NCBI GenBank assembly: GCA_028293285.1
Contig: JAQGPC010000268.1
Coordinates: forward strand, 4,024-68,023
Length of the DNA: 64,000 nucleotides
Source of the DNA: Pedosphaera sp.
GTDB lineage: Bacteria; Verrucomicrobiota; Verrucomicrobiia; Limisphaerales; Pedosphaeraceae
Reading direction: 5' to 3'
Shown here: one piece after another, positions 1-64,000 of the stretch
Layout of the letters: each line of letters starts with the position of its first letter
How positions within the stretch are numbered: the first letter of the stretch is position 1
Translations under genes and position numbers: made by a program
The notes under the pieces: generated by a model
Told to the model about the DNA's origin: nothing
The model's input: the letters and a program-made list of their open reading frames with translations, nothing else
The model's database searches: none

Positions 1-31
1 ACCAGCCAAGGGTTCCAAGTCAACGAGCGAC

Positions 32-1219
32 ATGGCCGGGTTGGTGCTGACGATCAACGGAGGTTCCTCCAGCATCAAGTTTGCGTTATATCAGTTAAGC
101 GAAACTCCAAAGCAGATTCTTTCCGGGAAGATTGACCGTATCGGACTGGATGGCACGAACTTGGCGTTCAAGGGAGCAACTAAAGATCAGGCTGGCCATT
201 GCCGCATTGAAATTCCTGATCATAATTCACCGATACCTTTTCTCATCGATTGGCTTGAAGCGCGGGACGAGTTTAGTTCAGTCAAGGCCATCGGACATCG
301 TGTGGTTCACGGCATGAAGCATACGGAACAAGAACTGGTCACGCCGGAACTGTTGAAGGAACTGCATCGCCTCGAGCCTTACGACCCGGATCATTTGCCG
401 CGTGAGATCGAGCTGATCGCGGCCTTCCGCGAACGTCATCCGGAGCTGCCGCAGGTAGCCTGCTTTGACACGGCGTTTCATAGCACCATGCCGCGCGTGG
501 CCCGGATTCTGCCAATTCCGCGCCGTTACTTCGAGCGAGGAATTCAACGTTACGGTTTTCACGGAATTTCTTATGCCTATCTGCTTGAAGAACTCGCGCG
601 CGTTGCTGGCGCAAAGTCTGCACGAGGGCGCGTGATCCTGGCTCATCTTGGCAACGGTGCGAGCCTCGCGGCCGTGCACGACGGCAAAAGTATGGATACC
701 AGCATGGGCTTTACCCCGACGGCGGGATTGGTCATGAGCAGCCGATCCGGTGATTTGGATCCAGGGTTGGTCTGGTATCTCGCGCAAAGCGAGCAGATGA
801 ATGCGGAACAATTTAACCAGATGGTCAATCATCAGTCGGGGCTGTTGGGAGTTTCAGAAATCAGTTCCGATATGCGGGACTTGCTCGCGAAGGAAACTGA
901 GGACGTTCGGGCGGCGGATGCCATTGCGCTGTTCTGTTATCAGATTAAAAAATGGATTGGAGCTTTTGCCGCCGTTCTTGGCGGAGTGGACACGCTCGTC
1001 TTTGCAGGAGGTATTGGCGAAAACGTGCCACTCGTCCGCACACGCATTTGTGAAGGGCTTGGGTTTCTTGGCATCGAATTGAACGAGACGCGTAACGCGG
1101 AGAATGCGACGTTAATATCCACGGAGGCCGGGCGCGTTGCTGTGCGGGTCATCCACACGGATGAAGAAGTGATGATTGCCCGGTCAGTCGGGCGGCTTCT
1201 GAAATTAAATGTGACTTAG
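32..1219 (+). CDS. ackA: acetate kinase
   Basis: 395-aa ORF. N-terminal 'LVLTINGGSSSIKFALY' is the ASKHA phosphate-binding motif, and the whole length looks like acetate kinase. It sits directly upstream of phosphoketolase. Confidence 0.93.
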   Translation: MAGLVLTINGGSSSIKFALYQLSETPKQILSGKIDRIGLDGTNLAFKGATKDQAGHCRIEIPDHNSPIPFLIDWLEARDEFSSVKAIGHRVVHGMKHTEQELVTPELLKELHRLEPYDPDHLPREIELIAAFRERHPELPQVACFDTAFHSTMPRVARILPIPRRYFERGIQRYGFHGISYAYLLEELARVAGAKSARGRVILAHLGNGASLAAVHDGKSMDTSMGFTPTAGLVMSSRSGDLDPGLVWYLAQSEQMNAEQFNQMVNHQSGLLGVSEISSDMRDLLAKETEDVRAADAIALFCYQIKKWIGAFAAVLGGVDTLVFAGGIGENVPLVRTRICEGLGFLGIELNETRNAENATLISTEAGRVAVRVIHTDEEVMIARSVGRLLKLNVT

Positions 1220-1232
1220 AGAAAGTTGAACT

Positions 1233-3593
1233 ATGACCGTTAAAAATTTAAAGCCAGAACTGCTTCAGAAGATGGATGCCTATTGGCGCGCGGCCAATTA
1301 CCTGTCGGTCGGGCAAATTTATCTCTACGACAATCCGCTTTTGAAGAAGCCGCTCAAGCTCGCGCACATCAAGCCGCGCCTGCTCGGCCATTGGGGCACA
1401 ACGCCCGGATTGAACTTCATCTATGTTCACCTGAACCGGGTCATAAAAGAACAAAACCTGGACGTCATTTATATCACCGGCCCCGGACACGGTGGGCCGG
1501 GCTTGGTGGCCAATGCTTATCTGGAAGGCACCTATAGCGAAGTTTATCCGGATATTTCGCCAGATGAGGAAGGCATGCGGCGCTTGTTCAAACAATTTTC
1601 CTTCCCGGGCGGTATTCCGAGCCATGTTGCGCCTGAGACACCTGGATCGATTCATGAAGGCGGTGAACTCGGTTATTCACTGTCACATGCTTTTGGCGCG
1701 GCGTTTGATAATCCTGACTTGCTGGTCGCTTGCGTGGTTGGCGATGGCGAGGCGGAAACCGGGCCACTGGCCACGAGCTGGCACTCGAATAAATTTCTCA
1801 ATCCAGTGCGCGATGGCGCGGTGTTGCCCATCCTCCATTTGAACGGCTACAAAATTGCCGGGCCAACCGTGCTCGCCCGCATTCCACGCGAGGAGTTGGA
1901 AGCACTCTTTCACGGCTACGGTTATATGCCGTATTTCGTCGAAGGCGACGAGCCGATAAAGATGCACCAACTCATGGCGGCCACACTCGATATCGTCACG
2001 GCTGACATTCGGCGCATTCAACAGGAGGCGCGGAAGAACGGATTCAAGAAGCGTCCGCGTTGGCCGATGATTATCCTGCGTTCACCGAAGGGTTGGACCG
2101 GCCCAAAGGTGGTGGATGGCAAACCGACCGAAGGGACGTTCCGCTCGCATCAGGTGCCGATGGGCGACATGAGTCATCCGGGGCACGTGAAGCTTTTGGA
2201 AAAGTGGATGAAGAGTTATCGCCCCCAGGAATTATTTGATAAAACCGGCAAGCTGCGACCCGAACTTGCCGAACTCGCTCCCAAGGGTGAACGTCGCATG
2301 AGTGCTAATCCACATGCCAATGGCGGACTGTTGCTGCGCGATTTGTGCCTGCCGGATTTTCGCGACTATGCCGTGAAAGTGCCCAAGCCGGGGGCGGTTG
2401 TTGCCGAAGCCACCCGCGTGCAGGGGGAATTCATCCGCGATGTACTGAAACGCAACCTCGACAATTTCCGCATCTTCAGTCCCGATGAAACGGCTTCGAA
2501 TCGCTGGAACGCCGTCTTCGAAGCGACTAATCGTTGTTCAACAGCAGAAATTCTTCCCGGCGATGATCATGTCGCGCCCGATGGCCGGGTGATGGAGATG
2601 TTGAGCGAGCATCAGTGCCAAGGCTGGCTCGAAGGCTATTTGCTTACGGGACGCCATGGATTTTTTTCCTGCTATGAGGCTTTTATTCACATCGTTGATT
2701 CCATGTTCAATCAGCATGCCAAGTGGCTGAAAGTGACCCGCCACATTTCCTGGCGGCGGCCCATAGCCTCGCTGAATTACCTGCTTACTTCGCATGTGTG
2801 GCGGCAGGATCATAATGGCTTCAGTCATCAAGACCCCGGCTTCATTGATCATGTCATGAACAAGAAGGCGGAAATCATTCGCGTCTATCTGCCGCCTGAC
2901 GCCAACACGCTGCTTTCGGTAACCGACCATTGCCTGCGCAGCCGCAACTACGTGAATGTGATTGTCGCGGGCAAACAACCTGCCCCGCAGTGGCTCGACA
3001 TGGATTCCGCTATCAAGCATTGCACTGCCGGCATTGGTATTTGGCCTTGGGCGAGCAGCGACCTTGGCGGTCAACCGGATGTGGTCATGGCGTGTGCTGG
3101 CGACGTGCCTACATTGGAAACCCTCGCCGCCGTGGAGTTGCTCAGGCAGCATTTCCCGGAATTGAAAGTCCGCGTGATTAACGTGGTCGATTTGATGAAG
3201 CTCCAGCCGCAGACCGAGCACCCCCACGGGTTAAGCGACAAGGATTTTGATGTGCTCTTTACAACCGATAAGCCCGTCATCTTTGCCTATCACGGTTACC
3301 CTTGGTTGATTCATCGGCTCACGTATCGCCGCACCAACCATAGGAATCTTCACGTGCGGGGCTACAAGGAAGAGGGCACAACTTCGACGCCGTTCGACAT
3401 GGTAGTAATGAATGATCTGGATCGCTTTCATCTGGTGGGTGATGTCATTGATCGTGTGCCGCAACTCGGTCCCAAGGCGGCTTACGCCAAGCAAGCCATC
3501 CGCGACAAACTCATTGATCATAAACAATACATTGCGAAACATGGCGAAGACCTACCGGAAATTCGGAATTGGAAATGGGGCGCAACCAAGTAA
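1233..3593 (+). CDS. xfp: xylulose-5-P/fructose-6-P phosphoketolase
   Basis: 786-aa ORF. '[15 protein letters not shown]...[17 protein letters not shown]' and '[15 protein letters not shown]' are typical of ThDP-dependent phosphoketolases. Pairing with ackA is the canonical arrangement. Confidence 0.95.
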
Positions 3594-3607
3594 TAAATGA
3601 ACCGGGC

Positions 3608-4192
3608 ATGTTGCCGCGTATTTATTTCATTCGACACGGCGAAACGGAATGGTCGCTTTCCGGACAGCATACCGGGCGCACAGATATTCCATTGGCCGGG
3701 CATGGCGAAGACGCGGCACGGAAACTGGGAGAGCGTCTTCGAGATATTCCATTTACCCGGGTGCTGACGAGTCCACGCCAACGGGCACGACGAACGTGTG
3801 AGTTGGCGGGGTTGGGTTCCAAAGCTGAAATCGAACCGGATTTGGCAGAGTGGGACTATGGCGATTACGAAGGACTACGCTCGGTAGAGATTCTCCAAAA
3901 AAGACCGGACTGGAACATCTTCCGCGACGGCTGTCCGCGTGGTGAAACGCCCGCGCAAATTTCCGGGCGCGTCGATCGGCTCATTGCGCGGCTGCGGGCG
4001 TTGGAAGGAAATGTCGCGCTGTTTTCACACGGCCATCTGGGTCGCGTCCTGGCTGCGCGTTGGATTGGATTGCCGGTGAGTGAAGCGCAGCATTTTATTT
4101 TAGGCACAGCATCACTGAGCATTCTTGATTTCGAGCGCAATCACGTTGAATCGCCCGTCATTGCGTTGTGGAACGCGGGAGCGCTTACGTGA
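3608..4192 (+). CDS. histidine phosphatase family protein (PGM-like)
   Basis: 'RIYFIRHGETEWS' is the RHG catalytic motif. I chose the ATG at 3608 because the longer ORF start (3569) overlaps the xfp stop. Confidence 0.8.
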   Translation: MLPRIYFIRHGETEWSLSGQHTGRTDIPLAGHGEDAARKLGERLRDIPFTRVLTSPRQRARRTCELAGLGSKAEIEPDLAEWDYGDYEGLRSVEILQKRPDWNIFRDGCPRGETPAQISGRVDRLIARLRALEGNVALFSHGHLGRVLAARWIGLPVSEAQHFILGTASLSILDFERNHVESPVIALWNAGALT

Positions 4193-4275
4193 TGAACATC
4201 CGTGTTTCACGGATCAGTTAGGCGCAATCGCAACAATGTGGTAAACTGCTCACGACCTGAGCGAAAGCATCACCT

Positions 4276-5175
4276 ATGAATTGGACTCCTTTGGATATCA
4301 CCGTGCGGGTCGGTTGCAGCATCGCCTATGAAACGTCCATGCCGACGCCGGTGCTATTCCTGCTCAAGCCGCGACTGGAAGGCCGGGTGCTGGTGATGCA
4401 GGAGAAGCTTTCGTTCGGCATTGGTCTTCCGTCGTACGAGTTTCAGGATTTTCACGGCAACTTCACTTATCGGTCGATGCTCATGCCGGGCCGCAACGAA
4501 ATTCGTCACGATGCCCTGGTCGCGGTTTCATCCCTGCCAGACAGCCGGGAAGTGATAGGCAACATTATGCCCATTGGACAGCTTCCTTCTGATTTGTTGC
4601 GCTACACGTTGCCGAGCCGTTATTGCGATTCAGACAAGCTGATGGATTTTGCTTGGAAACAGTTCGGGCAGACCACGCATGGCCTCCCACGTGTGCAAGC
4701 CATCTGCGATTGGGTCCATAATAATATTGAATACCGCTCGCTATCCGGCCGAGCTGACTTGTCCGCGTCTGAGGTCATCGAACGGCGTTATGGTGTCTGC
4801 CGCGATTTTGCCCACGCGGCGATTGCGCTATGTCGCGCTTTCAATTTGCCTGCTCGCTATGTGACTGGACACTTGCCGGACATTGGCTGCATTGATCCGG
4901 GGACGCCGATGGATTTTCATGCTTATTGCGAAGTTTACCTCGGGCAGGAGTGGATGACTTTTGATCCGCGTTTCAATGTCCCGCGTATTGGCCGCATCAA
5001 AGTTGCGCATGGCGCGGACGCGGTAGAGGGTGCGTTTGCGACGATTTATGGCGAGGCCAAGTTGACCCATTTTGAAGTCTGGGCCTACCAGGTGAATCCA
5101 CAAAAAGTTTCCGTGGGCGATCCCATTGATTTATCCAAACGACTTGATAGCAGTCTGACAGTGCGACTGACTTAA
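4276..5175 (+). CDS. transglutaminase-like family protein
   Basis: 299-aa ORF with a 'YGVCRDFAHAAIALCRAFNLPARYVTGH' Cys-His core followed by a D-containing segment, as in the transglutaminase-like superfamily. Confidence 0.8.
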   Translation: MNWTPLDITVRVGCSIAYETSMPTPVLFLLKPRLEGRVLVMQEKLSFGIGLPSYEFQDFHGNFTYRSMLMPGRNEIRHDALVAVSSLPDSREVIGNIMPIGQLPSDLLRYTLPSRYCDSDKLMDFAWKQFGQTTHGLPRVQAICDWVHNNIEYRSLSGRADLSASEVIERRYGVCRDFAHAAIALCRAFNLPARYVTGHLPDIGCIDPGTPMDFHAYCEVYLGQEWMTFDPRFNVPRIGRIKVAHGADAVEGAFATIYGEAKLTHFEVWAYQVNPQKVSVGDPIDLSKRLDSSLTVRLT

Positions 5176-5183
5176 CAACTGTC

Positions 5184-6653
5184 TTACTCCATCGCGGCCA
5201 GCAATTCATCCAGCGGAATGGTGGCGAAGCTCGTCGCGGAGTCACTCATCGCATAAGGAATCACCACCTCGCGGTCGTGCAGCAGCGCGCCGCAGGTGTA
5301 AACGACATTAGGGACGTAGCCTTCACGCTCGGCTTCGTTTGGGGAGAGCAACGGTTCGCGCAATCGGCCGATGACGCGCGTGGGGTCCTTCAAATCGAGC
5401 AGGAACGCCCCGATACAATATTTGCGCATGGCGCCGACGCCATGGCTTAGCACAAGCCAGCCCGCTTCTGTTTCAATCGGCGAACCGCAATTTCCCATTT
5501 TGATGAATTCCCACGGTTGCGCGGGCGAGAGCAACAGCTTCGTTTCGGACCAGAAATGAATGTTATCGGAGAACATGATGAGAATATTCTCATCGTCCTG
5601 GCGCGAAATCATGGCGTAATGACCGTTGATCTTCCGCGGAAATAGGGCCATGCCTTTGTTCCGCACCGCCGGACCGTTCATCGTGATGAATTTGAAATGA
5701 AGGAAGTCCCGTGTCTCCAGGAGTTGGGGCAGGATGATCCTCCCGTCGTAAGCCGTGTAGGTCGCGTAATAGGTGAAGCTGCCATTGTCATTGGCGAAGC
5801 GAACGAAACGCGCGTCCTCGATGCCATTGCTTTGGCTGGGCGAAGAGGGAAAAATGACGCGTTGTGAGACCGGCTGGCCTTCGGCAAAGCGCACTTCGTA
5901 ATTCGACTCGGCGAGCAACAGCATGCCGCGCGCGGCCCGGTCTGCGGCTGCATCGGATGCCGCCGTTTGCTTGCGTTCTGCCGGAAGGATACGACGCAAA
6001 TCGTCCATGGTAAAAGAATCATCGAGCTGCTCCAGCACGCCACGGCAAAACTTGTTCTGCACGCCCAGTTCCTGGAGTTTACGGGCAAACAGTGCCTTCT
6101 CGTAAGCCGACTTCGGCACGCGCTCCGGTTCGGTCGCAAATTCCACCGGCGGCGTGAGCGTGATGCGGTGCCGGGCGCTGACGACGCCGACACGAAACGT
6201 GATGGACGAAATATGCCCCTCGCCCGTTGCCCGCAAACTCATGATGAAACGCAGCGCACCTTTGGCCAGTCCGCTCTGGTCCGGGTGAGGAACGATGGAT
6301 GGATTAAACAGTGCCGCCGACTCGGGAGAATATTCGTGGGTAAAGTAAGAGCCAATGAGCATCTGGCGTTTCACCGAAGGCTTCTTTTTGCCAGCGATGA
6401 GATACCCTACCTGGCTAAACCGATTTTGGAAAAATTTCTCCACGGCGTGATGCCGCTCTCCGAATTCCGCCATCACACCAGCAAGCACTCGCTCAACCTC
6501 CGCTTCAGGCAAGGCCATTACCTGCGCCACGATTCTCCGGGCGATTTCTTCAGTAGTCGGACGGAATGGGCGCATCAACACGCGCGAATGGTCGGGAACG
6601 AGGGTTGGTCCAATGCGTTTTGCGTGGGCGTCCGGCTTATTGAGATTGGTCAT
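5184..6653 (-). CDS. GH130-like glycosidase/phosphorylase with N-terminal extension
   Basis: 489-aa ORF. The C-terminal half ('FPRKINGHYAMISRQD...GNCGSPIETEAGWLVLSHGVG...GYVPNVVYTCG') resembles the GH130 beta-propeller family. It is co-directional with the GT4 gene upstream. Confidence 0.65.
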   Translation of the reverse strand: MTNLNKPDAHAKRIGPTLVPDHSRVLMRPFRPTTEEIARRIVAQVMALPEAEVERVLAGVMAEFGERHHAVEKFFQNRFSQVGYLIAGKKKPSVKRQMLIGSYFTHEYSPESAALFNPSIVPHPDQSGLAKGALRFIMSLRATGEGHISSITFRVGVVSARHRITLTPPVEFATEPERVPKSAYEKALFARKLQELGVQNKFCRGVLEQLDDSFTMDDLRRILPAERKQTAASDAAADRAARGMLLLAESNYEVRFAEGQPVSQRVIFPSSPSQSNGIEDARFVRFANDNGSFTYYATYTAYDGRIILPQLLETRDFLHFKFITMNGPAVRNKGMALFPRKINGHYAMISRQDDENILIMFSDNIHFWSETKLLLSPAQPWEFIKMGNCGSPIETEAGWLVLSHGVGAMRKYCIGAFLLDLKDPTRVIGRLREPLLSPNEAEREGYVPNVVYTCGALLHDREVVIPYAMSDSATSFATIPLDELLAAME

Positions 6654-6686
6654 AATTTTTCTACCGCGAAATTAAACGAGCCGGAG

Positions 6687-9020
6687 TTACTTCCCGGACG
6701 GTTCTTTAAAACTCGTGAGTGTGTTCTGCAGCGCCTGCATCTCCGCCAGCGCGAGCAGGAAAGCGAGCGTGGACTCGGCACCCTGGTTTTGACTCAGGCG
6801 ATCGATGTGCAAACCGTCGCGACAGCCACCGGTGGTTGAATCGTAAAGCGCGAGGCCCAAATCGTTGCGACCAAGAAACCACTCGAAGGCGCGTCGCGCT
6901 TCAGCAATCCAGAAGGGATCATGCGTCGCCTGATAAGCTTCGATGCAGGCGGACACCGTGGCTTGAGCTTCAATGGGTTGCTGGTCAAAGAGTGCGGGCT
7001 CCTGGCCGCGTGTGTAAAACCCGTTCGAACCAATGGGCCGAAACGAGCCGGCAGGCGAAGTTTGAACTTTTACGAGCCAGCGCAGCGTCTTGAGGCCGAG
7101 TTCCAGCATGGCGAGATTGTTCATACAACGTCCGCTGAGGATCATCGCATGCGGCAGTTTTGCGTTGGCGTAGGAAACCGTCTCCTCGAACCACTGCCAC
7201 TCTTCAGTTGCGGCGTCGTTGTAACGTTGCAAGAGTTTGGCCGTGAACAATTCACGAAATTGCGTCACGCGCCGGTCGCCGCTCAAGCGCTGCAGGTAGG
7301 CATCAATGCCGATGAGCGTGAAAGCCCATGCGCGTGGTGAGGTGAATTTAGCCGCGACGGGCAGCGCCAGTTCGAACAGTTGCGCCGCCAGCATTTGGAA
7401 ACTGCCCTGGCCCGCCTGCGCAACGCACAGCCCGAGTGCCCAGAGCGACTGGCCCTGGCAATCCTCCGAACCAATCTCATCCAGCCAGCGACGGTCGAAG
7501 CTCATGAAGTTGTGGAACCGCCCGCGCTGACGGTCAAACGCGTGGTTCAGAAATGACGCATACGTGGCCGCGCGCTCACCGATACGCGGCGAACCGTGGC
7601 CCAATCGTTTTAGCATCAACGCGAGCACCAGCGCGCGTGCATTGTCGTCCGTGCAATAACCTTCCGCAAAGTTCGGCACGGTGAAGCTGGCGTGTTGAAA
7701 AATTCCCGTCGAATCAGTCATCCGAAACAGGTGGTCGAGCTTCAATTCCGGTAATTGGCCAGGTTGCTCATCGAGCGTTTTAATAGGCGACGATTTTGTT
7801 CCGACGAAACTATGATCGTGCCGCGCCTGCTCGAACGATTTTAGATAGAGCTGTGCCACGCGGCTCCACACCATATCGCGGCCGAGCTTGTAGGCATTCT
7901 TGCGCATCGAATGGCGTAACGGATCATCCCGCAGCAATTCAACTACAGCGACAGCGATGGCCTGGGCATCGCGGAACGGCACCAGTTTGCCGCGTTCTTC
8001 GGTCAATAATTCCGAGGCGTGCCAGTAAGGCGTGGATACCACGGCATTTCCCGCGCCGAAGGCGTACGCCAGCGTGCCCGAAGTGATTTGTGCTTCGGTC
8101 AAGTAGGGCGTGATGTAAATGTCCGCCGCGCCAATGAAGCGCATCAATTCCTCCAACTCGACGAAACGATTGAAGAATACAACGTGCTTCTGCACACCGA
8201 GATCTTTGGCGAGCCGTTCCAAGGTTAAGCGATAAGCTTCACCTTCATTACGCAGTAAATTGGGATGGGTCTGCCCAAGCACGATATAAACGATATTGGG
8301 AAATTCGCGAATGATGTCGGGCAAGGCGCGCAACGCGAACTCGATGCCTTTGTTGGGCGACAGCAAACCGAAGGTGAGCAACACCTGCTTGCCCGCGACG
8401 GCGAACTCGTCCTTGAAATAATTCGGGTCGGCAAACGGCATATCAGGAATGCCATGTGGGATAAGATCGATCTTACTTTCGGGTGCTTTATAAACGTCAC
8501 GCAGAAATTCCCGACCGCGTTCGCTCATCACCACCAGCCGGGTCGAGAGGCGAATCAAATCGCGCATCACGCGGCGTTGCTCATCGCTTGGCTCGCGCAA
8601 GACCGTGTGGAGGGTCGTGACGATGGGCATCCGCAGTTCGCGCAACAGCGCCAGCACGTGACTGCCCGCCGGCCCGCCGAAAATGCCGAACTCGTGCTCG
8701 AGACAAACGACATCCACGTCGCTGATGTTCAGAAAATCCGCCGCACGCAAATACGATGGCAAGTCTTGCTCCGCAATTTCGAAGCGCACTTCAGGCGGAT
8801 AATCATAACCGTCCTCGATGTCATTCACGGGGACAACCGGGCATTGAATGGTTGGGAATTCGGCGGCGACGGCGCAGCGCAGGTCGGTGGTGAACGTGGC
8901 GATGCCGCATTTTCTGGGCATATAGTCGCCGAGAAACGCGACCTTGCGAATGGCAGAGGCTGGCTTCATGAATCGTTTTCCGATGTCACAAGGCAACTTG
9001 CCGATACTGACAGATCCCAT
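6687..9020 (-). CDS. GT4-family glycosyltransferase fused to a large C-terminal alpha-helical domain
   Basis: 777-aa ORF. The N-terminal ~400 aa are GT-B/GT4-like ('KCGIATFTTDL', 'SPNKGIEFAL', 'PYLTEAQITSGTLAYAFGAGNAVVSTPY'). An alternative ATG at 8969 ('MKPASAIRKVAFLG') is possible. Confidence 0.8.
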   Translation of the reverse strand: MGSVSIGKLPCDIGKRFMKPASAIRKVAFLGDYMPRKCGIATFTTDLRCAVAAEFPTIQCPVVPVNDIEDGYDYPPEVRFEIAEQDLPSYLRAADFLNISDVDVVCLEHEFGIFGGPAGSHVLALLRELRMPIVTTLHTVLREPSDEQRRVMRDLIRLSTRLVVMSERGREFLRDVYKAPESKIDLIPHGIPDMPFADPNYFKDEFAVAGKQVLLTFGLLSPNKGIEFALRALPDIIREFPNIVYIVLGQTHPNLLRNEGEAYRLTLERLAKDLGVQKHVVFFNRFVELEELMRFIGAADIYITPYLTEAQITSGTLAYAFGAGNAVVSTPYWHASELLTEERGKLVPFRDAQAIAVAVVELLRDDPLRHSMRKNAYKLGRDMVWSRVAQLYLKSFEQARHDHSFVGTKSSPIKTLDEQPGQLPELKLDHLFRMTDSTGIFQHASFTVPNFAEGYCTDDNARALVLALMLKRLGHGSPRIGERAATYASFLNHAFDRQRGRFHNFMSFDRRWLDEIGSEDCQGQSLWALGLCVAQAGQGSFQMLAAQLFELALPVAAKFTSPRAWAFTLIGIDAYLQRLSGDRRVTQFRELFTAKLLQRYNDAATEEWQWFEETVSYANAKLPHAMILSGRCMNNLAMLELGLKTLRWLVKVQTSPAGSFRPIGSNGFYTRGQEPALFDQQPIEAQATVSACIEAYQATHDPFWIAEARRAFEWFLGRNDLGLALYDSTTGGCRDGLHIDRLSQNQGAESTLAFLLALAEMQALQNTLTSFKEPSGK

Positions 9021-9107
9021 ATTACACTATACGGTAACTTTCACCAAGAAACATTCCCACCTCTGCGGTGGATACACGAATCTGGATGGTCGCTGCGACG
9101 TTGTCAT

Positions 9108-9932
9108 CTAGGCAGCCGACCTGCGTTTTTTTACTTTAGGCTTGGAGCGGGCAGAACGAGTTGTTTCGAGCAAACTGCGTTGGAGCACGTCAAAGATATC
9201 CACCACATTCCCAGGGAGCTTGGTGGTTTGTGAACGCCGTTTGCCGCCTTTCTCTCCTTCTTTAATTTTACGCTCAATGACTTCCATCAAGGCGGATTTA
9301 TAATCGTTGGAATATTTGGCGGGATTCCATTTGGTAGTCATGGCACCAATGAGGGCCTTGGCCATTTCCTTTTCGGTTTTTCCTACCTGCACATCGCGGG
9401 GAGATTGCAGCATCTGCGGATCAACAAGTTCTTCCTCGAAGTGCATCAGTTCGAGGAGTAGCAGATTGTCTTTGGGCTTCAATGCGGCGAGATGTTGTTT
9501 GGTGCGGATGACGACTTTGGCAATACCCAATGTCCCGCTCTCGATCAACGCGTCGCGCAATAATGCGAAAGGTTTTGCTCCACCTTTCTCGGGCACCAAG
9601 TAATACGGCTTGTCGAAATACATGGGATCGATTTCCCGCGAACCGACGAAATCCATCAATTGAATGGTCTGCACGCCATCGGCTTTGGGACGGTTAAAAT
9701 CTTCTTCATTCAACACGACAAAATGGTCGGGTTCATATTCGTAACCTTTGACGATTTCATCATTGGAAACTTCCTTGGCGTCCACCTCGGCTACGCGCTT
9801 GTAGCTGATGGGACTGAGGTCACTTTTTCGGAGCATGCGGAATTTTAATTCGTCTCTTTGGACGGCGGGATGAAGCGCAACAGGAATACTGACCAAACCA
9901 AAACTTAGGGTACCTTTCCAGATGGCGTGCAT
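9108..9932 (-). CDS. ku: Ku protein (NHEJ DNA end-binding)
   Basis: 'MHAIWKGTLSFGLVSIPVAL' is the canonical bacterial Ku N-terminus, and the C-terminal tail is basic. Start set at the ATG at 9932 (longest ORF starts at 9947). Confidence 0.9.
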   Translation of the reverse strand: MHAIWKGTLSFGLVSIPVALHPAVQRDELKFRMLRKSDLSPISYKRVAEVDAKEVSNDEIVKGYEYEPDHFVVLNEEDFNRPKADGVQTIQLMDFVGSREIDPMYFDKPYYLVPEKGGAKPFALLRDALIESGTLGIAKVVIRTKQHLAALKPKDNLLLLELMHFEEELVDPQMLQSPRDVQVGKTEKEMAKALIGAMTTKWNPAKYSNDYKSALMEVIERKIKEGEKGGKRRSQTTKLPGNVVDIFDVLQRSLLETTRSARSKPKVKKRRSAA

Positions 9933-10084
9933 GCTGATTGGCAACAACTTCCGTGTAAAAAGAGCAAGTTGCTAACGGAAGATGTTCACAAAGTGGGATT
10001 GCATATTCCAAACTACTGAGGGATAGCGACTTAAAGGGTCGTCAGCTGTGAATAACTTTCTAGATTCTTTAATTGCCAAAACTA

Positions 10085-11164
10085 TTATTTCAAGACTTGG
10101 GCGGAAATGGTTTTGAGTCCATTGGTCATGGATTCCCACACCACGATGGGATTGGGTTTTTCCAAAGCACTTGTGACCGCAGGATAAGCACCTGTTTCAG
10201 CGAGGACGATTGGTTTAATTTCGGTTCCCTTCTGCAACATCAATTGGGAATCTTTTTGCCACAAAAAAAATAGACCTTCCCGGCCCAGGCTCACAACGGG
10301 CTGTCTGCCTTCACCAAGTAAATGCTCAATAAATTTTTCATCGGTGTAATAAACTGATTTGTCCCGACGCCAAACGGAATAAGGGCCAGCTAAACTTCCA
10401 CCATCCATGGGACAGGCATTTAAGGACCATGTCCCCTGCCCCAACTTTTGCGCGGTGGAGAATGTCTTGCCGCCATCGGTGCTATCGGCGGTAAACATAT
10501 CGTGCGCACCATTGAGCGAATTTCGCCACATGATGCGGACGATGGCGTTGCTGAAGATGCTTATGGAAGGATGGCAGCATTCACAGATATGGCCGTCCGG
10601 AGATTCATACACTTTGATATTATCGCTCCAAGTTTTGCCGTCGTCGTGTGAAGCAGCGCTCCAGAGTTGCGTGACCTTGTTTCGCAAATCGAGCCAGACG
10701 GCATAAACGTTTTTTTGTCCGTCTGCAGTCATGGCGTGCAATCCTTCGCGGGCGGAATTCGGAACCGAATTGATGAGCGCCGCTTTCGACCAGGTGAGAC
10801 CGGCATCGTCGGAAGTCCAGGCGCGCAGATTGCCATCTGGTTGCGAGACAGCGGAAATGGTGACGTGTTGATTGGAAGCAACGATGCGTGGGCCGCGGCG
10901 CATGCCGAGCGACAATTTTGGGAGTGTGGCAACTTTGCGAGGTTCAAGAAATGTTTTGCCGCCATTGGTAGAAGCGGTGCAGTAAACCGAAGAATCCTTG
11001 CCGAAGGTCACGAAGATGTGGCCGTTGCCCGCGACGGCAACTTGGGGTTGAGTCGCGCCGCGCAATGAAGGCGGGAGAATTTCAACAGGCTGGGCAAGAC
11101 TTGCCACTGCCAGACAAATGCTGGCAAAGAGACTACCCAGCAATGACTTCACCGATTTCTGCAT
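10085..11164 (-). CDS. secreted BNR/Asp-box repeat protein (sialidase-like beta-propeller)
   Basis: Asp-box motifs are 'SDDAGLTWS', 'SHDDGKTWS', 'STDGGKTFS' and 'STNGGKTF'. The signal peptide 'MQKSVKSLLGSLFASICLAVASLAQP' runs from the ATG at 11164. Confidence 0.75.
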   Translation of the reverse strand: MQKSVKSLLGSLFASICLAVASLAQPVEILPPSLRGATQPQVAVAGNGHIFVTFGKDSSVYCTASTNGGKTFLEPRKVATLPKLSLGMRRGPRIVASNQHVTISAVSQPDGNLRAWTSDDAGLTWSKAALINSVPNSAREGLHAMTADGQKNVYAVWLDLRNKVTQLWSAASHDDGKTWSDNIKVYESPDGHICECCHPSISIFSNAIVRIMWRNSLNGAHDMFTADSTDGGKTFSTAQKLGQGTWSLNACPMDGGSLAGPYSVWRRDKSVYYTDEKFIEHLLGEGRQPVVSLGREGLFFLWQKDSQLMLQKGTEIKPIVLAETGAYPAVTSALEKPNPIVVWESMTNGLKTISAQVLK

Positions 11165-11285
11165 GTCGGGAAATTTAGCCGTAATGGGAGGCTGCGTCAT
11201 GGCCTATTATTTGCAAAGCAACGATTGATTTGTGTGCACGACTTGCTTCCTGCTCGAATTCGCTCAAAGTATTTGTGTGGAAGCA

Positions 11286-12290
11286 ATGACTCAAACGGTG
11301 GCTTTGGATCGCGAGAGACTCAAACAGGTGATTGCCGATTTGGGAAGCAAAGGCGTATTCATCGGCACCTCCTCGTGGAAATATCCGGGCTGGATGGGAC
11401 AGCTTTACACGGAGGATCGTTATATCTGGCGCGGAAAATTTGCGGAGAGCCGGTTCAATAATAATTCGCTGGCGGAATATGCGGAGGTGTTCAAAACGGT
11501 TTGCGTGGACGCGGCGTATTATAAATTTCCTGATCGACGCTATTTGGAAGGTTTAATTAAAGAAGTGCCGGACGACTTTCGTTTCACGTTCAAGGTGACG
11601 GATGATATTACGATCAAGCGATTTTCCAACCTGCCACGTTATGGGAATCGGGCGGGCAAGGTGAATGAACATTTTTTAAATGCGGAACTGTTTGCGCGCG
11701 GGTTTTTAGCTCCGTTCGAGGAGTTCAAAAAAAATGTTGGAATGATCATTTTTGAGTTTGCGCGATTTTATCGGACTGACTTTGCGCAGGGGCGGGAGTT
11801 TGTGGAACTGTTGGATAGGTTTCTTGCGCAGTTGCCGAAGGGCTGGCGTTACGGGGTGGAGATTCGGAACCGGACTTTTCTGCAGCCGGAATATTTCGCG
11901 ATGCTGGCGCGTCATGGAGTGGCGCATGTCTATAATAGCTGGGCGGAGATGCCAGCGGTCAGTGAACAATTGGCGTTGCCGGGGAGTGTGACGAATCCGG
12001 AATTTGCGGGAGCGCGGTTTTTGCTGAAACCGGGGCGCACATATCAAGAGGCGGTGGATCGGTTTAGTCCTTACAAGGAAATCAAGGAGAGATACGAGGA
12101 AGCGCGGGCGGCGGCGGTCAGGTTACTACTCATGGTTTTAAAAGACGTGGAACCGCGCGAGTTGTTTCTTTACTTCAATAATCGATTGGAAGGAAATGCG
12201 CTGCTTACCATCCTGGCGGTTTTGGAACTGCTTGACGCGAAGTTGGAGGAATTGGAACGAGCCAAGCCCGTCCCTGCTGTGGGAGGCTAA
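11286..12290 (+). CDS. DUF72 family protein
   Basis: 'GTSSWKYPGWMGQLY' is the typical DUF72 (UPF0759) N-terminal motif. Start placed at the ATG at 11286 ('MTQTVALD'). Confidence 0.8.
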   Translation: MTQTVALDRERLKQVIADLGSKGVFIGTSSWKYPGWMGQLYTEDRYIWRGKFAESRFNNNSLAEYAEVFKTVCVDAAYYKFPDRRYLEGLIKEVPDDFRFTFKVTDDITIKRFSNLPRYGNRAGKVNEHFLNAELFARGFLAPFEEFKKNVGMIIFEFARFYRTDFAQGREFVELLDRFLAQLPKGWRYGVEIRNRTFLQPEYFAMLARHGVAHVYNSWAEMPAVSEQLALPGSVTNPEFAGARFLLKPGRTYQEAVDRFSPYKEIKERYEEARAAAVRLLLMVLKDVEPRELFLYFNNRLEGNALLTILAVLELLDAKLEELERAKPVPAVGG

Positions 12291-12998
12291 TCATTCTTCG
12301 TATTCGTCCGAGCCTTGAACCCAGAGGAAGGATTGAAGGTCGATCATGTCCTGTGGTTGTAGATCGCGCAGGTCATGGCGCACGACGCGGGCAAATTCAA
12401 GCAGACTGTCATAGATTTCCATGGAAGGGCGGGACTGATATTGAAAGTCAAAGCCGTATTCGATGGCAGCGATGCGAGTGACGTTGGGTTTGAGAAAAAT
12501 GTGTCTGTCCGGCTGGGCGATGAATCCGAAAACGGTAACGAGTGGCCAAGTGAGCACGCGTGTTTGCCTGCGCGGCAGCATGGCCACGGTTTCACACCAA
12601 CGCTCGAACTTGGATTCTATTTCCCCCGGGCCATGGAGGAAATCGAAGAGTCCCTCCGCAAACAGGCGCGCACCAGCCAGCGATTTTACCGCGTCGCGAA
12701 TGGCCATTTTTTCGAAGGAGAAGAGAAGATTGGTTCGGGATTCAATTCTGATGGCGCGGGCGGCGATCTCGGAAAACTTATCTTCGCGCAATAGCATGCG
12801 GAAGGTGGTGTGATCGAGGGATTGACTCCAGTGTTCGAAGGCCCGCCATTTATAGCCGCGTTCCCAATGATAATATTTCTCGTCGCGGAAGCCTTTGGGA
12901 AAGAAGCGCAAGAACTTGCGACGGCAGCGGAGGGCGCTTACTGGAATTCCCGTGCGCCGCGCGGGATGCGTCACCGTTGCATGTCTTCGAAGGGCCAC
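12291..12998 (-). CDS. conserved hypothetical protein
   Basis: 235-aa ORF with coding-like composition and no motif I recognise. It abuts the DUF72 stop codon, convergently. Confidence 0.45.
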   Translation of the reverse strand: MALRRHATVTHPARRTGIPVSALRCRRKFLRFFPKGFRDEKYYHWERGYKWRAFEHWSQSLDHTTFRMLLREDKFSEIAARAIRIESRTNLLFSFEKMAIRDAVKSLAGARLFAEGLFDFLHGPGEIESKFERWCETVAMLPRRQTRVLTWPLVTVFGFIAQPDRHIFLKPNVTRIAAIEYGFDFQYQSRPSMEIYDSLLEFARVVRHDLRDLQPQDMIDLQSFLWVQGSDEYEE

Positions 12999-13226
12999 TT
13001 TTTTATTCTCCTTTTATAAATTTCGAAGGCGGTTTGCGGTTTGTCAACGTGGGGAACTGATAACTGACATGGGGGGTAGCGTCCTAATTTGAAATTATTT
13101 CCACGAAGCTGGCCTTTCAACTGTTCCGCCACCAGACAAGATAAGCCTGGCGGCAACAATTCCGCCTGTAATCTCGCCAGAAACGACGGTTGAAGTGGCT
13201 ATTGCTGCGGAAGTGAAAGGGAAGAA

Positions 13227-13391
13227 ATGAAAAAACGAATCATATTCGCCATCGTCCTGCTATCAATTGGTCTATGCCTTCAGATATTCGATTTGATTGG
13301 AGATAAGAAATTTTTGAAGCATGGCGTTTCGATTTTCCTTATTGGCACATCAATTTTCTTCGTCGTGCGCGGCAGTTTGAAACCAAATTAG
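13227..13391 (+). CDS. possible small membrane protein (54 aa)
   Basis: Hand-translated as 'MKKRIIFAIVLLSIGLCLQIFDLIGDKKFLKHGVSIFLIGTSIFFVVRGSLKPN*', which has two hydrophobic segments. It is below the ORF-track length cutoff and I see no homology evidence. Confidence 0.3.
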   Translation: MKKRIIFAIVLLSIGLCLQIFDLIGDKKFLKHGVSIFLIGTSIFFVVRGSLKPN

Positions 13392-13569
13392 GATACTACC
13401 GACATGGGCGGCGTCTTGACAAAGGCCAGCGGCCAGTTAGTTTTTTGCCCATATTAGCGGGCGATTTGCAAATGTATTGGTGCCTTCGTCCGCACAAAAA
13501 ACCAGAATTCCGCCACTCATTCTCATTAAAACGTCTCCCGAAAATCAACCCAGCAACGGAAGCGACGCG

Positions 13570-15087
13570 ATGGCCGAACGCCTGAGGGCCGCCGCCGAAG
13601 TGTTGGAAGCCGTCGCCGCTGATCGCGCGTTATTGGCAAAGATGTCCGCCGAAGAGCGGGATCGCCTGCTACAAGCGGCTGGTCAGATATTTTGTCCGGA
13701 CGTCAATGAGCGACGCCGGCTCACAAGGGCGAAACAGCGTCAACGTAAGGCCGAGAAGTTGGAACGCGACCAGGAAGTGCTGACGGGCACGGGTATCCGT
13801 GAACTGCGACGCAAGCCGGTGTTCACCACGCCGAATGCGTTGCCGCCGACGAATGTCGAGCAGCAAGAGGTGGAAGACCCGGATTTTCGCGAGGTCGTGG
13901 AGCCGCAAAATTGTTACATCTGCAAAAAAGATTATTCGCAGATACACCATTTCTACGACCAGTTGTGCCCCACGTGCGCGGAGACGAATTATCGCAAGCG
14001 GACGGAACTGGCGGATTTGAGCGGACGGGTGGCGTTGCTGACCGGTGGCCGAGTGAAGATTGGCTATCAAGCGGGAATCAAGTTACTGCGTTGTGGTGCG
14101 CAATTGATTGTTACGACACGGTTCCCGCGGGATTCCGCGGCACGGTATGCGGCGGAACCGGACTTCGAGAAGTGGGGACATCGGTTGGAAATTTTCGGGC
14201 TCGATTTGCGGCATACACCGTCCATCGAAGCGTTTTGCCGTCATTTGCTGGCGACGCGGAAGCGGCTGGATTTCATCATCAGCAACGCCTGCCAGACGGT
14301 GCGACGGCCGCCGGATTTTTATCATCACATGATGGAACAGGAGACCGGGCCGTTGCAGGACTTGCCGGAACGCGCGCGGCGACTGCTCGGCGCTTACGAA
14401 GGGTTGCGCGGGTATCAACTATTGCCCGAAGGCGAGGCGGTGCCGGCGTTGGTGGAACGGAGGCTTTCCGATGTGGCAGGGCTGACTCATGCGGCGGCGT
14501 TGTCGCAAGTGCCATTGCTGCCGGATGAATTGAAGGCGCAAAAGGATTTGTTTCCCGAGGGACGGCTGGATCAGGATTTGCAACAGGTGGATTTGCGCGA
14601 GCGGAATTCGTGGCGGTTCACTTTGGCGGAGGTGCCCACGGTGGAATTATTGGAGACGCAATTGGTGAATGCGGTTGCACCGTTTCTGCTGAACGCGCGG
14701 TTGAAACCTTTGATGCTGCGGACGCCGGAGCGGGACAAGCACATCGTGAATGTGTCAGCGGTGGAGGGACAGTTTTATCGCAAGTTCAAGACGACGCGGC
14801 ATCCGCATACGAATATGGCGAAGGCGGCGTTGAACATGATGACGCGCACTTCGGCGGCGGATTACCAGGTTGATGGCATCCATATGAACAGCGTGGATAC
14901 GGGCTGGGTTTCCGATGAAGATCCGGCAGCGACGGCGGCGCGCAAGCTGAAGGAGCATCGCTTTCATCCGCCGCTGGATATTGTGGACGGCGCGGCGCGG
15001 ATTGTGGACCCGATCATCAGCGGCTTCAACACGGGCAAACATATCTGGGGACAGTTTCTGAAGGATTATCGGTCGATTGATTGGTGA
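13570..15087 (+). CDS. SDR-family oxidoreductase with N-terminal coiled/zinc-ribbon-like extension
   Basis: 'VALLTGGRVKIGYQAG' is a Rossmann TGxxxxG-type motif in an SDR-like body. The N-terminal region carries 'CYICKK...CPTC'. Start placed at the ATG at 13570 ('MAERLRAAAE'); the longest ORF starts with TTG at 13477. Confidence 0.75.
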   Translation: MAERLRAAAEVLEAVAADRALLAKMSAEERDRLLQAAGQIFCPDVNERRRLTRAKQRQRKAEKLERDQEVLTGTGIRELRRKPVFTTPNALPPTNVEQQEVEDPDFREVVEPQNCYICKKDYSQIHHFYDQLCPTCAETNYRKRTELADLSGRVALLTGGRVKIGYQAGIKLLRCGAQLIVTTRFPRDSAARYAAEPDFEKWGHRLEIFGLDLRHTPSIEAFCRHLLATRKRLDFIISNACQTVRRPPDFYHHMMEQETGPLQDLPERARRLLGAYEGLRGYQLLPEGEAVPALVERRLSDVAGLTHAAALSQVPLLPDELKAQKDLFPEGRLDQDLQQVDLRERNSWRFTLAEVPTVELLETQLVNAVAPFLLNARLKPLMLRTPERDKHIVNVSAVEGQFYRKFKTTRHPHTNMAKAALNMMTRTSAADYQVDGIHMNSVDTGWVSDEDPAATAARKLKEHRFHPPLDIVDGAARIVDPIISGFNTGKHIWGQFLKDYRSIDW

Positions 15088-15156
15088 GGTACCAAGAGCT
15101 TTTATAAACAAGCCCAATTTAATGGTTCCATTGACATTGCGGCAGATTTCGTAAGA

Positions 15157-16578
15157 ATGAATCTGCTCAACTTAGATATGAAATTTCCAGGGAACCCATT
15201 TTTTCTGCTTTACCTGCTCTGGTTTTTCACACAATGCGCCAACTGTCCGGCCAAAGAAAAATCAGACGCGCCGAAAATTGGGGATGTTCCACCGCCGCTT
15301 ATTTTAAGGAGTCTGTTACAAGGTCCTCCAACAAATGGGGTAACGTGGGGGAAGTTACATGGGCGCGTAGTAGTGTTGGAATTTTGGGGAGTCAGGTGTG
15401 CTCCTTGTGTCGAAGCGATTCCACACCTAAACGAACTCGTGGCACAATTCGGTAAAAAACCAGTCGTCTTTATTTCGATTTCCAGCGAGAACGAAGAGTA
15501 TGTAAAGGGATTTTTGCATAAGACACCAATCAGCGGATGGATCGCTTCAGATGCCCTGCTTACACCTACGAGTAAAGGATTCTGCATCACGGGCATCCCG
15601 ACAACGGTCATCGTCGATGCAGCAGGCAGAATCGCGGCCATTACTCATCCTTCCCAACTCAAAGTTGAGCATTTAAACGAGGTGCTCGCGGGGAAGCCGT
15701 GTTCTTTGCCACAAAAGAAAAATTCAACTGCTGAAGAACCATCGATTGAACCAAAGCGGGAACCCATTCCAAAAAATATCACAGTCTCCATCAAGGGTCC
15801 ATTTCCAGTGCCCAAAGGAGCGTTCGACATTTGTTATTGGGACAAAGCCCATTGTATCTTCAAGGCTGAGAAGGCGTATTTACGCGATGCTTTAGCAGCT
15901 TTTTACGATATCAATCCCAAAATGATTTCAGAAGAAGGAAAGCTTTCCGAAAAATTATACGATATCAGCGTGGTTGGGCCACCAGACCGCAGACTTGAGA
16001 CGGTCTTTGAATTCGAAGAAGCACTCCGAACGACCTTGGGAATTGTAACGCAAACGAACACGAGCCAACATGAAGTATATGTAGTGAAAGCAGCCCCTCT
16101 CAGCGCCCCGGGACTTAGCGCAACGAAAATAAATGGGGGCGGAGGGCAGGAACCGGGTGGTTTTAAATTAGGGGGGGCTGAAATGAGCGTAGTCTGTAGT
16201 TGTCTCACGTTGGCCCTGAACAAACAGGTCATTGATGAAACTCATATGACGAATCTTTTAAGCGTTCAGATAAACTGGGAGCTTTCGGAAGCGGAGAAAT
16301 TGGGTTTTAGATTGGATAAGCGGATTCAGAAATTTATTGATGATAATCCGGGAGCGATTCTTAATGGTCCACTTCCCAAAGAGCTTAACACGGCAATCAC
16401 GCCCGAAGATTTGGAATTTTTAAAAGCGGAATTGACAAAACCGGAGAATGAACAATTTCAACCTGATCCTGCCAAAGTGATTAAAGCCGCGCGCGAGCAA
16501 TTAGGATTAGAATTGCAGCCTGCCATTCGTTTGCTGCCAGGGCTGGAGGTGCGCAAGGCCAAATCACGCATCGAATAA
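15157..16578 (+). CDS. TlpA-like thioredoxin domain fused to a TIGR03435-like C-terminal domain
   Basis: 'VVVLEFWGVRCAPCVEAIPHLNEL' is a CxxC redoxin motif. The C-terminal end 'AAREQLGLELQP...LEVRKA' resembles the 'EQLGLKLE' signature of the TIGR03435 (Solibacter-type) domain. Confidence 0.65.
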   Translation: MNLLNLDMKFPGNPFFLLYLLWFFTQCANCPAKEKSDAPKIGDVPPPLILRSLLQGPPTNGVTWGKLHGRVVVLEFWGVRCAPCVEAIPHLNELVAQFGKKPVVFISISSENEEYVKGFLHKTPISGWIASDALLTPTSKGFCITGIPTTVIVDAAGRIAAITHPSQLKVEHLNEVLAGKPCSLPQKKNSTAEEPSIEPKREPIPKNITVSIKGPFPVPKGAFDICYWDKAHCIFKAEKAYLRDALAAFYDINPKMISEEGKLSEKLYDISVVGPPDRRLETVFEFEEALRTTLGIVTQTNTSQHEVYVVKAAPLSAPGLSATKINGGGGQEPGGFKLGGAEMSVVCSCLTLALNKQVIDETHMTNLLSVQINWELSEAEKLGFRLDKRIQKFIDDNPGAILNGPLPKELNTAITPEDLEFLKAELTKPENEQFQPDPAKVIKAAREQLGLELQPAIRLLPGLEVRKAKSRIE

Positions 16579-16756
16579 CGAATAGATTGATCCTGGCAAT
16601 TTTGAATCGAGGGAACTTTTCAGTCATTTATTTTTAGTTCGACTGTAGGATCAGACCTCTATTCGCCTATGTAATTCGCCCCATGGAAATTTGGCGGCGG
16701 GTGGGGAATATTTTCTTATTCAGAGGGTTAAAGGGTAATCAACTCTACGGGAAAAA

Positions 16757-17974
16757 ATGAAACCCAGGCATGGCACGGCTCATCCCCCCGGAGCAGCCGG
16801 GGGCGATTCAAAGCCAGAGGCGATCACGAGCGCCAAGGCCCGTCCAAAACGTTTCAGGCGTTTGCGGCGATTGGGGGTTGTGTTGCTTATTCTCGGCGTG
16901 ATTTTAGGAGTTGGGCGCGCCATTCTTCCAACGGTGGTTCGAGACTACGTTAATCGCACGATTGACCGTAATCCGTTGTACACGGGCAGCATTGGGCTGG
17001 TGGAAATCCACCTATTGCGCGGGGCTTATTCCATTCGGGATGTGCGGCTCAACAAGACGACGGGGAATGTTCCGGTTCCGTTGTTTTCGGCGAAGCGGAT
17101 TGATTTCGCGATTCAATGGAATGCCCTCATTCACCGCAGGGTGGTTGCCCGGGTGCTGATGGAACAGCCGGAGTTGAATTTCGTGGATGCTCCCGGTGAA
17201 GGTGAGACGCAAACGGGCGCGGGCGGGCCGTGGCTGAAGATGATCCAGGATTTGTCGCCTTTCACGATTAATAGGGCGGTCATTCGGGATGGCATGGTCC
17301 ACTTCCGCACTTATCAGGAAAAGAAACCGGTGGATGTTTATCTTTCCCAAGTGGAGGGCACCATTGATAATCTCAGCAATATTCAAAGTGAAACCACTCC
17401 GCTCGTGGCGACCGTTGCTGCGACGGCGCTGGTGATGGACCAGGCCAAACTTGAATTCAAGATGACGCTGGATCCGTTCGCCTATCGTCCGACGTTTCAT
17501 TTCGTGCTGCGCATCCTTGGCCTCGATGTTACCAAAATCAACGACCTCGCGCTTACTTATGGCAAGTTCGATTTCAAGCGCGGTTGGTTTGATCTCGTTA
17601 TCGAGACGGATGCCAAGGAAGGTCAATTGACTGGTTATGTGAAACCGCTGTTTCGCGATTTGAAGGTGTTTAGTCTCCAACAAGATATCAAAGAGGACAA
17701 TGTTCTCCAATTCTTCTGGCAGGCGATGGTGGGTGCCGTGACCAAGGTTTTTAAAAACCAACCGCGCGATCAGTTCGGCACGCTGATTCCGTTTAGCAGT
17801 GATGCAAGCGGGAGCACGAGCACAGACATTCTTGCCACGCTGGGTAATCTTTTGCGGAATGCGTTCGTTCGCGCCTACCTGCCGCGCCTGGAGAGCACTC
17901 CGCAAACGTACGAGGGGCTCCAATTCGGCGCACCTGATATAACGGACCCAATATCCCCGGGAGAGTCGCCGTGA
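16757..17974 (+). CDS. DUF748 domain-containing membrane protein
   Basis: An N-terminal TM segment ('LGVVLLILGVILGV') is followed by 'VRDYVNRTIDRNPLYTGSIGLVEIHLLRGAYSIRDVRL', which is typical of DUF748. Confidence 0.7.
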   Translation: MKPRHGTAHPPGAAGGDSKPEAITSAKARPKRFRRLRRLGVVLLILGVILGVGRAILPTVVRDYVNRTIDRNPLYTGSIGLVEIHLLRGAYSIRDVRLNKTTGNVPVPLFSAKRIDFAIQWNALIHRRVVARVLMEQPELNFVDAPGEGETQTGAGGPWLKMIQDLSPFTINRAVIRDGMVHFRTYQEKKPVDVYLSQVEGTIDNLSNIQSETTPLVATVAATALVMDQAKLEFKMTLDPFAYRPTFHFVLRILGLDVTKINDLALTYGKFDFKRGWFDLVIETDAKEGQLTGYVKPLFRDLKVFSLQQDIKEDNVLQFFWQAMVGAVTKVFKNQPRDQFGTLIPFSSDASGSTSTDILATLGNLLRNAFVRAYLPRLESTPQTYEGLQFGAPDITDPISPGESP

Positions 17975-17996
17975 CGACTTATTATAATACCTATTT

Positions 17997-18716
17997 ATGA
18001 AAACCATGATGAACCTTGTAAAAACAACTGCTGCGGTGCGTCGGTTGATGCTTGTGATTGGCCTGATTGCCGTTAGCGCGACATTGGGGTGCCATACTAA
18101 AACTCCGCAGAAACAGAATAAGGAATTTTTCACTTCCGGCAGTCGCGAGGCTGACCAGCGTGCCAGCCAGAGAATGGCCAAGGAAGAGCAACTGACCGGC
18201 TCTGGTGAAGGGGCCGGGGAAAAGAATGTTAAAAAAGCGGCCAAATCGGAAGGCTCGGAAAGTGGTTCAACGAATAAGGCCGCGCAGGCGGAGGGCAAGC
18301 TGGCGCTTTTTGATCGTCTCGGTGGTGAGAAGGGCATTACGGCCATTGTGGAGGACGCCACGCCGCGTATTCTGCAAGACCCGCGAGTGAACTTTTCACG
18401 CAGTGGAGTCAAGAGCACCGGGTTTTCGCTTAAGCGCGAGCGCACTGTCACCTGGCAGGCGACACCGGAGAATGTAGCGCAGTTTAAAAAGCATCTGGTC
18501 CAGTTTATTGCTCTGGCATCCGGAGGCCCGGCGCATTACGAGGGCAAAGACATGAAATCGGTGCATGCCGACATGAAGATTTCCAATCCGGAGTTCGATG
18601 CGGCGGTGGGAGATGTCAAGGCTTCGCTCGACAAGCTACAGATTCCGAATACGGAACAGAAGGAATTGCTGGCGATCATCGAAAGCACGCGGCCAGAGAT
18701 TGTGACGGTGCGGTAG
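17997..18716 (+). CDS. group-1 truncated haemoglobin-like protein with lipoprotein signal and low-complexity linker
   Basis: Lipobox 'SATLGC'. The globin part 'LFDRLGGEKGITAIVEDATPRILQDPRVN...FDAAVGDVKASLDKLQIP...ELLAIIES' resembles trHbN/cyanoglobin-type proteins. Confidence 0.75.
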   Translation: MKTMMNLVKTTAAVRRLMLVIGLIAVSATLGCHTKTPQKQNKEFFTSGSREADQRASQRMAKEEQLTGSGEGAGEKNVKKAAKSEGSESGSTNKAAQAEGKLALFDRLGGEKGITAIVEDATPRILQDPRVNFSRSGVKSTGFSLKRERTVTWQATPENVAQFKKHLVQFIALASGGPAHYEGKDMKSVHADMKISNPEFDAAVGDVKASLDKLQIPNTEQKELLAIIESTRPEIVTVR

Positions 18717-18723
18717 GAGAACT

Positions 18724-18782
18724 GAGCGCTGCAAATCATTTTTCGAAGAGGAGTTAGAGCCTCCTGACGTCGGCTGCTACCT
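18724..18782 (+). repeat. REP2 extragenic repeat, copy 1
   Basis: 'gagcgctgcaaatcatttttcgaagaggagttagagcctcctgacgtcggctgctacc' starts just after the trHb stop. Near-identical copies lie at 24207-24267 and, partially, at 23393-23440. Confidence 0.7.
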
Positions 18783-18833
18783 GTATTTGTAGCTGGCGCG
18801 ATTAATAATGCTCCCCTGATGATTGGTATAAAC

Positions 18834-18935
18834 TTACGGACGTGTCATCTGAAAAATGTGGTGGTCGTATTTGGAACTGTAGGTGTAGAAAAAGTTGGTG
18901 CTGTTGACATGACCTTCGTAAGGATCGCAAGGAGA
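18834..18935 (-). pseudogene. 3'-end relic of a paralogue of the 35063-35521 lipoprotein gene
   Basis: The minus-strand translation '...PYEGHVNSTNFFYTYSSKYDHHIFQMTRP*' aligns with the C-terminus 'YEGHANPTNYFSTYTSKYDHGIFQMTRP*' of the 35063 gene. Identity is ~82% nt over ~88 bp by hand alignment. An upstream in-frame stop leaves only ~42 codons. Confidence 0.5.
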
Positions 18936-19242
18936 GGGAGGTGTCCGGTACGAACGGATCAATCATCATGAGTCCAAGGTGGTTATCCACCATTCGGTTC
19001 AAGCCATAATTCTCTCCCGGCAATCCGTCGTCAACAATCCGGCCGCCAAAAAAATCTTGCGGGCCATTCCTCAACAAATTGGCCAGCTCGAACCACATCA
19101 ACGGATAAAAACATTTGTTATTCCGGCGGCTTTCTTCCGACGACACCTGTCAAAAAATGAGACAGCCCCCATGCGCCATTTTTTAATTGTAACCCGGCCA
19201 ACCGTGGAGCTATAAGTCCGTAAGTCGCAAAAAAAAGATCGG

Positions 19243-20508
19243 GTGTCGGGGTCAGTCGTTGCTGTTATAATAATGAATGTTCCCTTTAACGCGCTGGCGG
19301 CAGTTTATCACTTCCTTCGCACCGGGCTGCGCGGTCTGTCAAAGTCAGGCTTTATTGCTCATTTCCCGCCCACTTTATTCAAACAACTTCGCGGCACGAC
19401 CCTTTCCGCATCGCTTCTGGTTTACCTTGCCACTCCCTCACGTTCGCGTGGCGAGAATTCAGTGACCGCCAAATACGAAAATTACAAGGAGGACGGCCAC
19501 CGGATGGAAATCACCACCACCGGCTTGCAGTTTGATACTTCCCTGACCACTTCGCTCCGGGCAAGTGGCGAACTGATTTATGACAGCATCTCCGGCGCCA
19601 CGCCCACCGGCGCGCCACCGCCGCCCGGCAGCGACCAGGTTCCGCTCGCGCGGTTGCGAGATATCCGGCGTGGCGGCTTTCTCGAACTCAGCCAGAGCTG
19701 GGGGCCGCAAACCTTCTCGCCTCAGTTCGCCTACAGCAAGGAAGGTGATTATGTTTCGTATGGCGCAGCGCTGAATTACTCGCTCGACCTCAATCAAAAG
19801 AACACCACGCTCAAACTGGGCCTCGCCAATAACTTTGACGATGTCCTACCCGGCCATTCCTCTTTCCTCAAAAAAGAGCAGGACAAAAATACTTTTGCAG
19901 CAATTGCGGGAATCACCCAACTACTCACCCCGAAAACAATTCTCACGGTCAATGGCAGCGTCAGCTTTGAATCCGGTTATCTTACCGACCCCTATCGTGG
20001 ATTTACCTTCGAGAGCTTTCCGGGCGCTTTATTCCCTGAGCTTCGGCCTCACCATCGCAATGGGCAGAGTCTATATGTGTTGTTGACCCAGTTTATCACG
20101 CCGGTGAATGCGAGTGTCGAGAGCAGTTATCGTTTGCACCATGACAGCTTCGGCATCTGGAGTCATACGCTGGAATTGGATTGGCTTCAGAAAGTCGGTT
20201 CCGACGTCATTTTCCAGCCATTCGTGCGGTATTACCACCAGACCGCCGCTGATTTCTACTTTGTGCAATTGCCCACCGACCCGATAATCGATCCCACCGT
20301 AGTGCCAGCGTTTTATTCGGCTGACTATCGCCTTGCACGTATGGAAACCTGGACGGTCGGCTTGAAGGCGATCATTAAAGTATGCGACCACTTTTCGCTT
20401 AACGGCGCTTATCAACGTTACGAGATGTTAGGCCGGGATGGTGAAACCTCGCCCAGCGCATTTCCCAAGGCAAATATCTTTACCGTGGGAGGCACGTTAT
20501 GGTTCTGA
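19243..20508 (+). CDS. DUF3570 domain-containing protein (predicted outer-membrane beta-barrel)
   Basis: 'YENYKEDGHRMEITTTGLQF...SGELIYDSISGATPTG' and alternating beta-strand-like sequence ending in '...GGTLWF' (C-terminal aromatic). The start is uncertain; an alternative ATG lies at 19273. Confidence 0.75.
   Translation: MSGSVVAVIIMNVPFNALAAVYHFLRTGLRGLSKSGFIAHFPPTLFKQLRGTTLSASLLVYLATPSRSRGENSVTAKYENYKEDGHRMEITTTGLQFDTSLTTSLRASGELIYDSISGATPTGAPPPPGSDQVPLARLRDIRRGGFLELSQSWGPQTFSPQFAYSKEGDYVSYGAALNYSLDLNQKNTTLKLGLANNFDDVLPGHSSFLKKEQDKNTFAAIAGITQLLTPKTILTVNGSVSFESGYLTDPYRGFTFESFPGALFPELRPHHRNGQSLYVLLTQFITPVNASVESSYRLHHDSFGIWSHTLELDWLQKVGSDVIFQPFVRYYHQTAADFYFVQLPTDPIIDPTVVPAFYSADYRLARMETWTVGLKAIIKVCDHFSLNGAYQRYEMLGRDGETSPSAFPKANIFTVGGTLWF
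19582..19602 (+). other. candidate ApbE flavinylation acceptor motif 'DSISGAT' within DUF3570
   Basis: Codons gac-agc-atc-tcc-ggc-gcc-acg encode D-S-I-S-G-A-T. This matches the D-x-x-[ST]-G-A-[ST] FMN-acceptor consensus of NqrC/RnfG-type ApbE substrates. Confidence 0.5.
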
Positions 20509-21485
20509 CGGAAAATCCCGTCATTAACCGCATCCGCGCTTCCCTGCGCGAGCAGACGCGCGCCAACATTCATGAAGTCACCTTTCATGCCATGGGAACT
20601 CCGTGCCGAATGTTGTTTCGCGCCACACCTCAACTTGCCAGCGCATTCAGTAGCGAGGCCCTCTGCTGGGTCGCAGACTTCGAAGCTCGTTATTCACGGT
20701 TCCTGCCTGACAGCCTTATCAGCCGCATCAACGCCGCGGCGGGGCAACACTGGGTCGAAACCGATCCTGAAACCGATCGCTTGTTGGCCCTCTGCCACGA
20801 ACTGAACTTTATTACCCAGGGAGTGTTTGATCCCACTTCGCTGCCGCTCATCCGCCTGTGGGATTGGAAAGCGAACCCGCCGCGAATTCCCGAGGATGAG
20901 GCAATCGCGGCAACCCTGCGCCTGGTGGGTTGGCGTAAACTTCAGCGCGCCCCCGGCAAGGTTTTTCTGCCCGAGCCAGGCATGGCGCTTGATTTCGGCG
21001 GTGTCGGCAAGGAATACGCTGTGGATCAGGTTTCCGCTTTAGCGGTCGCACGCGGCATTGCCGATGTATTGGTGGATTTCGGCGCGGATGTGCGCGTACA
21101 AGGCACACCGCCAGAAGGACGGGGCGCGTGGCACATCGGTTTGCAGGACCCGAAACAGCCCAGTCGTTGCTGGGGCAGCGTGGCGGTCCAAAATGCCGCC
21201 GTCGCCACGTCCGGCGATTACCTCCGCTGTTTCACGGCCAATGGTCGCCGCTATGGGCACATCCTTGATGTGCGCACCGGTCGCCCCGTGGAAAATGGTT
21301 GCCTGGCGGTGAGCATTATTTCGCCGAGTTGCACTCGCGCCGGCATGCTCGCCACCACGGCCTTCGTACTCGGCCCGCAGGCAGGATTGCATTTGATCGA
21401 TTCCACCTTCCAGGCGGAAGGCTGCATCATCACCGAACAGAACAGACTCACCAGCAAAAGATTTTATGATCATTTCGTTTCGTAA
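20499..21485 (+). CDS. apbE: FAD:protein FMN transferase
   Basis: 328-aa ORF. 'FHAMGTPCRMLF', 'FDPTSLPLIRLW', 'LDFGGVGKEYAVD' and 'VATSGDY' are typical of the ApbE family. It overlaps DUF3570 by 10 nt. Confidence 0.9.
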   Translation: MVLTENPVINRIRASLREQTRANIHEVTFHAMGTPCRMLFRATPQLASAFSSEALCWVADFEARYSRFLPDSLISRINAAAGQHWVETDPETDRLLALCHELNFITQGVFDPTSLPLIRLWDWKANPPRIPEDEAIAATLRLVGWRKLQRAPGKVFLPEPGMALDFGGVGKEYAVDQVSALAVARGIADVLVDFGADVRVQGTPPEGRGAWHIGLQDPKQPSRCWGSVAVQNAAVATSGDYLRCFTANGRRYGHILDVRTGRPVENGCLAVSIISPSCTRAGMLATTAFVLGPQAGLHLIDSTFQAEGCIITEQNRLTSKRFYDHFVS

Positions 21486-21987
21486 ATTACGGACTCCTTT
21501 TACGCTGTGCGCGCTTTCTCTGCTCATGGTCACACACTTGTGCGCCGCCGATTTGAAAGTGGGCGACTCTTTTCCCGATCTCGCCGGCTTTAATCTCGAT
21601 GGCAAACTGCCTGAATGGAAAGGCAAGATAGTCCTGGTGGATTTCTGGGCTTCCTGGTGCGGCCCGTGCAAACAGTCTTTTCCGACGATGAACGAACTGC
21701 AAAAACGCTACGGCGAAAAAGGCTTTGTTGTAATCGCGATCAATGTAGATGAAAACAGCAAGGATTATGAAGCTTTCCTCCGCAAAATGCCCGCTGAATT
21801 TGCCGTGCTTCGCGACTCAAAACAAAAGCTTGTGGCTGCCGTGAATGCCGCAACCATGCCCACTTCGTTCCTGTTGGACACGCAGGGCAAAGTCCGCCAT
21901 CTGCATTCGGGCTATAAAGCCAAAACCCGGGAAGAATACATTCATGAAATTGAAGCCCTGTTGATCCAACCCTCTCCCAAGCCATGA
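21466..21987 (+). CDS. TlpA-family thiol:disulfide oxidoreductase
   Basis: Signal peptide, then the 'VLVDFWASWCGPCKQSFP' CxxC redoxin motif. It overlaps apbE by 20 nt. Confidence 0.88.
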   Translation: MIISFRKLRTPFTLCALSLLMVTHLCAADLKVGDSFPDLAGFNLDGKLPEWKGKIVLVDFWASWCGPCKQSFPTMNELQKRYGEKGFVVIAINVDENSKDYEAFLRKMPAEFAVLRDSKQKLVAAVNAATMPTSFLLDTQGKVRHLHSGYKAKTREEYIHEIEALLIQPSPKP

Positions 21988-22208
21988 AAACAGCCATACG
22001 TTTCGCCACCTTCACCGCTTTTGTCCCGCTATTGTTGCTGACCGGTTGCACCAACATCAAACCTTGGGAGCGCGGCACCCTTTCCGACTACACCATGCGC
22101 CAGGAGCGCGACCCGTTAAGCACTGCCATGAGCGAGCATGTTTGGTTCTCGCGGGAAGCCACCACCGGAGGCCGCGGTGTTGGCGGAGGCGGCTGCGGCT
22201 GCAATTAA
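21984..22208 (+). CDS. DUF4266 domain-containing lipoprotein
   Basis: Lipobox 'LLTGC' followed by 'KPWERGTLSDYTMR...EHVWFSREATTGG', as in DUF4266. There is an ATGA start/stop overlap with the TlpA gene. Confidence 0.75.
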   Translation: MKTAIRFATFTAFVPLLLLTGCTNIKPWERGTLSDYTMRQERDPLSTAMSEHVWFSREATTGGRGVGGGGCGCN

Positions 22209-22242
22209 ACCAACCTCGTTTCAACTCTTAATAACTAATAAC

Positions 22243-23223
22243 ATGAAAACACGTCGCATCCCTTCACTGTTACTGGCTTTATTTCTTCAGGCTGCTCCGT
22301 TGCTCCGCCTGGGTTCATCCACACTTGCCCTGCCCTGCTCCTCCTCAATCGCGGTCGTGTGCCAGTGGGCGATTGCCGCCGTGGCGGTTCTTGGCAGTTG
22401 CCATGCGGTTTCGGGCGCCTCCGCCCTCATCACAGGTTTGATCAAATATAACGGCAACACCGCTGTGGGCGGGCCAACGAACAAGGTCATCGAAGCGTCC
22501 GGAGTTGTTTTTAAATATCGTATCGGCGTGGCCAACACGGGAACCGACTTTGCCCAGGATTTTTGGAATGCCACTCCGTTACCGCCGGGCTTGACCATCA
22601 GCACCGCTGTCGGTGGCAACGGATTTATTACGGGCACGCCCACCGGAGCGTGGTCGAATATTGTCACTATCACGGCCGGCAATATGAATTCCAGCCCTCC
22701 CTCGATCCACACGAACGTCACCCTCGTCATTCTCGCCGGCGTGTCAGCCCCGGCTATTACTGCCCAGCCCGCAAGCGTGAAGGTCGTGCCCTCGAAGAGC
22801 GCCGCGTTTTCAGTCACCGCGACAGGCAATCCATCCCCGGCGTTTCAATGGCGGAAGGATGGAACTAATTTAATTAATAAGACGGGCACTGCTCTGAGCA
22901 TTTCTTCCGTTGGCGCTGCCGATGTGGGGATGTACACAGTGGTGGCCAGCAACAGCCAGGGTTCCATTACCAGCGCCCCACCCGCCTCGCTCAGCTTGGC
23001 AGCCATTCCGAGCATCAGTTCGGCAACGACATCGGGAAATAGTTTTAAACTGACTTTTCTCGCGGAGGCCGGCATTCCGTACACTGTCGAAAGTTCTTCA
23101 GTCGTCTCGTCCAATGTCTGGCAGGTGTTTACCAATATACCGTCGCAAACCGTGAACACGCAGCTTACCGTCTCCGACTCCATCACCGGCAGCACAACCA
23201 AATTTTACCGGGTCCGGGAATAA
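22243..23223 (+). CDS. secreted Ig-like (I-set) domain protein
   Basis: The signal peptide runs from the ATG at 22243 ('MKTRRIPSLLLALFL'). 'PAITAQPASVKV...FSVTATGNPSPAFQWRKDG...ADVGMYTVVASNSQGS' is an Ig I-set-like domain. The C-terminal tail is 'TKFYRVRE'. Confidence 0.7.
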   Translation: MKTRRIPSLLLALFLQAAPLLRLGSSTLALPCSSSIAVVCQWAIAAVAVLGSCHAVSGASALITGLIKYNGNTAVGGPTNKVIEASGVVFKYRIGVANTGTDFAQDFWNATPLPPGLTISTAVGGNGFITGTPTGAWSNIVTITAGNMNSSPPSIHTNVTLVILAGVSAPAITAQPASVKVVPSKSAAFSVTATGNPSPAFQWRKDGTNLINKTGTALSISSVGAADVGMYTVVASNSQGSITSAPPASLSLAAIPSISSATTSGNSFKLTFLAEAGIPYTVESSSVVSSNVWQVFTNIPSQTVNTQLTVSDSITGSTTKFYRVRE

Positions 23224-23292
23224 GTTTTAACCATGTAGTCCAATTGTGTGATGCCTCGTAAAAGGGTCCGTCCGTTGCGGCGGGGGATCCAT

Positions 23293-23390
23293 AAGGCTTC
23301 GCTCGACAAGCTCCAGATTCCCAACACGGAACAGAAGGAATTGCTCGCTGTTATTGAAAGCACGCGGCCGGAGATTGTCACGGTGCGGTA
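23293..23390 (+). pseudogene. 3'-terminal relic (32 codons plus stop) of a second truncated-haemoglobin gene
   Basis: It encodes 'KASLDKLQIPNTEQKELLAVIESTRPEIVTVR*'. The last 32 codons of the 17997-18716 gene differ at 10 of 99 nt, and 8 of the 9 changed codons are synonymous. A REP2 copy follows, as at the intact gene. Confidence 0.75.
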
Positions 23391-23392
23391 GA

Positions 23393-23440
23393 AGAGTTGG
23401 GTGTTATAAATTATTTTTGAAGCGGAGTTAGAGCCTCCTA
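23393..23440 (+). repeat. REP2 extragenic repeat, partial copy 2
   Basis: '...ttatttttgaagcggagttagagcctcct' aligns with the central part of the 18724-18782 copy. Confidence 0.5.
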
Positions 23441-23443
23441 GCG

Positions 23444-23596
23444 GGCGTGTTGCCTAAATCGGGAAAGCTGTAAAAGACGGTTGCCCAGGTTGTTTTACAG
23501 TCTGGAAAGGACTAAGAATCTTGCCTGTTTAACGTGCTGCAGCCGGGGGTCTTTCCAGACTGGCTTTGCCGCGCTCCGGGATTTGGGCAACACGCC
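23444..23596. repeat. 153-bp nested palindromic element
   Basis: The outer inverted repeat is 'ggcgtgttgcctaaatc' (23444-23460) against 'gatttgggcaacacgcc' (23580-23596), with 1 mismatch. The inner perfect 12-bp inverted repeat is 'cagtctggaaag' (23498-23509) against 'ctttccagactg' (23551-23562). Confidence 0.65.
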
Positions 23597-23785
23597 TAAA
23601 TTTCAAAAACCATCATTCCTTTTGATCCGGCTGCTTGAGAATTGCGCCGCGATGCATCAGGTGCTAGATATACGGGGAACGACACGTCGCACGATTGGAA
23701 AAGAACGAGAGCGCAAATTAAACATCCCATGCCCGCTCATTCAACGTTTTAGTGAGCGAGCGAAATTAATCAAGAAAGACAAAAC

Positions 23786-24175
23786 ATGAGTTCACCAAAG
23801 AAAAAAATGGCCGCGAACATCGTATGGTTTGAAATCCCGGCGGACAACATCGAACGCGCGAGGAAGTTTTACGGCGCGTTGTTCGGCTGGAAAATCAAAC
23901 AGTTTCCCGGGATGGCGGACTACTGGCACATTGACACCGGCGGCGGTGACGACACGCCCGATGGCGGATTGATGGCCCGCAAGCAACCGGAACAGGCGAT
24001 CACCAACTATATCAACGTGAAGTCGTTGACCCAATCCATGGCGAAGCTCAAGAAACTTGGCGGCAAAATCTGCATGCCGAGAACTGCCGTGCCGCAGATG
24101 GGCTATTTTGCCATTTGCCAGGACACCGAGAAGAATACGTTCGCCCTCTGGGAAAAGAACGAAAAAGCAAAATAG
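23786..24175 (+). CDS. VOC (glyoxalase/bleomycin-resistance) family protein
   Basis: 129-aa ORF. 'VWFEIPADNIERARKFYGALFGWK' is typical of the VOC N-terminal betaalphabetabetabeta module. Confidence 0.85.
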   Translation: MSSPKKKMAANIVWFEIPADNIERARKFYGALFGWKIKQFPGMADYWHIDTGGGDDTPDGGLMARKQPEQAITNYINVKSLTQSMAKLKKLGGKICMPRTAVPQMGYFAICQDTEKNTFALWEKNEKAK

Positions 24176-24206
24176 ATGTTCTCAAAACTTTTGTTCATTC
24201 TTAGCG

Positions 24207-24267
24207 AACTGAGCGTTGCAATTCATTTTCGAAGAGGAGTTAGAGCCTCCTTACGTCGGCTCCTACC
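24207..24267 (+). repeat. REP2 extragenic repeat, copy 3
   Basis: 'aactgagcgttgcaattcattttcgaagaggagttagagcctccttacgtcggctcctacc' lies downstream of the VOC stop and is near-identical to 18721-18782. Confidence 0.7.
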
Positions 24268-24430
24268 TTATATTGTAAATGGCGAGGTGGCGGGATTCCA
24301 ACATTTCGGTGCGCCTACCCTTGCAGGGTAGAAAAAATTATTCCCTCTTCCCAAGGTAGGTTCGCGTAAAAAATGGAAGCGCGAACCAACCTTGGGCTGA
24401 GCATTCAACCGTCCCGCCGGGACTCGGGGG

Positions 24431-24536
24431 CTGTAAAGGGATCGGTCCTAAGTAATGACACAATGGCGAACCAACCGACAGGTGAACTGCACGAAGAAAG
24501 CATGAAAGTGTCAATACTAAGGACCGACCACTTTAG
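24431..24536. mobile_element. REPIN/MITE-like doublet A (~106 bp)
   Basis: The terminal inverted repeats are 'taaagggatcggtcctaagtaatgacac' and 'gtgtcaatactaaggaccgaccacttta', around a ~46-bp core. These are the same ends as those flanking the Y1 transposase at 25372-26402. Confidence 0.8.
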
Positions 24537-24571
24537 AAACAGTCCGCCACTATTTTAACAATGGAGAGCCA

Positions 24572-25312
24572 ATGAATTATTATGTTCTTAAATCTGTTCA
24601 GCCTGTCCAGCGTGAAGGCAGGGGTGCCGGTTACCCGTTTATAATTCCCGGGGCCCATTGTTCGGTGTGTGGACACACATGGGGTAGTTATGTTCCCATA
24701 CCCCAATTATGCCCCATCGAGTTTCGAACCAGACTAAAGCAGGAACGAGGTAATCCGTTGGAACTCAATGTGCATCGTGATTTGATTCTCGACATCACCA
24801 GCAGCCTGGGAATCAGCTTTGCTGAGGTTCGCCCTGGGGACTGTTTGATGCCGAGTTTATCCCCAATGCCCGTGCAAAAAGACGATTTTGTCTGGACATG
24901 GCTTCCGACAGCGATCTTTGTTTCTGACCGCGCGAAGAGGGGATTTGAGACTCAAGCGTTTCGAGGACCATCCTTTTTTAAACCATTCCATTATACTTCG
25001 GATGAGGAGCAGGCTCAGTTGGAAGCCAAGCTATGGTCAGCCCAAAATGTCGAGTCAACATCACCCTTTTGGGAGATGACTTGTCCGTATATCTTTAATT
25101 TTCCGGATTTGAAGTCAGAGCACTTTGTTTGTGGCAATTGCCGCCGAGGGGATTTGAAAGTCATTCCAACGGACTTATTGGCTTCCTTGGTGGCACAGTT
25201 TGATATAATTAGGGTTAAGGGGCTAAATGAACTTGTAGTTAGTAGCAGGGTGAAAGATTTTATTGAAAAAGAGGGTTTTACCAATGCAAGTTGTGTCAGA
25301 TCTTTTCCATAA
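24572..25312 (+). CDS. double-CXXC(G) motif protein (possible Imm11-like immunity family)
   Basis: 246-aa ORF with 'HCSVCGHTW' (C30/C33/G34) and 'FVCGNCRRG' (C187/C190). The C-terminal end 'LVVSSRVKDFIEKEGFTNASCV' resembles the double-CXXCG paralogous family (TIGR02264), from memory. Confidence 0.5.
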   Translation: MNYYVLKSVQPVQREGRGAGYPFIIPGAHCSVCGHTWGSYVPIPQLCPIEFRTRLKQERGNPLELNVHRDLILDITSSLGISFAEVRPGDCLMPSLSPMPVQKDDFVWTWLPTAIFVSDRAKRGFETQAFRGPSFFKPFHYTSDEEQAQLEAKLWSAQNVESTSPFWEMTCPYIFNFPDLKSEHFVCGNCRRGDLKVIPTDLLASLVAQFDIIRVKGLNELVVSSRVKDFIEKEGFTNASCVRSFP

Positions 25313-25371
25313 AGGAGGACATTGACCTTGCGAATTCCCATTAACAAAATGCTGTCGCACACGTACGAGGC

Positions 25372-26402
25372 AGTAAAGGGGTCGGTCCTGAGTATTGACA
25401 CATAGCGCTCTTTTTCCTAACTTCGCGCGATGCCGAGAAAGCTGCGCGTGCAATATCCGGGGGCTCTTTACCATGTCATGAACCGGGGCGACCGTCGCAA
25501 GCCTATTTTCCAGGACGACACCGACCGGCAGATCTTCATCGAAACCCTGGCGCAGGCTTGTGAAAAGACTGCCTGGCAGGTGCATGCCTATTGCCTCATG
25601 AACAATCATTTTCATTTCGTCGTCGAGACGCCGCAGGGCAACCTGGTCGCTGGCATGAAATGGCTGCTCTCCACCTACACGATGCGCTTCAACCGGCGGC
25701 ACAAGTACTTTGGCCATCTCTTCAGCGGCCGTTACAAGGCGCTGATCGTCGATGGCAGCGGGACGGGCTATCTCAAGAGTGTTTGTGATTATGTCCATCT
25801 CAATCCCGCGCGGGCCAAATTGCTCACGGAGCGGCAGAAGCTCACGGCCCATGTGTGGAGCAGCTATCCTGATTATCTGAAACCCAAAAAGAAACGGCCC
25901 GCGTGGCTGCGCACCGACCGCTTGCTGGGCGAGCATGGCATCTCGAAGGACAGCTCCGCGGGCTTGCGCGAGTTTGCGTTGCGCGTGGAGGCGCGCCGCC
26001 ACGAGGAAGGCAGCCTGGAGCAGTACAAGAAGATCCGCCGGGGCTGGTGCCTGGGTGAGCCCGGCTTCCGCAAGGAACTTCTCGAACAGATGCACGGGCA
26101 ATTGGGCGAGCACCATGACGGCCCTGAGAAGCTGGAGAGCGCCGAGGAGAAGGCTGAAGGCATCATTACGCAGGAACTCAAAAAACTGCGCTGGAAGGAG
26201 GGTGATCTTGAGCGCCGCCGCAAGGGAGACCCTCAGAAAGTGCGCATGGCCGCGCGGTTGAGAAAAGAAACGACGGTCACTCTGAAATGGATCGCACAAC
26301 GTTTGCACATGGGCGCGTGGACGCACGTGACGAACCGATTATACTGGGCCAAACGAAAGCAAAATAAATGATTTGTGTCATTACTCAGGACCGACCCCTT
26401 TG
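25372..26402 (+). mobile_element. autonomous REP/RAYT-type element (Y1 transposase flanked by inverted REP ends)
   Basis: The left end 'agtaaaggggtcggtcctgagtattgacac' (25372-25401) and right end 'gtgtcattactcaggaccgacccctttg' (26375-26402) are inverted repeats bracketing the CDS at 25430-26371. Confidence 0.8.
25430..26371 (+). CDS. IS200/IS605-like Y1 (HUH) transposase, RAYT-like, with C-terminal DnaA-type HTH
   Basis: 'YHVMNRGDRRKPIF', the HUH motif 'NHFHFVVET', the catalytic-Tyr region 'LFSGRYKALIV' and 'YVHLNPARAKL' together resemble COG1943/Y1_Tnp. The C-terminus is 'LKWIAQRLHMGAWTHVTNRLYWAKR'. Confidence 0.85.
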   Translation: MPRKLRVQYPGALYHVMNRGDRRKPIFQDDTDRQIFIETLAQACEKTAWQVHAYCLMNNHFHFVVETPQGNLVAGMKWLLSTYTMRFNRRHKYFGHLFSGRYKALIVDGSGTGYLKSVCDYVHLNPARAKLLTERQKLTAHVWSSYPDYLKPKKKRPAWLRTDRLLGEHGISKDSSAGLREFALRVEARRHEEGSLEQYKKIRRGWCLGEPGFRKELLEQMHGQLGEHHDGPEKLESAEEKAEGIITQELKKLRWKEGDLERRRKGDPQKVRMAARLRKETTVTLKWIAQRLHMGAWTHVTNRLYWAKRKQNK

Positions 26403-26452
26403 CCCCTTTAAAAGTTTTTCGTGGATGAAGCAGCTTTCACTGCGTTCACCTG

Positions 26453-27442
26453 TCACCGCGCCTGATCAGCCGGTTGGTCCGCTGCCAAGCCCGTGACTCC
26501 CGGTTCCTTGACCACCGTCCAGCGGTTGTCCGGGTTATACTCCTTTATCGCAGCGGCGGTTTTTGCCGTGCTTTCACCCAGGCTCCGTTGATAAACAATT
26601 CCGTCCTGGTTCACCATGAACGTCATGATTCCCGACTCGCCCCAGCGGACGGGATAGGCGACGAGAGCAAAGCCGCCGGTCATTTCGCCATGCGAGACGT
26701 AATTCTTTTTGCCGCCCGGTGCAGCAGGTCCCTGCCGTGTCAGAATTTTGAAATAATAACCGTGAAAGGGACGCGGACCTTCACCGCCGATCCAGTGATA
26801 TCCTTCCACAGCGGCTTCCGCCACCAGGGGCGAGAAAGGACTGGGTTCGCCGCCTGTCTCCGCCGGCCAATACAAACCATCCATCTTTCCGGGACTGCTC
26901 TTGAATTTCTGAGCGTATTTTGGCGCCTTAGTGGTGCTGGCAAACTGCTGGGCGTAGGCGCGCTGCGCTTTCACATAAGCGCGGCAAACTCCAATCGCAT
27001 AAGCTTCGTCCCGGCCGACGTGCCGGTTGATGATCTCCTCCTCACCGGCAATGGTGTCAAACATCCACGCCCCGTTGGTCTTGATCAGCGGAATCGGAAA
27101 GGGCCATGGGTCCCGGCCGATTTCCAGCGTCACCCGGTCACTCCCCTGCGACAGGACGTCACACCGCTCCGACACATCACTGGCGAAAGTTTGAAAATGC
27201 CTGTCATCCAACACCTGATCGCCGGTCAATAGATTGGTGACTTCGGGGCCGAAGATCTGGTGAACTGCCTGCCGGTCATGCGCTTTGGCCGCTTTAACCA
27301 GCGCATTTGTAGCCTCCGCCGGTGAGGTAAAGGTGCGCTGGGTTACGGCCGGCTGGTCCTGGCCCCGAACCTGCCCAAGCCACGCCAGACACATAAGCCC
27401 TAACGCCACGGCCAGTAAAAACCTAAAAATTCTCGTGTTCAT
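26453..27442 (-). CDS. DUF2950 family secreted protein
   Basis: Signal peptide, then 'TFTSPAEATNALVKAAKAHDRQAV..IFGP', 'YAQKFKSSPGKMDGLYWP' and 'GGFALVAYPVRWGESGIMTFMVNQDGIVY', all typical of DUF2950. Confidence 0.8.
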   Translation of the reverse strand: MNTRIFRFLLAVALGLMCLAWLGQVRGQDQPAVTQRTFTSPAEATNALVKAAKAHDRQAVHQIFGPEVTNLLTGDQVLDDRHFQTFASDVSERCDVLSQGSDRVTLEIGRDPWPFPIPLIKTNGAWMFDTIAGEEEIINRHVGRDEAYAIGVCRAYVKAQRAYAQQFASTTKAPKYAQKFKSSPGKMDGLYWPAETGGEPSPFSPLVAEAAVEGYHWIGGEGPRPFHGYYFKILTRQGPAAPGGKKNYVSHGEMTGGFALVAYPVRWGESGIMTFMVNQDGIVYQRSLGESTAKTAAAIKEYNPDNRWTVVKEPGVTGLAADQPADQAR

Positions 27443-27463
27443 AAGATTTCAGTGGTCTGCCCG

Positions 27464-27814
27464 TCATCTTCCATGGCCGCCGCCGCCTCCGTGACCACCG
27501 CCCCCGCCGTGGCCACCGCCTCCACCATGACCAATTCCTCCCGCTCCTCCGTGAAATCCCCCATGAAACCCGCCTACAGCACCCCGACTTGCAAACCCTC
27601 GCCGCCCAAAATCATGGTCGAACCGACCGTGATCGTGATGCCCGAATACAAAAACATCCGGTCCATAGAGACCACCGTAGTAGTTTGGGCCATAATAATC
27701 GTAATAACCAGGCCCGGCGTACCCGACATACCCCTCACTTGCGCAACCTGCCACCATCCCCAGGAGCACCAAGCCTATTCCCAGCCTCGCGGTGCACCCT
27801 GAAAGGCGTCGCAT
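27464..27814 (-). CDS. Gly/His/Tyr-rich putative lipoprotein
   Basis: The signal/lipobox 'LVLLGMVAGC' runs from the ATG at 27814. A Tyr/Gly-rich middle is followed by the tail 'GGFHGGFHGGAGGIGHGGGGGHGGGGGHGGGGGHGR'. It is co-directional with DUF2950, 21 nt upstream of it. Confidence 0.55.
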   Translation of the reverse strand: MRRLSGCTARLGIGLVLLGMVAGCASEGYVGYAGPGYYDYYGPNYYGGLYGPDVFVFGHHDHGRFDHDFGRRGFASRGAVGGFHGGFHGGAGGIGHGGGGGHGGGGGHGGGGGHGR

Positions 27815-28111
27815 AAATGAGCGTGGTCGGCCCGAAGATCGGCCGTTTCTGGCGACTCTTATATTCCGATAGGTGAACATGCGATTTGGTTCCTTCCATT
27901 CAACGCCGCTACGGGCATATTATGGGATGGCTGCTAATCTCTTGCTTCGCTGCATCCCCTACCTCCACTCCTCCTTCCGATTCCACCTTCAAACCCTTGC
28001 ACACATCCATTCCATTGGCAACCTGGGGGGATCGCCCACCCTCTCCGCAGCGGGCCACAATTTGCGACCACGTTTCGCGAAGCGAACGGCCTTGTTCGGG
28101 ACACTGATTCG

Positions 28112-28216
28112 CAAAGGGGTCGGTACTAAGTAATGACACAATGGCGAACCAACCGACAGGTAGAGAGCTGCATGAAGAAAAGCATGAAAGTGTCATTACT
28201 CAGGACCGACCTCTTA
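28112..28216. mobile_element. REPIN/MITE-like doublet C (~105 bp)
   Basis: 'caaaggggtcggtactaagtaatgacac...gtgtcattactcaggaccgacctctta'. The core 'aatggcgaaccaaccgacagg...' is as in copy A. Confidence 0.8.
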
Positions 28217-28305
28217 CAAGCTTGAACATTCAAAGGATTTGCAAGAAATTGATGAGGAGCATTATTATAAACTGTATAATCCCAAAGTTCCATCTAGCTA
28301 AATAG

Positions 28306-28782
28306 ATGAAAAATATAAAGATTTTAGACGCGTCTGATCCGGCAAGTGAGAAAGACATCGGCGTCCTCGAGACGGCTCTTGGGCGAAAAATTCCGGGCTC
28401 CCTGAGAATGTTGCTGCTCAGGAGCGATGGAGGAATTCTGGATGCCGAAAACTGTGTAACCTTCGCAAAACTTCCATCTGGTGAAGAGATGAGACTCGAA
28501 GTACAACGATTTTACAGTGTAGCAATGATCTTGGAAGCCTTGAGGGATTATGAAGGCCGGGTGCCTAGTAATCTCCTCCCAATCGCAAACAATTTATCTG
28601 GTGATCTCTTTTGTCTCAGTCTGGATGAGCGCAACCCGCGAATTTATTTTTGGGATCATGAAGACGAAGAGGAAGCTTATATCATGCTTGATAAGATTCC
28701 CGCTCCTGGACACGCAAACCTATATCCGGTGGCACCAAACTTGGAAACTTTCGTGGATACGTTGGCTCTGGATGATTCTTAG
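28306..28782 (+). CDS. SMI1/KNR4 (SUKH-1) family protein
   Basis: 158-aa ORF. 'IGVLETALGRKIPGSLRMLLLRSDGG' and 'IANNLSGDLFCLSLDERNPRIYFWDHEDE' are typical SUKH-1 immunity-type signatures. Confidence 0.8.
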   Translation: MKNIKILDASDPASEKDIGVLETALGRKIPGSLRMLLLRSDGGILDAENCVTFAKLPSGEEMRLEVQRFYSVAMILEALRDYEGRVPSNLLPIANNLSGDLFCLSLDERNPRIYFWDHEDEEEAYIMLDKIPAPGHANLYPVAPNLETFVDTLALDDS

Positions 28783-28817
28783 ATGTCTTATGCAGAAAGG
28801 ACTCCTAATCAGAGTGC

Positions 28818-28929
28818 CTGTAAAGGGGTCGGTCCTGAGTATTGACACTTTCATGCTTTTCTTCGTGCAACTCTCTACCTGTCGGTTGGTTCGCCATTGT
28901 GTCATTACTCAGGACCGACCCCTTTTACT
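28818..28929. mobile_element. REPIN/MITE-like doublet D (~112 bp, core inverted relative to A and C)
   Basis: 'ctgtaaaggggtcggtcctgagtattgacac...gtgtcattactcaggaccgaccccttttac'. The core is the reverse complement of the core in copy C. Confidence 0.8.
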
Positions 28930-28930
28930 G

Positions 28931-29410
28931 GACGCGAGCATCAAGCAATTGGAACAGGCCGTCTTGCGTGTGGCGCGGGAGTTGCCCTGCTATCCCAAAC
29001 TCAAGACCCTGCCGGGTGTGGGGATCATCCTGGGCCTGACCATCACCATGGAGATGGGAGACATCAAACGCTTTGCCGGTCCCGGCCACTTTGCCAGTTA
29101 CTGCCGCACGGTGGCCGCTCACTGCACCTCCAACGGGAAGCTCAAAGGGGAAAACAATCGCAAATGTGGCAATAAATATCTGGCCTGGGCCTTTGTGGAA
29201 GCGGCCAACTTCGCCAAGCGGTATGATGAAGCGTGCCGCAAGTGGTATGACCGCAAAGCCGCCCGGACCAGCAACGTCATCGCGACCAAAGCGCTGGCCT
29301 GCAAACTGGCCAAGGCCGCATGGTATCTGGCCGCCGAGGAAACGAACTACGACAGCAGCCGGATCTTTCCGTCCCTGGCCAGCGCCAAAACCAAACCCAT
29401 GAAAGCATAA
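28931..29410 (+). pseudogene. IS110-family transposase, 5'-truncated (C-terminal Transposase_20 part only)
   Basis: 'LKTLPGVGIILGLTITMEMGDIKRFAGPGHFASYCRTVAAHCTSNGK...NKYLAWAFVEAANFA' is the IS110 C-terminal domain. The DEDD N-terminal domain is absent, and the homology starts exactly at the end of REPIN D. Confidence 0.8.
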
Positions 29411-29569
29411 ATTTAGAAGTGCGGACATCAGCCAGAGAAAGGGGTTGGCCTTGAGCCCTCGGGACTGATTGGAGATGTCCGCGCTTCGCTGGATCAGGGC
29501 AGGAGACTCTCAGAGAGAAAGGTTTGCCGGAGATTCGACCGGACCGTGAGTCAAAAACGGGTTGGACGC

Positions 29570-29587
29570 AGAGAGAGAGAGAGAGAG
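29570..29587. repeat. (AG)9 dinucleotide microsatellite
   Basis: Direct reading: 'agagagagagagagagag'. Confidence 0.9.
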
Positions 29588-29946
29588 TCTGCGAACCATA
29601 TTATGTTAAACTGAATGAACACGGAACGGAACTGAACGTTTTCTGGACTCGCCAAAGCGAGTTGGGTGCGGTCGGCAAAGCAAAGACCAAACACGGGGAA
29701 GCTTTTGAGAGAAAAGAAAAAGACTTCCCGAAGCAGGCACTAGAACCAGATGGGTGACTGAACGGATCGCCGTGCGCGGCGAATCCGCAATCAATAGACG
29801 AAATGACGGGTTCGAATCGTGCGGGGCAGAGTGAACTCTCGGACAGTAATGAATTAACCCAGGAAATGAAACAGCCTTTGGGAACGCTAACTCTTTTGCC
29901 GGTTGACATCCGTCCTAATGGGCGACCCCTTTACAGCTTAGTCCCC

Positions 29947-30681
29947 TCACTGACTCAATCTGAAAAATTGCTGTCCGCCTGAAATGGGATTTGTGACCGT
30001 GTATTGCCCGTTGACGGTGACTGGTTTTGCAGAAACCGGAGTCCAAACGGCAGTTGATCCAAGAGTGGTGGTAGACTGCAAGACCATGTTTGGTGCATTG
30101 GTCGGCCAACTCAAAACAACAGAACTCGGTGGTGATGCGATGAGGGTTAATTTTGGCGGTAACCTCACAACTAAATTGTCCATCACGAATTCATTAGCTG
30201 CGTACTGACCGTAGCTTAGGAATTCAACGGAGTCCACGCCCAAGAAATTAAACTCAATGAATGCAGGGCCTGTGTTCTGCAATCCGTAGCTCAAGTCGTA
30301 CAATTGATTTGTCCCCGCGAATCCTCGTGCTTCAAATAATACTCCGTTTTCGAATGCCGCAGTCAGGCACGCTGAAATTAAGTCGAACTTGACCCCGCTG
30401 CTAAGCGTAGCAGGATAGCCATAACCATTAAAAACCGCGTTGGAAGAGGAGACTATCCCAGCCGTATAGCCGGGATTTTCAGCATGCGCCAAATCATAAA
30501 AATAAAAGTTTCCCCATTGCAGCCCCATGTAATTACCGGGCAGTGGATTGGTCCAATCCGGAGCAGGTAAGTCGTCGAAGCCGATCGTTATCACGCCCTG
30601 CCCGATAGCGCTTCCGCCTCCTAGCCACACGCAGGCCAAGATCAGTAAACAATTTAGAATTTGGCTGAGTGCCATTTGCAT
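29947..30681 (-). CDS. secreted hypothetical protein with C-terminal beta-sandwich-like tail
   Basis: Signal peptide 'ILNCLLILACVWLGGGSAIGQG'. The C-terminal end '...VWTPVSAKPVTVNGQYTVTNPISGGQQFFRLSQ' has the same tail type as the 22243 gene. Confidence 0.6.
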   Translation of the reverse strand: MQMALSQILNCLLILACVWLGGGSAIGQGVITIGFDDLPAPDWTNPLPGNYMGLQWGNFYFYDLAHAENPGYTAGIVSSSNAVFNGYGYPATLSSGVKFDLISACLTAAFENGVLFEARGFAGTNQLYDLSYGLQNTGPAFIEFNFLGVDSVEFLSYGQYAANEFVMDNLVVRLPPKLTLIASPPSSVVLSWPTNAPNMVLQSTTTLGSTAVWTPVSAKPVTVNGQYTVTNPISGGQQFFRLSQ

Positions 30682-30764
30682 ATAGGCAAGCAGAACTGTA
30701 AGTCCGAATCAAGTTCTCAACGAACCGGTTGAGAAAAATCGGAGAGACTTATTCACCGAAGATG

Positions 30765-31055
30765 AAAAGGCGTCGGGCTAAAGTAATAACACTTATCTGA
30801 GATCATTTTTTGGTTTTCATCGAGCCCAGTGAAGGCGGTCGTTCAAGTAGGCCCAGGTGCCCATGTGGCCTATCTTGAAAAACGCTTTAAATGCATTGGG
30901 TGTAAATGCGGCGCAGCGTCCAGCTTCACTGCGATCTCGCGAAGATCCATTGACTGAACCGGATTGAGGTCAGGAAGGGGGAACAAAGGATATAATATTT
31001 TTCCGCCAGCGTTTGAAATTTGTAATTGTGTAAATACTAGGACCGATGCCTTTAT
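30765..31055 (-). mobile_element. internally deleted REP/RAYT element (291 bp) retaining only a RAYT C-terminal relic
   Basis: The ends are 'aaaaggcgtcgggctaaagtaataacac' (30765-30792) and 'gtgtaaatactaggaccgatgcctttat' (31028-31055), which match the two REP end types. In between, the minus strand encodes 'IGHMGTWAYLNDRLHWAR*' (stop at 30817). This resembles 'RLHMGAWTHVTNRLYWAKR' of the intact transposase, with a frameshift upstream. Confidence 0.55.
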
Positions 31056-31091
31056 GGTAAGTCTCCGCTTCACGCTTGACGCAACCTGAGC

Positions 31092-31128
31092 TTGACATGT
31101 TCCCAGTGTAAGCATACGTTAGCTTACA
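31092..31128 (+). promoter_or_regulatory. putative promoter plus palindromic operator of the island operon
   Basis: 'TTGACA' (31092-31097), a 17-nt spacer, then 'TACGTT' (31115-31120). A perfect 7-bp inverted repeat, 'TGTAAGC' (31107-31113) against 'GCTTACA' (31122-31128), overlaps the -10 region and the ATG at 31128. Confidence 0.35.
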
Positions 31129-31493
31129 TGCAAAATGATTTAGCCGCCACGATGGGACAGCGACTTCGGGAACTGCGCGAACGCGCCGGACTGTCGCTCC
31201 GCGAGGTCGCGAAAGCCGCTAAGATTTCGGCACCTTTCCTCTCCGACGTGGAGCTGGGCCGCCGCTTTCCAGCCAATGAAACTCTAGCCCTAATCACGCA
31301 GAAAATAGGCGCCTCTGCCGATGACGTAAAGAAGCATGACCACCGATCTAGCTTGGTCGACCTCAAACGTCTCGCCGAAGGCAACCCCAGCCTCGCCGCT
31401 GCCGTGCGTGTGCTCGTCGATCAGGTTCAGTCCGGCAACCTGACCTCCGACGAACTCGCAGCGAAGCTTCGTCGTGCCAGCAAAACCAAATGA
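31128..31493 (+). CDS. XRE/cI-type helix-turn-helix transcriptional regulator
   Basis: 'LRELRERAGLSLREVAKAAKISAPFLSDVELGRRFP' is a classic HTH_3 motif. The start is either the ATG at 31128 or the one at 31152; the longest ORF (TTG at 31092) coincides with the -35 box. Confidence 0.85.
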   Translation: MQNDLAATMGQRLRELRERAGLSLREVAKAAKISAPFLSDVELGRRFPANETLALITQKIGASADDVKKHDHRSSLVDLKRLAEGNPSLAAAVRVLVDQVQSGNLTSDELAAKLRRASKTK

Positions 31494-31523
31494 CCGGTTT
31501 CGCCGAAACCCTTCTCTTCAACT

Positions 31524-32183
31524 ATGAGCAAACCCGGTAAAAGGAAAGGTTCCTTACAAGAGATCAATCAAGGCGAGCTCACGCACGTCAGCAAGGGGAA
31601 GGCTCCCTACAAGATCATCCACGGCTGGGACTTAACGTCCTCCCTCGAGTGCGATACCCTCTGGAAACAGGGCTGGCTCGCACTCCTCCAGCAGATCCAG
31701 CAGGCGGAGCCCGACGAGACGAAGCAGGACAAAATCTTCGCCTCGATCTCGACCGAGGACATTCGCTGGGAGTGGTTCAAGAAGGCGCTCGCTTTCAGCA
31801 GCGACGAATACGAATGGTTCCACCTCTACGCGGACGGCAAGCCGCAGGCTGCTTGCCTGATCTACCACCCGGAAGCGAGCGCCCTGGAGCCCGGCGACAT
31901 CTTCTACGTCAAGTTCGTCGCGGTGGCGCCTTGGAACCGCATCTGCGACTTCCGCCCCCGCGAGTTCCGCGGGCTGGGCGAGATCATCCTCCGCGCCGCG
32001 CAGCGTTTCGCCGTAAAGGAGCTCAAGCTCCGTCCGGGTTTTTGCCTGCATTCGCTCCCGAAAGCGGAGGGATTCTACACGAAACTCAAGATGGTGAAGG
32101 TGGACGGCAAGGAGGACGCGGAGTCGCTCGCCTATTTCGAGCTCCCGCAGGCACTCGCTACCAAACTGATGGAGGCCAACTGA
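31524..32183 (+). CDS. GNAT-like (acetyltransferase-fold) protein with uncharacterised N-terminal ~100 aa
   Basis: 'IFYVKFVAVAPWNR...EFRGLGEIILRAAQRFAVKE' looks like the beta4-alpha3 segment with an xxxGxG pyrophosphate loop. 'FCLHSLPKAEGFYTKLKMVKV' looks like beta5-alpha4-beta6 ('A..FY.K.G'). Confidence 0.55.
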   Translation: MSKPGKRKGSLQEINQGELTHVSKGKAPYKIIHGWDLTSSLECDTLWKQGWLALLQQIQQAEPDETKQDKIFASISTEDIRWEWFKKALAFSSDEYEWFHLYADGKPQAACLIYHPEASALEPGDIFYVKFVAVAPWNRICDFRPREFRGLGEIILRAAQRFAVKELKLRPGFCLHSLPKAEGFYTKLKMVKVDGKEDAESLAYFELPQALATKLMEAN

Positions 32184-32184
32184 T

Positions 32185-33063
32185 ATGAGCACCTACGATG
32201 AAGGCTGGTCGGATTTCATGCACACGACGCGGACGTCCGAGATAAGCGCGCAAGAGCTGTTCGAGCGCTACCGCGAATTCCAGGGCTTCATAGCCGGGCT
32301 TTCCCGCAAAGATCTGGTCACCCGCCACTGGCTGAAGACCGTAGACGACGACTCGCCACTGGCGACCGTCTTCTTCGATCTCCCGCTCTCGAAACAGCCC
32401 ACGCTCTTTCGTAAATCCGCCAACGCCGACGAAAACCTCTTGGCGATTTGGCAGGCCCGGGCCCGAACCGAAGCGGAATATCGCTGCCTCGCCGAGGATT
32501 ACCCTGCCTTCATGGGCCTGACGAAGGAGAACTTGCGGGAACTCGCGCTCTTGAGCGTTGACCCGCAGGCCGTGCGGCAACTGCCCTCAATCCTCGCCGA
32601 GTTTGGCATCATCCTAGTTTACGTCTACGCGCTACCCGGTATGAGTGCCGACGGTGCGGTGTTCCACCTGAGTACGGGTCACCCCGTCATCGCGATGAGC
32701 CTGCGCTTCCCGCGCCTCGATTACTTCTGGTTCACGCTTCTCCACGAACTCGCGCACCTAGTCCTGCACGCCGACCGACTCAAGGAACCCGTGTTCTTTG
32801 ACGTGGAGATCAGCGAAGAGATGGATCGGGCTGAGAGAGCCGCCAATCGGCTCGCCAAGGACACCATGGTCGATCGCGAGTCTTGGCGCAGCTGCGCGCC
32901 AAAATACGATACCAGCGACCGGGCAGTGCATGCCTATGCCGCCGAACAGGGCGTCCACCCGAGCTTGATCGCCGGACTCCTCAGGAAGGAATCCGGCAAC
33001 TACGCGCGTTATAGCAAAATCATCAATGAGCACGACGTTCGCAAAATCATTTTCCAACCATGA
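32185..33063 (+). CDS. ImmA/IrrE-family (M78) zinc metallopeptidase
   Basis: 'DYFWFTLLHELAHLVLH' carries HEXXH at 32743-32757, and the downstream 'ERAANRLAKDTMV' is typical of COG2856/DUF955. The gene starts 1 nt after the previous stop, with GGAGG 10 nt upstream. Confidence 0.85.
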   Translation: MSTYDEGWSDFMHTTRTSEISAQELFERYREFQGFIAGLSRKDLVTRHWLKTVDDDSPLATVFFDLPLSKQPTLFRKSANADENLLAIWQARARTEAEYRCLAEDYPAFMGLTKENLRELALLSVDPQAVRQLPSILAEFGIILVYVYALPGMSADGAVFHLSTGHPVIAMSLRFPRLDYFWFTLLHELAHLVLHADRLKEPVFFDVEISEEMDRAERAANRLAKDTMVDRESWRSCAPKYDTSDRAVHAYAAEQGVHPSLIAGLLRKESGNYARYSKIINEHDVRKIIFQP

Positions 33064-34121
33064 TCCGCTACATTCCATTCCTCAAAGCGAAGCGCGGCGA
33101 ATTCACCGCGATGGGCGCGCTCGTTCCCAAGGTGAAGCAGGCCATCTGCCCGTTCTTCGACTTTCCGCGCAGGAAGCCAGACTACAAGGCGGATGCCTAC
33201 GCCGCGAAGGCGCACAGCATCGCCACGAGCCTGAAGAAGCACTGGGGCACCGACGCGGAATTCTATTTCGATGACCTCGACATCGGCCAAAAGCTTACCG
33301 TGAAGGGCGAGCATCAATACGTCTACATGCTCAAGACCCTCAAAGGGCTGCAGGTCATCCCCGTCGTGGCCCTCGACCGCATAAAACACAACGACGCGGT
33401 CACTCAACTCAAGCGCGACGGCGGAATCGCCTCCGCCACAGTGGCCTTCCGCGCCGAACAAGGGGACTTCGAAGACTTCGAGGCCAAACAGGACCAGATC
33501 GACTACGATCTAGCGACCGTCTTCAAAGAGTTCGAGGGCATCGATCTGATCTTCGACTGTCGCGTCTGTAGCGGCTTGGACGTTTCCCTGACCGCCCAGC
33601 AAATCGCCGCCTTTGCTCGGAAATTCTGCAAGTCTTACGATGTCCGTCGCGTCATCATCACCGGTTCTTCCATTCCTGGTTCCCTCCGTGATCTCGTTAA
33701 ACCGAACAGCACCGAAACCGTCACGAGGCGTGAGCTCGCTATCATCTCCAAAGCGCGTGACCTGGCCGACGCGGACGTGGTGGCGGGCGACTACGCGACT
33801 GTGAGCCCGTTCTACTCCGATGCCGATTTCGACCCGAAGCTTTTCCAAAAATTGACGGCCCCGCGGCTGATTTACTCCTTCAACCACTCTCACTACGTCG
33901 CCCGAGGAATTTCGTTGGAATCAGGCGGCCAAACGCAGTATGTCGGCCTAACTAAAGCACTCTGCGGGCAGGTTTATTTTCGCGGCCGCGGATATTCCGC
34001 GGGCGAGGATTATTTCGATGATAAACGAAGGCGCATTGGTAAGAACGCCACCAATGGCACCGTGGTAACGCCGTCCGTCGTCGCCCACATCACCTACATG
34101 GTGCTCGGCGCAAAGCTTTGA
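33060..34121 (+). CDS. Beta-protein family (PF14350-like; sce7725-like) protein
   Basis: The N-terminus 'MIRYIPFLKAKRGEFTAM' matches the Y-[IV]-P-x-L-K-x-K-x-G-E signature I recall for the Beta_protein family, and the 353-aa length fits. There is an ATGA start/stop overlap with the peptidase gene. Confidence 0.65.
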   Translation: MIRYIPFLKAKRGEFTAMGALVPKVKQAICPFFDFPRRKPDYKADAYAAKAHSIATSLKKHWGTDAEFYFDDLDIGQKLTVKGEHQYVYMLKTLKGLQVIPVVALDRIKHNDAVTQLKRDGGIASATVAFRAEQGDFEDFEAKQDQIDYDLATVFKEFEGIDLIFDCRVCSGLDVSLTAQQIAAFARKFCKSYDVRRVIITGSSIPGSLRDLVKPNSTETVTRRELAIISKARDLADADVVAGDYATVSPFYSDADFDPKLFQKLTAPRLIYSFNHSHYVARGISLESGGQTQYVGLTKALCGQVYFRGRGYSAGEDYFDDKRRRIGKNATNGTVVTPSVVAHITYMVLGAKL

Positions 34122-34669
34122 GGATGCAAGCGGCGGCCGATCAAGAGGTCGCAGATGGTCATGCTGAGTTCGAGCTCGCGACGGGTCTCAGCGATCAATT
34201 CTGCCAACAGCCGCCGTGGCTTACGCTCCGCGCCCGGCACCGACACCAGCGCGAGCATCTCGCTCTTCCAGAGGGTCATTGCCGCCGACTTCTTCTCGAA
34301 ATTGGGATTCAGCTTTGCCGCCCGGACATGGCGGAATCGCACAGCCTCGCCGTCGGCGATCGCCACCATAATGCCCCAGAATCGCGGCGCCAACCTCAGA
34401 GCTCGCCGCAAATTGCACTCTGTCGTGACCAGTGTGATTCGCCGAAACACTGCATTGTAATACACACCTTGAGCCGTAATCCTCTCGATTCGATCGGTCG
34501 CTCCCTTGATCTCGTAGCAATGCGCCTCTGAATGCAAAGTGACGACGTCGGCGATTGCCTTGCCGCTATGCACATGCAGTTCTTGGAGCACTGCCCGTGG
34601 TCGGCTCTTCTGTCGCTCGAGTTTGCGCAACAGAGCCTCGCGAATAGTGGCGTCATTCAGGTCCATCAT
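34094..34669 (-). CDS. PD-(D/E)xK nuclease-fold protein (sce7726/MmcB-like)
   Basis: 'LQELHVHSGKAIADVVTLHSEAHCYEIKGATD' gives the D41...E53-x-K55 arrangement of restriction-endonuclease-like folds. The gene is convergent with the Beta-family gene and overlaps it by 28 nt. Confidence 0.6.
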   Translation of the reverse strand: MMDLNDATIREALLRKLERQKSRPRAVLQELHVHSGKAIADVVTLHSEAHCYEIKGATDRIERITAQGVYYNAVFRRITLVTTECNLRRALRLAPRFWGIMVAIADGEAVRFRHVRAAKLNPNFEKKSAAMTLWKSEMLALVSVPGAERKPRRLLAELIAETRRELELSMTICDLLIGRRLHPQSFAPSTM

Positions 34670-34724
34670 TTTGTGAACGAGATATCAATGAAATGACCAC
34701 GGCTCAACGTGGAACTTCGCAACC

Positions 34725-34858
34725 TCATGCCTTAGAATAGAGTTCCGCTCCTGCCTCAGTAAATTCGCGGGATTTCTGCTCCATTCCTTTCTTCAGCGCC
34801 TTTCCTCGGCGATGCCTTGTTCGGCAGCGCATTTGCGGACATCTTCGGTAATTTTCAT
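34725..34858 (-). pseudogene. thiC: thiC 3'-terminal relic with frameshift
   Basis: The minus strand encodes 'MKITEDVRKCAAEQGIAEE' and then, after a 1-nt frame shift near 34800, 'ALKKGMEQKSREFTEAGAELYSKA*'. This resembles the ThiC C-terminus ('..CSMKIT.D.R.YA......GM...S.EF...G.E.Y'). There is no upstream ThiC body. Confidence 0.6.
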
Positions 34859-35062
34859 CAAGTCGAAATTATCATCCTCGGTGTCAATCTTGTAAAGGCA
34901 AACGTGAAGGTGGGGAACAAGGGAAGCAGATTGGTTGAGGCTGGGCTAGATTGTTCCCGGCAATGAATTGCCGAGCTATTTTCAGGCGCCCGCCAGGGCA
35001 AAAGACCAGAGTTCCCGCCGTTACCGGATTAGACTTAAACCATTCAGAACTGGTAATGAGTT

Positions 35063-35521
35063 TTACGGACGAGTCATTTGGAAGATGCCGTGGTCGTATT
35101 TGGAGGTGTAGGTGGAGAAGTAGTTGGTGGGGTTGGCGTGACCTTCGTAGTGATACAGGCCGCCGGCGAGCCAGCCTAAATCGGCTTTGCCGTTGAATTT
35201 GTATTCGCCTTTACCTGACTGCACTTGGAGCGGGATGGTGTAGCCGAAGGTGAGGACGGTGTGATATTTGGCCTTGAAACGGGCCTGGTAAAGGCCATCG
35301 CTTTGGCGGGTGATGAGGCAGCGGAGTTGGTCGGTGTGGCCGGAGGGTTCGCTTTTCCAGGTGCCTTGCCAGCGGCCCGAGAGGTCATCGGGCGGCGCGG
35401 GTTGGCGGGCGGCTTGTTTCCATTGGTGGTTGAAGGTGTGGCAGCCGGTGGCAAGGAACAGTAGCGGCAGAAATATTGCCAATAGGAGACGGCGGATCAT
35501 CCGGGTGCTGAAGGAGCGCAT
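35063..35521 (-). CDS. putative lipoprotein (hypothetical)
   Basis: The signal/lipobox 'LLLAIFLPLLFLATGC' runs from the ATG at 35521. A 3'-end paralogue relic lies at 18834-18935. The longer ORF start (35593) runs into repeat-like 'FVIRNSTFVI' sequence. Confidence 0.6.
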   Translation of the reverse strand: MRSFSTRMIRRLLLAIFLPLLFLATGCHTFNHQWKQAARQPAPPDDLSGRWQGTWKSEPSGHTDQLRCLITRQSDGLYQARFKAKYHTVLTFGYTIPLQVQSGKGEYKFNGKADLGWLAGGLYHYEGHANPTNYFSTYTSKYDHGIFQMTRP

Positions 35522-36162
35522 ACGAGGGAGGAGGATAATGGCGTAAATGACGAATGTCGAATTTCGAATGACGAAGGAAACGGCGGGGAACATTTAACCA
35601 CGAATGCACACTAACTGACACGAATGGGAAAGTGGAAGGAGACAATTGCGTGGACATCGAATGCGCTTTGATGGTGATCTTTGATATTTTATACGGCAAA
35701 TATGAATGCACGCTATTAACACGAATTAGAAGCAATGAAGACAAAATGGCCACAGGAAGGCACAGAATTCACAAAAAGAAGGAGATGGGCCGAAATTGAT
35801 ATGGGTGTTCACACTGTTTGCGCTAGTACGAGCTGGTACGACCTAGTGCGAGTAGATTTGAGTTGAAAAATTGGATATGGCTTGCGAATTGGTTGAAATG
35901 AGGCTGAATGATTAGTATATATGTAACTTGTTGAATTGAAGCAGATTATGGATATGCGTTGCATGAGATCCACGTAATACGTTTGTCGTTTAACCTAACT
36001 GAATGGAAATGCTGCAATTATCGTCAAAAAGATGGCCCGGAGGGCTGGCGCGGATGGCGAGGTCTGGTATACTGGATGCTGGTTAAGATTTGGCGAAAAT
36101 GAGAAGTTGACACCGTCCTTCGTTTTTGCTTACTTATCCCTCCCTTTTACGGGGAAAATTTT

Positions 36163-36474
36163 ATGTACGCTGTATTAGAAACTGGCAGTAAACAGTATCG
36201 TGTCACCGCAGGTGATACGCTGGAAATCGAACGGCTTGAAGTTGAAGCCGGTAAACCCTTCACTTTTGACCGGGTTCTGATGGTCGGCAACGAAGGCAAG
36301 TTCACCCTGGGCTCGCCGACGGTCGCCAAGGCCACGGTGACTGCCGATGTCATCGCGCATAAGCGCGGCGAAAAGAAGATCGCGTTCAAGATGAAGCGCC
36401 GTAAGGGCTATCATCGCACGGTCGGTCATCGCCAGGAACTCACGGTTATTAAAATCACAGAAATCAAGGCTTAG
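36163..36474 (+). CDS. rplU: 50S ribosomal protein L21
   Basis: 'MYAVLETGSKQYRVTAGDTLEIE' is canonical L21. Confidence 0.97.
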   Translation: MYAVLETGSKQYRVTAGDTLEIERLEVEAGKPFTFDRVLMVGNEGKFTLGSPTVAKATVTADVIAHKRGEKKIAFKMKRRKGYHRTVGHRQELTVIKITEIKA

Positions 36475-36477
36475 TAT

Positions 36478-36741
36478 ATGGCACACAAGAAAGGTCAAGG
36501 CAGTGTTCGTAACGGACGTGATAGCGTCAGCAAACGCCTCGGTGTGAAGCGTTTTGGCGGCGAATTGGTCACCGCCGGCAGCATCATCATCCGCCAGCGC
36601 GGGACGAAGTTCAGCGCCGGCCAGAATGTTGGCACCGGTCGCGACTTCACCCTGTTCGCGCTCGTGGACGGCAAAGTGTTTTTCGATAAGGACAGCAAGC
36701 GCGTCAACATTCAAGCAGTGGCAGCCCCGGCGACCAACTAA
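36478..36741 (+). CDS. rpmA: 50S ribosomal protein L27
   Basis: '[28 protein letters not shown]' is canonical L27. Confidence 0.97.
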
Positions 36742-36762
36742 GGCGTCCTCACACAATTTCGC

Positions 36763-36789
36763 GGCGAGGTCTCTGGCCTCGCCTTTTTT
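36763..36789 (+). terminator. Rho-independent terminator after rpmA
   Basis: The stem is 'ggcgagg' (36763-36769) paired with 'cctcgcc' (36777-36783), with a 7-nt loop, followed by 'tttttt' (36784-36789). Confidence 0.7.
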
Positions 36790-36864
36790 GTTTATTAATG
36801 GCAGTTTGATTAGGTTCAAAATTTAGAGAATGGTTTGGGTTGGATTCCCTTCGTTCATCCGCTC

Positions 36865-38067
36865 ATGTTCATCGATGAAATAAAAGTTTATGCTAAGGCC
36901 GGTCACGGCGGCAAAGGCTGCGTGGCCTTCCACCGCGAGGCTTACATTACCAAGGGCGGACCGAGCGGGGGCAACGGCGGACGCGGCGGCAATGTCATCC
37001 TGCAAGCTGATCACGACCTGAATAATCTTATCGCCCAATATTATGTGCCGCGGCTTATCGCTGAAAGCGGTGAAGCGGGCATGGGCAAGGGGATGGATGG
37101 TCATGCGGGCAAGGATTTAATCATCAAGGTTCCGTGCGGGACGTTGGTTTGGAAATTGCCCACGCCGCCCGCGCCACCTGAACCCGAGGAAGGGGAGGAA
37201 GACGGCGAAGAGGCCGAGGAAAAGCAGGTATTGCCGTCCAGCACTAAAAAACGGCCGGTCATTCGCCATTCCGGAACCGAGCGAGCCTTGGAAATTAATC
37301 TGGCCGATGAACCGGAAGATGAACCGAAGCCTGGCGTCAAAGTGACCTATGAGGATGAGGAATTGGTCGCTGACCTGACGGAAGACGGGCAGCAATTTAT
37401 TTTGTGCAAAGGCGGTCGCGGTGGTTTGGGTAATCGTAATTTTGCCACGGCACGGCATCAGACACCGCGCTTCGCGCAACCCGGCGAACCGGGCACGGAA
37501 GGTGAATATCGGCTGGAGTTGCGCTTCATGGCCGAGGTGGGCCTTGTGGGTTATCCGAACGCTGGCAAGTCAACGTTGCTCACGGCCATTTCGCATGCCC
37601 GCCCGAAGATCGCCTCCTACCCATTCACGACGCTGCATCCGCAGATTGGCATTGTGGAATTTCCAGATTGGCATCGGTTGACGGTTTGCGATGTGCCGGG
37701 GTTGATTGAAGGGGCGCATAATAACGTTGGTTTGGGCCATGCGTTCCTGCGACACATTGAGCGGTGCAAGGTTTTGGTGCTCCTGCTCGATATGGCGGGG
37801 ACGGACAATCGCATGCCGTGGGATGATTACAATCAACTGCTCAGGGAATTGGAATTGTACGATCCGGCCCTGATAGAGAAACCGCGCCTGGTGGTCGCCA
37901 ATAAAATGGATGAACCGGTGGCGGAAGAAAATTTGAAGAAGTTCAAACGCAAGATCCGCAAAACTCCAATTTTGCTCATGTCCGCAGCCTTCGATGAGGG
38001 CGTCGATAAGTTCAAGCAGGCCATTCGCGAAGCAGTTCAGGCGGTTGAGAAAGAAGGGGAAAAGTAA
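36865..38067 (+). CDS. obg: GTPase Obg/CgtA with an acidic insertion
   Basis: 'MFIDEIKVYAKAGHGGKGCVAFHREAY' is the Obg fold. G-motifs are 'GYPNAGKST' and 'DVPGLIEGA', with 'NKMD' also present. There is a ~70-aa insert, 'TPPAPPEPEEGEEDGEEAEEK...'. Confidence 0.95.
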   Translation: MFIDEIKVYAKAGHGGKGCVAFHREAYITKGGPSGGNGGRGGNVILQADHDLNNLIAQYYVPRLIAESGEAGMGKGMDGHAGKDLIIKVPCGTLVWKLPTPPAPPEPEEGEEDGEEAEEKQVLPSSTKKRPVIRHSGTERALEINLADEPEDEPKPGVKVTYEDEELVADLTEDGQQFILCKGGRGGLGNRNFATARHQTPRFAQPGEPGTEGEYRLELRFMAEVGLVGYPNAGKSTLLTAISHARPKIASYPFTTLHPQIGIVEFPDWHRLTVCDVPGLIEGAHNNVGLGHAFLRHIERCKVLVLLLDMAGTDNRMPWDDYNQLLRELELYDPALIEKPRLVVANKMDEPVAEENLKKFKRKIRKTPILLMSAAFDEGVDKFKQAIREAVQAVEKEGEK

Positions 38068-38110
38068 ATTTTCCAGTGCGTGGCGTGTGTGTGACTAAAT
38101 AAAAATTTAT

Positions 38111-39214
38111 ATGCTTAAAGCTGGTATTGTCGGTCTTCCGAACGTCGGAAAATCCACCTTGTTCAACGCAGTGACCCGCACGCGCAAAGCTGAAGCGGCG
38201 AATTATCCTTTTTGCACCATTGACCCAAATGTGGGCATCGTCACGGTGCCGGATGAGCGGATGTATGTGCTGCAGAAGATTGCCAAGACAAACGTGGTCA
38301 TCCCGGCGGCGGTTGAGTTCGTGGATATCGCGGGACTGGTCAAGGGTGCATCGCAGGGTGAAGGATTGGGCAATAAGTTTCTGACGCATATTCGCGAAGT
38401 GGATGCCATCGTGCAGGTCGTACGTTGCTTCGAAGACCCGGACATCCATCATGTGGCCGGGGCGATTGATCCGGTGCGCGACATTGAAACGATTATTACG
38501 GAGCTAGTGCTGTCCGATTTGGAAGCGGTGAAGAAACGCATTGAAAAGGGAGCCAAAGACGCCAAGCGCGGCGACAAGGTGGCGATTGCAGAAGCCGAAG
38601 TGCTTAACAAACTCGAACCGCATCTTAATAACGGCAAACCGGCTATCACGCTCGATCTTACGCCCGAAGACAAAGTGATTGCCAAGGGCTTTTATCTACT
38701 GACCGATAAGCCGACCATTTTCGCGGCCAATGTGAAGGAATCCGATCTGGCCACAGCGGATACCAATCCGTATGTGCAGAAGGTGCGCGATTATGCCAAG
38801 AACCACATCGCTTGTGAGACGGTGGTCATCAGCGCGCAAATCGAGAGCGATTTGGTTGACCTTGCGCCGGAAGAAGCAAAGGAGTTTCTGAAGGAATTGG
38901 GCGTGCAAGAGTCGGGCATCGGCGCGCTCATTCGCAGCACTTATCATTTGCTGGGCTTGCGGACTTATTTCACGGCGGGCGAAAAGGAAGTGCGCGCCTG
39001 GACCATTCATGAAGGTGATACGGCACCGAAGGCTGCGGGAGTCATTCACAGTGACTTCGAACGTGGGTTCATTAAGGCTGAAACCGTAGCGTATGACGAT
39101 TTGGTCAAGTGCGGCTCGGTTGCGGCAGCGCGTGAAAAGGGTTTGTATCGCATGGAAGGCAAGGAATACGTCGTGAAAGACGGCGATGTATTATTGTTTA
39201 AATTCAACGTTTAA
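38111..39214 (+). CDS. ychF: redox-regulated ATPase YchF
   Basis: '[20 protein letters not shown]...[13 protein letters not shown]' plus the C-terminal TGS-like region '[27 protein letters not shown]'. Confidence 0.95.
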
Positions 39215-39318
39215 GAGTTGTTAACTCTTTGCCTTTTCCATCCCAAAGCCTGTGCGGTACGGACTTGCTGCATTGTGAGTCGTTGATTAATCTTCTTAAA
39301 GCATCAACCACCACCGTA

Positions 39319-40218
39319 ATGAAAAGATATTTTCTCAGCCTGCTCACCATCGCTTTAATGCTGTGCAGCGCATCGGCGCAGACGAATACCAACCACGTTG
39401 AATTTAAGCGCCAGGGAGATGTGATTTATGGCCGCAAGTTTGGCACCGCGCTGACCATGGATGTCTTTACACCCGCAAAGCCGAATGGTGCGGGAATTAT
39501 TTGGGTAGTGAGCGGTGGTTGGTATTCGGCCCATGAAGCGATTAATCCCCTAGTCTGCCAGACCTTTCTGGATCGGGGCTATACGGTATTTGCCGTGGTG
39601 CATGGTTCACAGCCGAAGTTTAGCATTCCGGAAGTTGTCCAGGACATGCACCGGGCGGTGCGCTTCATTCGTCATAATGCTGCAAAATATCACATTGACC
39701 CAAACAAACTGGGTGTCACCGGCGGCAGCGCGGGTGGACATCTTTCGCTGACATTAGGAACCAAGGGCAAGCCGGGCGCGAAGGATGCAGCAGACCCCAT
39801 TGATCGCGAAAGCAGTGCCGTGCAATGTGTCGCCTGTTTTTTTCCGCCGACAGATTTCTTGAACTACGGTAAACCGGGTGAAAATGCGATGGGTATAAAT
39901 GTTTTGCAGAATTACAAAGCCGCCTTTGGCCCGGAGTCGGACACCGAAGAAGGCCGCCAAAGATTGGGCCGTGAAATTTCACCGGTTTATTACATTACTT
40001 CCAACATGCCGCCCACGTTGATCATTCATGGCAATGCCGACACGCTGGTTCCCATTCAACAAGCTGAGATATTTGTAGAACGCAGCAAGGAAGTCGGCGC
40101 AGAAGCCAAGTTGATTGTCAAAGAAGGGCAAGGACACGGTTGGGCGGATTGGCTTACCAAGGACACGGAAGTTTGCGCGGATTGGTTTGATGAACATCTG
40201 CGCGGGATGAAGAAATAG
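39319..40218 (+). CDS. secreted alpha/beta hydrolase (esterase/lipase-like)
   Basis: The signal peptide runs from the ATG at 39319. The nucleophile elbow is 'GGSAGGHL', with 'HGNADTLVP' and 'GHGW' as the likely catalytic Asp and His regions. Confidence 0.8.
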   Translation: MKRYFLSLLTIALMLCSASAQTNTNHVEFKRQGDVIYGRKFGTALTMDVFTPAKPNGAGIIWVVSGGWYSAHEAINPLVCQTFLDRGYTVFAVVHGSQPKFSIPEVVQDMHRAVRFIRHNAAKYHIDPNKLGVTGGSAGGHLSLTLGTKGKPGAKDAADPIDRESSAVQCVACFFPPTDFLNYGKPGENAMGINVLQNYKAAFGPESDTEEGRQRLGREISPVYYITSNMPPTLIIHGNADTLVPIQQAEIFVERSKEVGAEAKLIVKEGQGHGWADWLTKDTEVCADWFDEHLRGMKK

Positions 40219-40279
40219 CACAGAACGGCCTGAAGGCGGAACTCCGGACAAATGAATGCTCCAAACTAAAATTAAAATC

Positions 40280-41182
40280 ATGAAAAGATTTTTTTCCTTA
40301 CTCGCCATCATCGCGTTAACACTGTCCAACGCGCCCGCGCAGGACAAACCTGATTTCAAACGCACAGAAGATGTCATTTACAGCCGCAAGTTCGGATCGG
40401 CGCTGACGTTGGATGTTTTTACGCCCACCAAGCCGAATGGCATCGGAATTCTCTGGATGGTGAGCGGCGGTTTCTTCTCGTCACATGAGGCAATTAATCC
40501 TAATGCGTATCGGCCCCTGCTGGAGCGTGGTTATACTATTTTTGCGGTCGTCCATGGCTCTCAGCCCAAATATACCATTTCCGAAATCGAAGTGGATGTC
40601 CATCGAGCTGTCCGCTTCGTGCGTCACAACGCCGCCAAATACGGGGTGGACCCGAAACGACTCGGCATTACCGGAAGCAGCGCGGGCGGGCATCTTTGCC
40701 TGACGATTGGAACCCAGGGCTGTGATGGTGATTCGAAGGCCAAAGACCCTATCAATCAGGAAAGCAGTGCCGTGCAATGCGTCGCCTGTTTTTATCCACC
40801 CACTGATTTTATGAATTGGAGCAAGGAAGGTGATGATGGCGTCGGCTTTGGCCCGACCATTCGGCATCAAGCTGCGTTCGGTCCGCGTTCCTATAACGCC
40901 GAGAGCCGGCAAGCTTTAGGAAAAGAAATTTCGCCTATTTATTTTGTGACCAAGAGCATGCCACCCACGCTGGTCATCCATGGGGATTCCGATCATGAGG
41001 TGCCGATTTATCAGGCGAAGATGTTTGAGAAACGCTGTCAGGAAGTTGGCGCACCTTACAAACTCACCATCAAACCGGGCAAAGACCATGGCTGGCCGGG
41101 AATGGAAGCGGACGTGCGCGTATTGGCTGATTGGTTCGATGAACATTTGCGCGATATCAAGCCGAAGGCGACGGCGCAATAA
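40280..41182 (+). CDS. secreted alpha/beta hydrolase, tandem paralogue
   Basis: Same architecture as the 39319 gene ('GSSAGGHL', 'HGDSDHEVP', 'DHGW') and colinear with it over the whole length. Confidence 0.8.
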   Translation: MKRFFSLLAIIALTLSNAPAQDKPDFKRTEDVIYSRKFGSALTLDVFTPTKPNGIGILWMVSGGFFSSHEAINPNAYRPLLERGYTIFAVVHGSQPKYTISEIEVDVHRAVRFVRHNAAKYGVDPKRLGITGSSAGGHLCLTIGTQGCDGDSKAKDPINQESSAVQCVACFYPPTDFMNWSKEGDDGVGFGPTIRHQAAFGPRSYNAESRQALGKEISPIYFVTKSMPPTLVIHGDSDHEVPIYQAKMFEKRCQEVGAPYKLTIKPGKDHGWPGMEADVRVLADWFDEHLRDIKPKATAQ

Positions 41183-41303
41183 CCGGTTAAGTCCAGTGCC
41201 AACGCCGGTTTAAAACGGAGATGGGACGAAAGAGCGCCCGGAGGGATTTGATTTTTGTGTTTCGATAAAGGAATCTACAGCCGTATAATAGTAAGCGTCT
41301 TTT

Positions 41304-41762
41304 ATGAAACCAATCGACGGTTATTTTCTCATCAAACCAGAAGACCTCTTTTGGAGACCATCAAATATGATGGAGATCCCCAATGCGGATTTTCTTGAGC
41401 GAACAAAGAGCGAGATTTTGGGAGCCAGAATGTGGCGACTTCCACCCAAGAGCGCCAACACGCTCCACCGACATCCCAAGATGGAAGAATTTTATTTTGT
41501 GATCGAAGGGGTCGGGCGCATTCGTATCGGAGACCAGACCCTGACGGTTCCAAAACATGGAGGAGTGCTGGTTGGGCCGGAACACTTGCGCCAGGTGTTC
41601 AATGATACAGATGCTGAGGTGCTTTGGCTTATCATCGGCGCCCCGGAGAAAGAGCTGGAGGAAGGTGAAACACTCGACCCGAAGCTGTTATATCCGGTGG
41701 ACCCAAAACAACTGCCCAAAGAATTGGATGGGGCTGCCTGGCCACCGAAGGGAGTTGATTGA
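41304..41762 (+). CDS. cupin domain protein
   Basis: 'HRHPKMEEFYFVIEGVGRIRIGDQ...VPKHGGVLVGPEHLRQVFN' matches the two cupin motifs. Confidence 0.75.
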   Translation: MKPIDGYFLIKPEDLFWRPSNMMEIPNADFLERTKSEILGARMWRLPPKSANTLHRHPKMEEFYFVIEGVGRIRIGDQTLTVPKHGGVLVGPEHLRQVFNDTDAEVLWLIIGAPEKELEEGETLDPKLLYPVDPKQLPKELDGAAWPPKGVD

Positions 41763-41828
41763 CTTGTGAAGAATTGACCGATGACAAGTCTGGCTTGAGG
41801 TTTTCGGGTCAATCACTATTATAACTGC

Positions 41829-42056
41829 ATGCCGATCTACGAATTTCATTGCGAGAAGTGCAATAAAGACAGCGAAATTTTGGTGCGTTCCAGCAATTGG
41901 GAAGGAACGAAGTGCCCGCTTTGTGGTTCAACCAAGCTGTCGAAGAAACTCTCCGTATTTGCCTCAAGCGCGAGCGGCAACGAATCCGCGCCGAGTTGCA
42001 GCGGAGTTCCCAGTTCCTGCGGCCGGTGCGGAACGGGTAAGCCCCATTCGCACTGA
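41829..42056 (+). CDS. FmdB-family zinc-ribbon protein
   Basis: 'MPIYEFHCEKCNKDSE...KCPLCGS' is the CxxC...CxxC regulatory zinc ribbon. Confidence 0.8.
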   Translation: MPIYEFHCEKCNKDSEILVRSSNWEGTKCPLCGSTKLSKKLSVFASSASGNESAPSCSGVPSSCGRCGTGKPHSH

Positions 42057-42086
42057 CCAGTGGGAACTGCATTTCGCGGCAATCGC

Positions 42087-42764
42087 TTACAAACTTAGAA
42101 TTTCCTTAGCGGTCACCTTTTCCAAATTGAGCACCGCTTTATGCGGCTGGTGCGTTTCCAAGTCTTTTACGGAGGTTTGACCGGTCGCCACGGCGAGAAT
42201 CTTTGCGCCAATGACACGGCCACATTCGATGTCCAGCGGTGTATCACCAATCACCAGAACTTCCTCGTCACGCAATTTTTTCTTCAACAGGCGCGCGCCG
42301 CGTTCCTTGGCAATGGCGGCGATTTCATTACGGCTCTCGTGGTCGTCTGCGAATGCCCCGGTTTTGAAAAACTCCCAGAGGTTGAAATAGCGTAGTTTGA
42401 TTTCGGCACCGAGACGGATATTGCCGGTCAACAAACCAATCAGTGGCGGTTGGGGTTGGCGTTCCAGTTCGTAAATAAGCTGCCGAACGCCCGGAAGAAT
42501 ATCGCCCTTGCTTTCGACCAGCATATGGTCGAGCCAATGTACGTAACAATCGAAGAATTCTCGGAAATGTTCCTTGGTAGGTTCGATATTATGCTTGCGA
42601 AAGAATTCCCGGACCAACCCCGTATCAGTACGACCTGCAAAACTCAGCTTGTCCGCTCCATTAAGGCCGTATTGCATGGTAAAAGCTTTCGCGAACGCTT
42701 TTATCCCCGCTGCATTGGTATGAATAAGCGTTCCGTCAATATCGAATAGCACCAACTTGATCAT
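42087..42764 (-). CDS. HAD-family hydrolase (phosphoglycolate phosphatase-like)
   Basis: 'LVLFDIDGTLIHTN' is the DxDGT motif I, and 'VIGDTPLDIECG' is motif IV. Start placed at the ATG at 42764. Confidence 0.8.
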   Translation of the reverse strand: MIKLVLFDIDGTLIHTNAAGIKAFAKAFTMQYGLNGADKLSFAGRTDTGLVREFFRKHNIEPTKEHFREFFDCYVHWLDHMLVESKGDILPGVRQLIYELERQPQPPLIGLLTGNIRLGAEIKLRYFNLWEFFKTGAFADDHESRNEIAAIAKERGARLLKKKLRDEEVLVIGDTPLDIECGRVIGAKILAVATGQTSVKDLETHQPHKAVLNLEKVTAKEILSL

Positions 42765-42815
42765 AGACTTCAGAAGAATAAACACTCACCTGTAGGAAGG
42801 CAATCCCCACTCGTC

Positions 42816-43514
42816 TTATCTGCGTCGATTGTAAGCGTCTTGTGAGTAATTTTTGACCACCAATTCCTCAGTGCGTTGCATCAGGGCGGCGTCTGGCTTT
42901 AATTCCAACCAATGAACGTGATAATTGGAATGAGCAACATCGCACATCGCCTGCTCCCAGTCGGCACGGGCAACCTTGATGGGCGGTGGTTGCACAGAGC
43001 CTTGGATGAGTAAGCCGTGGCGTGTGCGACGCTGAGCGGCCCCGGCAATTTTCCTTCCATGCCAAAGCACATCAGACTTTTCGTAACCGATAAAACATTG
43101 ACCGGGTAAAGATTTGCGGCATTCCGCAGCCAGTTCGGTCGCGATGCTTAGTTTTAAAAAAGCGGATTGAATCCATTCATGGATACGTTGGTAACTCTCC
43201 GTGGCTTTTAGCACATACCAAGGATCACCCGGCGGAACGGCGAGACTGTAGGTCCAATCGGCATCGTGCGGCACGAGGCCGCCGCCGGTTGGTCGGCGCA
43301 CCAAGGGGCGCAGCAAAGTCATTTGTTCGACCTCAGAGTATTTCTGGAAATAGCCGAATGACGCCGCAGGCTCCGTCCAGCCATAGAAGCGCAGCACGGG
43401 TTTGCCAAGTGACGGCGCGGCTTCGAGCAAGGCATCATCCAGCGCCATGTTGTTAGCGGCATTGCCTGAACCGGAGCGCAGCAGGTACCAGGATTTTGTG
43501 GCAATCGAAGTCAC
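42816..43514 (-). CDS. biotin/lipoate A/B protein ligase family protein
   Basis: 232-aa ORF with 'RRPTGGGLVPHDADWTYS' and 'GRKIAGAAQRR', motifs typical of LplA/LipB-type catalytic domains. Confidence 0.7.
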   Translation of the reverse strand: MTSIATKSWYLLRSGSGNAANNMALDDALLEAAPSLGKPVLRFYGWTEPAASFGYFQKYSEVEQMTLLRPLVRRPTGGGLVPHDADWTYSLAVPPGDPWYVLKATESYQRIHEWIQSAFLKLSIATELAAECRKSLPGQCFIGYEKSDVLWHGRKIAGAAQRRTRHGLLIQGSVQPPPIKVARADWEQAMCDVAHSNYHVHWLELKPDAALMQRTEELVVKNYSQDAYNRRR

Positions 43515-43556
43515 AATTGAATCATCGTCGAAATGCAGAGAAACAAAAGCGCGGAG

Positions 43557-44222
43557 TTAAACGACCAATTTGGGCAACCCAATGCGTGGACAGAGCGGAC
43601 GGATTTCGCAGTTCGGACAATCGGGATTGCGCGCGAAACAACGGCGGCGACCATGCCATATCAGCAAATGGCTGAACAGAGTCCATTCCGGTTGTGGCAC
43701 CAGTTTGACCAGGACTTGCTCGATTTTTTCCGGTGAAGTTTCGCGCGTGAGGCCAAGCCGATAGGAAAGCCGCGCCACGTGCGTATCCACCACTACGCCG
43801 CAATTAATATTGAAGGCATTTCCGAGCACCACGTTTGCCGTTTTGCGGCCCACACCAGCGAGCTCAATCAATTCCTCCATTGATTGCGGAACGTTGCCAC
43901 CGTATTTTTCAACCAGTTCACGGCAACACGCCTGGATGTTCTTTGCCTTGTTGCGGTAAAGACCGATGCGCTTAACATCATTTTCGAATTGCGCCGGGTC
44001 GGCATTTGCGAAATCAGCCGCTGTCTTATATTTCTTAAACAAGTCAGCCGTAACGATGTTCACCTGCTTATCGGTGCATTGTGCGGAGAGAATGGTGGCG
44101 ATGAGCAATTGCAGCGGATTGGCATGCACCAACTCGCAATGCGCCTCGGGATAAGTCTGCCTGAGACCGGCGATGATTTTCTCCAACCGTGCCTTTAATG
44201 CTTGAGTTGATTCGCGGCCCAT
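43557..44222 (-). CDS. nth: endonuclease III
   Basis: 'LLIATILSAQCTD', the HhH-GPD region 'LAGVGRKTANVVL' and the [4Fe-4S] loop 'CFARNPDCPNCEIRPLC' (C-x6-C-x2-C-x5-C). Confidence 0.92.
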   Translation of the reverse strand: MGRESTQALKARLEKIIAGLRQTYPEAHCELVHANPLQLLIATILSAQCTDKQVNIVTADLFKKYKTAADFANADPAQFENDVKRIGLYRNKAKNIQACCRELVEKYGGNVPQSMEELIELAGVGRKTANVVLGNAFNINCGVVVDTHVARLSYRLGLTRETSPEKIEQVLVKLVPQPEWTLFSHLLIWHGRRRCFARNPDCPNCEIRPLCPRIGLPKLVV

Positions 44223-44228
44223 TACTGG

Positions 44229-45467
44229 TTAAACCAACTCCGGCTCTTCGATTTCCTTCGGCGCTTTGACGAGCAGGGTGCCGTCAGCGGCTTCAGGGTA
44301 TTCGAAGATTTTGCCTTCGAAATTGCGAATCACCACACGGTCAGCGTTGCGGCTTAAGACGTATTCCGGGTTGATCGGAACTTTGCCGCCGCCGCCGGGA
44401 GCATCGATGACGTATTGCGGAATCGCATAGCCGGTCGTATGGCCGCGCAAGCCTTCCATGACCTCAAGCCCTTTGCGCACGCTGGCGCGGAGATGGGACG
44501 AACCGGCAATAAGATCACATTGGTAAAGATAATACGGCCGCACCCGGCACATTAGGAGCTTTTGCACCAAGGCGCGCATGACGGTCACGTCATCATTCAC
44601 GTTGCGGAGCAGTACTGATTGGTTACCCAATGGAATGCCAGCATCGGCCAGGCGACCAAGCCCTTCACGCACTTCAGTCGTCAGTTCACGCGGATGATTG
44701 CTGTGGATGCTCAGGAACAGCGGATGATATTTCTTGAGCATGGCGCACAAAGCCGGCGTGATGCGTTGCGGCAGGAAAATGGGAATGCGCGAACCGATGC
44801 GCAGAAATTCAACATGCGGAATAGCGCGCAACTGGCTCAACAGATATTCGAGCTTGTCATCGCTAAGCAATAACGGATCACCGCCGCTTAACAAGACATC
44901 CCGCACCTCGGGATGATTGCGAACATAGGCAATCTGTTTCTCGAACTCGGGATGAAAATCATAGCCAGCGGCATTGCTGACCAATCGCGAACGGGTGCAG
45001 TAACGGCAGTAAGAGGCGCACCGATCCGTTACGAGGAACAGAACGCGATCTGGATAACGATGCACCAACCCCGGAACTGGCGAATGGGCATCCTCGCCAC
45101 AGGGGTCGCTCATTTCCCAAGGAGCGGTATTGGTTTCTTCGATCCGGGGTATGACCTGCGAACGAATAGGACACTTTTCATCCGCCGGATCAATGAGGTT
45201 GAAAAAGTAAGGTGTAATAGCCAGGGCCAGCTTGGAATTCGCCAGCAACGTGCCAGCATGCTCCTCCGGCGTGAGGGTGGGCATTAACCGTTGGAGTTGC
45301 TCCAACGAGGTAATACGGTTTTTGAGTTGCCAGCGCCAATCGTTCCAATCAGCGTCTGAGACATGGCTCCAAAAACCACGGCCCGCCGAACGGAACTGCT
45401 TGTGGAAATTCAACTTGGCGTTTTCACCCTTGTCTCTATCGGTGCCTACTGAGTTGTCGTTTGACAT
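44229..45467 (-). CDS. kamA: KamA-family radical SAM protein (lysine 2,3-aminomutase-like)
   Basis: 'CASYCRYCTRS' is the CxxxCxxC motif. 'LLSGGDPL' and a length of 412 aa are typical of KamA/AblA. Confidence 0.82.
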   Translation of the reverse strand: MSNDNSVGTDRDKGENAKLNFHKQFRSAGRGFWSHVSDADWNDWRWQLKNRITSLEQLQRLMPTLTPEEHAGTLLANSKLALAITPYFFNLIDPADEKCPIRSQVIPRIEETNTAPWEMSDPCGEDAHSPVPGLVHRYPDRVLFLVTDRCASYCRYCTRSRLVSNAAGYDFHPEFEKQIAYVRNHPEVRDVLLSGGDPLLLSDDKLEYLLSQLRAIPHVEFLRIGSRIPIFLPQRITPALCAMLKKYHPLFLSIHSNHPRELTTEVREGLGRLADAGIPLGNQSVLLRNVNDDVTVMRALVQKLLMCRVRPYYLYQCDLIAGSSHLRASVRKGLEVMEGLRGHTTGYAIPQYVIDAPGGGGKVPINPEYVLSRNADRVVIRNFEGKIFEYPEAADGTLLVKAPKEIEEPELV

Positions 45468-45553
45468 TTACGTGCGAACTATAAGTTCAGACGGCACTCT
45501 GTCAAGGGAGGGAGGCTCACTTGTCTGTTTTTTAATAGCTAACCAGCTCACTA

Positions 45554-46939
45554 TCAATGATTAACAAGCGTGCTGGCTGTATCCGTTTTAGCCGTTGATT
45601 CTGCTGGTTCTTTAGGACGCAATTCCTCGCGTCGAAGGTCCAATGCATCGAGTTCTTTGAGGGTTTGCTGAGCCAGTTTATCCAAACCGGGAGTAGAAGT
45701 TGCCCGAGTCAGGCGGGCAAATCCCGCTTTGTTTCGATTTTTGAGATAGCTTTCAACCGTTTTTCGATAGGCATCCACCAAGGAAACTGCCTCTTGCGAC
45801 ACTTGATTTCGAAGCAAGGCAAGTTGTTGCAGCTTGGTATTAAGGATCTTGGCCTGCCGGGTGAAGTCCCAATCCCGAATGATGGCCTGCAGAGTGACTT
45901 CTGTTCGCATGGGAAGTTGGTCGGCAGCAGTACGAACTTCCACGGGAGGGCGGATAACTTCATCCAATTTTTTGAAACTTTCCGCGCTTGGCCAGGCATG
46001 CGACAGATCGCGTCCGGTAAATTCAACCATGCGCAATGCCCACCATTTCTCCAAATCGCGTTGGTTGGTAAAGTGAGATTGAAACCCCTTAATAAAGGAA
46101 ATCTGCCAGTTTAAGTGTTGCGGCAAAGCAGCGATGAAATTGCGCATGCAAATGCGGCCATCTTTCAACCGCAACAATTCAAACACAAACACCTGCGCGC
46201 AATTGCGATAGGCCTCTCCTGCTTCGCCATTCAACTGGCCTTCCTGCGGCCAGCTTAACTGTTCCAAGCTAAGCGGCGTCATGTTACGCAAGTCCGTATG
46301 CGCCTGAGTGAGTGGATTTACGCGCTGGGCCGAAAGGTCAGTCCGCCCAATGCTAATGCCGGATTCCATTTCGCTGGGCGGTCGAAGCAGGAGATCCATT
46401 CCACTGGAGAGCATTAAATGTTGGGCCATCCCTTGGGTTAACCAGGCAGGGATTTCTGCTGAACGTGCGGTGGCTGCGCGATCCGCCATTTCCAATAGAA
46501 GCACATCCACAATAGCGGTGATGAATCGCGAAGATTCCATGCGGTCCGGCAAATCCACGCGATAATTCCACTGGTTGCCAAACTTGACGGTGGTCACCAC
46601 GACCGCTTCATCGGGAGTTTGGAACGGGTGCAGTTGAAGATTGATTTTAGCATGCCATTGATCAGACAGTCCGAGTTCGGCCAGCAAAGCCTTCTTGATG
46701 CGCTCGCAGGAAATGGCGAGGAGATCGGGGTCGAGACGGACCAGATTCGCATTCGGCGAAGTGCGCGGGAAAGGATCAGATTCGCTCGGCTCGAAGATGA
46801 CAAATTGCCGTGAAACGCTCGAATGGACTGACCGCTTCATCCGCTGCAACTCGCCGGCAAAGGAATCGGCAGGATTCACCTGCGCGCCAGCAGGCAGCAC
46901 CAACAGTCCGACGCAAATGATAGTCAGCCATTTAATCAT
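45554..46939 (-). CDS. secreted hypothetical protein
   Basis: 461-aa ORF with the signal peptide 'LTIICVGLLVLPAGAQ'. I recognise no motif. Confidence 0.5.
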   Translation of the reverse strand: MIKWLTIICVGLLVLPAGAQVNPADSFAGELQRMKRSVHSSVSRQFVIFEPSESDPFPRTSPNANLVRLDPDLLAISCERIKKALLAELGLSDQWHAKINLQLHPFQTPDEAVVVTTVKFGNQWNYRVDLPDRMESSRFITAIVDVLLLEMADRAATARSAEIPAWLTQGMAQHLMLSSGMDLLLRPPSEMESGISIGRTDLSAQRVNPLTQAHTDLRNMTPLSLEQLSWPQEGQLNGEAGEAYRNCAQVFVFELLRLKDGRICMRNFIAALPQHLNWQISFIKGFQSHFTNQRDLEKWWALRMVEFTGRDLSHAWPSAESFKKLDEVIRPPVEVRTAADQLPMRTEVTLQAIIRDWDFTRQAKILNTKLQQLALLRNQVSQEAVSLVDAYRKTVESYLKNRNKAGFARLTRATSTPGLDKLAQQTLKELDALDLRREELRPKEPAESTAKTDTASTLVNH

Positions 46940-47040
46940 GGGCTAAGCGATCAGTATGCCCACGTTTTTCAAGCTCTGGCAAGAAGGGAACGCTTTTTTT
47001 ACTCTATCGAAGGCTTTAAAACGGGCGGCAGACCACTAAC

Positions 47041-47364
47041 TTATGTTTTGGCCGGCTTGGAAGGCTTACTTTCCGTTTTCGCGGGTGCGGTCTTGGTTTC
47101 GCTGGAGGATTTGCTTTCGGAAGCGGGCGCATCCTTCTTGGCACCCGCCTTGTAATTCTCGCTGCGGTAATCGGTGATATAAAAGCCGCTGCCCTTGAAA
47201 ATGAGACCGGCACCGGCACCAATGGCCCGCTTCACCTTGCCCTTACCCCATTTTTTCATGCCGCAGAGCTCCTTGTTACAAGTAGTCAACGGTTTGTCCT
47301 TCATGGATTGGGCTATTTCAAACTGATGTTCGCACTTGGAACAAACGTATTCGTAAGTTGGCAT
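47041..47364 (-). CDS. FmdB-family zinc-ribbon protein with extended C-terminus
   Basis: 'MPTYEYVCSKCEHQFE...TTCNKELCG', followed by a Lys/Ser/Ala-rich tail. Confidence 0.75.
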   Translation of the reverse strand: MPTYEYVCSKCEHQFEIAQSMKDKPLTTCNKELCGMKKWGKGKVKRAIGAGAGLIFKGSGFYITDYRSENYKAGAKKDAPASESKSSSETKTAPAKTESKPSKPAKT

Positions 47365-47414
47365 GATGGTTTATATAAAAACTGGTTGGCCTGTCGTCAA
47401 GTAGCACTGAATGC

Positions 47415-48473
47415 TCACCCCCCGATGCAGCTCATGCTGCGTTCAGGCGCGACAAATTCCGGTTCGCCAATGTGATGGCGATCTTCCTTCTGCCAGACCA
47501 CGGATTGCAGATACGCGATAAGTTCCTCATCAGAGGCATCACTGCGCAGTTTGGAACGCAAATCATGTTCCGTCACGCTGAACAAACAGGTGCGAATCTT
47601 GCCATCGGCGGTCAGGCGAATCCGGTTGCAATGGCCGCAGAAAGGCTCGCTGACGGGTGAAATCAAGCCGAGTTCGCCCTGTCCTTCGCCGAAGCTCCAG
47701 CGTTTGGCGGTTTCAGATAGATTGTTGGAAGTCACCGATTGCAATTTATAGCGGCTTTGCACACGCGCGAGAATTTCATGACCGCGCATGACAAATTCAT
47801 TTTTCCAGGCATGCGCGGAATCCAGCGGCATGAACTCGATGAACCGCATTGATACATTTTTTTCGCGGGCAAATTCCGCCAGCGTTTCAATTTCCTGATC
47901 GTTGATGCCGCGAATGATGACCGCGTTTACCTTCACGGGATTCATCCCCAATTCCTGCGCGAGACGAATGCTCTCCAGCACTTCAGCGAGACCATCACGG
48001 CCGGTCATCTTTTGGAAATTAGCGCGGTCGAGCGAATCCAAACTGAAGCTGATCCGTTTCAAACCGGCATCGCGCAAGGCAGCACCTTTTTGCGGAAACA
48101 AAAAGCCATTGGTGGTCATGGCGAGGTCGGTAATACCGGAAATTTTCGCTATGCCCGCCACAAGTTCTTCGACGTTCCGGCGCAGAAGTGGTTCGCCACC
48201 GGTAAGGCGTATTTTTTGGATGCCGAGACTCGCCGCCACGCGTACCACCCGTTCAATCTCCTCAAACGTCAGAATGGCCGATTTGGGCTGCCATTGGTGG
48301 GCGATGGGGTTGGAATCGGGGAGATTAGCCCAACGACCGCGATAAAAATTCTGCGCCGCCTCGGTTTCCGGCAGGCAATACATGCACCGGAAATTACAGC
48401 GGTCCGTGATGCTGATTCGCAGGTCGCGCAGCACGCGACCATGCGAGTCAACAAGCAGGTTGGGACGGATCAT
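47415..48473 (-). CDS. moaA: GTP 3',8-cyclase (molybdenum cofactor biosynthesis)
   Basis: 'RISITDRCNFRCMYCLP' is the radical SAM motif. The C-terminal auxiliary cluster is 'CGHCNRIRLTADGKIRTCLF'. Confidence 0.92.
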   Translation of the reverse strand: MIRPNLLVDSHGRVLRDLRISITDRCNFRCMYCLPETEAAQNFYRGRWANLPDSNPIAHQWQPKSAILTFEEIERVVRVAASLGIQKIRLTGGEPLLRRNVEELVAGIAKISGITDLAMTTNGFLFPQKGAALRDAGLKRISFSLDSLDRANFQKMTGRDGLAEVLESIRLAQELGMNPVKVNAVIIRGINDQEIETLAEFAREKNVSMRFIEFMPLDSAHAWKNEFVMRGHEILARVQSRYKLQSVTSNNLSETAKRWSFGEGQGELGLISPVSEPFCGHCNRIRLTADGKIRTCLFSVTEHDLRSKLRSDASDEELIAYLQSVVWQKEDRHHIGEPEFVAPERSMSCIGG

Positions 48474-49264
48474 TGCTGGGCCGGTTTGGGGGCAGGCGGT
48501 GCGGCGTTGGTGTTGGTAACCGGTTCGATTACTTTAACACTTCCATCCGCATTCACTTCCACATTTAAATCGTATTTGTTCGTATTGGAGTGCTTGGGAG
48601 TTGTGTTGTTGGCTCCCTGCATCAACTTCTGCGCGCCCTTTTGTTCCTGGCTGGCGAACAAGCCCTGGCGAATCCATTCGAGACGGCGGGCAATGGAAAG
48701 TTCTTCCTTAAGCTTGTGCACCTGAACACGCAGAACTGCGAGATCGTTGAATTGACGTTCCAACTCGGCTTTCTCGGCCACCAACCGTTTGAGTTCCTTT
48801 TCCAAAAAAGCCTTGTCACCTTCAGAGGCAGTGAGTTTTTTCTGGGTATCCGCGATTTGAGTTTCCAGCGAGCCAATGGACGATTTCAAATCCACAGCCT
48901 GCTTGTCGAGCGTTTCTTTTTGCTGTTCCAATTCAGCAATTTTAGCATCGCGTTTAGCGTTTTCTTCCAGGGCGGTTTTGAGCGCAGCTTCGGTTTTGCT
49001 GAGGTTTTGACTGGTCTGGGTCAAATCGTTGGAAAGTTTGGAAATGTCGGTTTTACGCGCCGTCAAATCCTTTTCCATGTTCAAATTGACCTGCTTCTGT
49101 TCCTCCAATTTCGAACTGGTTTCAACCAATTGATTGGAATGATACAAAATCACATCCACGTCCTTTTGGTGTTGTTCGGTCGCCTGCTTATTGCGGGAAA
49201 CCAAGCCAATGCCCAATCCGACGCAGACCAAAATTAAAACCACTACTGCCACTTTTGTCTTCAT
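48470..49264 (-). CDS. membrane-anchored coiled-coil protein
   Basis: An N-terminal TM segment 'VAVVVLILVCVGLGIGLV' is followed by ~200 aa of heptad-like, K/E/L/Q-rich sequence. There is a 4-nt overlap with the moaA start. Confidence 0.55.
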   Translation of the reverse strand: MKTKVAVVVLILVCVGLGIGLVSRNKQATEQHQKDVDVILYHSNQLVETSSKLEEQKQVNLNMEKDLTARKTDISKLSNDLTQTSQNLSKTEAALKTALEENAKRDAKIAELEQQKETLDKQAVDLKSSIGSLETQIADTQKKLTASEGDKAFLEKELKRLVAEKAELERQFNDLAVLRVQVHKLKEELSIARRLEWIRQGLFASQEQKGAQKLMQGANNTTPKHSNTNKYDLNVEVNADGSVKVIEPVTNTNAAPPAPKPAQQ

Positions 49265-49358
49265 AAGCGCACAATAATGCTCCTGATGTAATAATTAAGC
49301 AAGTTTACAAATAATATCTATACCTTGAATTAATGACGCACTCACCTAAATTGTATCC

Positions 49359-50039
49359 ATGAAGTTACCTCGTGAAGTTCCGGTAATGACCCTCCCGAAT
49401 GCCACTCTGTTTCCCCAGGCATTGCTGCCGCTTTACATCTTTGAAAAGCGTTATCGTCAAATGCTTACAGATTCGCTCGAGTCGACGCGCATGTTTTCCA
49501 TCGCGATGCAAAAGCCCGGTCGCACGCGGGAAACACCGTCGTCCATTGCCGGGCTCGGATTGATCCGCGTGTCAGTGGGACATAATGACGGCACCTCACA
49601 TTTGATTTTGCAAGGAATTGCGCGCGTCGAACTGGAGGAAACTGTTCGTTACAAACCGTATCGGGTGCAACGCATACGACCACTGGAAGCGCCGCCATTC
49701 AATGATGTGGTCGTGGAAGCCCTGGTTGCCAAGGTGCGCGAGCTTTTGGAGGAGCGGGTTGATTTGGGGCTGCCTTTTCCTTTCCCTTTTGTTTCCAGCA
49801 CGAGTTCAAAGCCGGTTGAAAAAGCGCCGCCGGGATTTTCCCCGAAAGATGTGCTGGATTATCTGGATAAATTGACCGAACCTGATCAGGTGGCTGACTT
49901 GGTTTCCTGCGCGGTGTTGTCGGGCCCGGTGGAGCGACAAACCATATTGGAGACAGTCCCGGTGGAAGCGCGGCTTAAACATCTCATCCATTTTTTGATG
50001 GCGGAAATTAAACGGCAAAGGAAGGATAAGAACCGATGA
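49359..50039 (+). CDS. LON substrate-binding (Lon N-terminal) domain protein
   Basis: 'LPNATLFPQALLPLYIFEKRYRQML' is the typical start of stand-alone LON-N domain proteins. Confidence 0.8.
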   Translation: MKLPREVPVMTLPNATLFPQALLPLYIFEKRYRQMLTDSLESTRMFSIAMQKPGRTRETPSSIAGLGLIRVSVGHNDGTSHLILQGIARVELEETVRYKPYRVQRIRPLEAPPFNDVVVEALVAKVRELLEERVDLGLPFPFPFVSSTSSKPVEKAPPGFSPKDVLDYLDKLTEPDQVADLVSCAVLSGPVERQTILETVPVEARLKHLIHFLMAEIKRQRKDKNR

Positions 50040-50521
50040 ACGAAACAACCCATCCCCCCGAGGACACGCTGGCCAATGCCAGTCGTGAAGAAATAATGTC
50101 CGCCCTGTTCGCCAACATGGTGATTCAACAAACCAACATGGCGATGATGCTGCTGGGCAAGGTGGCGCACCCGGAAACCGGCGAGTTCATGCAGGACGTG
50201 GAATCGGCGAAGATGTTTATTGACCAGTTGGAAATGCTGGAAGAGAAAACCAAAGGGAATCTTTCCAAGCAGGAAGAAGGCTTGATGAAACAGGCGCTCA
50301 CCGCTTTGCGCATGGCTTTTGTAGAAGCGATTAACAGTTCGGGCGGCCAAGCCCAACCGCAGGTTGAGCATGGTGACAGCACGCCAGCAGCCACGGCTGA
50401 TTCCGGTGCTGCCCCCGAAGCGAAACACCCTGAACCCACTGCTGCTCCGGCACCAACTCCAGCGGAACCCGCTGCCACGTCACCTGACGAATCGCGCAAG
50501 AAGTTTTCGAAGAAATATTGA
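50036..50521 (+). CDS. DUF1844 domain protein
   Basis: 'MSALFANMVIQQTNMAMMLLGKVAHPETGE...AKMFIDQLEMLEEKTKGNL' matches the DUF1844 pattern. It overlaps the previous gene by 4 nt. Confidence 0.75.
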   Translation: MNETTHPPEDTLANASREEIMSALFANMVIQQTNMAMMLLGKVAHPETGEFMQDVESAKMFIDQLEMLEEKTKGNLSKQEEGLMKQALTALRMAFVEAINSSGGQAQPQVEHGDSTPAATADSGAAPEAKHPEPTAAPAPTPAEPAATSPDESRKKFSKKY

Positions 50522-50563
50522 TCAACTTTGATCAGCGGCATGGTTGAAAGCCGCGGCATTTTA

Positions 50564-50595
50564 AAAGCCCGACAAAACTTGTCGGGCTTTTTTCT
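50564..50595 (+). terminator. Rho-independent terminator
   Basis: A perfect 10-bp stem, 'aaagcccgac' (50564-50573) paired with 'gtcgggcttt' (50581-50590), with a 7-nt loop, runs into a T-tract. Confidence 0.75.
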
Positions 50596-50648
50596 TAAGA
50601 GAAGCCGCAATGGACAAGGGATTACTTCGTGGTTAAGGTCGCGGAAGG

Positions 50649-51605
50649 ATGAATCCAACGGACAACATTGACCAGTGTGGAACGATAGTCATTGCTGGAG
50701 GGGCTGGTTATCTTGGCAAACTTCTGGCGGAATATTTCACGCGGCAATCCTATCGAGTCGTGATCCTCTCACGGCAAAGGCGTGAAGATACACAGCTCGT
50801 GCGTTTTGTTTTATGGAATGGTGAAACGCTCGCATCCTGGGCCAGCGAGTTGGAGGGTGCAACTGCGGTCATTAATCTGGCGGGGCGTACGGTCAATTGC
50901 CGTTACAATGCCAAGAACAAACAAGAGATTTACGATTCGCGCCTGAACTCGACTCGTGTCCTCGGATTGGCCATTGCCGCCTGCCAGAATCCTCCCAAGG
51001 TCTGGATTAATTCCAGTTCGGCCACGATTTATCGCCACGCCGAGGATCGCCCGATGGACGAAGCCACGGGTGAGATTGGCACCGGATTTTCGGTGGATGT
51101 CTGCCTGCAATGGGAAAAAGTTTTGACGGAAGCTCAGACTCCCACGACAAGGAAAATCGCGCTACGCTCGGCGATGGTGTTTGGCCCGGGACGTGATGGT
51201 GTGATGGAAGCGTTTCATCGTCTCGTCAGGCTCGGCCTGGGCGGAACCTTGGGCAAGGGAACACAATTTATGAGTTGGGTTCATATTGAAGATTTTGTCC
51301 GATCCATTCAGTGGATAATGAACAATCCACTCTCAAGCGGACCGGTGAACTGTGCTGCTCCCCATCCCGTGCCGAATGCGGAATTCATGCGCACTTTCCG
51401 CGAAGTGTGTGGACGCTCGGTCGGCCTGCCTGCAAACCGTTGGATGCTTGAACTCGGCGCTGTCTTCCTTCGAACTGAAACCGAACTGTTGCTTAAGAGT
51501 CGCCGGGTTATTCCGGGGAGACTGCTTGATTCGGGGTTTCAATTCAAATACCCACGCTTGCGCGAAGCATTGGACAATATCGTCAATGCTAATCATCATC
51601 GATAA
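50649..51605 (+). CDS. TIGR01777-family (YfcH/SDR39U1-like) epimerase-fold protein
   Basis: 'IVIAGGAGYLGKLL' is the Rossmann motif. The C-terminal DUF1731-like end is 'RRVIPGRLLDSGFQFKYPRLREAL'. Confidence 0.85.
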   Translation: MNPTDNIDQCGTIVIAGGAGYLGKLLAEYFTRQSYRVVILSRQRREDTQLVRFVLWNGETLASWASELEGATAVINLAGRTVNCRYNAKNKQEIYDSRLNSTRVLGLAIAACQNPPKVWINSSSATIYRHAEDRPMDEATGEIGTGFSVDVCLQWEKVLTEAQTPTTRKIALRSAMVFGPGRDGVMEAFHRLVRLGLGGTLGKGTQFMSWVHIEDFVRSIQWIMNNPLSSGPVNCAAPHPVPNAEFMRTFREVCGRSVGLPANRWMLELGAVFLRTETELLLKSRRVIPGRLLDSGFQFKYPRLREALDNIVNANHHR

Positions 51606-51636
51606 TCTTCCGGCCCAACACCCAAGTCCGCACAAT

Positions 51637-51665
51637 AAAAAAGCCCGGCAGAGTTTGCCGGGCTT
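51637..51665 (-). terminator. Rho-independent terminator between convergent genes
   Basis: The 10-bp stem is 'aagcccggca' (51641-51650) paired with 'tgccgggctt' (51656-51665). On the minus strand it is followed by 'ttttttatt', which serves the PPIase gene. It is weaker for the plus-strand gene. Confidence 0.7.
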
Positions 51666-51684
51666 GTGTTATTGAAAATGTGGA

Positions 51685-52839
51685 TTACTTGGCGGCTGGC
51701 TTGTCTTTCGAATCCTTGGCATCCTTGCCGGCATCCGGCTTGGGAGCAGCATTCGCGGAAACCTCGGCATCATCGAGCGCCTTCATTTTTTCGTCGAGGA
51801 TCTGGACGTCGGCTTCCTTTTTAATTTTCGCATAATAGTCTGGCAGCATCTTGTCCATTTCCTGTCTTTCCAGGTAATCCTTGATCTCGGTTTTCACCTT
51901 GTCGAATTCAACTTTTTTAGCCGGCATCTTTTCACTCAGTTTGATGATGTGATAACCGAACTGTGTGGTCACGACATCACTGATCTGATTGGTCTTGAGT
52001 GAGAAGGCAGCGGCTTCAAATTCCGGCACCATCTTACCTTTACCGAAGGTGTATTCACCGCCATTGTCCTTGGAACCGGGGTCTTCGGAGAATTCCTTGG
52101 CCAGCTTGGCGAAATCTTCACCCGCGCGGGCGCGCTTCAAGAGATCTTCCGCCTGCTTTTTCTTGGCCTTCTTTTGGTCGTCCTTCAAATCCTCGCCAGT
52201 CTTGGCATCTTTGGTGCCGATGAGGATATGGCTTGCGCGCACCATTTCCGGCTCTTCGAATTGGGAGGGATTATCGTCGTAGAATTTCTTGACTTGCTCA
52301 TCGGTGATTTTGATGTTGGATTTCAACACAGCCTCCGCAGTGGCTTCCTCAACCAGACGGGACTGCAAAACGTCGAGCGTCAGGTTCATGGACTTCAACT
52401 GCTTTGCGAGCATTTCTTCGCTTGGAGCGCGTTTTTTGATCATTTCAAAACGCTTATCGCCTTCCTTCTTGCCTTCGGCCTTTTGTGCATCGTTGGCCTT
52501 GGCCTTGAGAATCTGGATTTGAATCAGGCGATCCAGCAAGCGCTTTTCGATCATACCAAGCTGGGCTGGGGGAATTTCCTGACCGCGCGACGTGGCCGTG
52601 GCCTTGACGCCCACCAGGGCTTCATCCAACTGGCTGCGCTTGATTTCAAAGCCCTTGCCTTTGGCGATCACTGAATCCGGCAAAAAAGCATCCAGTTTGG
52701 GTGCGCTGGCAGCAGGCTCCGCCGCGGGTTTATTGTCGGGCGAAACTGCAAGCGCGACAGTAGTCATCGTCGTCGCCGCGAGCAGGACGCCAAAGGTTTT
52801 CATTTTTGATTTCATAAATTCGGTCGTAATCGATCTCAT
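51685..52839 (-). CDS. PpiC/parvulin-type peptidyl-prolyl isomerase (SurA/PrsA-like)
   Basis: A signal peptide and SurA-N-like helical region, then the parvulin core 'VRASHILIGTKD...' and 'GGEYTFGKGKMVPEFEAAAFSL...TQFGYHIIKL'. Confidence 0.82.
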   Translation of the reverse strand: MRSITTEFMKSKMKTFGVLLAATTMTTVALAVSPDNKPAAEPAASAPKLDAFLPDSVIAKGKGFEIKRSQLDEALVGVKATATSRGQEIPPAQLGMIEKRLLDRLIQIQILKAKANDAQKAEGKKEGDKRFEMIKKRAPSEEMLAKQLKSMNLTLDVLQSRLVEEATAEAVLKSNIKITDEQVKKFYDDNPSQFEEPEMVRASHILIGTKDAKTGEDLKDDQKKAKKKQAEDLLKRARAGEDFAKLAKEFSEDPGSKDNGGEYTFGKGKMVPEFEAAAFSLKTNQISDVVTTQFGYHIIKLSEKMPAKKVEFDKVKTEIKDYLERQEMDKMLPDYYAKIKKEADVQILDEKMKALDDAEVSANAAPKPDAGKDAKDSKDKPAAK

Positions 52840-52847
52840 TAATTCTG

Positions 52848-54437
52848 CTATAATTTCACCACCCGCACATTGCTGATGTCCGGATCTTTCTGCACTTCTT
52901 CCAACACCGCGGGCGATGGCACGCTATCTAGATTCAACACTGTCAACGCATGGCCCCCGGCAATATCACGGCTCAGGCTCATGCTCGCAATATTTACATT
53001 ATGGCGTCCCATCAACGTCCCCAAATAACCAACAATGCCCGGGCGATCCTTGTTGGTCATAAAGAACAACACGCCTTCCGGCACAATTTCCACCGGCTGA
53101 CCGTTCACGCGAACGATGCGCGGTTGATGCTTGGAACCGTAAAAGGTGCCGCCCGCCGAAATCTTTTGATCGCCACTGTAAACTGCCAGGTGCAACCATT
53201 CGTTGAAATCAGTCTCTTCATTCGACTTGATTTCTTCCACTCGCAAGCCGAGGGAACTTGCCAAGGTGCGCACATTGACTTGATTAACATCCTTGCCGCC
53301 TGCCGATTCCAAAAAGCCTTTCAACACGAAACGGGTAATGGGATCGCTTGGCACTTCAGTGGCCTTTCCTCCGTAAGTCACCACCAGGCGGTCATTGCGT
53401 TTGGGCGCGAGTTGGGCAACCATCCGCCCAAGCTTCTCACCAAGAGCCAGATACGGCTTCACGAGTGCGTAGGTCTTGGCATCAAGATTCGGTAAATTGA
53501 CTGCATTGCGGACGGCCCCGTTCAATAAATAGTCCGTAATCGCCTCAGCCACCTCAATACCAACATTCTCCTGCGCCTCCTCCGTGCTCGCGCCAAGATG
53601 CGGCGTCATGATGACCTGCGGCAAATCGCGCAATGGGAAATCCTTGGGCAATGGTTCCACCTCGTAAACATCCAAAGCGGCTCCGGCAACCTTGCCACTC
53701 TTGATGGCATCGTAAAGATCAGCCTCATTTATAATCCCACCCCGGGCACAATTCAACACGCGCACGCCAGTTTTCATTTTGGCGAAGGCGGCAGTGTTCA
53801 TCATGCCCTTGGTTTCATCGCTCATCGGCATGTGGACAGTGATAAAATCAGCGCGGGCAAAAACCTCATCCAACTCGAGTAGTTCTACCTGCAACGCATT
53901 CGCGCGCGACAGGGTCAAGTAAGGGTCATACGCCAGCACGCGCATGCCGAATGCAATCGCGCGACGAGCCACTTCGGTCCCGATACGGCCCATGCCGAGG
54001 ATGCCGAGCGTCTTGTTGTAAAGTTCAACGCCTTGAAACGCTTTGCGATTCCATTCGCCAGCCTTCATCGAACCGTGCGCCTGCGGAATCTTGCGCGCCA
54101 GCGCCATGAGCATCGAGAAAGTGAGTTCCGCGGTGGAGATGGTATTGCCGCTGGGCGTGTTCATCACCACGATGCCGCGTTGCGTGGCGGCTTCAACATC
54201 GACGTTATCAACGCCGACACCGGCGCGACCGACGACGCGCAGTTTGGGCGCGGCTTCGATGAGCTTGCGGGTGATCTTGGTTTCGGAACGCACAACCATT
54301 GCCTCGACGTCCGCCACGAGGGGGAGCAGTTGGGCTTCGGGCAGACGCTCTTTCAGCACCGTGACATTGAACTGCGGGCATTGCTGAAACAGCGCGATAC
54401 CCTTGGGTGAAATGGGGTCGCAAATCATTATATTCAT
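52848..54437 (-). CDS. serA: D-3-phosphoglycerate dehydrogenase
   Basis: 529-aa long form. The NAD motif is 'LGILGMGRIGTEVARR', with the catalytic 'TPHLGAST' and a C-terminal ASB/ACT region. Confidence 0.93.
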   Translation of the reverse strand: MNIMICDPISPKGIALFQQCPQFNVTVLKERLPEAQLLPLVADVEAMVVRSETKITRKLIEAAPKLRVVGRAGVGVDNVDVEAATQRGIVVMNTPSGNTISTAELTFSMLMALARKIPQAHGSMKAGEWNRKAFQGVELYNKTLGILGMGRIGTEVARRAIAFGMRVLAYDPYLTLSRANALQVELLELDEVFARADFITVHMPMSDETKGMMNTAAFAKMKTGVRVLNCARGGIINEADLYDAIKSGKVAGAALDVYEVEPLPKDFPLRDLPQVIMTPHLGASTEEAQENVGIEVAEAITDYLLNGAVRNAVNLPNLDAKTYALVKPYLALGEKLGRMVAQLAPKRNDRLVVTYGGKATEVPSDPITRFVLKGFLESAGGKDVNQVNVRTLASSLGLRVEEIKSNEETDFNEWLHLAVYSGDQKISAGGTFYGSKHQPRIVRVNGQPVEIVPEGVLFFMTNKDRPGIVGYLGTLMGRHNVNIASMSLSRDIAGGHALTVLNLDSVPSPAVLEEVQKDPDISNVRVVKL

Positions 54438-54727
54438 AAAGACAGGGGGCGAAGTCTAGGGAAAGGTCGCAAGCTGGTCAAATAATGAAAATATCATAAG
54501 TTCCTAACAATTTCATGGGTAAGAGTCCCGCCAGAGGTATCTGAGTGGCCATCCTCTCATGATGGGCGAGACTTGTGAATTTTAGCCGGGTTGGTCTTTA
54601 ATAAGAGTTGGGTATCCGTCTGACTTAGGACTCAACATCCGTAATTACCGGAAATTGCCAAGTACTTTACCCCATAGACGGTTTGTGCGGAACCAGCGAA
54701 AGTAGGGTGTAATGAAGGAATAGGCTC

Positions 54728-55198
54728 ATGTTAAAAACGCTGTTAATTGTAGATGACAGGGAGGACGATGTCCTCTTAACCAAGAGAGCGTTTCAGCGGG
54801 CGGGGAGCAAGTGCCAGATCGAGGTTTGCCAAAATGGCGAACAGGCAATTCAATATTTGGCCGGACAAGGTAATTATCGTGACCGCGCGGCACATCCTCT
54901 GCCGGAACTCATTTTGTTGGATATCAAGATGCCCGGCATTGATGGCTTCCAAGTGTTGCAATGGTTGCGCAACCAGGCTTTTTTAAAGGCAATTCCCGTG
55001 GTCATGCTTACGACTTCAGATGAACCTAAGGATGTGACCCGTGCCTACAAAGCCGGTGCCAATTCTTACCTGGTTAAACCGATTGATTACGAGCAATTGG
55101 AAAAGAATCTCCCGCTCCTGTTGGAATACTGGCTGCACATCAATACGGCTCCTTCCAAAATGGTGCCGATCTTCGATTCGGCCAATAACGGTTTCTGA
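54728..55198 (+). CDS. response regulator (receiver domain only)
   Basis: 'LLIVDDREDDVLL', the phospho-acceptor 'LILLDIKMPGIDG', and 'PVVMLTTS...AGANSYLVKP'. Confidence 0.9.
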   Translation: MLKTLLIVDDREDDVLLTKRAFQRAGSKCQIEVCQNGEQAIQYLAGQGNYRDRAAHPLPELILLDIKMPGIDGFQVLQWLRNQAFLKAIPVVMLTTSDEPKDVTRAYKAGANSYLVKPIDYEQLEKNLPLLLEYWLHINTAPSKMVPIFDSANNGF

Positions 55199-55219
55199 AC
55201 CGTTCTTTGCTTGACCAAT

Positions 55220-58200
55220 TTATTGGTCGAGACAATCGCGTACTGCTTGGGCGAGTTTGCGGGGATGATAAGGTTTTTGCAGGAAGTTCAGTCCTTCGCG
55301 AAGCACCATGTCGGTGCCAACAACGGCCAGGCTGTAACCACTTGAATAAATCACTTTCAGGCTCGGCTTGTCACCTTGCAAGCGTTGGGCAAGTTCGCGT
55401 CCGCTGACGCCATGCGGCATGACCATGTCGGTGAGGAGCAGGCTGATTTGATCCTTGTGCTCCAGCCAGATGGGCAGCGCATTCACGCCGGATTCAGCTT
55501 CGAGGACGTTATAACCGTAACGTTGGAGCACGCTGCGCACGAGCACCCGCAACGGTGCTTCGTCTTCAACCACGAGAATCGTTTCGGTGCCGCCGCCTAC
55601 TTTGGCTTCGGATTCTTTGGCATTATCCGCGACAGCAACTTTGGCGGCGGTGGCCGGAAGGAAGATTTCGAAAATGGTTTCCTTGTTCACCTTGCTGGAG
55701 ACATTGGTCCAGCCTTTGTGCTGTTGCACGATGCCATAAACCGTGGCCAGTCCAAGACCGGTTCCCTTTCCCACATCTTTGGTGGTGAAGAAAGGATCAA
55801 AAATGCGCGGCAGGATTTCGGGCGGGATGCCGGTGCCGGTATCCTTCACAATAAGGCCGACGTAAACACCTTGCTTGGCGCCGGGATGTTGGCGGGCAAG
55901 ATTGTCGTCCACGTTCACGGTGCACGTGGTGATAAAGAGGCGGCCGCCTTTGGGCATGGCATCGCGGGCATTGACCGAGAGGTTAAGGAGGATTTGCTCC
56001 ATCATGCCGGGGTCCGCGTGAACGAACGGAAGGCTTGAACCGTATTTGACCTGAAGTGTGATGTCTTCGCCCAATAAACGGCGCAACATCTTGGTCATGT
56101 TGCTGACAACTTCATTGAGGTCGAGTTCCTTCGGCTGGATAATCTGGCGGCGGCTGAACGTGAGGAGCTGGCGGGTAAGGTTCGCGGCACGTTCGGCAGC
56201 AAGGGCAATTTGCTGGGCAGACTCAATGGCTTCCTCCGGCAAATTTGGCGACAGGGTAAGCAGTGAACCGTGCCCCTGAATGACGGTGAGGATATTGTTA
56301 AAATCGTGGGCGATGCCTCCCGCGAGTTGCCCGACTGATTCCATTTTTTGCGATTGCCGCAGTTGCGCTTCCAAATTCTGGCGGTCCGTGATGTCCGCTG
56401 CGTAACAGTGGACGACACCAATGGCGGCGATGGGAAAAAATGAGGAACTAATGGTGCGATTCTCAATGACACGTTCGTGGCGCATGCTGCTTTGGCCGGT
56501 GGCAAGGCAGCGCTTCACGATGTCCACCGCTTCCGGCGGCAGGAATTCGGAAGGATCGCTTTTGTCGAGCGACTTGGCCATTTGCAAGGCGGCGCCGTTG
56601 AAATAATTCAGCCGGCCATCCGCGGTAAATTCCAGGACAGGATTGGGATTGAACTGGGGAAAGGCAGCGAGCTTCTGGTTTTCCGCTTCGGCGCGAATAC
56701 GCTCCAATGCACCGCCGCAATGATCCGCCAAAGCTTGCAAGGTATTGAGATCATCTTCGGTATAAGCATTGGGTGAATAGCTTTGGATAGTCAGGACACC
56801 AATGACCCGCGCGCGATTTCTGATGGGTGCAAACATCAAGGAAGCGGAAGGACGTGATTTGTCACCGAAGGTATTGAAATCGGGCGAACTGGCAAATGGT
56901 GGTTTGCGCAGGATCAATTTCGCCCCACGCTCCAGCACGCTACGTGTATGACGGCTGGGGGTTGCATTGTTAAGATAAATGAGCGGCACATCCACGCATT
57001 GGCCATCAATTAGATCCATGGCCAGAATGGAATTAACGGTCTTCTGGTCGGTGGAACACAGGTCAATGGCGCATGAATGCCAACCCAGCAGCTTGTCCGC
57101 CACATCCACAATAATCTGCGCCGCTTCGCGCGCGGTGGTCGCGGAACTGAGCCGCTGGCCTAAATTGGAAAACGCGGTGCTGCGAATTTCCGCGCGTTTG
57201 CGCTTGGTGATATCCAGCACCGTGCCGACAAAACGAACGGGCTTTCCCGTTTCATCCACAATCACTTCGCCTTGTTCGTTGACTGTTTTCACCTCGCCGT
57301 TGGGCAGCAAAATGCGGTAGTCGAGGCTGTAAGGTATGCCGCGCTCCAGATTTTCCAGCGAGTCGCGCTGGACCAACTCCCGATCCTCCGGATGCACCCG
57401 CTGAAAAAACATCTCCAGACTGATTTCATCACGCTGAGGTTGCAGACCAAAAATGCGATAGGTTTCATCCGACCAGGCAACCTGATTCGTTTCGGCATCG
57501 CGTTCCCAATTCCCCAAGTGGGCTATTTGTTGGGCGCGGGCGAGACTGGCCTGGCTTTTACGCAGGGCTTCCTCGGCGCGTTTGCGTTCCGTGATGTTGC
57601 GCGAGATGGATGAGGCGCCGATGACCTTGCCCGAAACATCCTTGATGGGTGAAGTGGTGCTTGAGATATGAATGATGGAACCATCCTTGCGCAGGCGCAT
57701 GGTTTCAAAATTTTCCATTCGCTCACCGCGCCGCAATTTTTCCAGTATGCCAAAGAATTCCTCTTCCTTTTCGGGGAGCAAAATCATGGTCATGGAGCGG
57801 CCATTCGCTTCCGCAGCGGTATAACCGTAGAGTCGCTCCGCGGCAGGATTCCAACTGAAAATAATTCCATCGAAGGTGGTGCTGACGATGGCGTCATTGG
57901 AAGACTCCACGATCGCAGCATATTGCAAAAGCGCCTCTTCCGCGCGTTGCCGCTCGGTGACGTCCTCAATCATCACGATGGGAAACTGGGGTTTGCCCGA
58001 AGAGTCTCGCACCATCGAAACCGTCAATCTTCCCGCGATGATTCGGCCATCTTTGCGCACGAAACGTTTTTCAAACTGGTAATACTCCGTTTCGCCCGAA
58101 ACCAGCCGATTAAAATGCCGGGTCTCTTCCTGATTATCAGCTGAATGGGTAAAGTCTTTGCGAGTGATCTGCTGGAGTTCCTCTGCCGTATAACCGAGCA

Positions 58201-58720
58201 TCTGCTGCAAGGCCCGATTGGTTTCAATGATTTTACCGTGGAGATCTTCGACCACGATGCCGGTGCTGGCGCGCTCAAAAACCGCGCGAAAGCGGGATTC
58301 ACTGTCGCGCAACCGGCTTTCCGATTTTTGACGTTCAGAACGCTCGGCCACTTCCTGCAGGGCGCGCCTGACAGTGGGCGCGAGATTGGAAAGGTGCTGT
58401 TTCGATACGAAATCAGCCGCTCCATGTTTAAGCAAGTCCGCCACGTTCTCCTCGCCAATGGTTCCGGAAACGATGATGAAAGGAGCCTGGGAATTATGCT
58501 CGCGCAACAGTTTGAGGGTTTCCAAACTGTTCAGATTAGGAACGGAATGATCAGATAAAACCAGATCAGGATTGAAGGTTTTGATCGCCTTGAGGAGCGT
58601 CTCTTTTTTATATACTTGTTGGACCTGCACCGAGAGGCCGGCCCGGCACAGTTCAAGTTCCATCAACTCCGCATCGGCGGTGGAATCTTCGACAATGAGA
58701 ATGCGAAGCGCTTTGCTCAC
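55220..58720 (-). CDS. hybrid sensor histidine kinase (REC - multiple PAS - GAF - PAS - HisKA - HATPase - REC)
   Basis: 1166 aa. The N-terminal receiver is '[13 protein letters not shown]...DLVLSD'. Several PAS-like repeats follow ('GYTAEE', 'RKDG'). The H-box is '[14 protein letters not shown]', the G-box is '[13 protein letters not shown]', and the C-terminal receiver is '[11 protein letters not shown]...LLLTDMVMP'. Confidence 0.9.
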
Positions 58721-59006
58721 GGCGTGATTTTACCCTCCATGAGCCGACAGAACTGGACTCGAGTTATCTTTGAAAGTAACGACGCGTAACCATTGCCAGA
58801 GCCTGAAAGAAATTCTCCGGCTCTTGCTGCCATCGGGATTTGAATAGCATTGGACAAGACTTGAATAGTAACAAAAAAATGAGACTGGTCAACACAACGG
58901 GTGGGCTAAGTCGCTGATATTGAGGGGATGTCGAGACCAGACACAAACAGCAACGAGGAAATGTCCGAGGTTTACTCCGACTCAGAGTAAATTGGCTTAT
59001 GACCGC

Positions 59007-60002
59007 TTAGTCTTTATGAGAACTGACCGTACTGGGAAGCTCCAGAAGGGACTTTCTGGTAGCGGCTGGCTTGCGGCTATTACTTGTGCGGCGCTTCCGG
59101 GTAGAGGCATTATCTTTTTGTGCCGCTTTGGCTTTCAGGAAGGCCAGCTCCGATTGCTTCATTTCCAGCTTGCGGCTCAGAGAATCAATTCGTGCTTTAA
59201 ATTTACTGCGGGCCAATTCTATTTCATGTTCGATGCCGCTTTTGCCGCTCAATTTAAACCCGGAACGAATAGTCTCCTGGCTTTCCACGCACTCGATGTG
59301 CAATCCGGCGGAGCCAATCGTCATCGGGAGTTCGCTTTCCACGAAGCCGGAACCGCGATATTTTAGCACGCGCAGGCTACGGGTAGCTGTATGGCTGCTG
59401 GCCTGATAATCAAGGAGAACGACGCAATCGGCCATGAACTGCAACGCGCCGTGACGTTGGGAAATAAAGGGGTCATTATTTTCCACCTGGGCCGTGATCA
59501 CAGTAGTGAGTCCGCTTTCTGAAAGCCAATCGCGCAAGCGGGCAATCTCCTGCCGTTCGGTGGTCCGGTCACTCAGCAAGGAAAGCAGGGCATCAATGGA
59601 ATCAAATACCACGCGTTTGGCATTCATCTCTTTGGCGACAACTTGAATGCCGGCCAGCATGCCACTCAGATAGAGTTCGATGGAGTTGAACGCATTGGGA
59701 CGGACGCGGGCATCCAAAATAACCAGCTTATCTTTTTCCAGATCAGCCAGGTTCCAACCGAAGGTGGCGGCGTTTTCAACGATTTGCCGGGGAGTTTCCT
59801 GGAAAGTAACCAAAATACCGGCCTCGCCTTTAAGGGCACCGGTGACAAGGCTCTGCAGCGCAAAGACAGTTTTGCCGCTGCCGGGGCCGCCCATGACCAA
59901 TGTAGTCCGGTTCTGCGGCAACCCTCCGCCAGTGGATTCGTCAAAGCCTGGGATGCCGGTTACAGATTTGATGAGCCCGCCACGTCTTGGGGTGTGCGCC
60001 AT
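59007..60002 (-). CDS. KaiC/RecA-like ATPase (single domain) with C-terminal coiled-coil/basic tail
   Basis: 'GIPGFDESTGGGLPQNRTTLVMGGPGSGKTVFALQ' contains the Walker A motif, and 'VVFDSIDALL' is a Walker B-like motif. Start placed at the ATG at 60002 so that it does not overlap the mlaD-like stop. Confidence 0.75.
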   Translation of the reverse strand: MAHTPRRGGLIKSVTGIPGFDESTGGGLPQNRTTLVMGGPGSGKTVFALQSLVTGALKGEAGILVTFQETPRQIVENAATFGWNLADLEKDKLVILDARVRPNAFNSIELYLSGMLAGIQVVAKEMNAKRVVFDSIDALLSLLSDRTTERQEIARLRDWLSESGLTTVITAQVENNDPFISQRHGALQFMADCVVLLDYQASSHTATRSLRVLKYRGSGFVESELPMTIGSAGLHIECVESQETIRSGFKLSGKSGIEHEIELARSKFKARIDSLSRKLEMKQSELAFLKAKAAQKDNASTRKRRTSNSRKPAATRKSLLELPSTVSSHKD

Positions 60003-60048
60003 AGGTGGCAGGATGCTTACGGGGAAAATGAAAAATGACAAGCCCAAA

Positions 60049-61341
60049 TCACGGCGACTTTCCCGCCTTCGCTTTTGGGGAAAGCAATGGCTTGCGGATG
60101 GTTGCGGGTGGAGCATTGGTTTTCTTCGTTTTGAATGCCGAACGGAGCAGCCAATGATGTTTCAAGCCCTGCACAAATTGGTCGCTATGGACAATGGTAT
60201 CCGAAATGCGGGTAAGTATGTTCGTGTTAACCTGCACTTGGTTATTCAGGTTACTCGTAATATCGGCCAAGCTATTAAGTGACTTGGTAAGGCTTTCCGC
60301 GAGGACAACTATATTAGAATCAGCATCGGAAACGGTTGTATTCACATTGGTTAGTGTGGTTTCGAGCTGCTGATGGATATTGGTAGGGATGAGCCAGTCG
60401 CCCAAGGTGCCCTGGCCATGCAACTGAGAAGTGATCGAGGCAAGGTTGGTGAACACCGGGCGGGCGCTCTCGGCAACTACGTTGAGATTGGAGGTAAGGT
60501 TCGCACTATTAGAAAGCACGGCGGAGAGTTGGTTGGTGAGGCGGAGGATGTTAGGCAACGCTGCTTCGACCGACGAAACCAGACGCTCCATGCGATCCGT
60601 CAAGGCGGGAGATTCATCGGGAATCAGCTCATACATGTTCGTCTTCCAAAAGAACTCGTAATAGCCTTCTTTGTCGTACCAGACAGCGGTCATTTTCTTG
60701 CGGGTTTCACGGGTGTCGGCAACGCGAAGATTGGCATTACCCAAAGTGGCTATCTTCTGGAGTAATTCCTTGCTTAAAGGTTGCCAGGCTTTGGAGATAA
60801 GATTGGTTCCGGAAGCATCATAGACTTCCTGGGCTAACCTCCATTTCGGAAGTTCACCCAAACGCTCCACCTCGCCAATAGACATGATCCTCAGCGGATT
60901 GAATATATAAGTAGGATAGCCATTTGTGCCCTTGGTTACTTCGACGACTCTTTTGCCGAGTAGGTCCAGCGCTGCGGAGGTGACTTTCGCGCGCGAACCT
61001 TCGGTCCAGAGATAACCGTAGTAGGGTTCCTTGATATCGAATCTGATATAGACACTGTGAACGAAGTCATCAGGTGGTTGGGCGTCAATTTTGGTAATCT
61101 GGCCGACAGTGAATCCCATCATCATCACGGGATCGCCTTCCTTTAAACCGGTGGCGCGGTCGGTGTAAGTATAATATGGCGCCTTAGTAAGGAACCAGCC
61201 TTTGCTGCGGGCGGTGGTGTAAATGTAATACCCGAAACCGAACAGCAATAGCAGCGTGGCCAGCAGCACGAACCAGCCTACGGCGCGTTCCATCCGGCTG
61301 AGCCGGGTGCGCAACTGCGGGGTTAAATCTTGCAAGGCCAT
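60049..61341 (-). CDS. MlaD/MCE-family protein
   Basis: An N-terminal TM segment, then the MCE core 'GLKEGDPVMMMGFTVGQITKI' and a long helical C-terminal region. Confidence 0.8.
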   Translation of the reverse strand: MALQDLTPQLRTRLSRMERAVGWFVLLATLLLLFGFGYYIYTTARSKGWFLTKAPYYTYTDRATGLKEGDPVMMMGFTVGQITKIDAQPPDDFVHSVYIRFDIKEPYYGYLWTEGSRAKVTSAALDLLGKRVVEVTKGTNGYPTYIFNPLRIMSIGEVERLGELPKWRLAQEVYDASGTNLISKAWQPLSKELLQKIATLGNANLRVADTRETRKKMTAVWYDKEGYYEFFWKTNMYELIPDESPALTDRMERLVSSVEAALPNILRLTNQLSAVLSNSANLTSNLNVVAESARPVFTNLASITSQLHGQGTLGDWLIPTNIHQQLETTLTNVNTTVSDADSNIVVLAESLTKSLNSLADITSNLNNQVQVNTNILTRISDTIVHSDQFVQGLKHHWLLRSAFKTKKTNAPPATIRKPLLSPKAKAGKSP

Positions 61342-61347
61342 AGGTAT

Positions 61348-62148
61348 TTAGATATCCGGCAAATCCTCCGCCAACAATTCTTTTACGAGCGGATCGGCAT
61401 GGGCTGCCAAGTCCGGGCGGTTGCCTAATGCGATGAATTTCTTATCCTGCAACACGGCAAATTGTTTCCCGCGCTCACGCCAGGGTCGCAAATCTTCCGC
61501 AGTCACCACCAGGGTGGAAGGTCGTCCATTTAAAATAGCGTGACCGGCAGATAATTGACCGAGGAAATTCAACCACCAACCGACCTGACGCAGGTCGAGT
61601 CCGCCGAGAGGATTATCGAGCAAGAGCACTTCGGGTTGCAGGATCAAGGCGCGCGCGAGTCCGGCGCGCTTTTTGAGATTGCGCCCGACGCTGCCCGGCG
61701 TGTTGTCGGCCCAACTGGTCAACTCGGTGAGTTCGAGCATGGCGTTTACCTGTTTTGCTGCTTCCTCGGCGGAGAGCGTTTTATGATAGCGCAGTGGCAA
61801 CGCGATGTTTTCGGCAATGGTAAGATTGTGAAAGAGTTGTCCACCATCGAAGACCAACCCAACGCGCAATCGCTCCGCGAGCAACTCGCCCTCAAAAATA
61901 GGCATCTCATGGCCGAAGAGACGATAGGTTCCGCCTTGCGGGGCAATCAACCCGGCGGTGGTGGAGAGCAAATCGCTTTTGCCGGAGCTTTGCAGTCCGG
62001 CAATGACCCAGTATTCCCCTGCCCTGACCGTCCAATTAACATCCTCCAGCATGGTCAGGCGCGGATCGCGCAAGCTTCCAATCTTTACCCGCTCCATTTC
62101 AATGACGGGCGTTTCAGACGCGGCGTTGCTGGGTTGGGGATTATCCAT
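61348..62148 (-). CDS. ABC transporter ATP-binding protein (MlaF-like)
   Basis: Walker A is 'GLQSSGKSDLL', the signature-like motif is 'SVGRNLKKRAGLARAL', and Walker B is 'LLLDNPLGGLD'. Confidence 0.85.
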   Translation of the reverse strand: MDNPQPSNAASETPVIEMERVKIGSLRDPRLTMLEDVNWTVRAGEYWVIAGLQSSGKSDLLSTTAGLIAPQGGTYRLFGHEMPIFEGELLAERLRVGLVFDGGQLFHNLTIAENIALPLRYHKTLSAEEAAKQVNAMLELTELTSWADNTPGSVGRNLKKRAGLARALILQPEVLLLDNPLGGLDLRQVGWWLNFLGQLSAGHAILNGRPSTLVVTAEDLRPWRERGKQFAVLQDKKFIALGNRPDLAAHADPLVKELLAEDLPDI

Positions 62149-63077
62149 CAGGTCGCGAGGTAAATGATGATGAAAACTGCGTCTAAAAACACGCAGGCGA
62201 TGACGCTTTGGGCGACGGCGCGGACGGTGGCGGGTGAGACTTCTTCCAGGCGCAACGGTTGAGCGAGGCCGTGATAGCAGGTAATCACTGAAATCAGAAT
62301 GCCGAACAAAGTGGATTTAACGGCGAGCACGACAAAGTCCATATAGGTCAGCGCACCGGCCAATTGGGTAAAGTATTCGCCGGGACGGATTGGCACGTCG
62401 TTCAGGAAGGCCCAGAGATAACCGCTGAGCAACGAACCGAGAATGAAATAGACGGTCAGGGCGAAGACCCCGACAGCCATGCCAATCACGCGCGGCATGA
62501 CGAGGTAATGAATCGGATCGATGCCCAAGGCTTCGAGGGCTTCAACTTCGCCGAGGGCGCGCGCGGTGCCGAGTTCGATGACGTTGCCGGTGCCGGAGCG
62601 CATCAGGACAAGAAAGGCGGTCAGGAGCGGGCCGAGCTCGCGCACGACGGTGAGGACCATGATGGTGCCGAGATATTGATTGGCATTCACGCGGGTCAAC
62701 CACGACACGGCTTGGCCAATGACCACCAAACCAAGCGCGACGGACAGAAACAAAAACATGGGCAACAGCTTCACGCCGGAGCGGGTCAATTCCTGCCAGA
62801 TCAAGGGGAAGATGACGGCGCGGGCTTTGCGGAATTTGGTGAAGATGACGCCGAGGGTAATGAGCGTGAACGCACCCAGACCCTGTATCGTAAGTAGGAA
62901 CCGGATGAGTTTGCGGCCAATGTAATTCGAGTAGGCGTGGGGCAAAGGTGCGCGCAGGAGGAATCGCAATCGCGACGCGTCAAACCCGCTGGCTGTTCCC
63001 TTTTCCACGAAGGTGAACGTATGGGTTTTATTCCGCAGGGTCAAAGGGGTTTTCACCCCGCTCCAGAACGAATTCAT
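62148..63077 (-). CDS. MlaE-family ABC permease
   Basis: A multi-TM protein with 'VVRELGPLLTAFLVLMRSGTG' and 'EALEALGIDPIHYLVMPRV', typical of the MlaE/TTG2B family. It overlaps the ATPase gene start by 1 nt. Confidence 0.85.
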   Translation of the reverse strand: MNSFWSGVKTPLTLRNKTHTFTFVEKGTASGFDASRLRFLLRAPLPHAYSNYIGRKLIRFLLTIQGLGAFTLITLGVIFTKFRKARAVIFPLIWQELTRSGVKLLPMFLFLSVALGLVVIGQAVSWLTRVNANQYLGTIMVLTVVRELGPLLTAFLVLMRSGTGNVIELGTARALGEVEALEALGIDPIHYLVMPRVIGMAVGVFALTVYFILGSLLSGYLWAFLNDVPIRPGEYFTQLAGALTYMDFVVLAVKSTLFGILISVITCYHGLAQPLRLEEVSPATVRAVAQSVIACVFLDAVFIIIYLAT

Positions 63078-63516
63078 TCGTCATCGGATGATCGAAGAAA
63101 ATGCTGCTGGCAATGCAGACCGGAACTGCAAAACATCAAGCCATGAGTTGTCGAAAGCTGAATTTCCAATTTACCACAGCCTTAGAAGCAGACCAATTCA
63201 GAGTTCCGGTTCGGTTTTGGCATGAAGTCCTGCCACCAGAAGGGTGATCATTGCCTAACTACCTGAATCGTGAGCAGGAAGCGGATGAGTTTTATTACGC
63301 AGGTCAAAGGGTCCACCCCATGGGGTAAAAACCTTATTCCTTATTTTCATCCTAAGCGGCAAGATCTGGATTCTTATCGTTTTATAACTTAAGTACTTGC
63401 TTAAGTACTAAACGTTGGAACATTAAAAGCTAAACCTTATAAACTTTCATCGTTTAGCGCGTATTGTAGACGAGGAAGTATAGAGGAATGGCTTTTATTA
63501 TAACTGAAAGACAAAA

Positions 63517-64000
63517 ATGAATTTTCCAAACAACCTCCTGCCTTTGGATTTGCAGAAGCCTATTACCGATGGGGCTCATGCTCCACACGCGCATTGCAAT
63601 GACATGGGCGAGTCCGAACATTTTGTTCAATTTTATGAGGATGACGCTTTTCTGGTAGAATCCGTGGGCGCATTTGTTGGCGCAGGATTGGGCGCGGGCA
63701 ACGGTGCCATCGTGATCGCCACTCCAGCGCATCGTGAAGCGTTGGAAGAACGGTTGGAAGCTCAGGGGCTTGATCTGGATGCCATAAAGAAACGCGGGCA
63801 ATATGTTCCCCTGGATGCGGCGGAGACTTTAGCGAAGTTCATGGTCAATGGCACGCCCGATGAAGATCTTTTCAATGAGGTTGTAGGAGGCTTGGTGACT
63901 GAAGTGGCCAAAGGACGACGCGGGCTGCGGGCGTTTGGCGAGATGGTCGCGCTGCTCTGGGCGGAAGGAAATGGTTCCGCAGCGATTCGACTGGAAGAGC
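63517..64000 (+). CDS. MEDS-domain protein (partial; runs off the window)
   Basis: Hand-translated from the ATG at 63517: 'MNFPNNLL...SEHFVQFYEDDAFLVESVGAFVGAGLGAGNGAIVIATPAHREALEERL...'. 'H.VQFYEDD' is the MEDS signature. It is not in the ORF track because there is no stop inside the window. Confidence 0.65.
   Translation, partial: MNFPNNLLPLDLQKPITDGAHAPHAHCNDMGESEHFVQFYEDDAFLVESVGAFVGAGLGAGNGAIVIATPAHREALEERLEAQGLDLDAIKKRGQYVPLDAAETLAKFMVNGTPDEDLFNEVVGGLVTEVAKGRRGLRAFGEMVALLWAEGNGSAAIRLEE

Follow-up and report, generated by a model that had tools for sequence, protein, structure and literature searches.

A predicted one-site outer-membrane flavoprotein in the ApbE/DUF3570 redox cassette of Pedosphaera sp.

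Introduction

In a 64,000-nucleotide stretch of Pedosphaera sp. DNA (contig JAQGPC010000268.1; the window throughout), a gene of the DUF3570 family encodes the heptapeptide D-S-I-S-G-A-T and is followed at once by a gene for the FMN transferase ApbE. Does ApbE attach a flavin to this motif and, if so, where would enzyme and substrate meet, and what might a flavin do on a predicted outer-membrane barrel? The preliminary description of the locus had read the motif as a flavinylation site and had regarded DUF3570 as an uncharacterised family. The flavinylation reading is right but not new, as Meheust, Huang, Rivera-Lugo, Banfield and Light (2021, eLife 10:e66878, PMC8238504) had already reported DUF3570 as a new substrate of ApbE, and what is described here correctly rediscovers the system that they published.

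In that study, 228 ApbE-associated DUF3570 members had two conserved [S/T]GA[S/T] motifs, and co-expression of Chlorobium luteolum DUF3570 with its cognate ApbE in E. coli yielded covalent flavin, which was lost only with Ser-to-Ala replacement in both motifs (PMC8238504). The C. luteolum barrel, produced without its signal peptide, acquired its flavin in the cytoplasm of E. coli and was found in the insoluble fraction (PMC8238504). The co-expression that the preliminary description put forward had therefore been carried out on a relative, and its claim of novelty for the family falls. Here, we describe the Pedosphaera locus as a lineage-specific variant of this system, with particular attention to the features that separate it from the published clusters.

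Results

Conservation of the DUF3570 flavinylation motif

The features of the locus are collected in Table 1. The public gene call for the barrel (P0007) uses the ATG at 19273, whilst an alternative GTG start gives an open reading frame of 421 aa (19243..20508). The encoded protein matches PF12094 (DUF3570) with an E-value of 4.7e-63 and 213.9 bits, against a gathering cut-off of 25, and is the one DUF3570 copy in the genome. Both primary observations of the preliminary description were confirmed on re-examination, namely the presence of DSISGAT in the DUF3570 product and the position of apbE directly after it, with an overlap of 10 nt. The last residue of the motif, Thr120 in GTG numbering or Thr110 in ATG numbering, is the predicted FMN acceptor.

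Table 1. Features of the ApbE/DUF3570 locus in the window (coordinates count from the first nucleotide of the window)
Feature	Coordinates	Strand	Description
DUF3570 gene, predicted outer-membrane beta-barrel	19273..20508	+	411 aa from ATG 19273; basis PF12094 match
Site 1, D-S-I-S-G-A-T, predicted flavinylation site	19582..19602	+	residues 114-120 (GTG numbering) = 104-110 (ATG numbering)
Short beta3-beta4 loop and start of beta4	19603..19650	+	site-2 position reads Q-V-P-L-A-R, from the alignment of representatives
ApbE (FAD:protein FMN transferase)	20499..21485	+	PF02424, E 5e-73; translationally coupled to DUF3570
TlpA/ResA-like thioredoxin, exported	21466..21987	+	WCGPC active site (CGPC at 21658-21669); overlaps apbE by 20 nt
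DUF4266 lipoprotein	21984..22208	+	74 aa; PF14086, E 1.9e-20; sole copy in genome
Ig-like protein	22243..23223	+	326 aa; Ig_3 and I-set domains; 34 nt downstream of DUF4266
H-A-V-S-G-A-S, candidate second flavinylation site	22402..22422	+	residues 54-60 of the Ig-like protein

Site conservation was assessed in homologue sets collected by overall similarity, with the motif not used, whilst the first locus set, which had been retrieved with the motif itself as the pattern, was excluded from judging the conservation of the barrel motif. The alignment of DUF3570 homologues that had been suggested as a check bore the reading out, with the motif kept family-wide at one column. S-G-A-T at residues 117-120 aligns with the site-1 column of the family, the strict motif is present in 80 of the 93 full-length DUF3570 representatives clustered at 50% identity, and the readable aligned rows that lack it are one residue off in the same column, with the final Ser/Thr kept. 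Across 118 homologues of 42-52% identity, every sequence keeps D104, G108, P111 and G113 (ATG numbering), and conservation is 90% or higher at I106, S107 and A109. Rarity as a sole argument was set aside, although D..[ST]GA[ST] is expected only 0.002 times in a protein of this size; the motif is significant because it is conserved at the family column, not because it is rare. On this comparison of sequences, DSISGAT is very probably a covalent flavin attachment site, a reading supported by the experiments on the C. luteolum homologue as well (PMC8238504), and we infer that Thr120 is modified in the Pedosphaera organism itself.

Gene content and distribution of the cassette

Within 19273-22208, the genes run in the order DUF3570, ApbE, TlpA-like thioredoxin and DUF4266, with the Ig-like gene next, and consecutive overlaps of 10, 20 and 4 nt amongst the first four indicate one operon. 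The same DUF3570-ApbE-thioredoxin-DUF4266 order was found in about 60 of 80 related Verrucomicrobiota and Planctomycetota loci. In published genomes, the typical cluster combines ApbE and DUF3570 with a thioredoxin-like protein and with DUF4266, which is small, secreted and terminated by C-x-C (PMC8238504); the Pedosphaera cassette is an instance of this hybrid thiol/flavin redox system of the envelope (Meheust et al. 2021). Its matches to PF12094, PF02424, Redoxin and PF14086 all exceed the respective cut-offs by a wide margin. Its thioredoxin has a hydrophobic N-terminus and matches Redoxin (E 5e-22) and the ResA-like model NF002854 (E 3.6e-29, under the cut-off of that model), and its DUF4266 protein carries the lipobox L-L-L-T-G-C (22032-22049) and a Gly-rich tail ending in C-G-C-N (22194-22205).

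Two genes upstream of the cassette, for a lipoprotein with a truncated-globin domain (17997-18716) and a DUF748 protein (16757-17974), were considered as members and rejected, neither having a homologue in the 80 related loci. A scan for promoters and terminators returned nothing above shuffled controls. Elsewhere in the genome, which contains three ApbE genes in all, the sole DsbD (DsbD_TM match) lies on contig C55, outside the cassette contig. In many of the related loci DsbD directly follows DUF4266, as recognised by eye from the N-termini of downstream open reading frames, and of the published ApbE/DUF3570 clusters 227 include DsbD and 316 do not (PMC8238504). The system is patchily distributed, being present in 26 of the 151 genomes sampled from the order (Pedosphaerales) and 6 of the 121 sampled from the phylum. 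Metagenome-assembled genomes labelled Pedosphaera parvula Ellin514, a cultivable relative, also have the cassette (loci L016 and L086).

Structural model of the barrel and position of the site

The AlphaFold2 model of the barrel (118 sequences; pLDDT 91.9, pTM 0.83) has 16 strands, and the outer-membrane barrels PelB and BcsC were its best Foldseek matches. Together with the C-terminal Phe (...LWF), this agrees with the outer-membrane beta-barrel predicted in the preliminary description. Strand beta3 (95-111) ends with the motif; a 13-residue loop (112-124) and strand beta4 (125-143) come next, and since beta3 and beta4 are the two longest strands of the model, the site would stand at the tip of a protruding hairpin. 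Even-stranded barrels normally have both termini in the periplasm, and every long loop of the model connects an odd strand to the next even one, so that by the usual rule the long-loop face, with the site, would be the cell surface. Asked whether the motif faces the periplasm, the model thus has it at the hairpin tip between beta3 and beta4, on the face with the long loops, a face that ordinarily points outwards. In beta3, R106, E110, D114 and T120 share one face and L105, L111 and Y113 the other; judged only from this alternation, Thr120 is probably on the lumen side.

The preliminary description had treated an extracellular strand beyond the reach of periplasmic ApbE as grounds for rejecting flavinylation. 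This objection is invalid because a folded barrel is not needed, the insoluble, signal-less C. luteolum barrel having been modified in the cytoplasm (PMC8238504), and because the cassette ApbE has no export signal. Taken together, we consider it highly likely that the DUF3570 protein is a 16-strand outer-membrane flavoprotein bearing FMN on Thr120 of DSISGAT, attached by the ApbE of the same operon. One feature of the barrel that weighs against this explanation is its export signal, the N-terminal ~60 residues forming an atypical, long export region.

Loss of the second flavinylation site

A further point against the flavoprotein reading is the absence of site 2, which is conserved in the published work; DSISGAT is the single [ST]GA[ST] match in the whole Pedosphaera barrel. 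Amongst 120 Methylococcales and Chromatiales homologues, 97 carry a pair of sites spaced by about 20 residues, one on either side of the beta3-beta4 loop, in the form D-x-[VIL]-S-G-A-S-P ... Q-[IV]-L-S-G-A-S-I-R-E. Other PVC bacteria have an expanded loop, of >100 residues in many, and some of these hold a second site of the form [DH]-[GA]-V-S-G-A-S. The loop is minimal in the Pedosphaera barrel, and exactly one [ST]GA[ST] was found in 117 of 121 close homologues of this barrel type. Sites 1 and 2 are equated here with the published C. luteolum sites on the basis of family alignments rather than of the C. luteolum sequence.

An Ig-like partner with a flavinylation-like leader

The preliminary description had held that no other protein of the cassette shows the motif, which is correct for ApbE, the thioredoxin and DUF4266 and incorrect for the Ig-like protein, with its HAVSGAS. 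The AlphaFold2 model of this protein (pLDDT 87) has helices at 6-27 and 35-56, followed by three Ig-like beta-sandwich domains, and HAVSGAS lies in a flexible or disordered linker after the second helix (pLDDT <50 for residues 54-59). A fold search of the PDB with the model recovered only generic tandem Ig domains, and the leader matched no family in Pfam or in NCBIfam, the latter searched up to E 1.

This leader of about 60-65 residues is conserved in proteins encoded beside DUF3570 cassettes and 60 of the first 80 loci have it, in genes situated after DUF4266, after DsbD or just upstream of the cassette. Over about 60 loci its motif column reads [HDQNE]-[AGT]-[VM]-S-[GA]-A-[ST], the last residue always being Ser or Thr and V56, S57 and A59 being invariant or nearly so. 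A leader profile search of the 5.9 Mb Pedosphaera genome returned exactly one copy. In the 151 genomes of the order, strong leader matches occurred in 26, exactly the 26 with a full DUF3570, most of them on the same contig and strand as DUF3570 and 1-7 kb downstream; in the 121 genomes of the phylum, 4 of the 6 with DUF3570 had the leader, and none of the 115 that lack DUF3570 had it. Within 128 unique PVC loci, it was near none of the 22 two-site barrels compared with 68 of the 106 one-site barrels, a contrast that is inflated by relatedness. Two-site barrels without the partner do, however, occur within Verrucomicrobia subdivision 3 (loci L065 and L072).

Autotransporters carry extended signal peptides, to which the two-part leader can be likened. 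HAVSGAS might accordingly mark where an extended signal peptide of two parts is cleaved and be no flavin site, a reading that concerns this side finding only and to which we assign somewhat less than an even chance. The motif comes directly after the hydrophobic helix 35-56 in a flexible segment, every copy has a small residue (A, G, T or S) ahead of V, in keeping with position -1 of a signal peptidase site, and the canonical Asp is His in most copies of the leader. On the other hand, a general export signal would not be confined to one copy in 5.9 Mb and to genomes with DUF3570, and cleavage needs neither the near-invariance of V56, S57 and A59 nor the constant final Ser/Thr. The motif also matches the cis site 2 of other PVC barrels and is missing beside two-site barrels. 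As for the lost Asp, an Asp-to-Ala exchange in the ApbE motif matters little, Gly-to-Ala brings flavinylation down to about half, and a tag of 7 residues at a protein terminus is enough for ApbE (PMC12052999), which makes the leader motif a plausible flavinylation substrate.

A DUF3570-linked ApbE without an export signal

The start codon of apbE lies inside the last codons of the barrel gene (W-F-stop), the 10-nt overlap falling within 'ATGGTTCTGA', and this arrangement is conserved. The best solved-structure match of the cassette ApbE is 5mgy (E 1e-33, residues 58-313), with the TSGDY and H-x-LD segments aligned, and against the E. coli equivalog model NF007774 it scores 95 bits, below the cut-off of 498. 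The protein, which starts M-V-L-T-E-N, has no hydrophobic stretch ahead of its domain: within the first 50 aa, Kyte-Doolittle hydropathy taken over 10 residues peaks at 0.75, compared with 2.81 for the lipoprotein ApbE of the same genome and 2.0-2.5 for the exported cassette proteins. Likewise, no export signal stretch was detected in any of 114 unique PVC and 16 Methylococcales DUF3570-linked ApbEs, so that all 130, from two phyla, are without one.

Since the ApbE has no signal peptide, the enzyme and its mature substrate would be expected to reside in separate compartments, which weighs against the favoured explanation. On the simplest reading, the barrel precursor would be modified before folding, probably in the cytoplasm ahead of Sec export. 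We know of no ApbE substrate for which modification before export has been demonstrated. Such a route fits the flavinylation of the signal-less C. luteolum barrel in the E. coli cytoplasm (PMC8238504). Cytoplasmic ApbEs are known, but with substrates that are themselves cytoplasmic (PMC12052999).

Alternatively, the barrel could be flavinylated in the periplasm by a lipoprotein ApbE paralogue whilst unfolded en route to BAM, in which case the signal-less cassette ApbE would have another role or substrate. The genome does encode a classical lipoprotein ApbE (contig C81, lipobox L-L-I-T-G-C), and the periplasm is where every well-studied envelope substrate receives its flavin (PMC12052999). We nonetheless regard this route as improbable, given that the ApbE coupled to DUF3570 by the conserved 10-nt overlap is the signal-less one in every one of 130 unique loci, which span two phyla, that the lipoprotein paralogue adjoins a Tat-signal Gfo/Idh/MocA oxidoreductase on another contig, and that the published cognate pair is active in the E. 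coli cytoplasm (PMC8238504).

Use of the single barrel site

The combination of a one-site barrel and a motif-bearing partner also allows the reading that, in the one-site lineage, the barrel motif is a conserved structural element, no longer modified, whilst the leader motif of the Ig-like protein is the sole target of the cassette ApbE. The loss of barrel site 2 and the presence of a site-2-like motif on the partner speak in its favour, but the full canonical consensus, including the Asp and the acceptor Thr/Ser, is kept in 117 of 121 close homologues, and some loci combine a one-site barrel and ApbE without any Ig-like partner, making this reading very unlikely. That the DUF3570 motif is a chance match, as the number of D..[ST]GA[ST] matches in the crude proteome of 4651 open reading frames (13, near the 9 expected) might suggest, is already refuted by family-wide conservation at one alignment column, and the match in DUF3570, experimentally tested in a homologue, is the only one of the 13 near an apbE.

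Discussion

Proposed mechanism and significance

In the mechanism that we propose, the ApbE of the operon would attach FMN to the barrel by a phosphoester bond to the last Thr/Ser of the D-x-x-[ST]-G-A-[ST] motif at site 1. Electrons may pass from cytoplasmic thioredoxin through the DsbD encoded on the other contig to the periplasmic TlpA-like protein, and from there through the C-x-C of DUF4266 to the barrel FMN and an acceptor at or beyond the outer membrane, although the direction of flow could be reversed. The whole of this path, including the flavin/thiol relay across the outer membrane, is put forward as a hypothesis. More tentatively still, and in our estimation rather unlikely as a whole, the lost site 2 of the barrel would be supplied in trans by the Ig-like leader as a new, fold-less ApbE substrate, with both proteins flavinylated in the cytoplasm and exported through Sec with their FMN, the barrel flavin placed at the outer beta3-beta4 tip, and electrons crossing the outer membrane to a surface Ig-like flavoprotein.

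The core claim is already established and adds no new principle, though it does add a well-defined, patchy lineage, the Pedosphaerales, to the known range of the system. What looks new is the lineage-specific variant, in which a one-site barrel is joined by a strictly associated Ig-like partner and a signal-less ApbE. PMC8238504 makes no mention of an outer-membrane barrel for DUF3570, of an Ig-like partner or of the missing signal peptide of the cognate ApbE, and the follow-up paper of 2024 has no more than a passing allusion to an outer-membrane substrate. In the literature searched, we found no report of a one-site barrel, of an Ig-like partner with a leader motif, of a signal-less DUF3570-linked ApbE or of the position of the site in the barrel. 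A barrel that naturally has one site makes structural and redox work simpler, and the partner, which is of surface type, strictly co-occurs with the barrel and has a leader resembling a flavin site, suggests a destination for the electrons. The lack of a signal in 130 of 130 ApbEs further raises the question of whether a Sec substrate is flavinylated before translocation; if so, periplasmic FAD, or the export of FAD, would not be needed.

Comparison with known systems

The closest relatives are the clusters of Meheust et al. (2021), with which the Pedosphaera cassette shares the same four Pfam families in one operon, a barrel with a conserved [ST]GA[ST] site and a DsbD gene located outside the cluster, which is also the situation of the 316 published clusters that lack one, but from which it differs in having one conserved site in the barrel rather than the two reported. 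The FMN_bind-domain substrates (NqrC, RnfG, PplA and NosR) present the same D-x-x-[ST]-G-A-[ST] acceptor motif to the same transferase family; they are, however, small soluble or anchored domains of a fold unrelated to the membrane barrel and are modified by an exported ApbE, and no FMN_bind domain was found in the Pedosphaera genome. The cytoplasmic ApbE of Klebsiella pneumoniae, which flavinylates a soluble fumarate reductase (PMC12052999), is similarly without a signal peptide, but its substrate stays in the cytoplasm, whereas the motif-bearing proteins near the Pedosphaera cassette apbE are all exported. The Ig-like leader motif invites comparison with the Flavin-tag (Tong et al. 2021, as described in PMC12052999), in which a short linear motif near a protein terminus suffices for ApbE. 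That tag is engineered and the leader motif would be its natural counterpart; the literature searched yielded no natural ApbE substrate without a fold.

Porin-cytochrome conduits of the MtrCAB type combine an outer-membrane barrel with a redox cofactor and a lipoprotein partner, the cofactor being haem and the barrel having 26 strands. The Pedosphaera system, with its predicted flavin, its thiols and 16 modelled strands, has no homology to these conduits and resembles them by analogy alone, in its possible working: a barrel, a redox cofactor and a lipoprotein that together form a candidate route for electrons across the outer membrane.

Export signals of ApbE and its candidate substrates

A hydrophobic N-terminal segment was absent from all 130 unique ApbE ORFs adjoining DUF3570 genes in PVC bacteria and Methylococcales, as judged from the apbE start in the window (20499-20600) and loci L007-L213. 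In contrast to this signal-less ApbE, the motif-bearing ([ST]GA[ST]) proteins encoded beside the cassette apbE are exclusively exported ones. The N-terminus of the DUF3570 protein itself (window 19273-19450) is approximately 20 residues longer than in homologues, with two helices predicted to precede the barrel, and its hydrophobic core is only weak. This region has no canonical A-x-A cleavage site, and there is no alternative start (ATG, GTG or TTG) further downstream.

The window's own genome encodes two further ApbE proteins outside the cassette, one a lipoprotein and the other without a signal. Each gene adjoins one for a Gfo/Idh/MocA-type oxidoreductase, which has a twin-arginine signal and lacks the [ST]GA[ST] motif.

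Features of the window and of the other ApbE loci in its genome
Feature	Location	Details
Redoxin/thioredoxin-like and DUF3738 protein	window 15157-16578	473 aa
Globin-domain lipoprotein	window 17997-18716	lipobox A-T-L-G-C; PF01152, E 2.7e-11
Leader of Ig-like gene 22243-23223	window 22243-22422	two helices, ~60 residues, conserved, H-A-V-S-G-A-S at end
Other ApbE gene	L005:1387-2415	own genome, contig C81
Other ApbE gene	L006:1387-2379	own genome, contig C113

Motif-bearing regions of DUF3570 and the Ig-like protein

The β3-β4 loop of DUF3570 was hypervariable across representatives P0146-P0214 and loci L092-L148, and in PVC members such as Lentisphaerota and Kiritimatiellota it held inserts of mostly ~50-200 residues. 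In the representatives inspected, these inserts were rich in Pro, Ala and Ser with acidic clusters. A second motif in degenerate form (A-G-A-T, A-A-A-T) was frequent in the inserts, and the representative P0194 carried six [ST]GA[ST] motifs. The Ig-like leader, which matched no Pfam or NCBIfam model, occurs once in the window's genome and, across 151 genomes of the order, its strong matches were confined to genomes also having a full DUF3570.

Gene neighbourhood and order

Upstream of the cassette, the globin-domain lipoprotein comprises a long low-complexity linker followed by a C-terminal bacterial truncated-globin domain, and was not conserved beside DUF3570 in relatives. A globin anchored in the envelope is unusual. 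The 473-aa protein has an N-terminal Redoxin/thioredoxin-like domain fused to a DUF3738 region. Its gene lies 2.7 kb upstream of the cassette and encodes a second exported protein of the thiol-redox type.

Some genomes of the order sample, with G122 (contig C194, 13354-19202) among the examples, encoded two to four DUF3570 paralogues and up to three leader-bearing Ig-like genes in tandem behind one barrel gene. Some barrel genes lacked an adjacent apbE. A BLAST search with the ApbE of the window showed an adjacent apbE in just 16 of 52 Methylococcales loci. Compared with the PVC cassette, the Methylococcales order is reversed, running Trx-DUF4266-DUF3570-(ApbE) in loci L164-L213.

Follow-up and report, generated by a model that had tools for sequence, protein, structure and literature searches.

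An intact TIRtron, gene-less doublets and a diverged relic in an accessory region of a Pedosphaera genome

Introduction

In the 64,000-nt stretch of Pedosphaera sp. DNA analysed here (the window), inverted ends of about 27 nt recur around a Y1/HUH transposase gene, around an internally deleted 291-bp copy and in short doublets that lie between accessory genes. What kind of element do these ends belong to, and have they moved the genes that they bracket? A preliminary description saw in them one REP/RAYT family in three decay states, and proposed REP-mediated shuffling or accretion of gene cassettes. REP/RAYT systems and REPINs were reportedly described by Nunvar in 2010 and by Bertels and Rainey in 2011. 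The classical REP is imperfectly palindromic, has a conserved tetranucleotide on its 5' side, forms a GTAG-tagged hairpin and is present in hundreds of copies, and the classical RAYT is a domesticated gene that occurs once and has ceased to copy itself. Elements of the IS200/IS605 type lack inverted ends and have instead subterminal hairpins, both read on one strand; their tyrosine motif is Y---Q.

A further class of Y1 transposases and elements, TIRYT/TIRtron, was described by Di Nocera, De Gregorio and Rocco (2013; PMC3733652) and corresponds to TnpA-Y1 subclass 2.1 and to Bertels Group 1 (Quentin et al., 2018; PMC6006769). Published TIRtron ends carry the motif GGGGWSAS and at times occur as dimers or clusters (PMC3733652). 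The enzymes of subclass 2.1 show NH[YF]H or NHVH, Y[IV]HLNP or YIELNP and a proximal SS, and a distal C-terminal HTH like Bac_DnaA_C, HTH_23 or HTH_28 is expected (PMC6006769). A full-text search of the literature for the term found no biochemical study of any TIRYT.

Results

At up to 3 mismatches, the 27-nt end has eight matches in the window, arranged as four inverted pairs (Table 1), and 100 shuffles of the window give a chance expectation of 0. One pair (25375-26401) encloses the intact HUH/Y1 gene; the other three are doublets of about 105 nt. Throughout the genome (5.87 Mb), a search that tolerated up to 4 mismatches gave 17 ends, and nhmmer gave about 22; because the assembly is fragmented (314 contigs), end and copy counts are lower bounds. 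Between 16 and 19 of the roughly 22 ends fall into three clusters. The ends are thus repeated, as the preliminary description had it, but a count of just 17-22 speaks against the REPIN population that it envisaged. The end motif in this genome is GGGGTCGG, which agrees with the published GGGGWSAS at 7 of 8 positions.

Table 1. Coordinates of the TIRtron-related features in the window.
Feature	Position	Strand	Remarks
Terminus-like scrap GTAAAAGGGTCCGTCC	23257-23272	+	14/16 match, borderline significance
Doublet 1	24431-24536	-	Gene-less, two ends and 50-nt core; 2 mismatches per end
Intact TIRtron, 1031 bp	25372-26402	+	Inverted-end matches, HMM hits, fold match
Left inverted repeat of intact TIRtron	25375-25401
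Putative transposase promoter	25395-25423	+	Read from sequence
ORF, 313-aa TIRYT transposase	25430-26371
Right inverted repeat of intact TIRtron	26375-26401
Partial terminus repeat (CCCCTTTAA)	26403-26411	-	Immediately outside right end of intact copy; read from sequence
Doublet 2	28112-28216	-	Miniature copy, A form at each end
Doublet 3	28818-28929	+	Miniature copy; each end equals that of intact copy over 29 nt
5'-truncated IS1111-type (IS110 family) element	28930-29934	+	Adjoins doublet 3; Pfam Transposase_20, NCBIfam IS110
Internally deleted TIRtron relic, 291 bp	30765-31055	-	Degenerate ends, 35-39 C-terminal codons
Inverted end pairs	24435-24534; 25375-26401; 28113-28216; 28822-28925

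The left and right repeats of the intact copy are identical at 26 of 27 positions, with T versus A at position 21 as the sole difference. This distinction had been claimed to be consistent across copies, and it holds for the intact and the 291-bp copies, for doublets 1 and 3 and for the two doublets of contig C292, but not for doublet 2, where both ends have A. The difference arises because the left end holds a TTGACA box (25395-25400), which together with a 17-nt spacer and TAACTT (25418-25423) forms the putative transposase promoter. Since the transposase ATG follows TAACTT after a gap of 6 nt, a leaderless mRNA is predicted. Across the family, TTGAC[ACT] occurs in 27 of 43 left ends as against 8 of 43 right ends, and the box lies at a constant 29-30 nt upstream of the ATG. 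A simple promoter scan did not call the putative TIRtron promoter because its -10 box is weak.

The 313-aa product of the open reading frame matches Pfam Y1_Tnp (E = 1.2e-13), which confirms that the ends flank a Y1 gene. The expected catalytic residues are present in a proper alignment with 45 homologues. The HUH motif reads N59-H60-F61-H62 (N59, H60 and H62 invariant), the tyrosine motif is Y121-V-H-L-N-P126 (Y121, H123, L124, N125 and P126 invariant), and the proximal SS tail motif, W143-S144-S145, is invariant as well. The protein scores 54.4 bits with the NCBIfam RAYT model (REP_Tyr_transpos), below the cut-off of 80, and 19 bits with the IS200 model, whose cut-off is 55. Its AlphaFold model (mean pLDDT 82) finds its best PDB match in E. 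coli TnpA-REP (4ER8; TM 0.73 on target, rmsd 2.6 A), which outranks IS608 and ISDra2. By NCBIfam scores and best fold match, the enzyme is closer to RAYT than to IS200; the inverted ends, the YVHLNP motif and the low IS200 score speak against membership in IS200/IS605. For the C-terminal HTH domain that a member of subclass 2.1 should have, Pfam gives no match, even at E = 10, and residues 238-312 of the model form a confidently predicted helical bundle. The NHFH, YVHLNP and SS motifs, together with inverted ends headed GGGGTC(A/G)G, support the assignment to TIRYT/TIRtron. The element in the window fits the TIRtrons of TnpA-Y1 subclass 2.1, a class that is already published.

The three doublets share a 50-nt core at 90-96% identity, in agreement with the preliminary description, which was also correct in reading doublet 3 as inverted: it is 94% complementary to doublet 2 over 103 nt. 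The same core, an unrelated sequence, is found in five doublet copies of 105-112 nt each. As single-stranded DNA, doublets 1, 2 and 3 fold into strong hairpins (-21.1, -24.6 and -30.4 kcal/mol; z = -6.3, -6.9 and -9.2), whereas single ends form none (-2.0 and -2.1 kcal/mol; z = +0.63 and +0.43). No target duplication was seen at the doublets of this genome. Being short and non-coding, with the ends of an autonomous element and several copies at unrelated sites, the doublets qualify as MITEs. Their end mismatches suggest that doublet 1 is an older miniature copy and doublet 3 a young one; in the young copies, the ends agree fully with those of the intact element. On contig C292, two doublets flank a 243-aa ORF, and on contig C141 single genes alternate with four ends.

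The relatives of the intact element indicate how it behaves. Inverted ends of 17-35 nt were found at 64 of 75 homologous loci from Verrucomicrobiota, and homologues from dozens of species have conserved ends. These family ends are headed (A)AAGGGGTC(A/G)G, most relatives have GGGGTCAG in them, fitting GGGGWSAS, and the units measure 1.01-1.06 kb. This branch comprises more than 7,796 homologues, and many homologues lie on contigs of just 1.0-1.4 kb. The window's genome has one intact gene of the TIRtron type and relics of four further copies; no syntenic close relative of this genome was found. Related genomes contain 4-8 or more full copies each, plus fragments, and a fragment swarm adjoins the closest relative. 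In one related genome, eight copies are 94-99% identical, their identity is limited to TG-AAGGGG...CCCCTT-TA, and their flanks are unrelated save for a left flank common to L121 and L123, so that the eight represent 7 independent insertions. None of these 7, which belong to one near-identical subfamily, shows a direct repeat or target duplication. Loci L007 and L019 are 94% identical across exactly 1043 nt. As at the right end of the intact copy (26403-26411), the terminus is repeated just beyond 15 of 86 ends in relatives compared with 0 of 86 in controls; TIRtron elements and fragments cluster and nest. From these comparisons, the family is multi-copy and behaves like an insertion sequence.

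These data bear on two other accounts of the ends. If the REP/RAYT system were a classical one, a domesticated RAYT gene present in one copy would maintain palindromic REPs or REPINs as a population throughout the genome. Such a system would fit an enzyme that is RAYT-like by HMM and fold, repeat copies inverted on either side of its gene, the REPIN-like hairpins of the doublets and the single intact gene. However, the single ends are unfolded (z = +0.4 to +0.6), only about 22 of them occur in 5.9 Mb, the RAYT score is 54 against a cut-off of 80, relatives carry multiple near-identical copies and many fragments, and four further copies have left relics in the window's own genome. We therefore consider a classical system very unlikely: the RAYT-like enzyme of the earlier proposal stands, with 4ER8 as its best fold, but the REP/REPIN label fails on the unfolded ends, their number and the multi-copy gene. 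Alternatively, a DDE-type insertion sequence or MITE family could own the ends and carry the Y1 gene as cargo, terminal inverted repeats with miniature derivatives being a DDE hallmark. Yet the unit has space for the Y1 gene alone, the ends accompany that gene in the 64 of 75 loci, no target was duplicated in the 7 independent insertions, and the unit shows no link to any other transposase. A DDE origin of the ends is exceedingly improbable.

The 291-bp copy is indeed an internally deleted element with C-terminal codons. Both of its ends are present at 72% identity to the reference end, and a tblastn comparison with P0004 (E = 1e-6) recovered 35-39 C-terminal transposase codons, which lie on the minus strand. 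This copy is 80.7% identical over 88 nt to the P0004-type element and belongs to a diverged TIRtron sublineage. All three forms of the preliminary description exist, but with the 291-bp copy in a diverged sublineage they are not one lineage in three decay states. Among the solo scraps of ends proposed earlier, that at 23257-23273 is a borderline match and resembles another end variant, GGGTCCGTCC, which forms a palindrome on contig C140; the match at 34881-34899 is not convincing, and the scrap at 29921-29936 is the right junction of the IS1111-type element. In this element, a transposase remnant extends up to 29410 and is followed by a 3' non-coding region. Positions 29923-29934 are an exact 12-mer of the TIRtron end (chance about 0.008), and the junction of CTAATGGG with CGACCCCTTTAC is present in 3 remnants of the window's genome and in at least 12 copies elsewhere. 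This recurrence suggests that the IS1111-type element repeatedly sits on TIRtron termini.

Have the repeats shuffled genes? It had been stated that every gene here is bracketed by such elements. Between 24.4 and 31.1 kb, each gap between genes does contain an element, although one of the brackets is the IS1111-type junction. Active assembly or shuffling of cassettes by the doublets, with units of an element plus an adjacent gene moved by recombination or by the transposase, would be in line with this arrangement, with the 103-nt inverted repeat that doublets 2 and 3 form around the SMI1/KNR4 gene, and with the layouts of C292 and C141. The bracketed genes also have very few homologues (1-2 among 5.8 billion proteins), a defence cassette adjoins the region, and a relic is found upstream of the SMI1 homologue of Pedosphaera parvula as well. 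Nevertheless, another genus carries the DUF2950/Gly-His pair at 86% identity, and there the nearest 4.3 kb are free of these ends; the CXXC homologue has no ends nearby. The P. parvula relic lies at another distance from the SMI1 gene and thus reflects an independent insertion event, and no cassette was seen twice with identical junctions. Insertion beside existing ends and tolerance of intergenic DNA explain the clustering equally well. Gene-cassette shuffling by the repeats is therefore unsupported, and we regard it as unlikely.

Discussion

Very probably, this variable part of the soil bacterium's genome contains an autonomous TIRtron, three non-autonomous doublets and one wreck of a sublineage, and the genes in between are bystanders. 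According to this model, the TIRYT enzyme would move both the full unit and the doublets by Y1 cut-and-rejoin chemistry of the IS200/IS605 type on single-stranded DNA, which would leave no target duplication. It would recognise the GGGGTC-headed terminus, maybe once its two copies have base-paired into a long hairpin in a doublet or into a panhandle in the full unit. New insertions would prefer existing ends or end fragments, and wherever intergenic DNA is dispensable, as in this stretch rich in immunity and defence genes, that preference would produce clusters.

A more far-reaching reading is that TIRtron ends act as landing pads, where TIRtrons, doublets and a seekRNA-guided IS1111-type element insert and where recombination accretes or exchanges single accessory genes. 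We hold this reading to be improbable; if true, the region would be an integron-like array of immunity and defence genes without an integrase.

As a finding in this window, the TIRtron is ordinary, its class being published. Its interest lies in the abundance of TIRtrons, of which this branch alone accounts for thousands of homologues among the Verrucomicrobiota of soil and freshwater, and in a single-strand Y1 transposase with inverted ends, which does not fit the IS200/IS605 model. Moreover, the locus provides a compact test set, in which an intact gene lies together with a relic and with miniature copies that match it, and the comparisons give testable specifics: exact boundaries, no target duplication, a left-end promoter box and a preference for inserting beside existing termini.

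How does the element compare with known systems? It shares HUH/Y1 chemistry and the lack of target duplication with IS608, ISDra2 and other IS200/IS605 elements, and differs from them in its inverted ends and its YVHLNP tyrosine motif. With REP/RAYT systems it has in common the enzyme clade and fold, a gene between inverted repeats and REPIN-like doublet hairpins. Unlike REPs, its ends are not palindromes, have no GTAG-tagged hairpin and number tens rather than hundreds, and here the gene and its ends together make up a multi-copy mobile unit.

Repeats are known targets of IS1111-group elements: IS4321/IS5075 home to the inverted repeats of Tn21 and ISPpu9/IS621 to REPs, with a seekRNA or bridge RNA as guide (PMC11187229; PMC11208160; PMC12288879). 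The IS110-family remnant in the window resembles them in its downstream non-coding region and subterminal inverted repeats, and its constant right flank has the sequence of the outermost 10-12 nt at TIRtron ends. The difference is that its target would be TIRtron termini; we know of no earlier description of such homing.

The closest likeness is to the TIRtrons themselves: a RAYT-like Y1 gene of about 310 codons, whose product has a long C-terminal tail besides the motifs NH[YF]H, Y[IV]HLNP and SS, placed between non-palindromic GGGGWSAS inverted ends that form moderate families, at times as dimers or clusters. In comparison, the end in the window's genome reads GGGGTCGG and the C-terminal HTH escapes Pfam. 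The Verrucomicrobiota branch is very large and insertion-sequence-like, with multi-copy units and exact boundaries, and the present analysis adds two features: the left end has a -35 box, and target sites are not duplicated.

Inverted ends and their distribution

TIRtrons were described by Di Nocera et al. (PMC3733652) as RAYT-like genes lying between terminal inverted repeats instead of REPs, and the names TIRYT (protein) and TIRtron (unit) were coined there. Their repeats have the motif GGGGWSAS in common, and some repeat families are dimeric or clustered (PMC3733652). In the window, we found 8 matches to the 27-nt end claimed in the preliminary description (up to 3 mismatches; none expected from shuffled sequence). 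They form four inverted pairs, the second of which surrounds an open reading frame whose 313-aa product matches the Pfam family Y1_Tnp (E = 1.2e-13). The whole assembly (5.87 Mb, 314 contigs, 52% G+C; the window lies on contig C135) contains only 17 ends when 4 mismatches are allowed, and a profile search raises the count to about 22. Repetition elsewhere in the genome was borne out by the ends found on contigs C141 and C292. The terminus sequence of the ends is AAAGGGGTC; those of the source genome begin AAAGGGGTCGG, and in most relatives the start is GGGGTCAG, an exact match to GGGGWSAS.

As had been proposed, the T/A difference that distinguishes the two ends is oriented consistently, in all copies except doublet 2. 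Of the three proposed solo scraps, the first is an exact 12-mer, the second is borderline and the third is unconvincing. An Rfam search of 23.2-31.2 kb gave no match above threshold.

Features of the window (positions without a contig name), of other source-genome contigs (C) and of related loci (L)
Feature	Position	Strand	Details
Doublet 1	24431-24536	-	end pair 24435-24534
Intact TIRtron	25372-26402	+	1031 bp; end pair 25375-26401
Transposase gene	25430-26371	+	only intact copy in the genome
TTGACA, left end	25395-25400
Doublet 2	28112-28216	-	end pair 28113-28216
Doublet 3	28818-28929	+	end pair 28822-28925
Relic	30765-31055	-	291 bp
Transposase relics, other contigs	C141		two C-terminal pieces
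Transposase relic, other contig	C2, contig end		N-terminal piece
Ends, window			8, plus the relic
Ends, C141	within 4 kb		4
Ends, C292			4 or 5
Solo scrap 1	29923-29934
Solo scrap 2	23257-23272
Solo scrap 3	34881-34899
Truncated IS110-family element with non-coding region	28930-29922
IS1111-type remnant	28930-29934		~1000 nt
IS1111-type remnant	C292:31300-31490		191 nt
IS1111-type remnant	C72:2559-2640		82 nt
IS1111-type junction, other genomes	L093, L095-L101, L129
DUF2950 and Gly/His-rich lipoprotein pair	26463-28022		matches L086 (G005:C82)
~170-nt repeat	23427-23596
Short repeat pair	23398-23439 and 24210-24251
Palindrome	C140, ~1946	-
Relics and solo ends, Pedosphaera parvula Ellin514	L105 (ABOX02000024), 3641-3962 and 8100-8150

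The transposase

The 313-aa protein scored below the cut-offs of both the NCBIfam REP-associated tyrosine transposase model (54 bits; cut-off 80) and the IS200 model (19 bits; cut-off 55). Alignments of 12 homologues and of 45 show residues N59, H60, H62, Y121/H123/L124/N125/P126 and W143-S144-S145 to be invariant. These are the motifs NH[YF]H, Y[IV]HLNP and SS listed for TnpA-Y1 subclass 2.1 by Quentin et al. (PMC6006769), and because of this match we take Y121 to be the catalytic tyrosine. Y102 (SGRY) was rejected for this role, as the published motifs place the catalytic residue in YVHLNP.

PDB searches with the protein sequence or its profile gave no match; only a fold search gave one. The AlphaFold model (mean pLDDT 82) matched best the E. 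coli REP-associated transposase 4ER8 (TM 0.73 on target, rmsd 2.6 A, 153 columns), followed by the transposases of IS608, ISDra2 and IS200. Residues 238-312 are modelled confidently as a helical bundle, and a Pfam search of the C-terminal region gave no match to an HTH family.

Mobility of the unit in related genomes

A protein search returned at least 7,796 homologues, many of them on contigs of 1.0-1.4 kb; the record titles of related loci include names such as Pedosphaera, Limisphaerales and Verrucomicrobia subdivision 3. Of the 75 homologues with enough flank, 64 lie between inverted ends, which are 17-35 nt long, are headed (A)AAGGGGTC(A/G)G and bound units of 1.01-1.06 kb. Four related genomes each carry 4-8 or more full-length copies together with many fragments. 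The related genome G129 has eight copies that are 94-99% identical, and identity starts at TG-AAGGGG and stops at CCCCTT-TA. Their flanks are unrelated except for a left flank common to two loci, L121 and L123, and the eight copies were therefore counted as 7 independent insertions. None of them has a direct repeat beside it that could represent a target duplication. In a second related genome, two copies share 94% identity across a stretch of exactly 1043 nt. Given the copy number, the exact boundaries and the lack of duplication, the unit behaves as an insertion sequence that makes no target duplication, a pattern that fits Y1 and not DDE chemistry.

L121 (contig C24 of G129) and L123 (contig C30) have the same left flank over at least 250 nt and different right flanks, which suggests recombination or duplication at one junction. 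A search of 40 relatives for empty sites found no synteny at the window region. A 22-nt palindromic empty target, such as joining terminus to terminus would give, was not found in the source genome.

Doublets, relic and clustered insertion

Three doublets of 105-112 nt with a common 50-nt core are present in the window, as previously described. Doublet 3 is the reverse complement of doublet 2 (94% over 103 nt). The core occurs five times in the genome, three times in the window and twice on C292, and it matched neither the interiors of full elements nor anything else searched. Doublet 3 and the C292 copies match the intact copy in their ends completely or nearly so; each end of doublets 1 and 2 has two mismatches. 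Single strands of the doublets are predicted to fold into 27-bp stems (-21 to -32 kcal/mol; z of -6 to -10), the sole mismatch being the T/A position. Doublets were absent from the 40 relatives searched. They are best read as lineage-specific miniature non-autonomous elements that the resident transposase would serve.

The 291-bp relic has two degenerate ends, as claimed, and 35-39 codons for the C-terminal part of the family protein survive on its minus strand (E = 1e-6 against the TIRYT homologue P0004). Compared as DNA, the intact copy is more distant from it than are a P0004-type element (80.7% identity over 88 nt) and a relic on C141. This comparison places the relic in a different sublineage and contradicts the idea of one family caught in three decay states.

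The palindrome on contig C140, AAAGGGGTCCGTCCCGC-AT-GCGGGACGGACC, consists of two terminus-like arms and is near-perfect. It represents another variant of the end, in the form of a REP-like mini-doublet, and the second solo scrap looks like this variant.

A stretch of 6.6 kb contains ten ends, compared with an expectation of about 0.025 at the genome-wide density. Many fragments crowd the 1.5 kb in front of the element most closely related to the intact copy (84% DNA identity), and in another genome one copy is nested in a second, with about 175 nt lost at the junction. Moreover, 15 of the 86 ends examined in relatives have an extra copy of the terminal 9-mer on their outer side, no more than 28 nt away, compared with 0 of 86 controls; these extra copies extend over 9-22 nt. 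In the source genome they also occur on C141, on C292 and by the right end of the intact copy. Clusters, nesting and extra termini thus indicate that TIRtrons tend to insert at or beside existing termini, apparently often with loss of neighbouring DNA.

An IS1111-type element at TIRtron termini

Next to doublet 3 lies an IS110-family element that has lost its 5' part. It is of the IS1111 type, with a non-coding region downstream. All three remnants of this type in the source genome end with CTAATGGG followed by (C/T)GACCC(C/G)TT(T/C)A(C/T), and the same junction is found in at least 12 copies from at least 8 other genomes, the flanks diverging past it. The sequence after CTAATGGG is the same as the outermost 10-12 nt of a TIRtron end, and it tracks the end variant of the host: TTTA goes with CGAC in the source genome, and TTCA with TGAC in G129. 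In the window, on C292 and in the related genomes G009 and G129, a truncated tail has a complete end on one side and a terminal piece of this sequence on the other. Two tails of about 190 nt begin at almost one position in different genera, which is reminiscent of the modular movement reported for ISPpu9. The IS1111-type element thus probably homes to TIRtron termini. The left flanks of its intact copies are variable. The non-coding region and the TIRtron end have two 8-mers in common, which is weak evidence.

Two further repeats lie nearby. One, of about 170 nt, has its own 17-nt inverted ends (GGCGTGTTGCCTAAATC / GATTTGGGCAACACGCC) and 13 copies in the genome (72-88% identity), with no Rfam match; the other is a short repeat pair.

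Genes between the elements

Genes are indeed bracketed by these elements, and those genes have few homologues. Cassette shuffling, which had been proposed to explain it, is unsupported: no cassette recurs with the same junctions. The DUF2950 and Gly/His-rich lipoprotein pair has a counterpart of 86% DNA identity at L086, a locus from another genus of the same family, in a different neighbourhood and without a TIRtron end in the surrounding 4.3 kb. Elsewhere in the region, identity to such genomes is mostly 65-80%, and the higher identity of this pair may reflect transfer. A homologue of the CXXC gene has no such ends nearby. In Pedosphaera parvula, TIRtron relics and solo ends occupy the intergenic gaps around the SMI1/KNR4 homologue. 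One of them, an element reduced by deletion to about 315 bp, lies 40 nt upstream of this gene, compared with 90 nt in the window, so the insertion is independent. Active shuffling of cassettes therefore finds no positive support.

Asymmetry of the ends

The variable T of the left end completes TTGACA, and the right end reads ATGACA. TAACTT follows 17 nt past TTGACA, and an ATG 6 nt further on. Across the family, TTGAC[ACT] occurs in 27 of 43 left ends versus 8 of 43 right ends (discordant pairs, 20 to 1), the spacing from GGGG to ATG is 51-53 nt in 26 loci, and a hexamer TAnnnT or CAnTCT is located at about -13 to -8. We infer that the transposase promoter has its -35 box in the left end and that its transcript has little or no leader. 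The box would have been lost from the right end, where it would otherwise cause antisense transcription. A simple promoter scan did not call the TTGACA/TAACTT site because its -10 box is weak.

Relation to known systems

The preliminary label REP/RAYT should be replaced by TIRtron/TIRYT: the genome holds few ends, and a hairpin inside a single end (GTCRGT...ATTGAC) is found in only some relatives, is unsupported for the source-genome copies and was rejected as a defining feature. A full-text literature search for the term TIRYT returned nothing beyond PMC3733652 and PMC6006769. According to the latter, most TIRYTs belong to subclass 2.1, which equals Group 1 of Bertels (Quentin et al., PMC6006769). 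Elements of this kind are thus already published. The value of the locus lies in its family-level details and in the possible association with an IS1111-type element.

Follow-up and report, generated by a model that had tools for sequence, protein, structure and literature searches.

A predicted anti-phage gene cassette of Pedosphaera related to PD-lambda-2 and gop-beta-cII

Five closely packed genes in a 64,000-nt stretch of Pedosphaera (Verrucomicrobiota) DNA, hereafter the window, raise the question of whether they belong to one system and what such a system would do. A preliminary description, made from the DNA sequence alone, had proposed an uncharacterized defense or abortive-infection system. 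When the sequence was re-read, the five open reading frames (g1 to g5) were found at the coordinates given there, and their spacing and all quoted peptides were confirmed.

Organization and conservation of the cassette

The genes g1 and g2 are separated by 30 nt and g2 and g3 by 1 nt. The GGAGG ribosome-binding site of g3, read from the sequence (32171-32175, + strand), lies within the 3′ end of g2, and 9 nt separate it from the start codon at 32185. An ATGA overlap (33060-33063) joins g3 to g4, and the convergent genes g4 and g5 overlap by 28 nt (34094-34121). Nucleotide similarity to related verrucomicrobial cassettes (70 to 78%) begins at 31087-31107 and ends at 34665-34858, limits that are essentially the gene boundaries. 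The locus had been called a GC-rich island; its GC content (58.7%) does exceed that of the window (53.1%), but the excess is modest, and other 1-kb bins reach 58 to 59%. No integrase or phage structural gene was found near the cassette, in agreement with the preliminary description, which had, however, omitted two transposase genes 1.7 to 5.7 kb upstream, one IS200-like (25430-26371) and one of the IS110 family (28550-29410).

Of the 70 informative loci from species-representative genomes, 62 have the genes for the GNAT acetyltransferase (g2), M78 peptidase (g3), Beta protein (g4), and convergent cII protein (g5) in one and the same order, with median gaps of −4 and −11 nt and a median convergent overlap of 20 nt. 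Since order and coupling are shared by these loci and DNA similarity ends at the gene boundaries, the arrangement is far beyond chance. The four-gene core is present in about ten bacterial phyla, with a patchy distribution (212 relatives among 185,579 species genomes), and pairwise identities of its four proteins are correlated (Spearman 0.62 to 0.80). Co-occurrence of all five genes was thus borne out for g2 to g5 but not for the XRE gene g1, which is confined to Verrucomicrobiota. By this comparison, the conserved unit, probably also the functional one, consists of the four tightly coupled genes g2 to g5.

The cassettes always sit in different flanks, which are unrelated between close relatives, and are mostly chromosomal rather than plasmid-borne. 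Some flanks carry integrases, restriction-modification genes, MzaA, SoFic, or PDC-S28, and three copies were located on viral contigs, both of which speak for defense. We regard the locus as a discrete, mobile, defense-like unit. Weighing against defense, many flanks consist of ordinary housekeeping genes, defense-island enrichment is modest, and copies on viral contigs are rare (3 loci in 2.9 million).

Regulatory region and proteins

The cassette promoter (31092..31120, + strand) comprises a −35 box TTGACA (31092-31097), a 17-nt spacer, and a −10-like TACGTT (31115-31120). Eight cassettes have TTGAC and the block downstream of it without any change, while the rest of their upstream DNA cannot be aligned. 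The longest open reading frame of g1 begins with a TTG at 31092, the first base of the invariant −35 box; this TTG was rejected as a start codon because its position belongs to the box. From the ATG at 31128, g1 encodes 121 amino acids, matching the length in relatives. Just 7 nt separate the −10 element from this ATG, which makes a leaderless g1 mRNA probable. A perfect inverted repeat, TGTAAGC-N8-GCTTACA (31107..31128, unstranded), overlaps both the −10 element and the start codon of g1. Both arms of this candidate operator are invariant in seven of the eight cassettes, with one mismatch in the eighth (L010), and the window holds a single exact copy. Invariance of promoter and operator across verrucomicrobial cassettes is a point in favor of defense.

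The product of g1 (31128..31493, + strand) was confirmed as an XRE-family helix-turn-helix (HTH) protein (Pfam HTH_31, 9.9e-14); it also matches PADLOC capH (1.5e-7) and PHROG transcriptional regulators. The protein most likely binds the palindromic operator and is a probable autorepressor of the operon. The XRE gene is found in verrucomicrobial cassettes L001-L012 and is missing upstream of g2 in the 10 tested loci from other phyla; outside Verrucomicrobiota, only short or distant HTH open reading frames were seen, in a few loci. The gene is thus an addition specific to this clade.

The second gene (31524..32183, + strand) encodes a 219–amino acid protein with an N-terminal β-hairpin/helical extension. 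It gave no direct profile match in Pfam, NCBIfam, PADLOC, or PHROG. Its assignment as a divergent GNAT-fold acetyltransferase was instead supported indirectly, by 43 of 66 family members that match Pfam GNAT models (Acetyltransf_10, best 9.5e-10) and by the predicted fold (AlphaFold AF2 model, pLDDT 95). A Foldseek search of the model against the PDB returned 129 matches at E ≤ 1e-3, the best 50 of which are all GNAT-fold acetyltransferases or GNAT toxins. These 50 include the toxin KacT (5zgn) and 7byy, titled “bacterial toxin.” In this search the GNAT toxins are not closer to g2 than metabolic or histone GNATs are (TM 0.4 to 0.6), a point against the defense reading. W84, L175, Y185, and E206 are invariant in the family, APWNR and G152 are nearly so, and Y185 and the GNAT loop are kept throughout the relatives. 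The protein is what is new in the cassette relative to catalogued defense systems; it might act as a toxin that blocks translation or as a regulator of g3.

The third gene (32185..33063, + strand) encodes a 292–amino acid ImmA/IrrE-type M78 zinc metallopeptidase lacking an HTH domain. The M78 call was upheld by Pfam (Peptidase_M78, 7.4e-9) and by HELAH at 32743-32757. The HExxH...E site is intact: H187, E188, H191, H195, and E217 are invariant across 45 sequences, HTH-fused relatives included. The match to PADLOC PD-Lambda-2_B is strong (9.7e-52), with residues 70 to 289 aligned to profile positions 180 to 396 of 402; the counterpart of g3 in PD-lambda-2 is thus the C-terminal ~220 residues of component B. 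The match to PADLOC capP is weak (1.2e-4).

The assignment of g4 (33060..34121, + strand; 353 amino acids) to the Beta family also stood (Pfam Beta_protein, 3.4e-40). The protein matches PADLOC PD-Lambda-2_C (1e-34) and phrog_9159 (5.7e-42), and hhalign aligned it with P4 Beta over 309 columns (probability 83%, E 8.8e-6); its score against the P4-type “beta” model of PADLOC was below the cut. These similarities make g4 a homologue of both PD-lambda-2 component C and P4 Beta. The AF2 model (pLDDT 93.8) has TIM-barrel enzymes as its top-ranked PDB Foldseek matches, although these are weak (TMq 0.33 to 0.41), and it suggests a divergent protein of (β/α)8 TIM-barrel-like fold, one face of which is conserved as in an enzyme. 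Among close cassettes, Beta diverges fastest (mean identity of 62% versus 72 to 76% for the other proteins). Fast evolution is common in sensor components.

The convergent gene g5 (34094..34669, − strand) encodes a 191–amino acid protein of the sce7726/P4-cII family (NCBIfam sce7726_fam, 6.6e-39), which matches PADLOC cll of gop_beta_cll (4.3e-12), P4 cII by BLASTP (9e-7), and phrog_984 (3.9e-30). The sce7726 half of the suggested sce7725/sce7726-like pairing was thereby recovered, while sce7725 had no match in NCBIfam. The PD-(D/E)xK-type motif comprises E30 (34580-34582), D41 (34547-34549), and E53-I-K55 (34505-34513), so that D41 and K55 are the exact ends of the previously quoted segment 34505-34549. 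All 46 sequences compared, P4 cII among them, have E30, D41, E53, K55, D59, R63, and Q67. Pfam and PDB profile searches returned no match, and the PD-(D/E)xK fold is a putative one, assigned from the invariant E..D..ExK motif. Catalytic residues are kept everywhere in g2, g3, and g5, and 42 Beta columns are invariant among 71 sequences, both of which speak for a defense role.

Relation to known systems

No complete system in PADLOC-DB 2.0 matched the whole cassette, consistent with the earlier view that it is not a described one. That description had likened the peptidase-Beta order to P4 gop-beta-cII and overlooked the closest relative, PD-lambda-2 (Vassallo et al. 2022; E. coli ECOR42; “PD-Lambda-2” in PADLOC/DefenseFinder). 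The layout is that of PD-lambda-2, in which an M78 peptidase gene coupled to the Beta gene directly precedes it and a small toxin-like gene lies immediately upstream of the peptidase. A Sinorhizobium plasmid locus of PD-lambda-2 type (L088) contains DUF6932, HTH::M78 (PD-Lambda-2_B, 2e-77), and beta genes and also has the convergent sce7726/cII gene. There are differences, too. In place of the HigB-like component A, the cassette has the unrelated 219–amino acid GNAT. The Xre-HTH that PD-lambda-2 fuses to its peptidase is encoded in Verrucomicrobiota by a gene of its own, two positions upstream of the peptidase gene, and the cassettes checked in other phyla do not have it. Finally, cII is constant in the cassette, whereas the functional E. 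coli clone has <400 bp past its three genes, not enough for a complete cII gene. PD-lambda-2 thus seems able to do without cII, an observation that counts against defense. In PD-lambda-2, an abortive-infection system, component B on its own is toxic, A counteracts this toxicity, and defense requires C (Beta) (PMC9519451).

The link to P4 gop-beta-cII (Ghisotti 1990; Rousset et al. 2022) holds for beta and cII: in both, the Beta gene is followed by a convergent cII/sce7726 gene, cII being related by BLASTP and PADLOC and Beta by Pfam and hhalign. It fails for the peptidase. P4 Gop, a 133–amino acid hydrophobic/coiled-coil small membrane protein, is not a peptidase and shows no similarity to g2 or g3. 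The cassette lacks Gop and is not in a P4-like satellite; its last two genes overlap, whereas P4 beta and cII are separated by a 27-nt gap with a terminator. gop-beta-cII protects from lambda and P1 (PMC9122126), and its trigger is the phage gene orf184 (bioRxiv 10.1101/2023.04.06.535777). On homology, the cassette can be described as a relative, not itself catalogued, of two systems whose anti-phage activity is proven by experiment; its acetyltransferase is a new component. Against a defense role, the hallmark HigB-like A and the toxin Gop are both missing, and the comparison leans on homologues at 17 to 35% identity.

Possible function and alternatives

We consider it fairly probable (about two chances in three) that the cassette is a mobile anti-phage system of abortive-infection or toxin-antitoxin-like type, within a modular family that includes PD-lambda-2 and gop-beta-cII. 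The XRE repressor g1, added in front in Verrucomicrobiota, would repress the operon via the palindromic operator. In an uninfected cell, g2 and g3 would form a toxin/antitoxin-like pair in which each keeps the other inactive. The Beta-cII module, common to P4 and at least one locus of PD-lambda-2 type, would sense or relay a phage cue. The peptidase, then freed or activated, would process the GNAT (or g1 in the verrucomicrobial clade) or attack a cellular target, and growth of the infected cell would halt before phage release. We favor acetylation by the GNAT, leading to translation arrest, as the route; the killing activity might alternatively be that of the peptidase or cII. This reading draws further on the likeness of g2 to the tRNA-acetylating toxin KacT, among other GNAT proteins, and on distant g2 relatives paired with just an Xre protein, a GNAT-Xre toxin-antitoxin pattern predicted by Makarova et al. 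2009.

The protein g2 also resembles type II GNAT toxins (TacT, AtaT, ItaT, and KacT), with which it shares the fold, the acetyl-CoA loop, and the conserved Tyr; KacT and 7byy are among its top structural matches, and, as in the predicted GNAT-Xre pairs, an Xre gene precedes it. Those toxins, however, have about 160 to 175 amino acids, against 219 in g2 with its family-specific N-terminal extension; the cassette lacks an RHH/DUF1778 antitoxin, and no named GNAT toxin model matched g2 in sequence. A selfish addiction module, with the GNAT as toxin and the XRE protein and/or peptidase as antitoxin or regulator, in which post-segregational killing would stabilize its own and neighboring DNA with no phage-defense role, is an unlikely reading, albeit one not mutually exclusive with defense. 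GNAT-Xre operons and operons of Xre-COG2856 with a toxin were predicted to be toxin-antitoxin systems (Makarova et al. 2009, PMC2701414), and distant g2 relatives form bare GNAT-Xre pairs. Peptidase relatives adjoin HigB/RelE toxins on plasmids without Beta, and the cassette is mobile and patchy. Yet both tested Beta-containing relatives protect from phage, Beta is needed specifically for defense rather than for neutralizing toxicity, two additional conserved enzymes (Beta and cII) would be superfluous for simple addiction, and the copies are mainly chromosomal.

It is quite improbable that the cassette serves a mobile element as its immunity or regulatory switch, that is, as a repressor and anti-repressor protease of ImmR/ImmA (ICEBs1) or DdrO/IrrE type acting over an excision or stress regulon, with the other genes as cargo. 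As in these pairs and in CapH/CapP of CBASS, an XRE repressor, an operator over its own promoter, and an M78 peptidase with intact HExxH share one operon; g1 and g3 weakly match capH and capP, and two transposase genes lie upstream. An ImmR/ImmA-type switch is plausible for the verrucomicrobial clade only. Most cassettes lack the HTH gene, whereas the peptidase is always present; the conserved unit can do without the repressor, and in Pedosphaera the two genes are non-adjacent. The peptidase coevolves with GNAT, Beta, and cII, and the two most divergent cassettes hold a second, separate XRE-M78 pair upstream, which speaks against the core peptidase being just a switch that cleaves a repressor and also weighs against the defense reading. 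The single operator copy gives no sign of a regulon. Moreover, integrase, relaxase, and phage structural genes are lacking from the conserved unit, to whose five genes DNA similarity is confined, and flanks of close relatives are unrelated.

An XRE-regulated accessory metabolic or detoxification operon, whose acetyltransferase, TIM-barrel enzyme, and peptidase would act on a small molecule, peptide, or antibiotic, is likewise hardly credible: GNATs and TIM barrels are typically metabolic or resistance enzymes, some g2 homologues are labeled plain “N-acetyltransferase” by NCBI, many flanks are housekeeping genes, and GNAT-HTH operons may include resistance systems (PMC2701414), but transporter or pathway genes are not linked, convergent overlapping pairs and 4-nt overlaps are typical of toxin-antitoxin or defense modules, the cII motif is of nuclease type, and Beta and cII are P4/PD-lambda-2 defense components that belong to phage protein families.

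Gene layout, spread, and inheritance of the cassette

The cassette lies in a metagenome-assembled genome of Pedosphaera sp. (Verrucomicrobiota). All five ORFs of the preliminary description are present with the spacing claimed for them, and every motif quoted there was found at its position. An XRE-HTH gene, g1 (31128–31493, + strand), is followed after 30 nt by a GNAT acetyltransferase gene, g2 (31524–32183, +), whose 219-aa product matches NCBI protein JWQ71_4159 at 100% identity. The M78 (ImmA/IrrE) peptidase gene g3 (32185–33063, +) begins after a further 1-nt gap, with GGAGG at 32171–32175, and shares ATGA at 33060–33063 with the Beta-family gene g4 (33060–34121, +). The sce7726/cII gene g5 (34094–34669, − strand) is convergent with g4 and overlaps it by 28 nt. 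The region had also been called GC-rich; its GC content is indeed higher than that of the window (58.7% versus 53.1%), but the difference is modest, and we do not take it as a meaningful sign of a strongly GC-rich foreign island.

Close homologues of the g2 protein (75–90% identity) are found in Chthoniobacterales, Luteolibacter, and other Verrucomicrobiota, where they belong to an identical five-gene cassette with identical spacing and unrelated flanks. DNA similarity to these cassettes is 70–78%, beginning at 31087–31107 and ending at 34665–34858. Since similarity is bounded at the cassette ends and the flanks are unrelated, the cassette is a discrete and mobile unit.

To describe its wider distribution, one genome per GTDB species was scanned, which yielded 212 relatives; iterated profiles of all five proteins were then run on the ORFs called in 80 loci. 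GNAT, M78, Beta, and convergent cII genes occurred together in 62 of the 70 loci with enough downstream DNA, at median gaps of −4 and −11 nt and with a median convergent overlap of 20 nt. The carriers span about ten bacterial phyla and include Verrucomicrobiota; Gamma-, Beta-, and Alphaproteobacteria (among them Pseudomonas, Vibrio, Shewanella, and Acinetobacter); Desulfobacterota, Planctomycetota, Campylobacterota, Bdellovibrionota, Riflebacteria, and Acidobacteriota. Pseudomonas, Vibrio, and Acinetobacter offer tractable experimental hosts. Pairwise identities of the four core proteins (g2 to g5) are correlated (Spearman 0.62–0.80), so the four are inherited together. The eight exceptions among the 70 loci carry the most distant GNATs. 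In five of them, all from Alphaproteobacteria (L078, L079, L080, L082, and L083), the M78, Beta, and cII genes are absent and the GNAT is followed by a ~165-aa protein, which has an XRE-HTH domain in L080, the one scanned. This arrangement resembles the GNAT-Xre pairs predicted as toxin-antitoxin systems (Makarova et al. 2009, PMC2701414). IMG/VR viral contigs contained only three copies of the cassette, all complete. L017 and L018, MAG contigs of roughly 4.3 kb assigned to Asgard archaea (“Promethearchaeota”), hold little beyond a four-gene cassette with 43% identity to g2; the cassette may truly have been transferred into archaea, or the contigs may be contaminants from binning.

The surroundings of the cassette are varied. 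When the two nearest genes on each side were surveyed in 37 other loci, some were integrases, restriction-modification genes, MzaA, SoFic, PDC-S28, or Fic, and many were housekeeping genes. In the window, rplU-rpmA-obg-ychF lie downstream, and the flanks also contain IS elements and a hypothetical protein; the cassette is not located in the hotspot of P4-like satellites beside cos/int. Upstream of the cassette, at a distance of 1.7–5.7 kb, are genes for an IS200-like Y1 transposase (25430–26371) and an IS116/IS110/IS902-family transposase (28550–29410); judging from ORFs that overlap around 28306–29428, the IS110 copy may be disrupted. The immediate neighbors (29947–30681 and 35063–35593, both on the − strand) encode products with a hydrophobic N terminus and no Pfam match, and are not kept beside related cassettes. 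No tRNA that could mark an integration site was found in the window, and no Rfam family over 29.4–36.2 kb.

The four core proteins

The g2 protein has no direct match in Pfam, NCBIfam, PADLOC, or PHROGs, and phmmer and profile searches against PDB sequences returned nothing significant. An exhaustive search defined a family of 519 representative clusters, and Pfam GNAT models (Acetyltransf_10/1/7) match 43 of 66 aligned relatives, with a best value of 9.5e-10. With the AlphaFold (AF2) model of g2 (pLDDT 95), 129 matches in the PDB reached E ≤ 1e-3; each of the 50 listed has the GNAT fold and is an acetyltransferase or a GNAT toxin, among them KacT (5zgn) and 7byy, whose title says only “bacterial toxin”. 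The earlier GNAT-like call was thus right, as both the family matches and the structural matches indicate, and the model points to a new, well-folded GNAT family. Type II GNAT toxins (TacT, AtaT, and KacT) are about 160–175 aa long, whereas g2 has an N-terminal extension and reaches 219 aa; these toxins acetylate aminoacyl-tRNA and are partnered by an RHH (DUF1778) antitoxin, while the cassette has no RHH gene.

The g3 protein matches Pfam Peptidase_M78 (7e-9) and, in PADLOC, PD-Lambda-2_B (9.7e-52). The latter match covers profile positions 180–396 of 402, which is the peptidase half only; g3 lacks the HTH part, which is encoded apart as g1. Residues H187-E-x-x-H191, H195, and E217 are kept in 45 of 45 aligned sequences, including HTH-fused relatives.

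The g4 protein matches Beta_protein (PF14350) over its full length (3.4e-40) and is assigned to PD-Lambda-2_C by PADLOC (1e-34 and 6e-34). Its link to the Beta protein of satellite phage P4 runs only through Pfam and hhalign (probability 83%, E 8.8e-6, for the g4 family): BLASTP against P4 Beta was not significant, and the PADLOC “beta” model was unmatched. There was likewise no tblastn match to g4 in 50,697 phage records and nothing significant in phmmer and profile searches against PDB sequences. Beta is the fastest evolving of the four core proteins (62% mean identity among close cassettes versus 72–76%). Its variation falls mainly in helical segments, several strand segments are nearly invariant, and 42 columns, many of them charged, are invariant across 71 sequences. 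In the AlphaFold model (pLDDT 93.8, pTM 0.92), strands alternate with helices. One PDB match reached E ≤ 1e-3, and the highly ranked PDB matches are all TIM-barrel enzymes, all weak (TMq 0.33–0.41). The only strong structural match is an uncharacterized protein of Gordonia phage Powerball (BFVD A0A5J6TRS2; TM 0.81, 20% identity), which implies that Beta-family proteins are carried by phages well outside P4-like satellites. Given its conservation and the features of the model, Beta looks like an enzyme or a ligand sensor and not like a passive antitoxin; the model suggests that this so-called “antitoxin” may be an enzyme of the TIM-barrel type, one face of which is strictly conserved.

The g5 protein matches the NCBIfam model sce7726_fam (6.6e-39) well above the curated cut-off, the “cll” model of the PADLOC gop_beta_cll system (4.3e-12), and P4 cII in BLASTP (9e-7). 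Residues E30, D41, E53-I-K55, D59, R63, and Q67 are invariant in 46 family members including P4 cII, and E30/D41/E53-x-K55 have the classic PD-(D/E)xK spacing. The PD-(D/E)xK assignment proposed previously stays at the level of the motif: the fold finds no match among Pfam PDDEXK families in any of the 46 members, and phmmer and profile searches of g5 against PDB sequences gave nothing significant. A pairing of the sce7725/sce7726 type had also been suggested; the sce7726 half is matched by g5, but no protein matched sce7725 at E ≤ 0.1. Here the sce7726 protein is partnered by a member of the Beta family, which is also its partner in P4 as annotated in RefSeq.

Relation to PD-lambda-2 and gop-beta-cII

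PD-lambda-2 and gop-beta-cII are proven defense systems that are cataloged separately. PD-lambda-2 of E. coli consists of a HigB-like A, an Xre-HTH::peptidase fusion B, and a Beta-like C; it acts by abortive infection, with B toxic alone, A rescuing, and C needed for defense (PMC9519451). The gop-beta-cII system protects against lambda and P1 (PMC9122126), its trigger being the phage gene orf184 (bioRxiv 10.1101/2023.04.06.535777). The order in P4 is gop, beta, convergent cII, and g4 and g5 follow each other in the same way. The order of a peptidase gene and then Beta had been thought to mirror P4 as well; it is instead the layout of PD-lambda-2, where Beta-like C is coupled downstream of B as g4 is to g3. 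P4 Gop is a 133-aa hydrophobic/coiled-coil protein, and we rejected it as a peptidase on this ground and on its BLASTP comparison with g3 (E 0.73). Given the P4 gene order and the nature of Gop, “peptidase then Beta” is the layout of PD-lambda-2 and “Beta then convergent cII” that of P4. The relation to PD-lambda-2, which the PADLOC models revealed, had been missed in the preliminary description.

The cassette thus links the two systems, sharing M78 and Beta with PD-lambda-2 and Beta and cII with gop-beta-cII. It differs from PD-lambda-2 in having a GNAT gene in the place of HigB-like A and a separate g1 in place of the HTH fused to the peptidase. No locus protein matched PD-Lambda-2_A or HigB at E ≤ 0.1 or the PADLOC gop model. 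With A and Gop absent and g2 matching no model, the locus has no complete system match in PADLOC-DB 2.0, so such loci may go unannotated by current defense annotation. The literature search returned only the PD-lambda-2 and gop-beta-cII papers and no described GNAT/M78/Beta/cII system, while the cassette is clearly built from known parts.

PD-lambda-2 and gop-beta-cII are also connected to each other, via a Sinorhizobium plasmid locus (L088) in which DUF6932, HTH::M78 (PD-Lambda-2_B, 2e-77), and beta are accompanied by sce7726 in convergent orientation. Further relatives of the peptidase on plasmids combine HigB or RelE with HTH::M78 and lack Beta, and another has HTH::M78 and Beta without cII, which shows that the peptidase family is modular. 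The head gene is interchangeable (HigB, RelE/ParE, DUF6932, or GNAT), and the gene before the peptidase can be regarded as a swappable toxin-like module. DUF6932 (PF22014; also PADLOC PDC-M63A), not HigB, precedes HTH::M78 at 2629–3027 of L088 and at 2572–3045 of L089. The latter is a PD-lambda-2-like locus (64142–71903) of Acinetobacter pittii plasmid pNDM-AP_882, situated after tnsD/tnsE of a Tn7-like element. An IS30 element adjacent to blaNDM-1 truncates Beta in this locus, leaving 66 aa.

The best-supported reading is that the cassette is a mobile abortive-infection or toxin-antitoxin-like anti-phage system of the PD-lambda-2/gop-beta-cII family. We infer this defense role from the homology of three components to proven defense proteins, the coupled, co-evolving, and conserved architecture, the patchy and horizontally transferred distribution, the intact catalytic motifs, and the conserved promoter and operator. 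By position and by analogy with A and B of PD-lambda-2, g2 and g3 would form a mutually controlling pair, and Beta-cII would sense or transmit a phage cue. Killing would then proceed through GNAT-mediated acetylation, which we favor, or through the peptidase or a cII nuclease. To a broader proposal, we assign a probability of about 0.4: Beta and cII would be a general, ancient phage-sensing/effector core on swappable toxin-like heads, and GNAT-M78-Beta-cII a distinct, widespread defense system that kills by protease-gated acetylation. The heads would be attached mostly through the M78 protease: P4 would use Gop, E. coli PD-lambda-2 would use HigB, rhizobial and Acinetobacter plasmids would use DUF6932, and the present cassette a previously undescribed GNAT family. 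Beta may be a TIM-barrel enzyme without a close solved relative, and cII may be nuclease-like.

The upstream HTH gene and its candidate operator

The g1 protein matches Pfam HTH_31 (1e-13). When the regions upstream of eight cassettes were aligned, they proved unalignable until one invariant block, which contains a −35 box TTGACA (31092–31097) and, after a 17-nt spacer, the −10 element TACGTT (31115–31120). Because this block is invariant, the TTG at 31092 belongs to the −35 box and g1 encodes 121 aa, as in its relatives. The block also includes a perfect inverted repeat, TGTAAGC-N8-GCTTACA (31107–31128), a candidate operator that overlaps both the −10 element and the ATG start codon at 31128; no second exact copy exists in the window. 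Judging from these elements, the g1 mRNA probably lacks a leader, and g1 probably represses its own operon through the candidate operator.

An HTH of the g1 type upstream of g2 was found in Verrucomicrobiota only, apart from a few loci with short or distant HTH ORFs, and was absent from all 10 loci examined in other phyla. Since the HTH is mainly confined to Verrucomicrobiota, the conserved system is made up of four genes, with g1 as an addition specific to this clade. This bears on the proposed ImmR/ImmA-type switch: XRE and M78 genes are both present, but g2 separates them, most cassettes lack the HTH, and the conserved unit lacks the integrase that an element of that type would be expected to have. 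The two most divergent cassettes, L076 and L087, which belong to one gammaproteobacterial and one Vicinamibacterales MAG, have an additional XRE-HTH gene (152–154 aa) and a second M78 peptidase gene (310–323 aa) directly upstream of GNAT-M78-Beta-cII (L076:5465–6852 and L087:5389–6829), so that each encodes two M78 peptidases. Because this second XRE and M78 pair is separate, the core peptidase probably has a substrate other than a repressor; the pair cautions against a simple ImmR/ImmA model.

A terminator scan indicated a hairpin after g1 (31496–31510), which we rejected as a terminator since it is not conserved in relatives. In the interval 31494–31523, g2 has no Shine-Dalgarno sequence; a pyrimidine-rich stretch, CCCTTCTCTTCAAC, comes before its ATG and is conserved in part among relatives.
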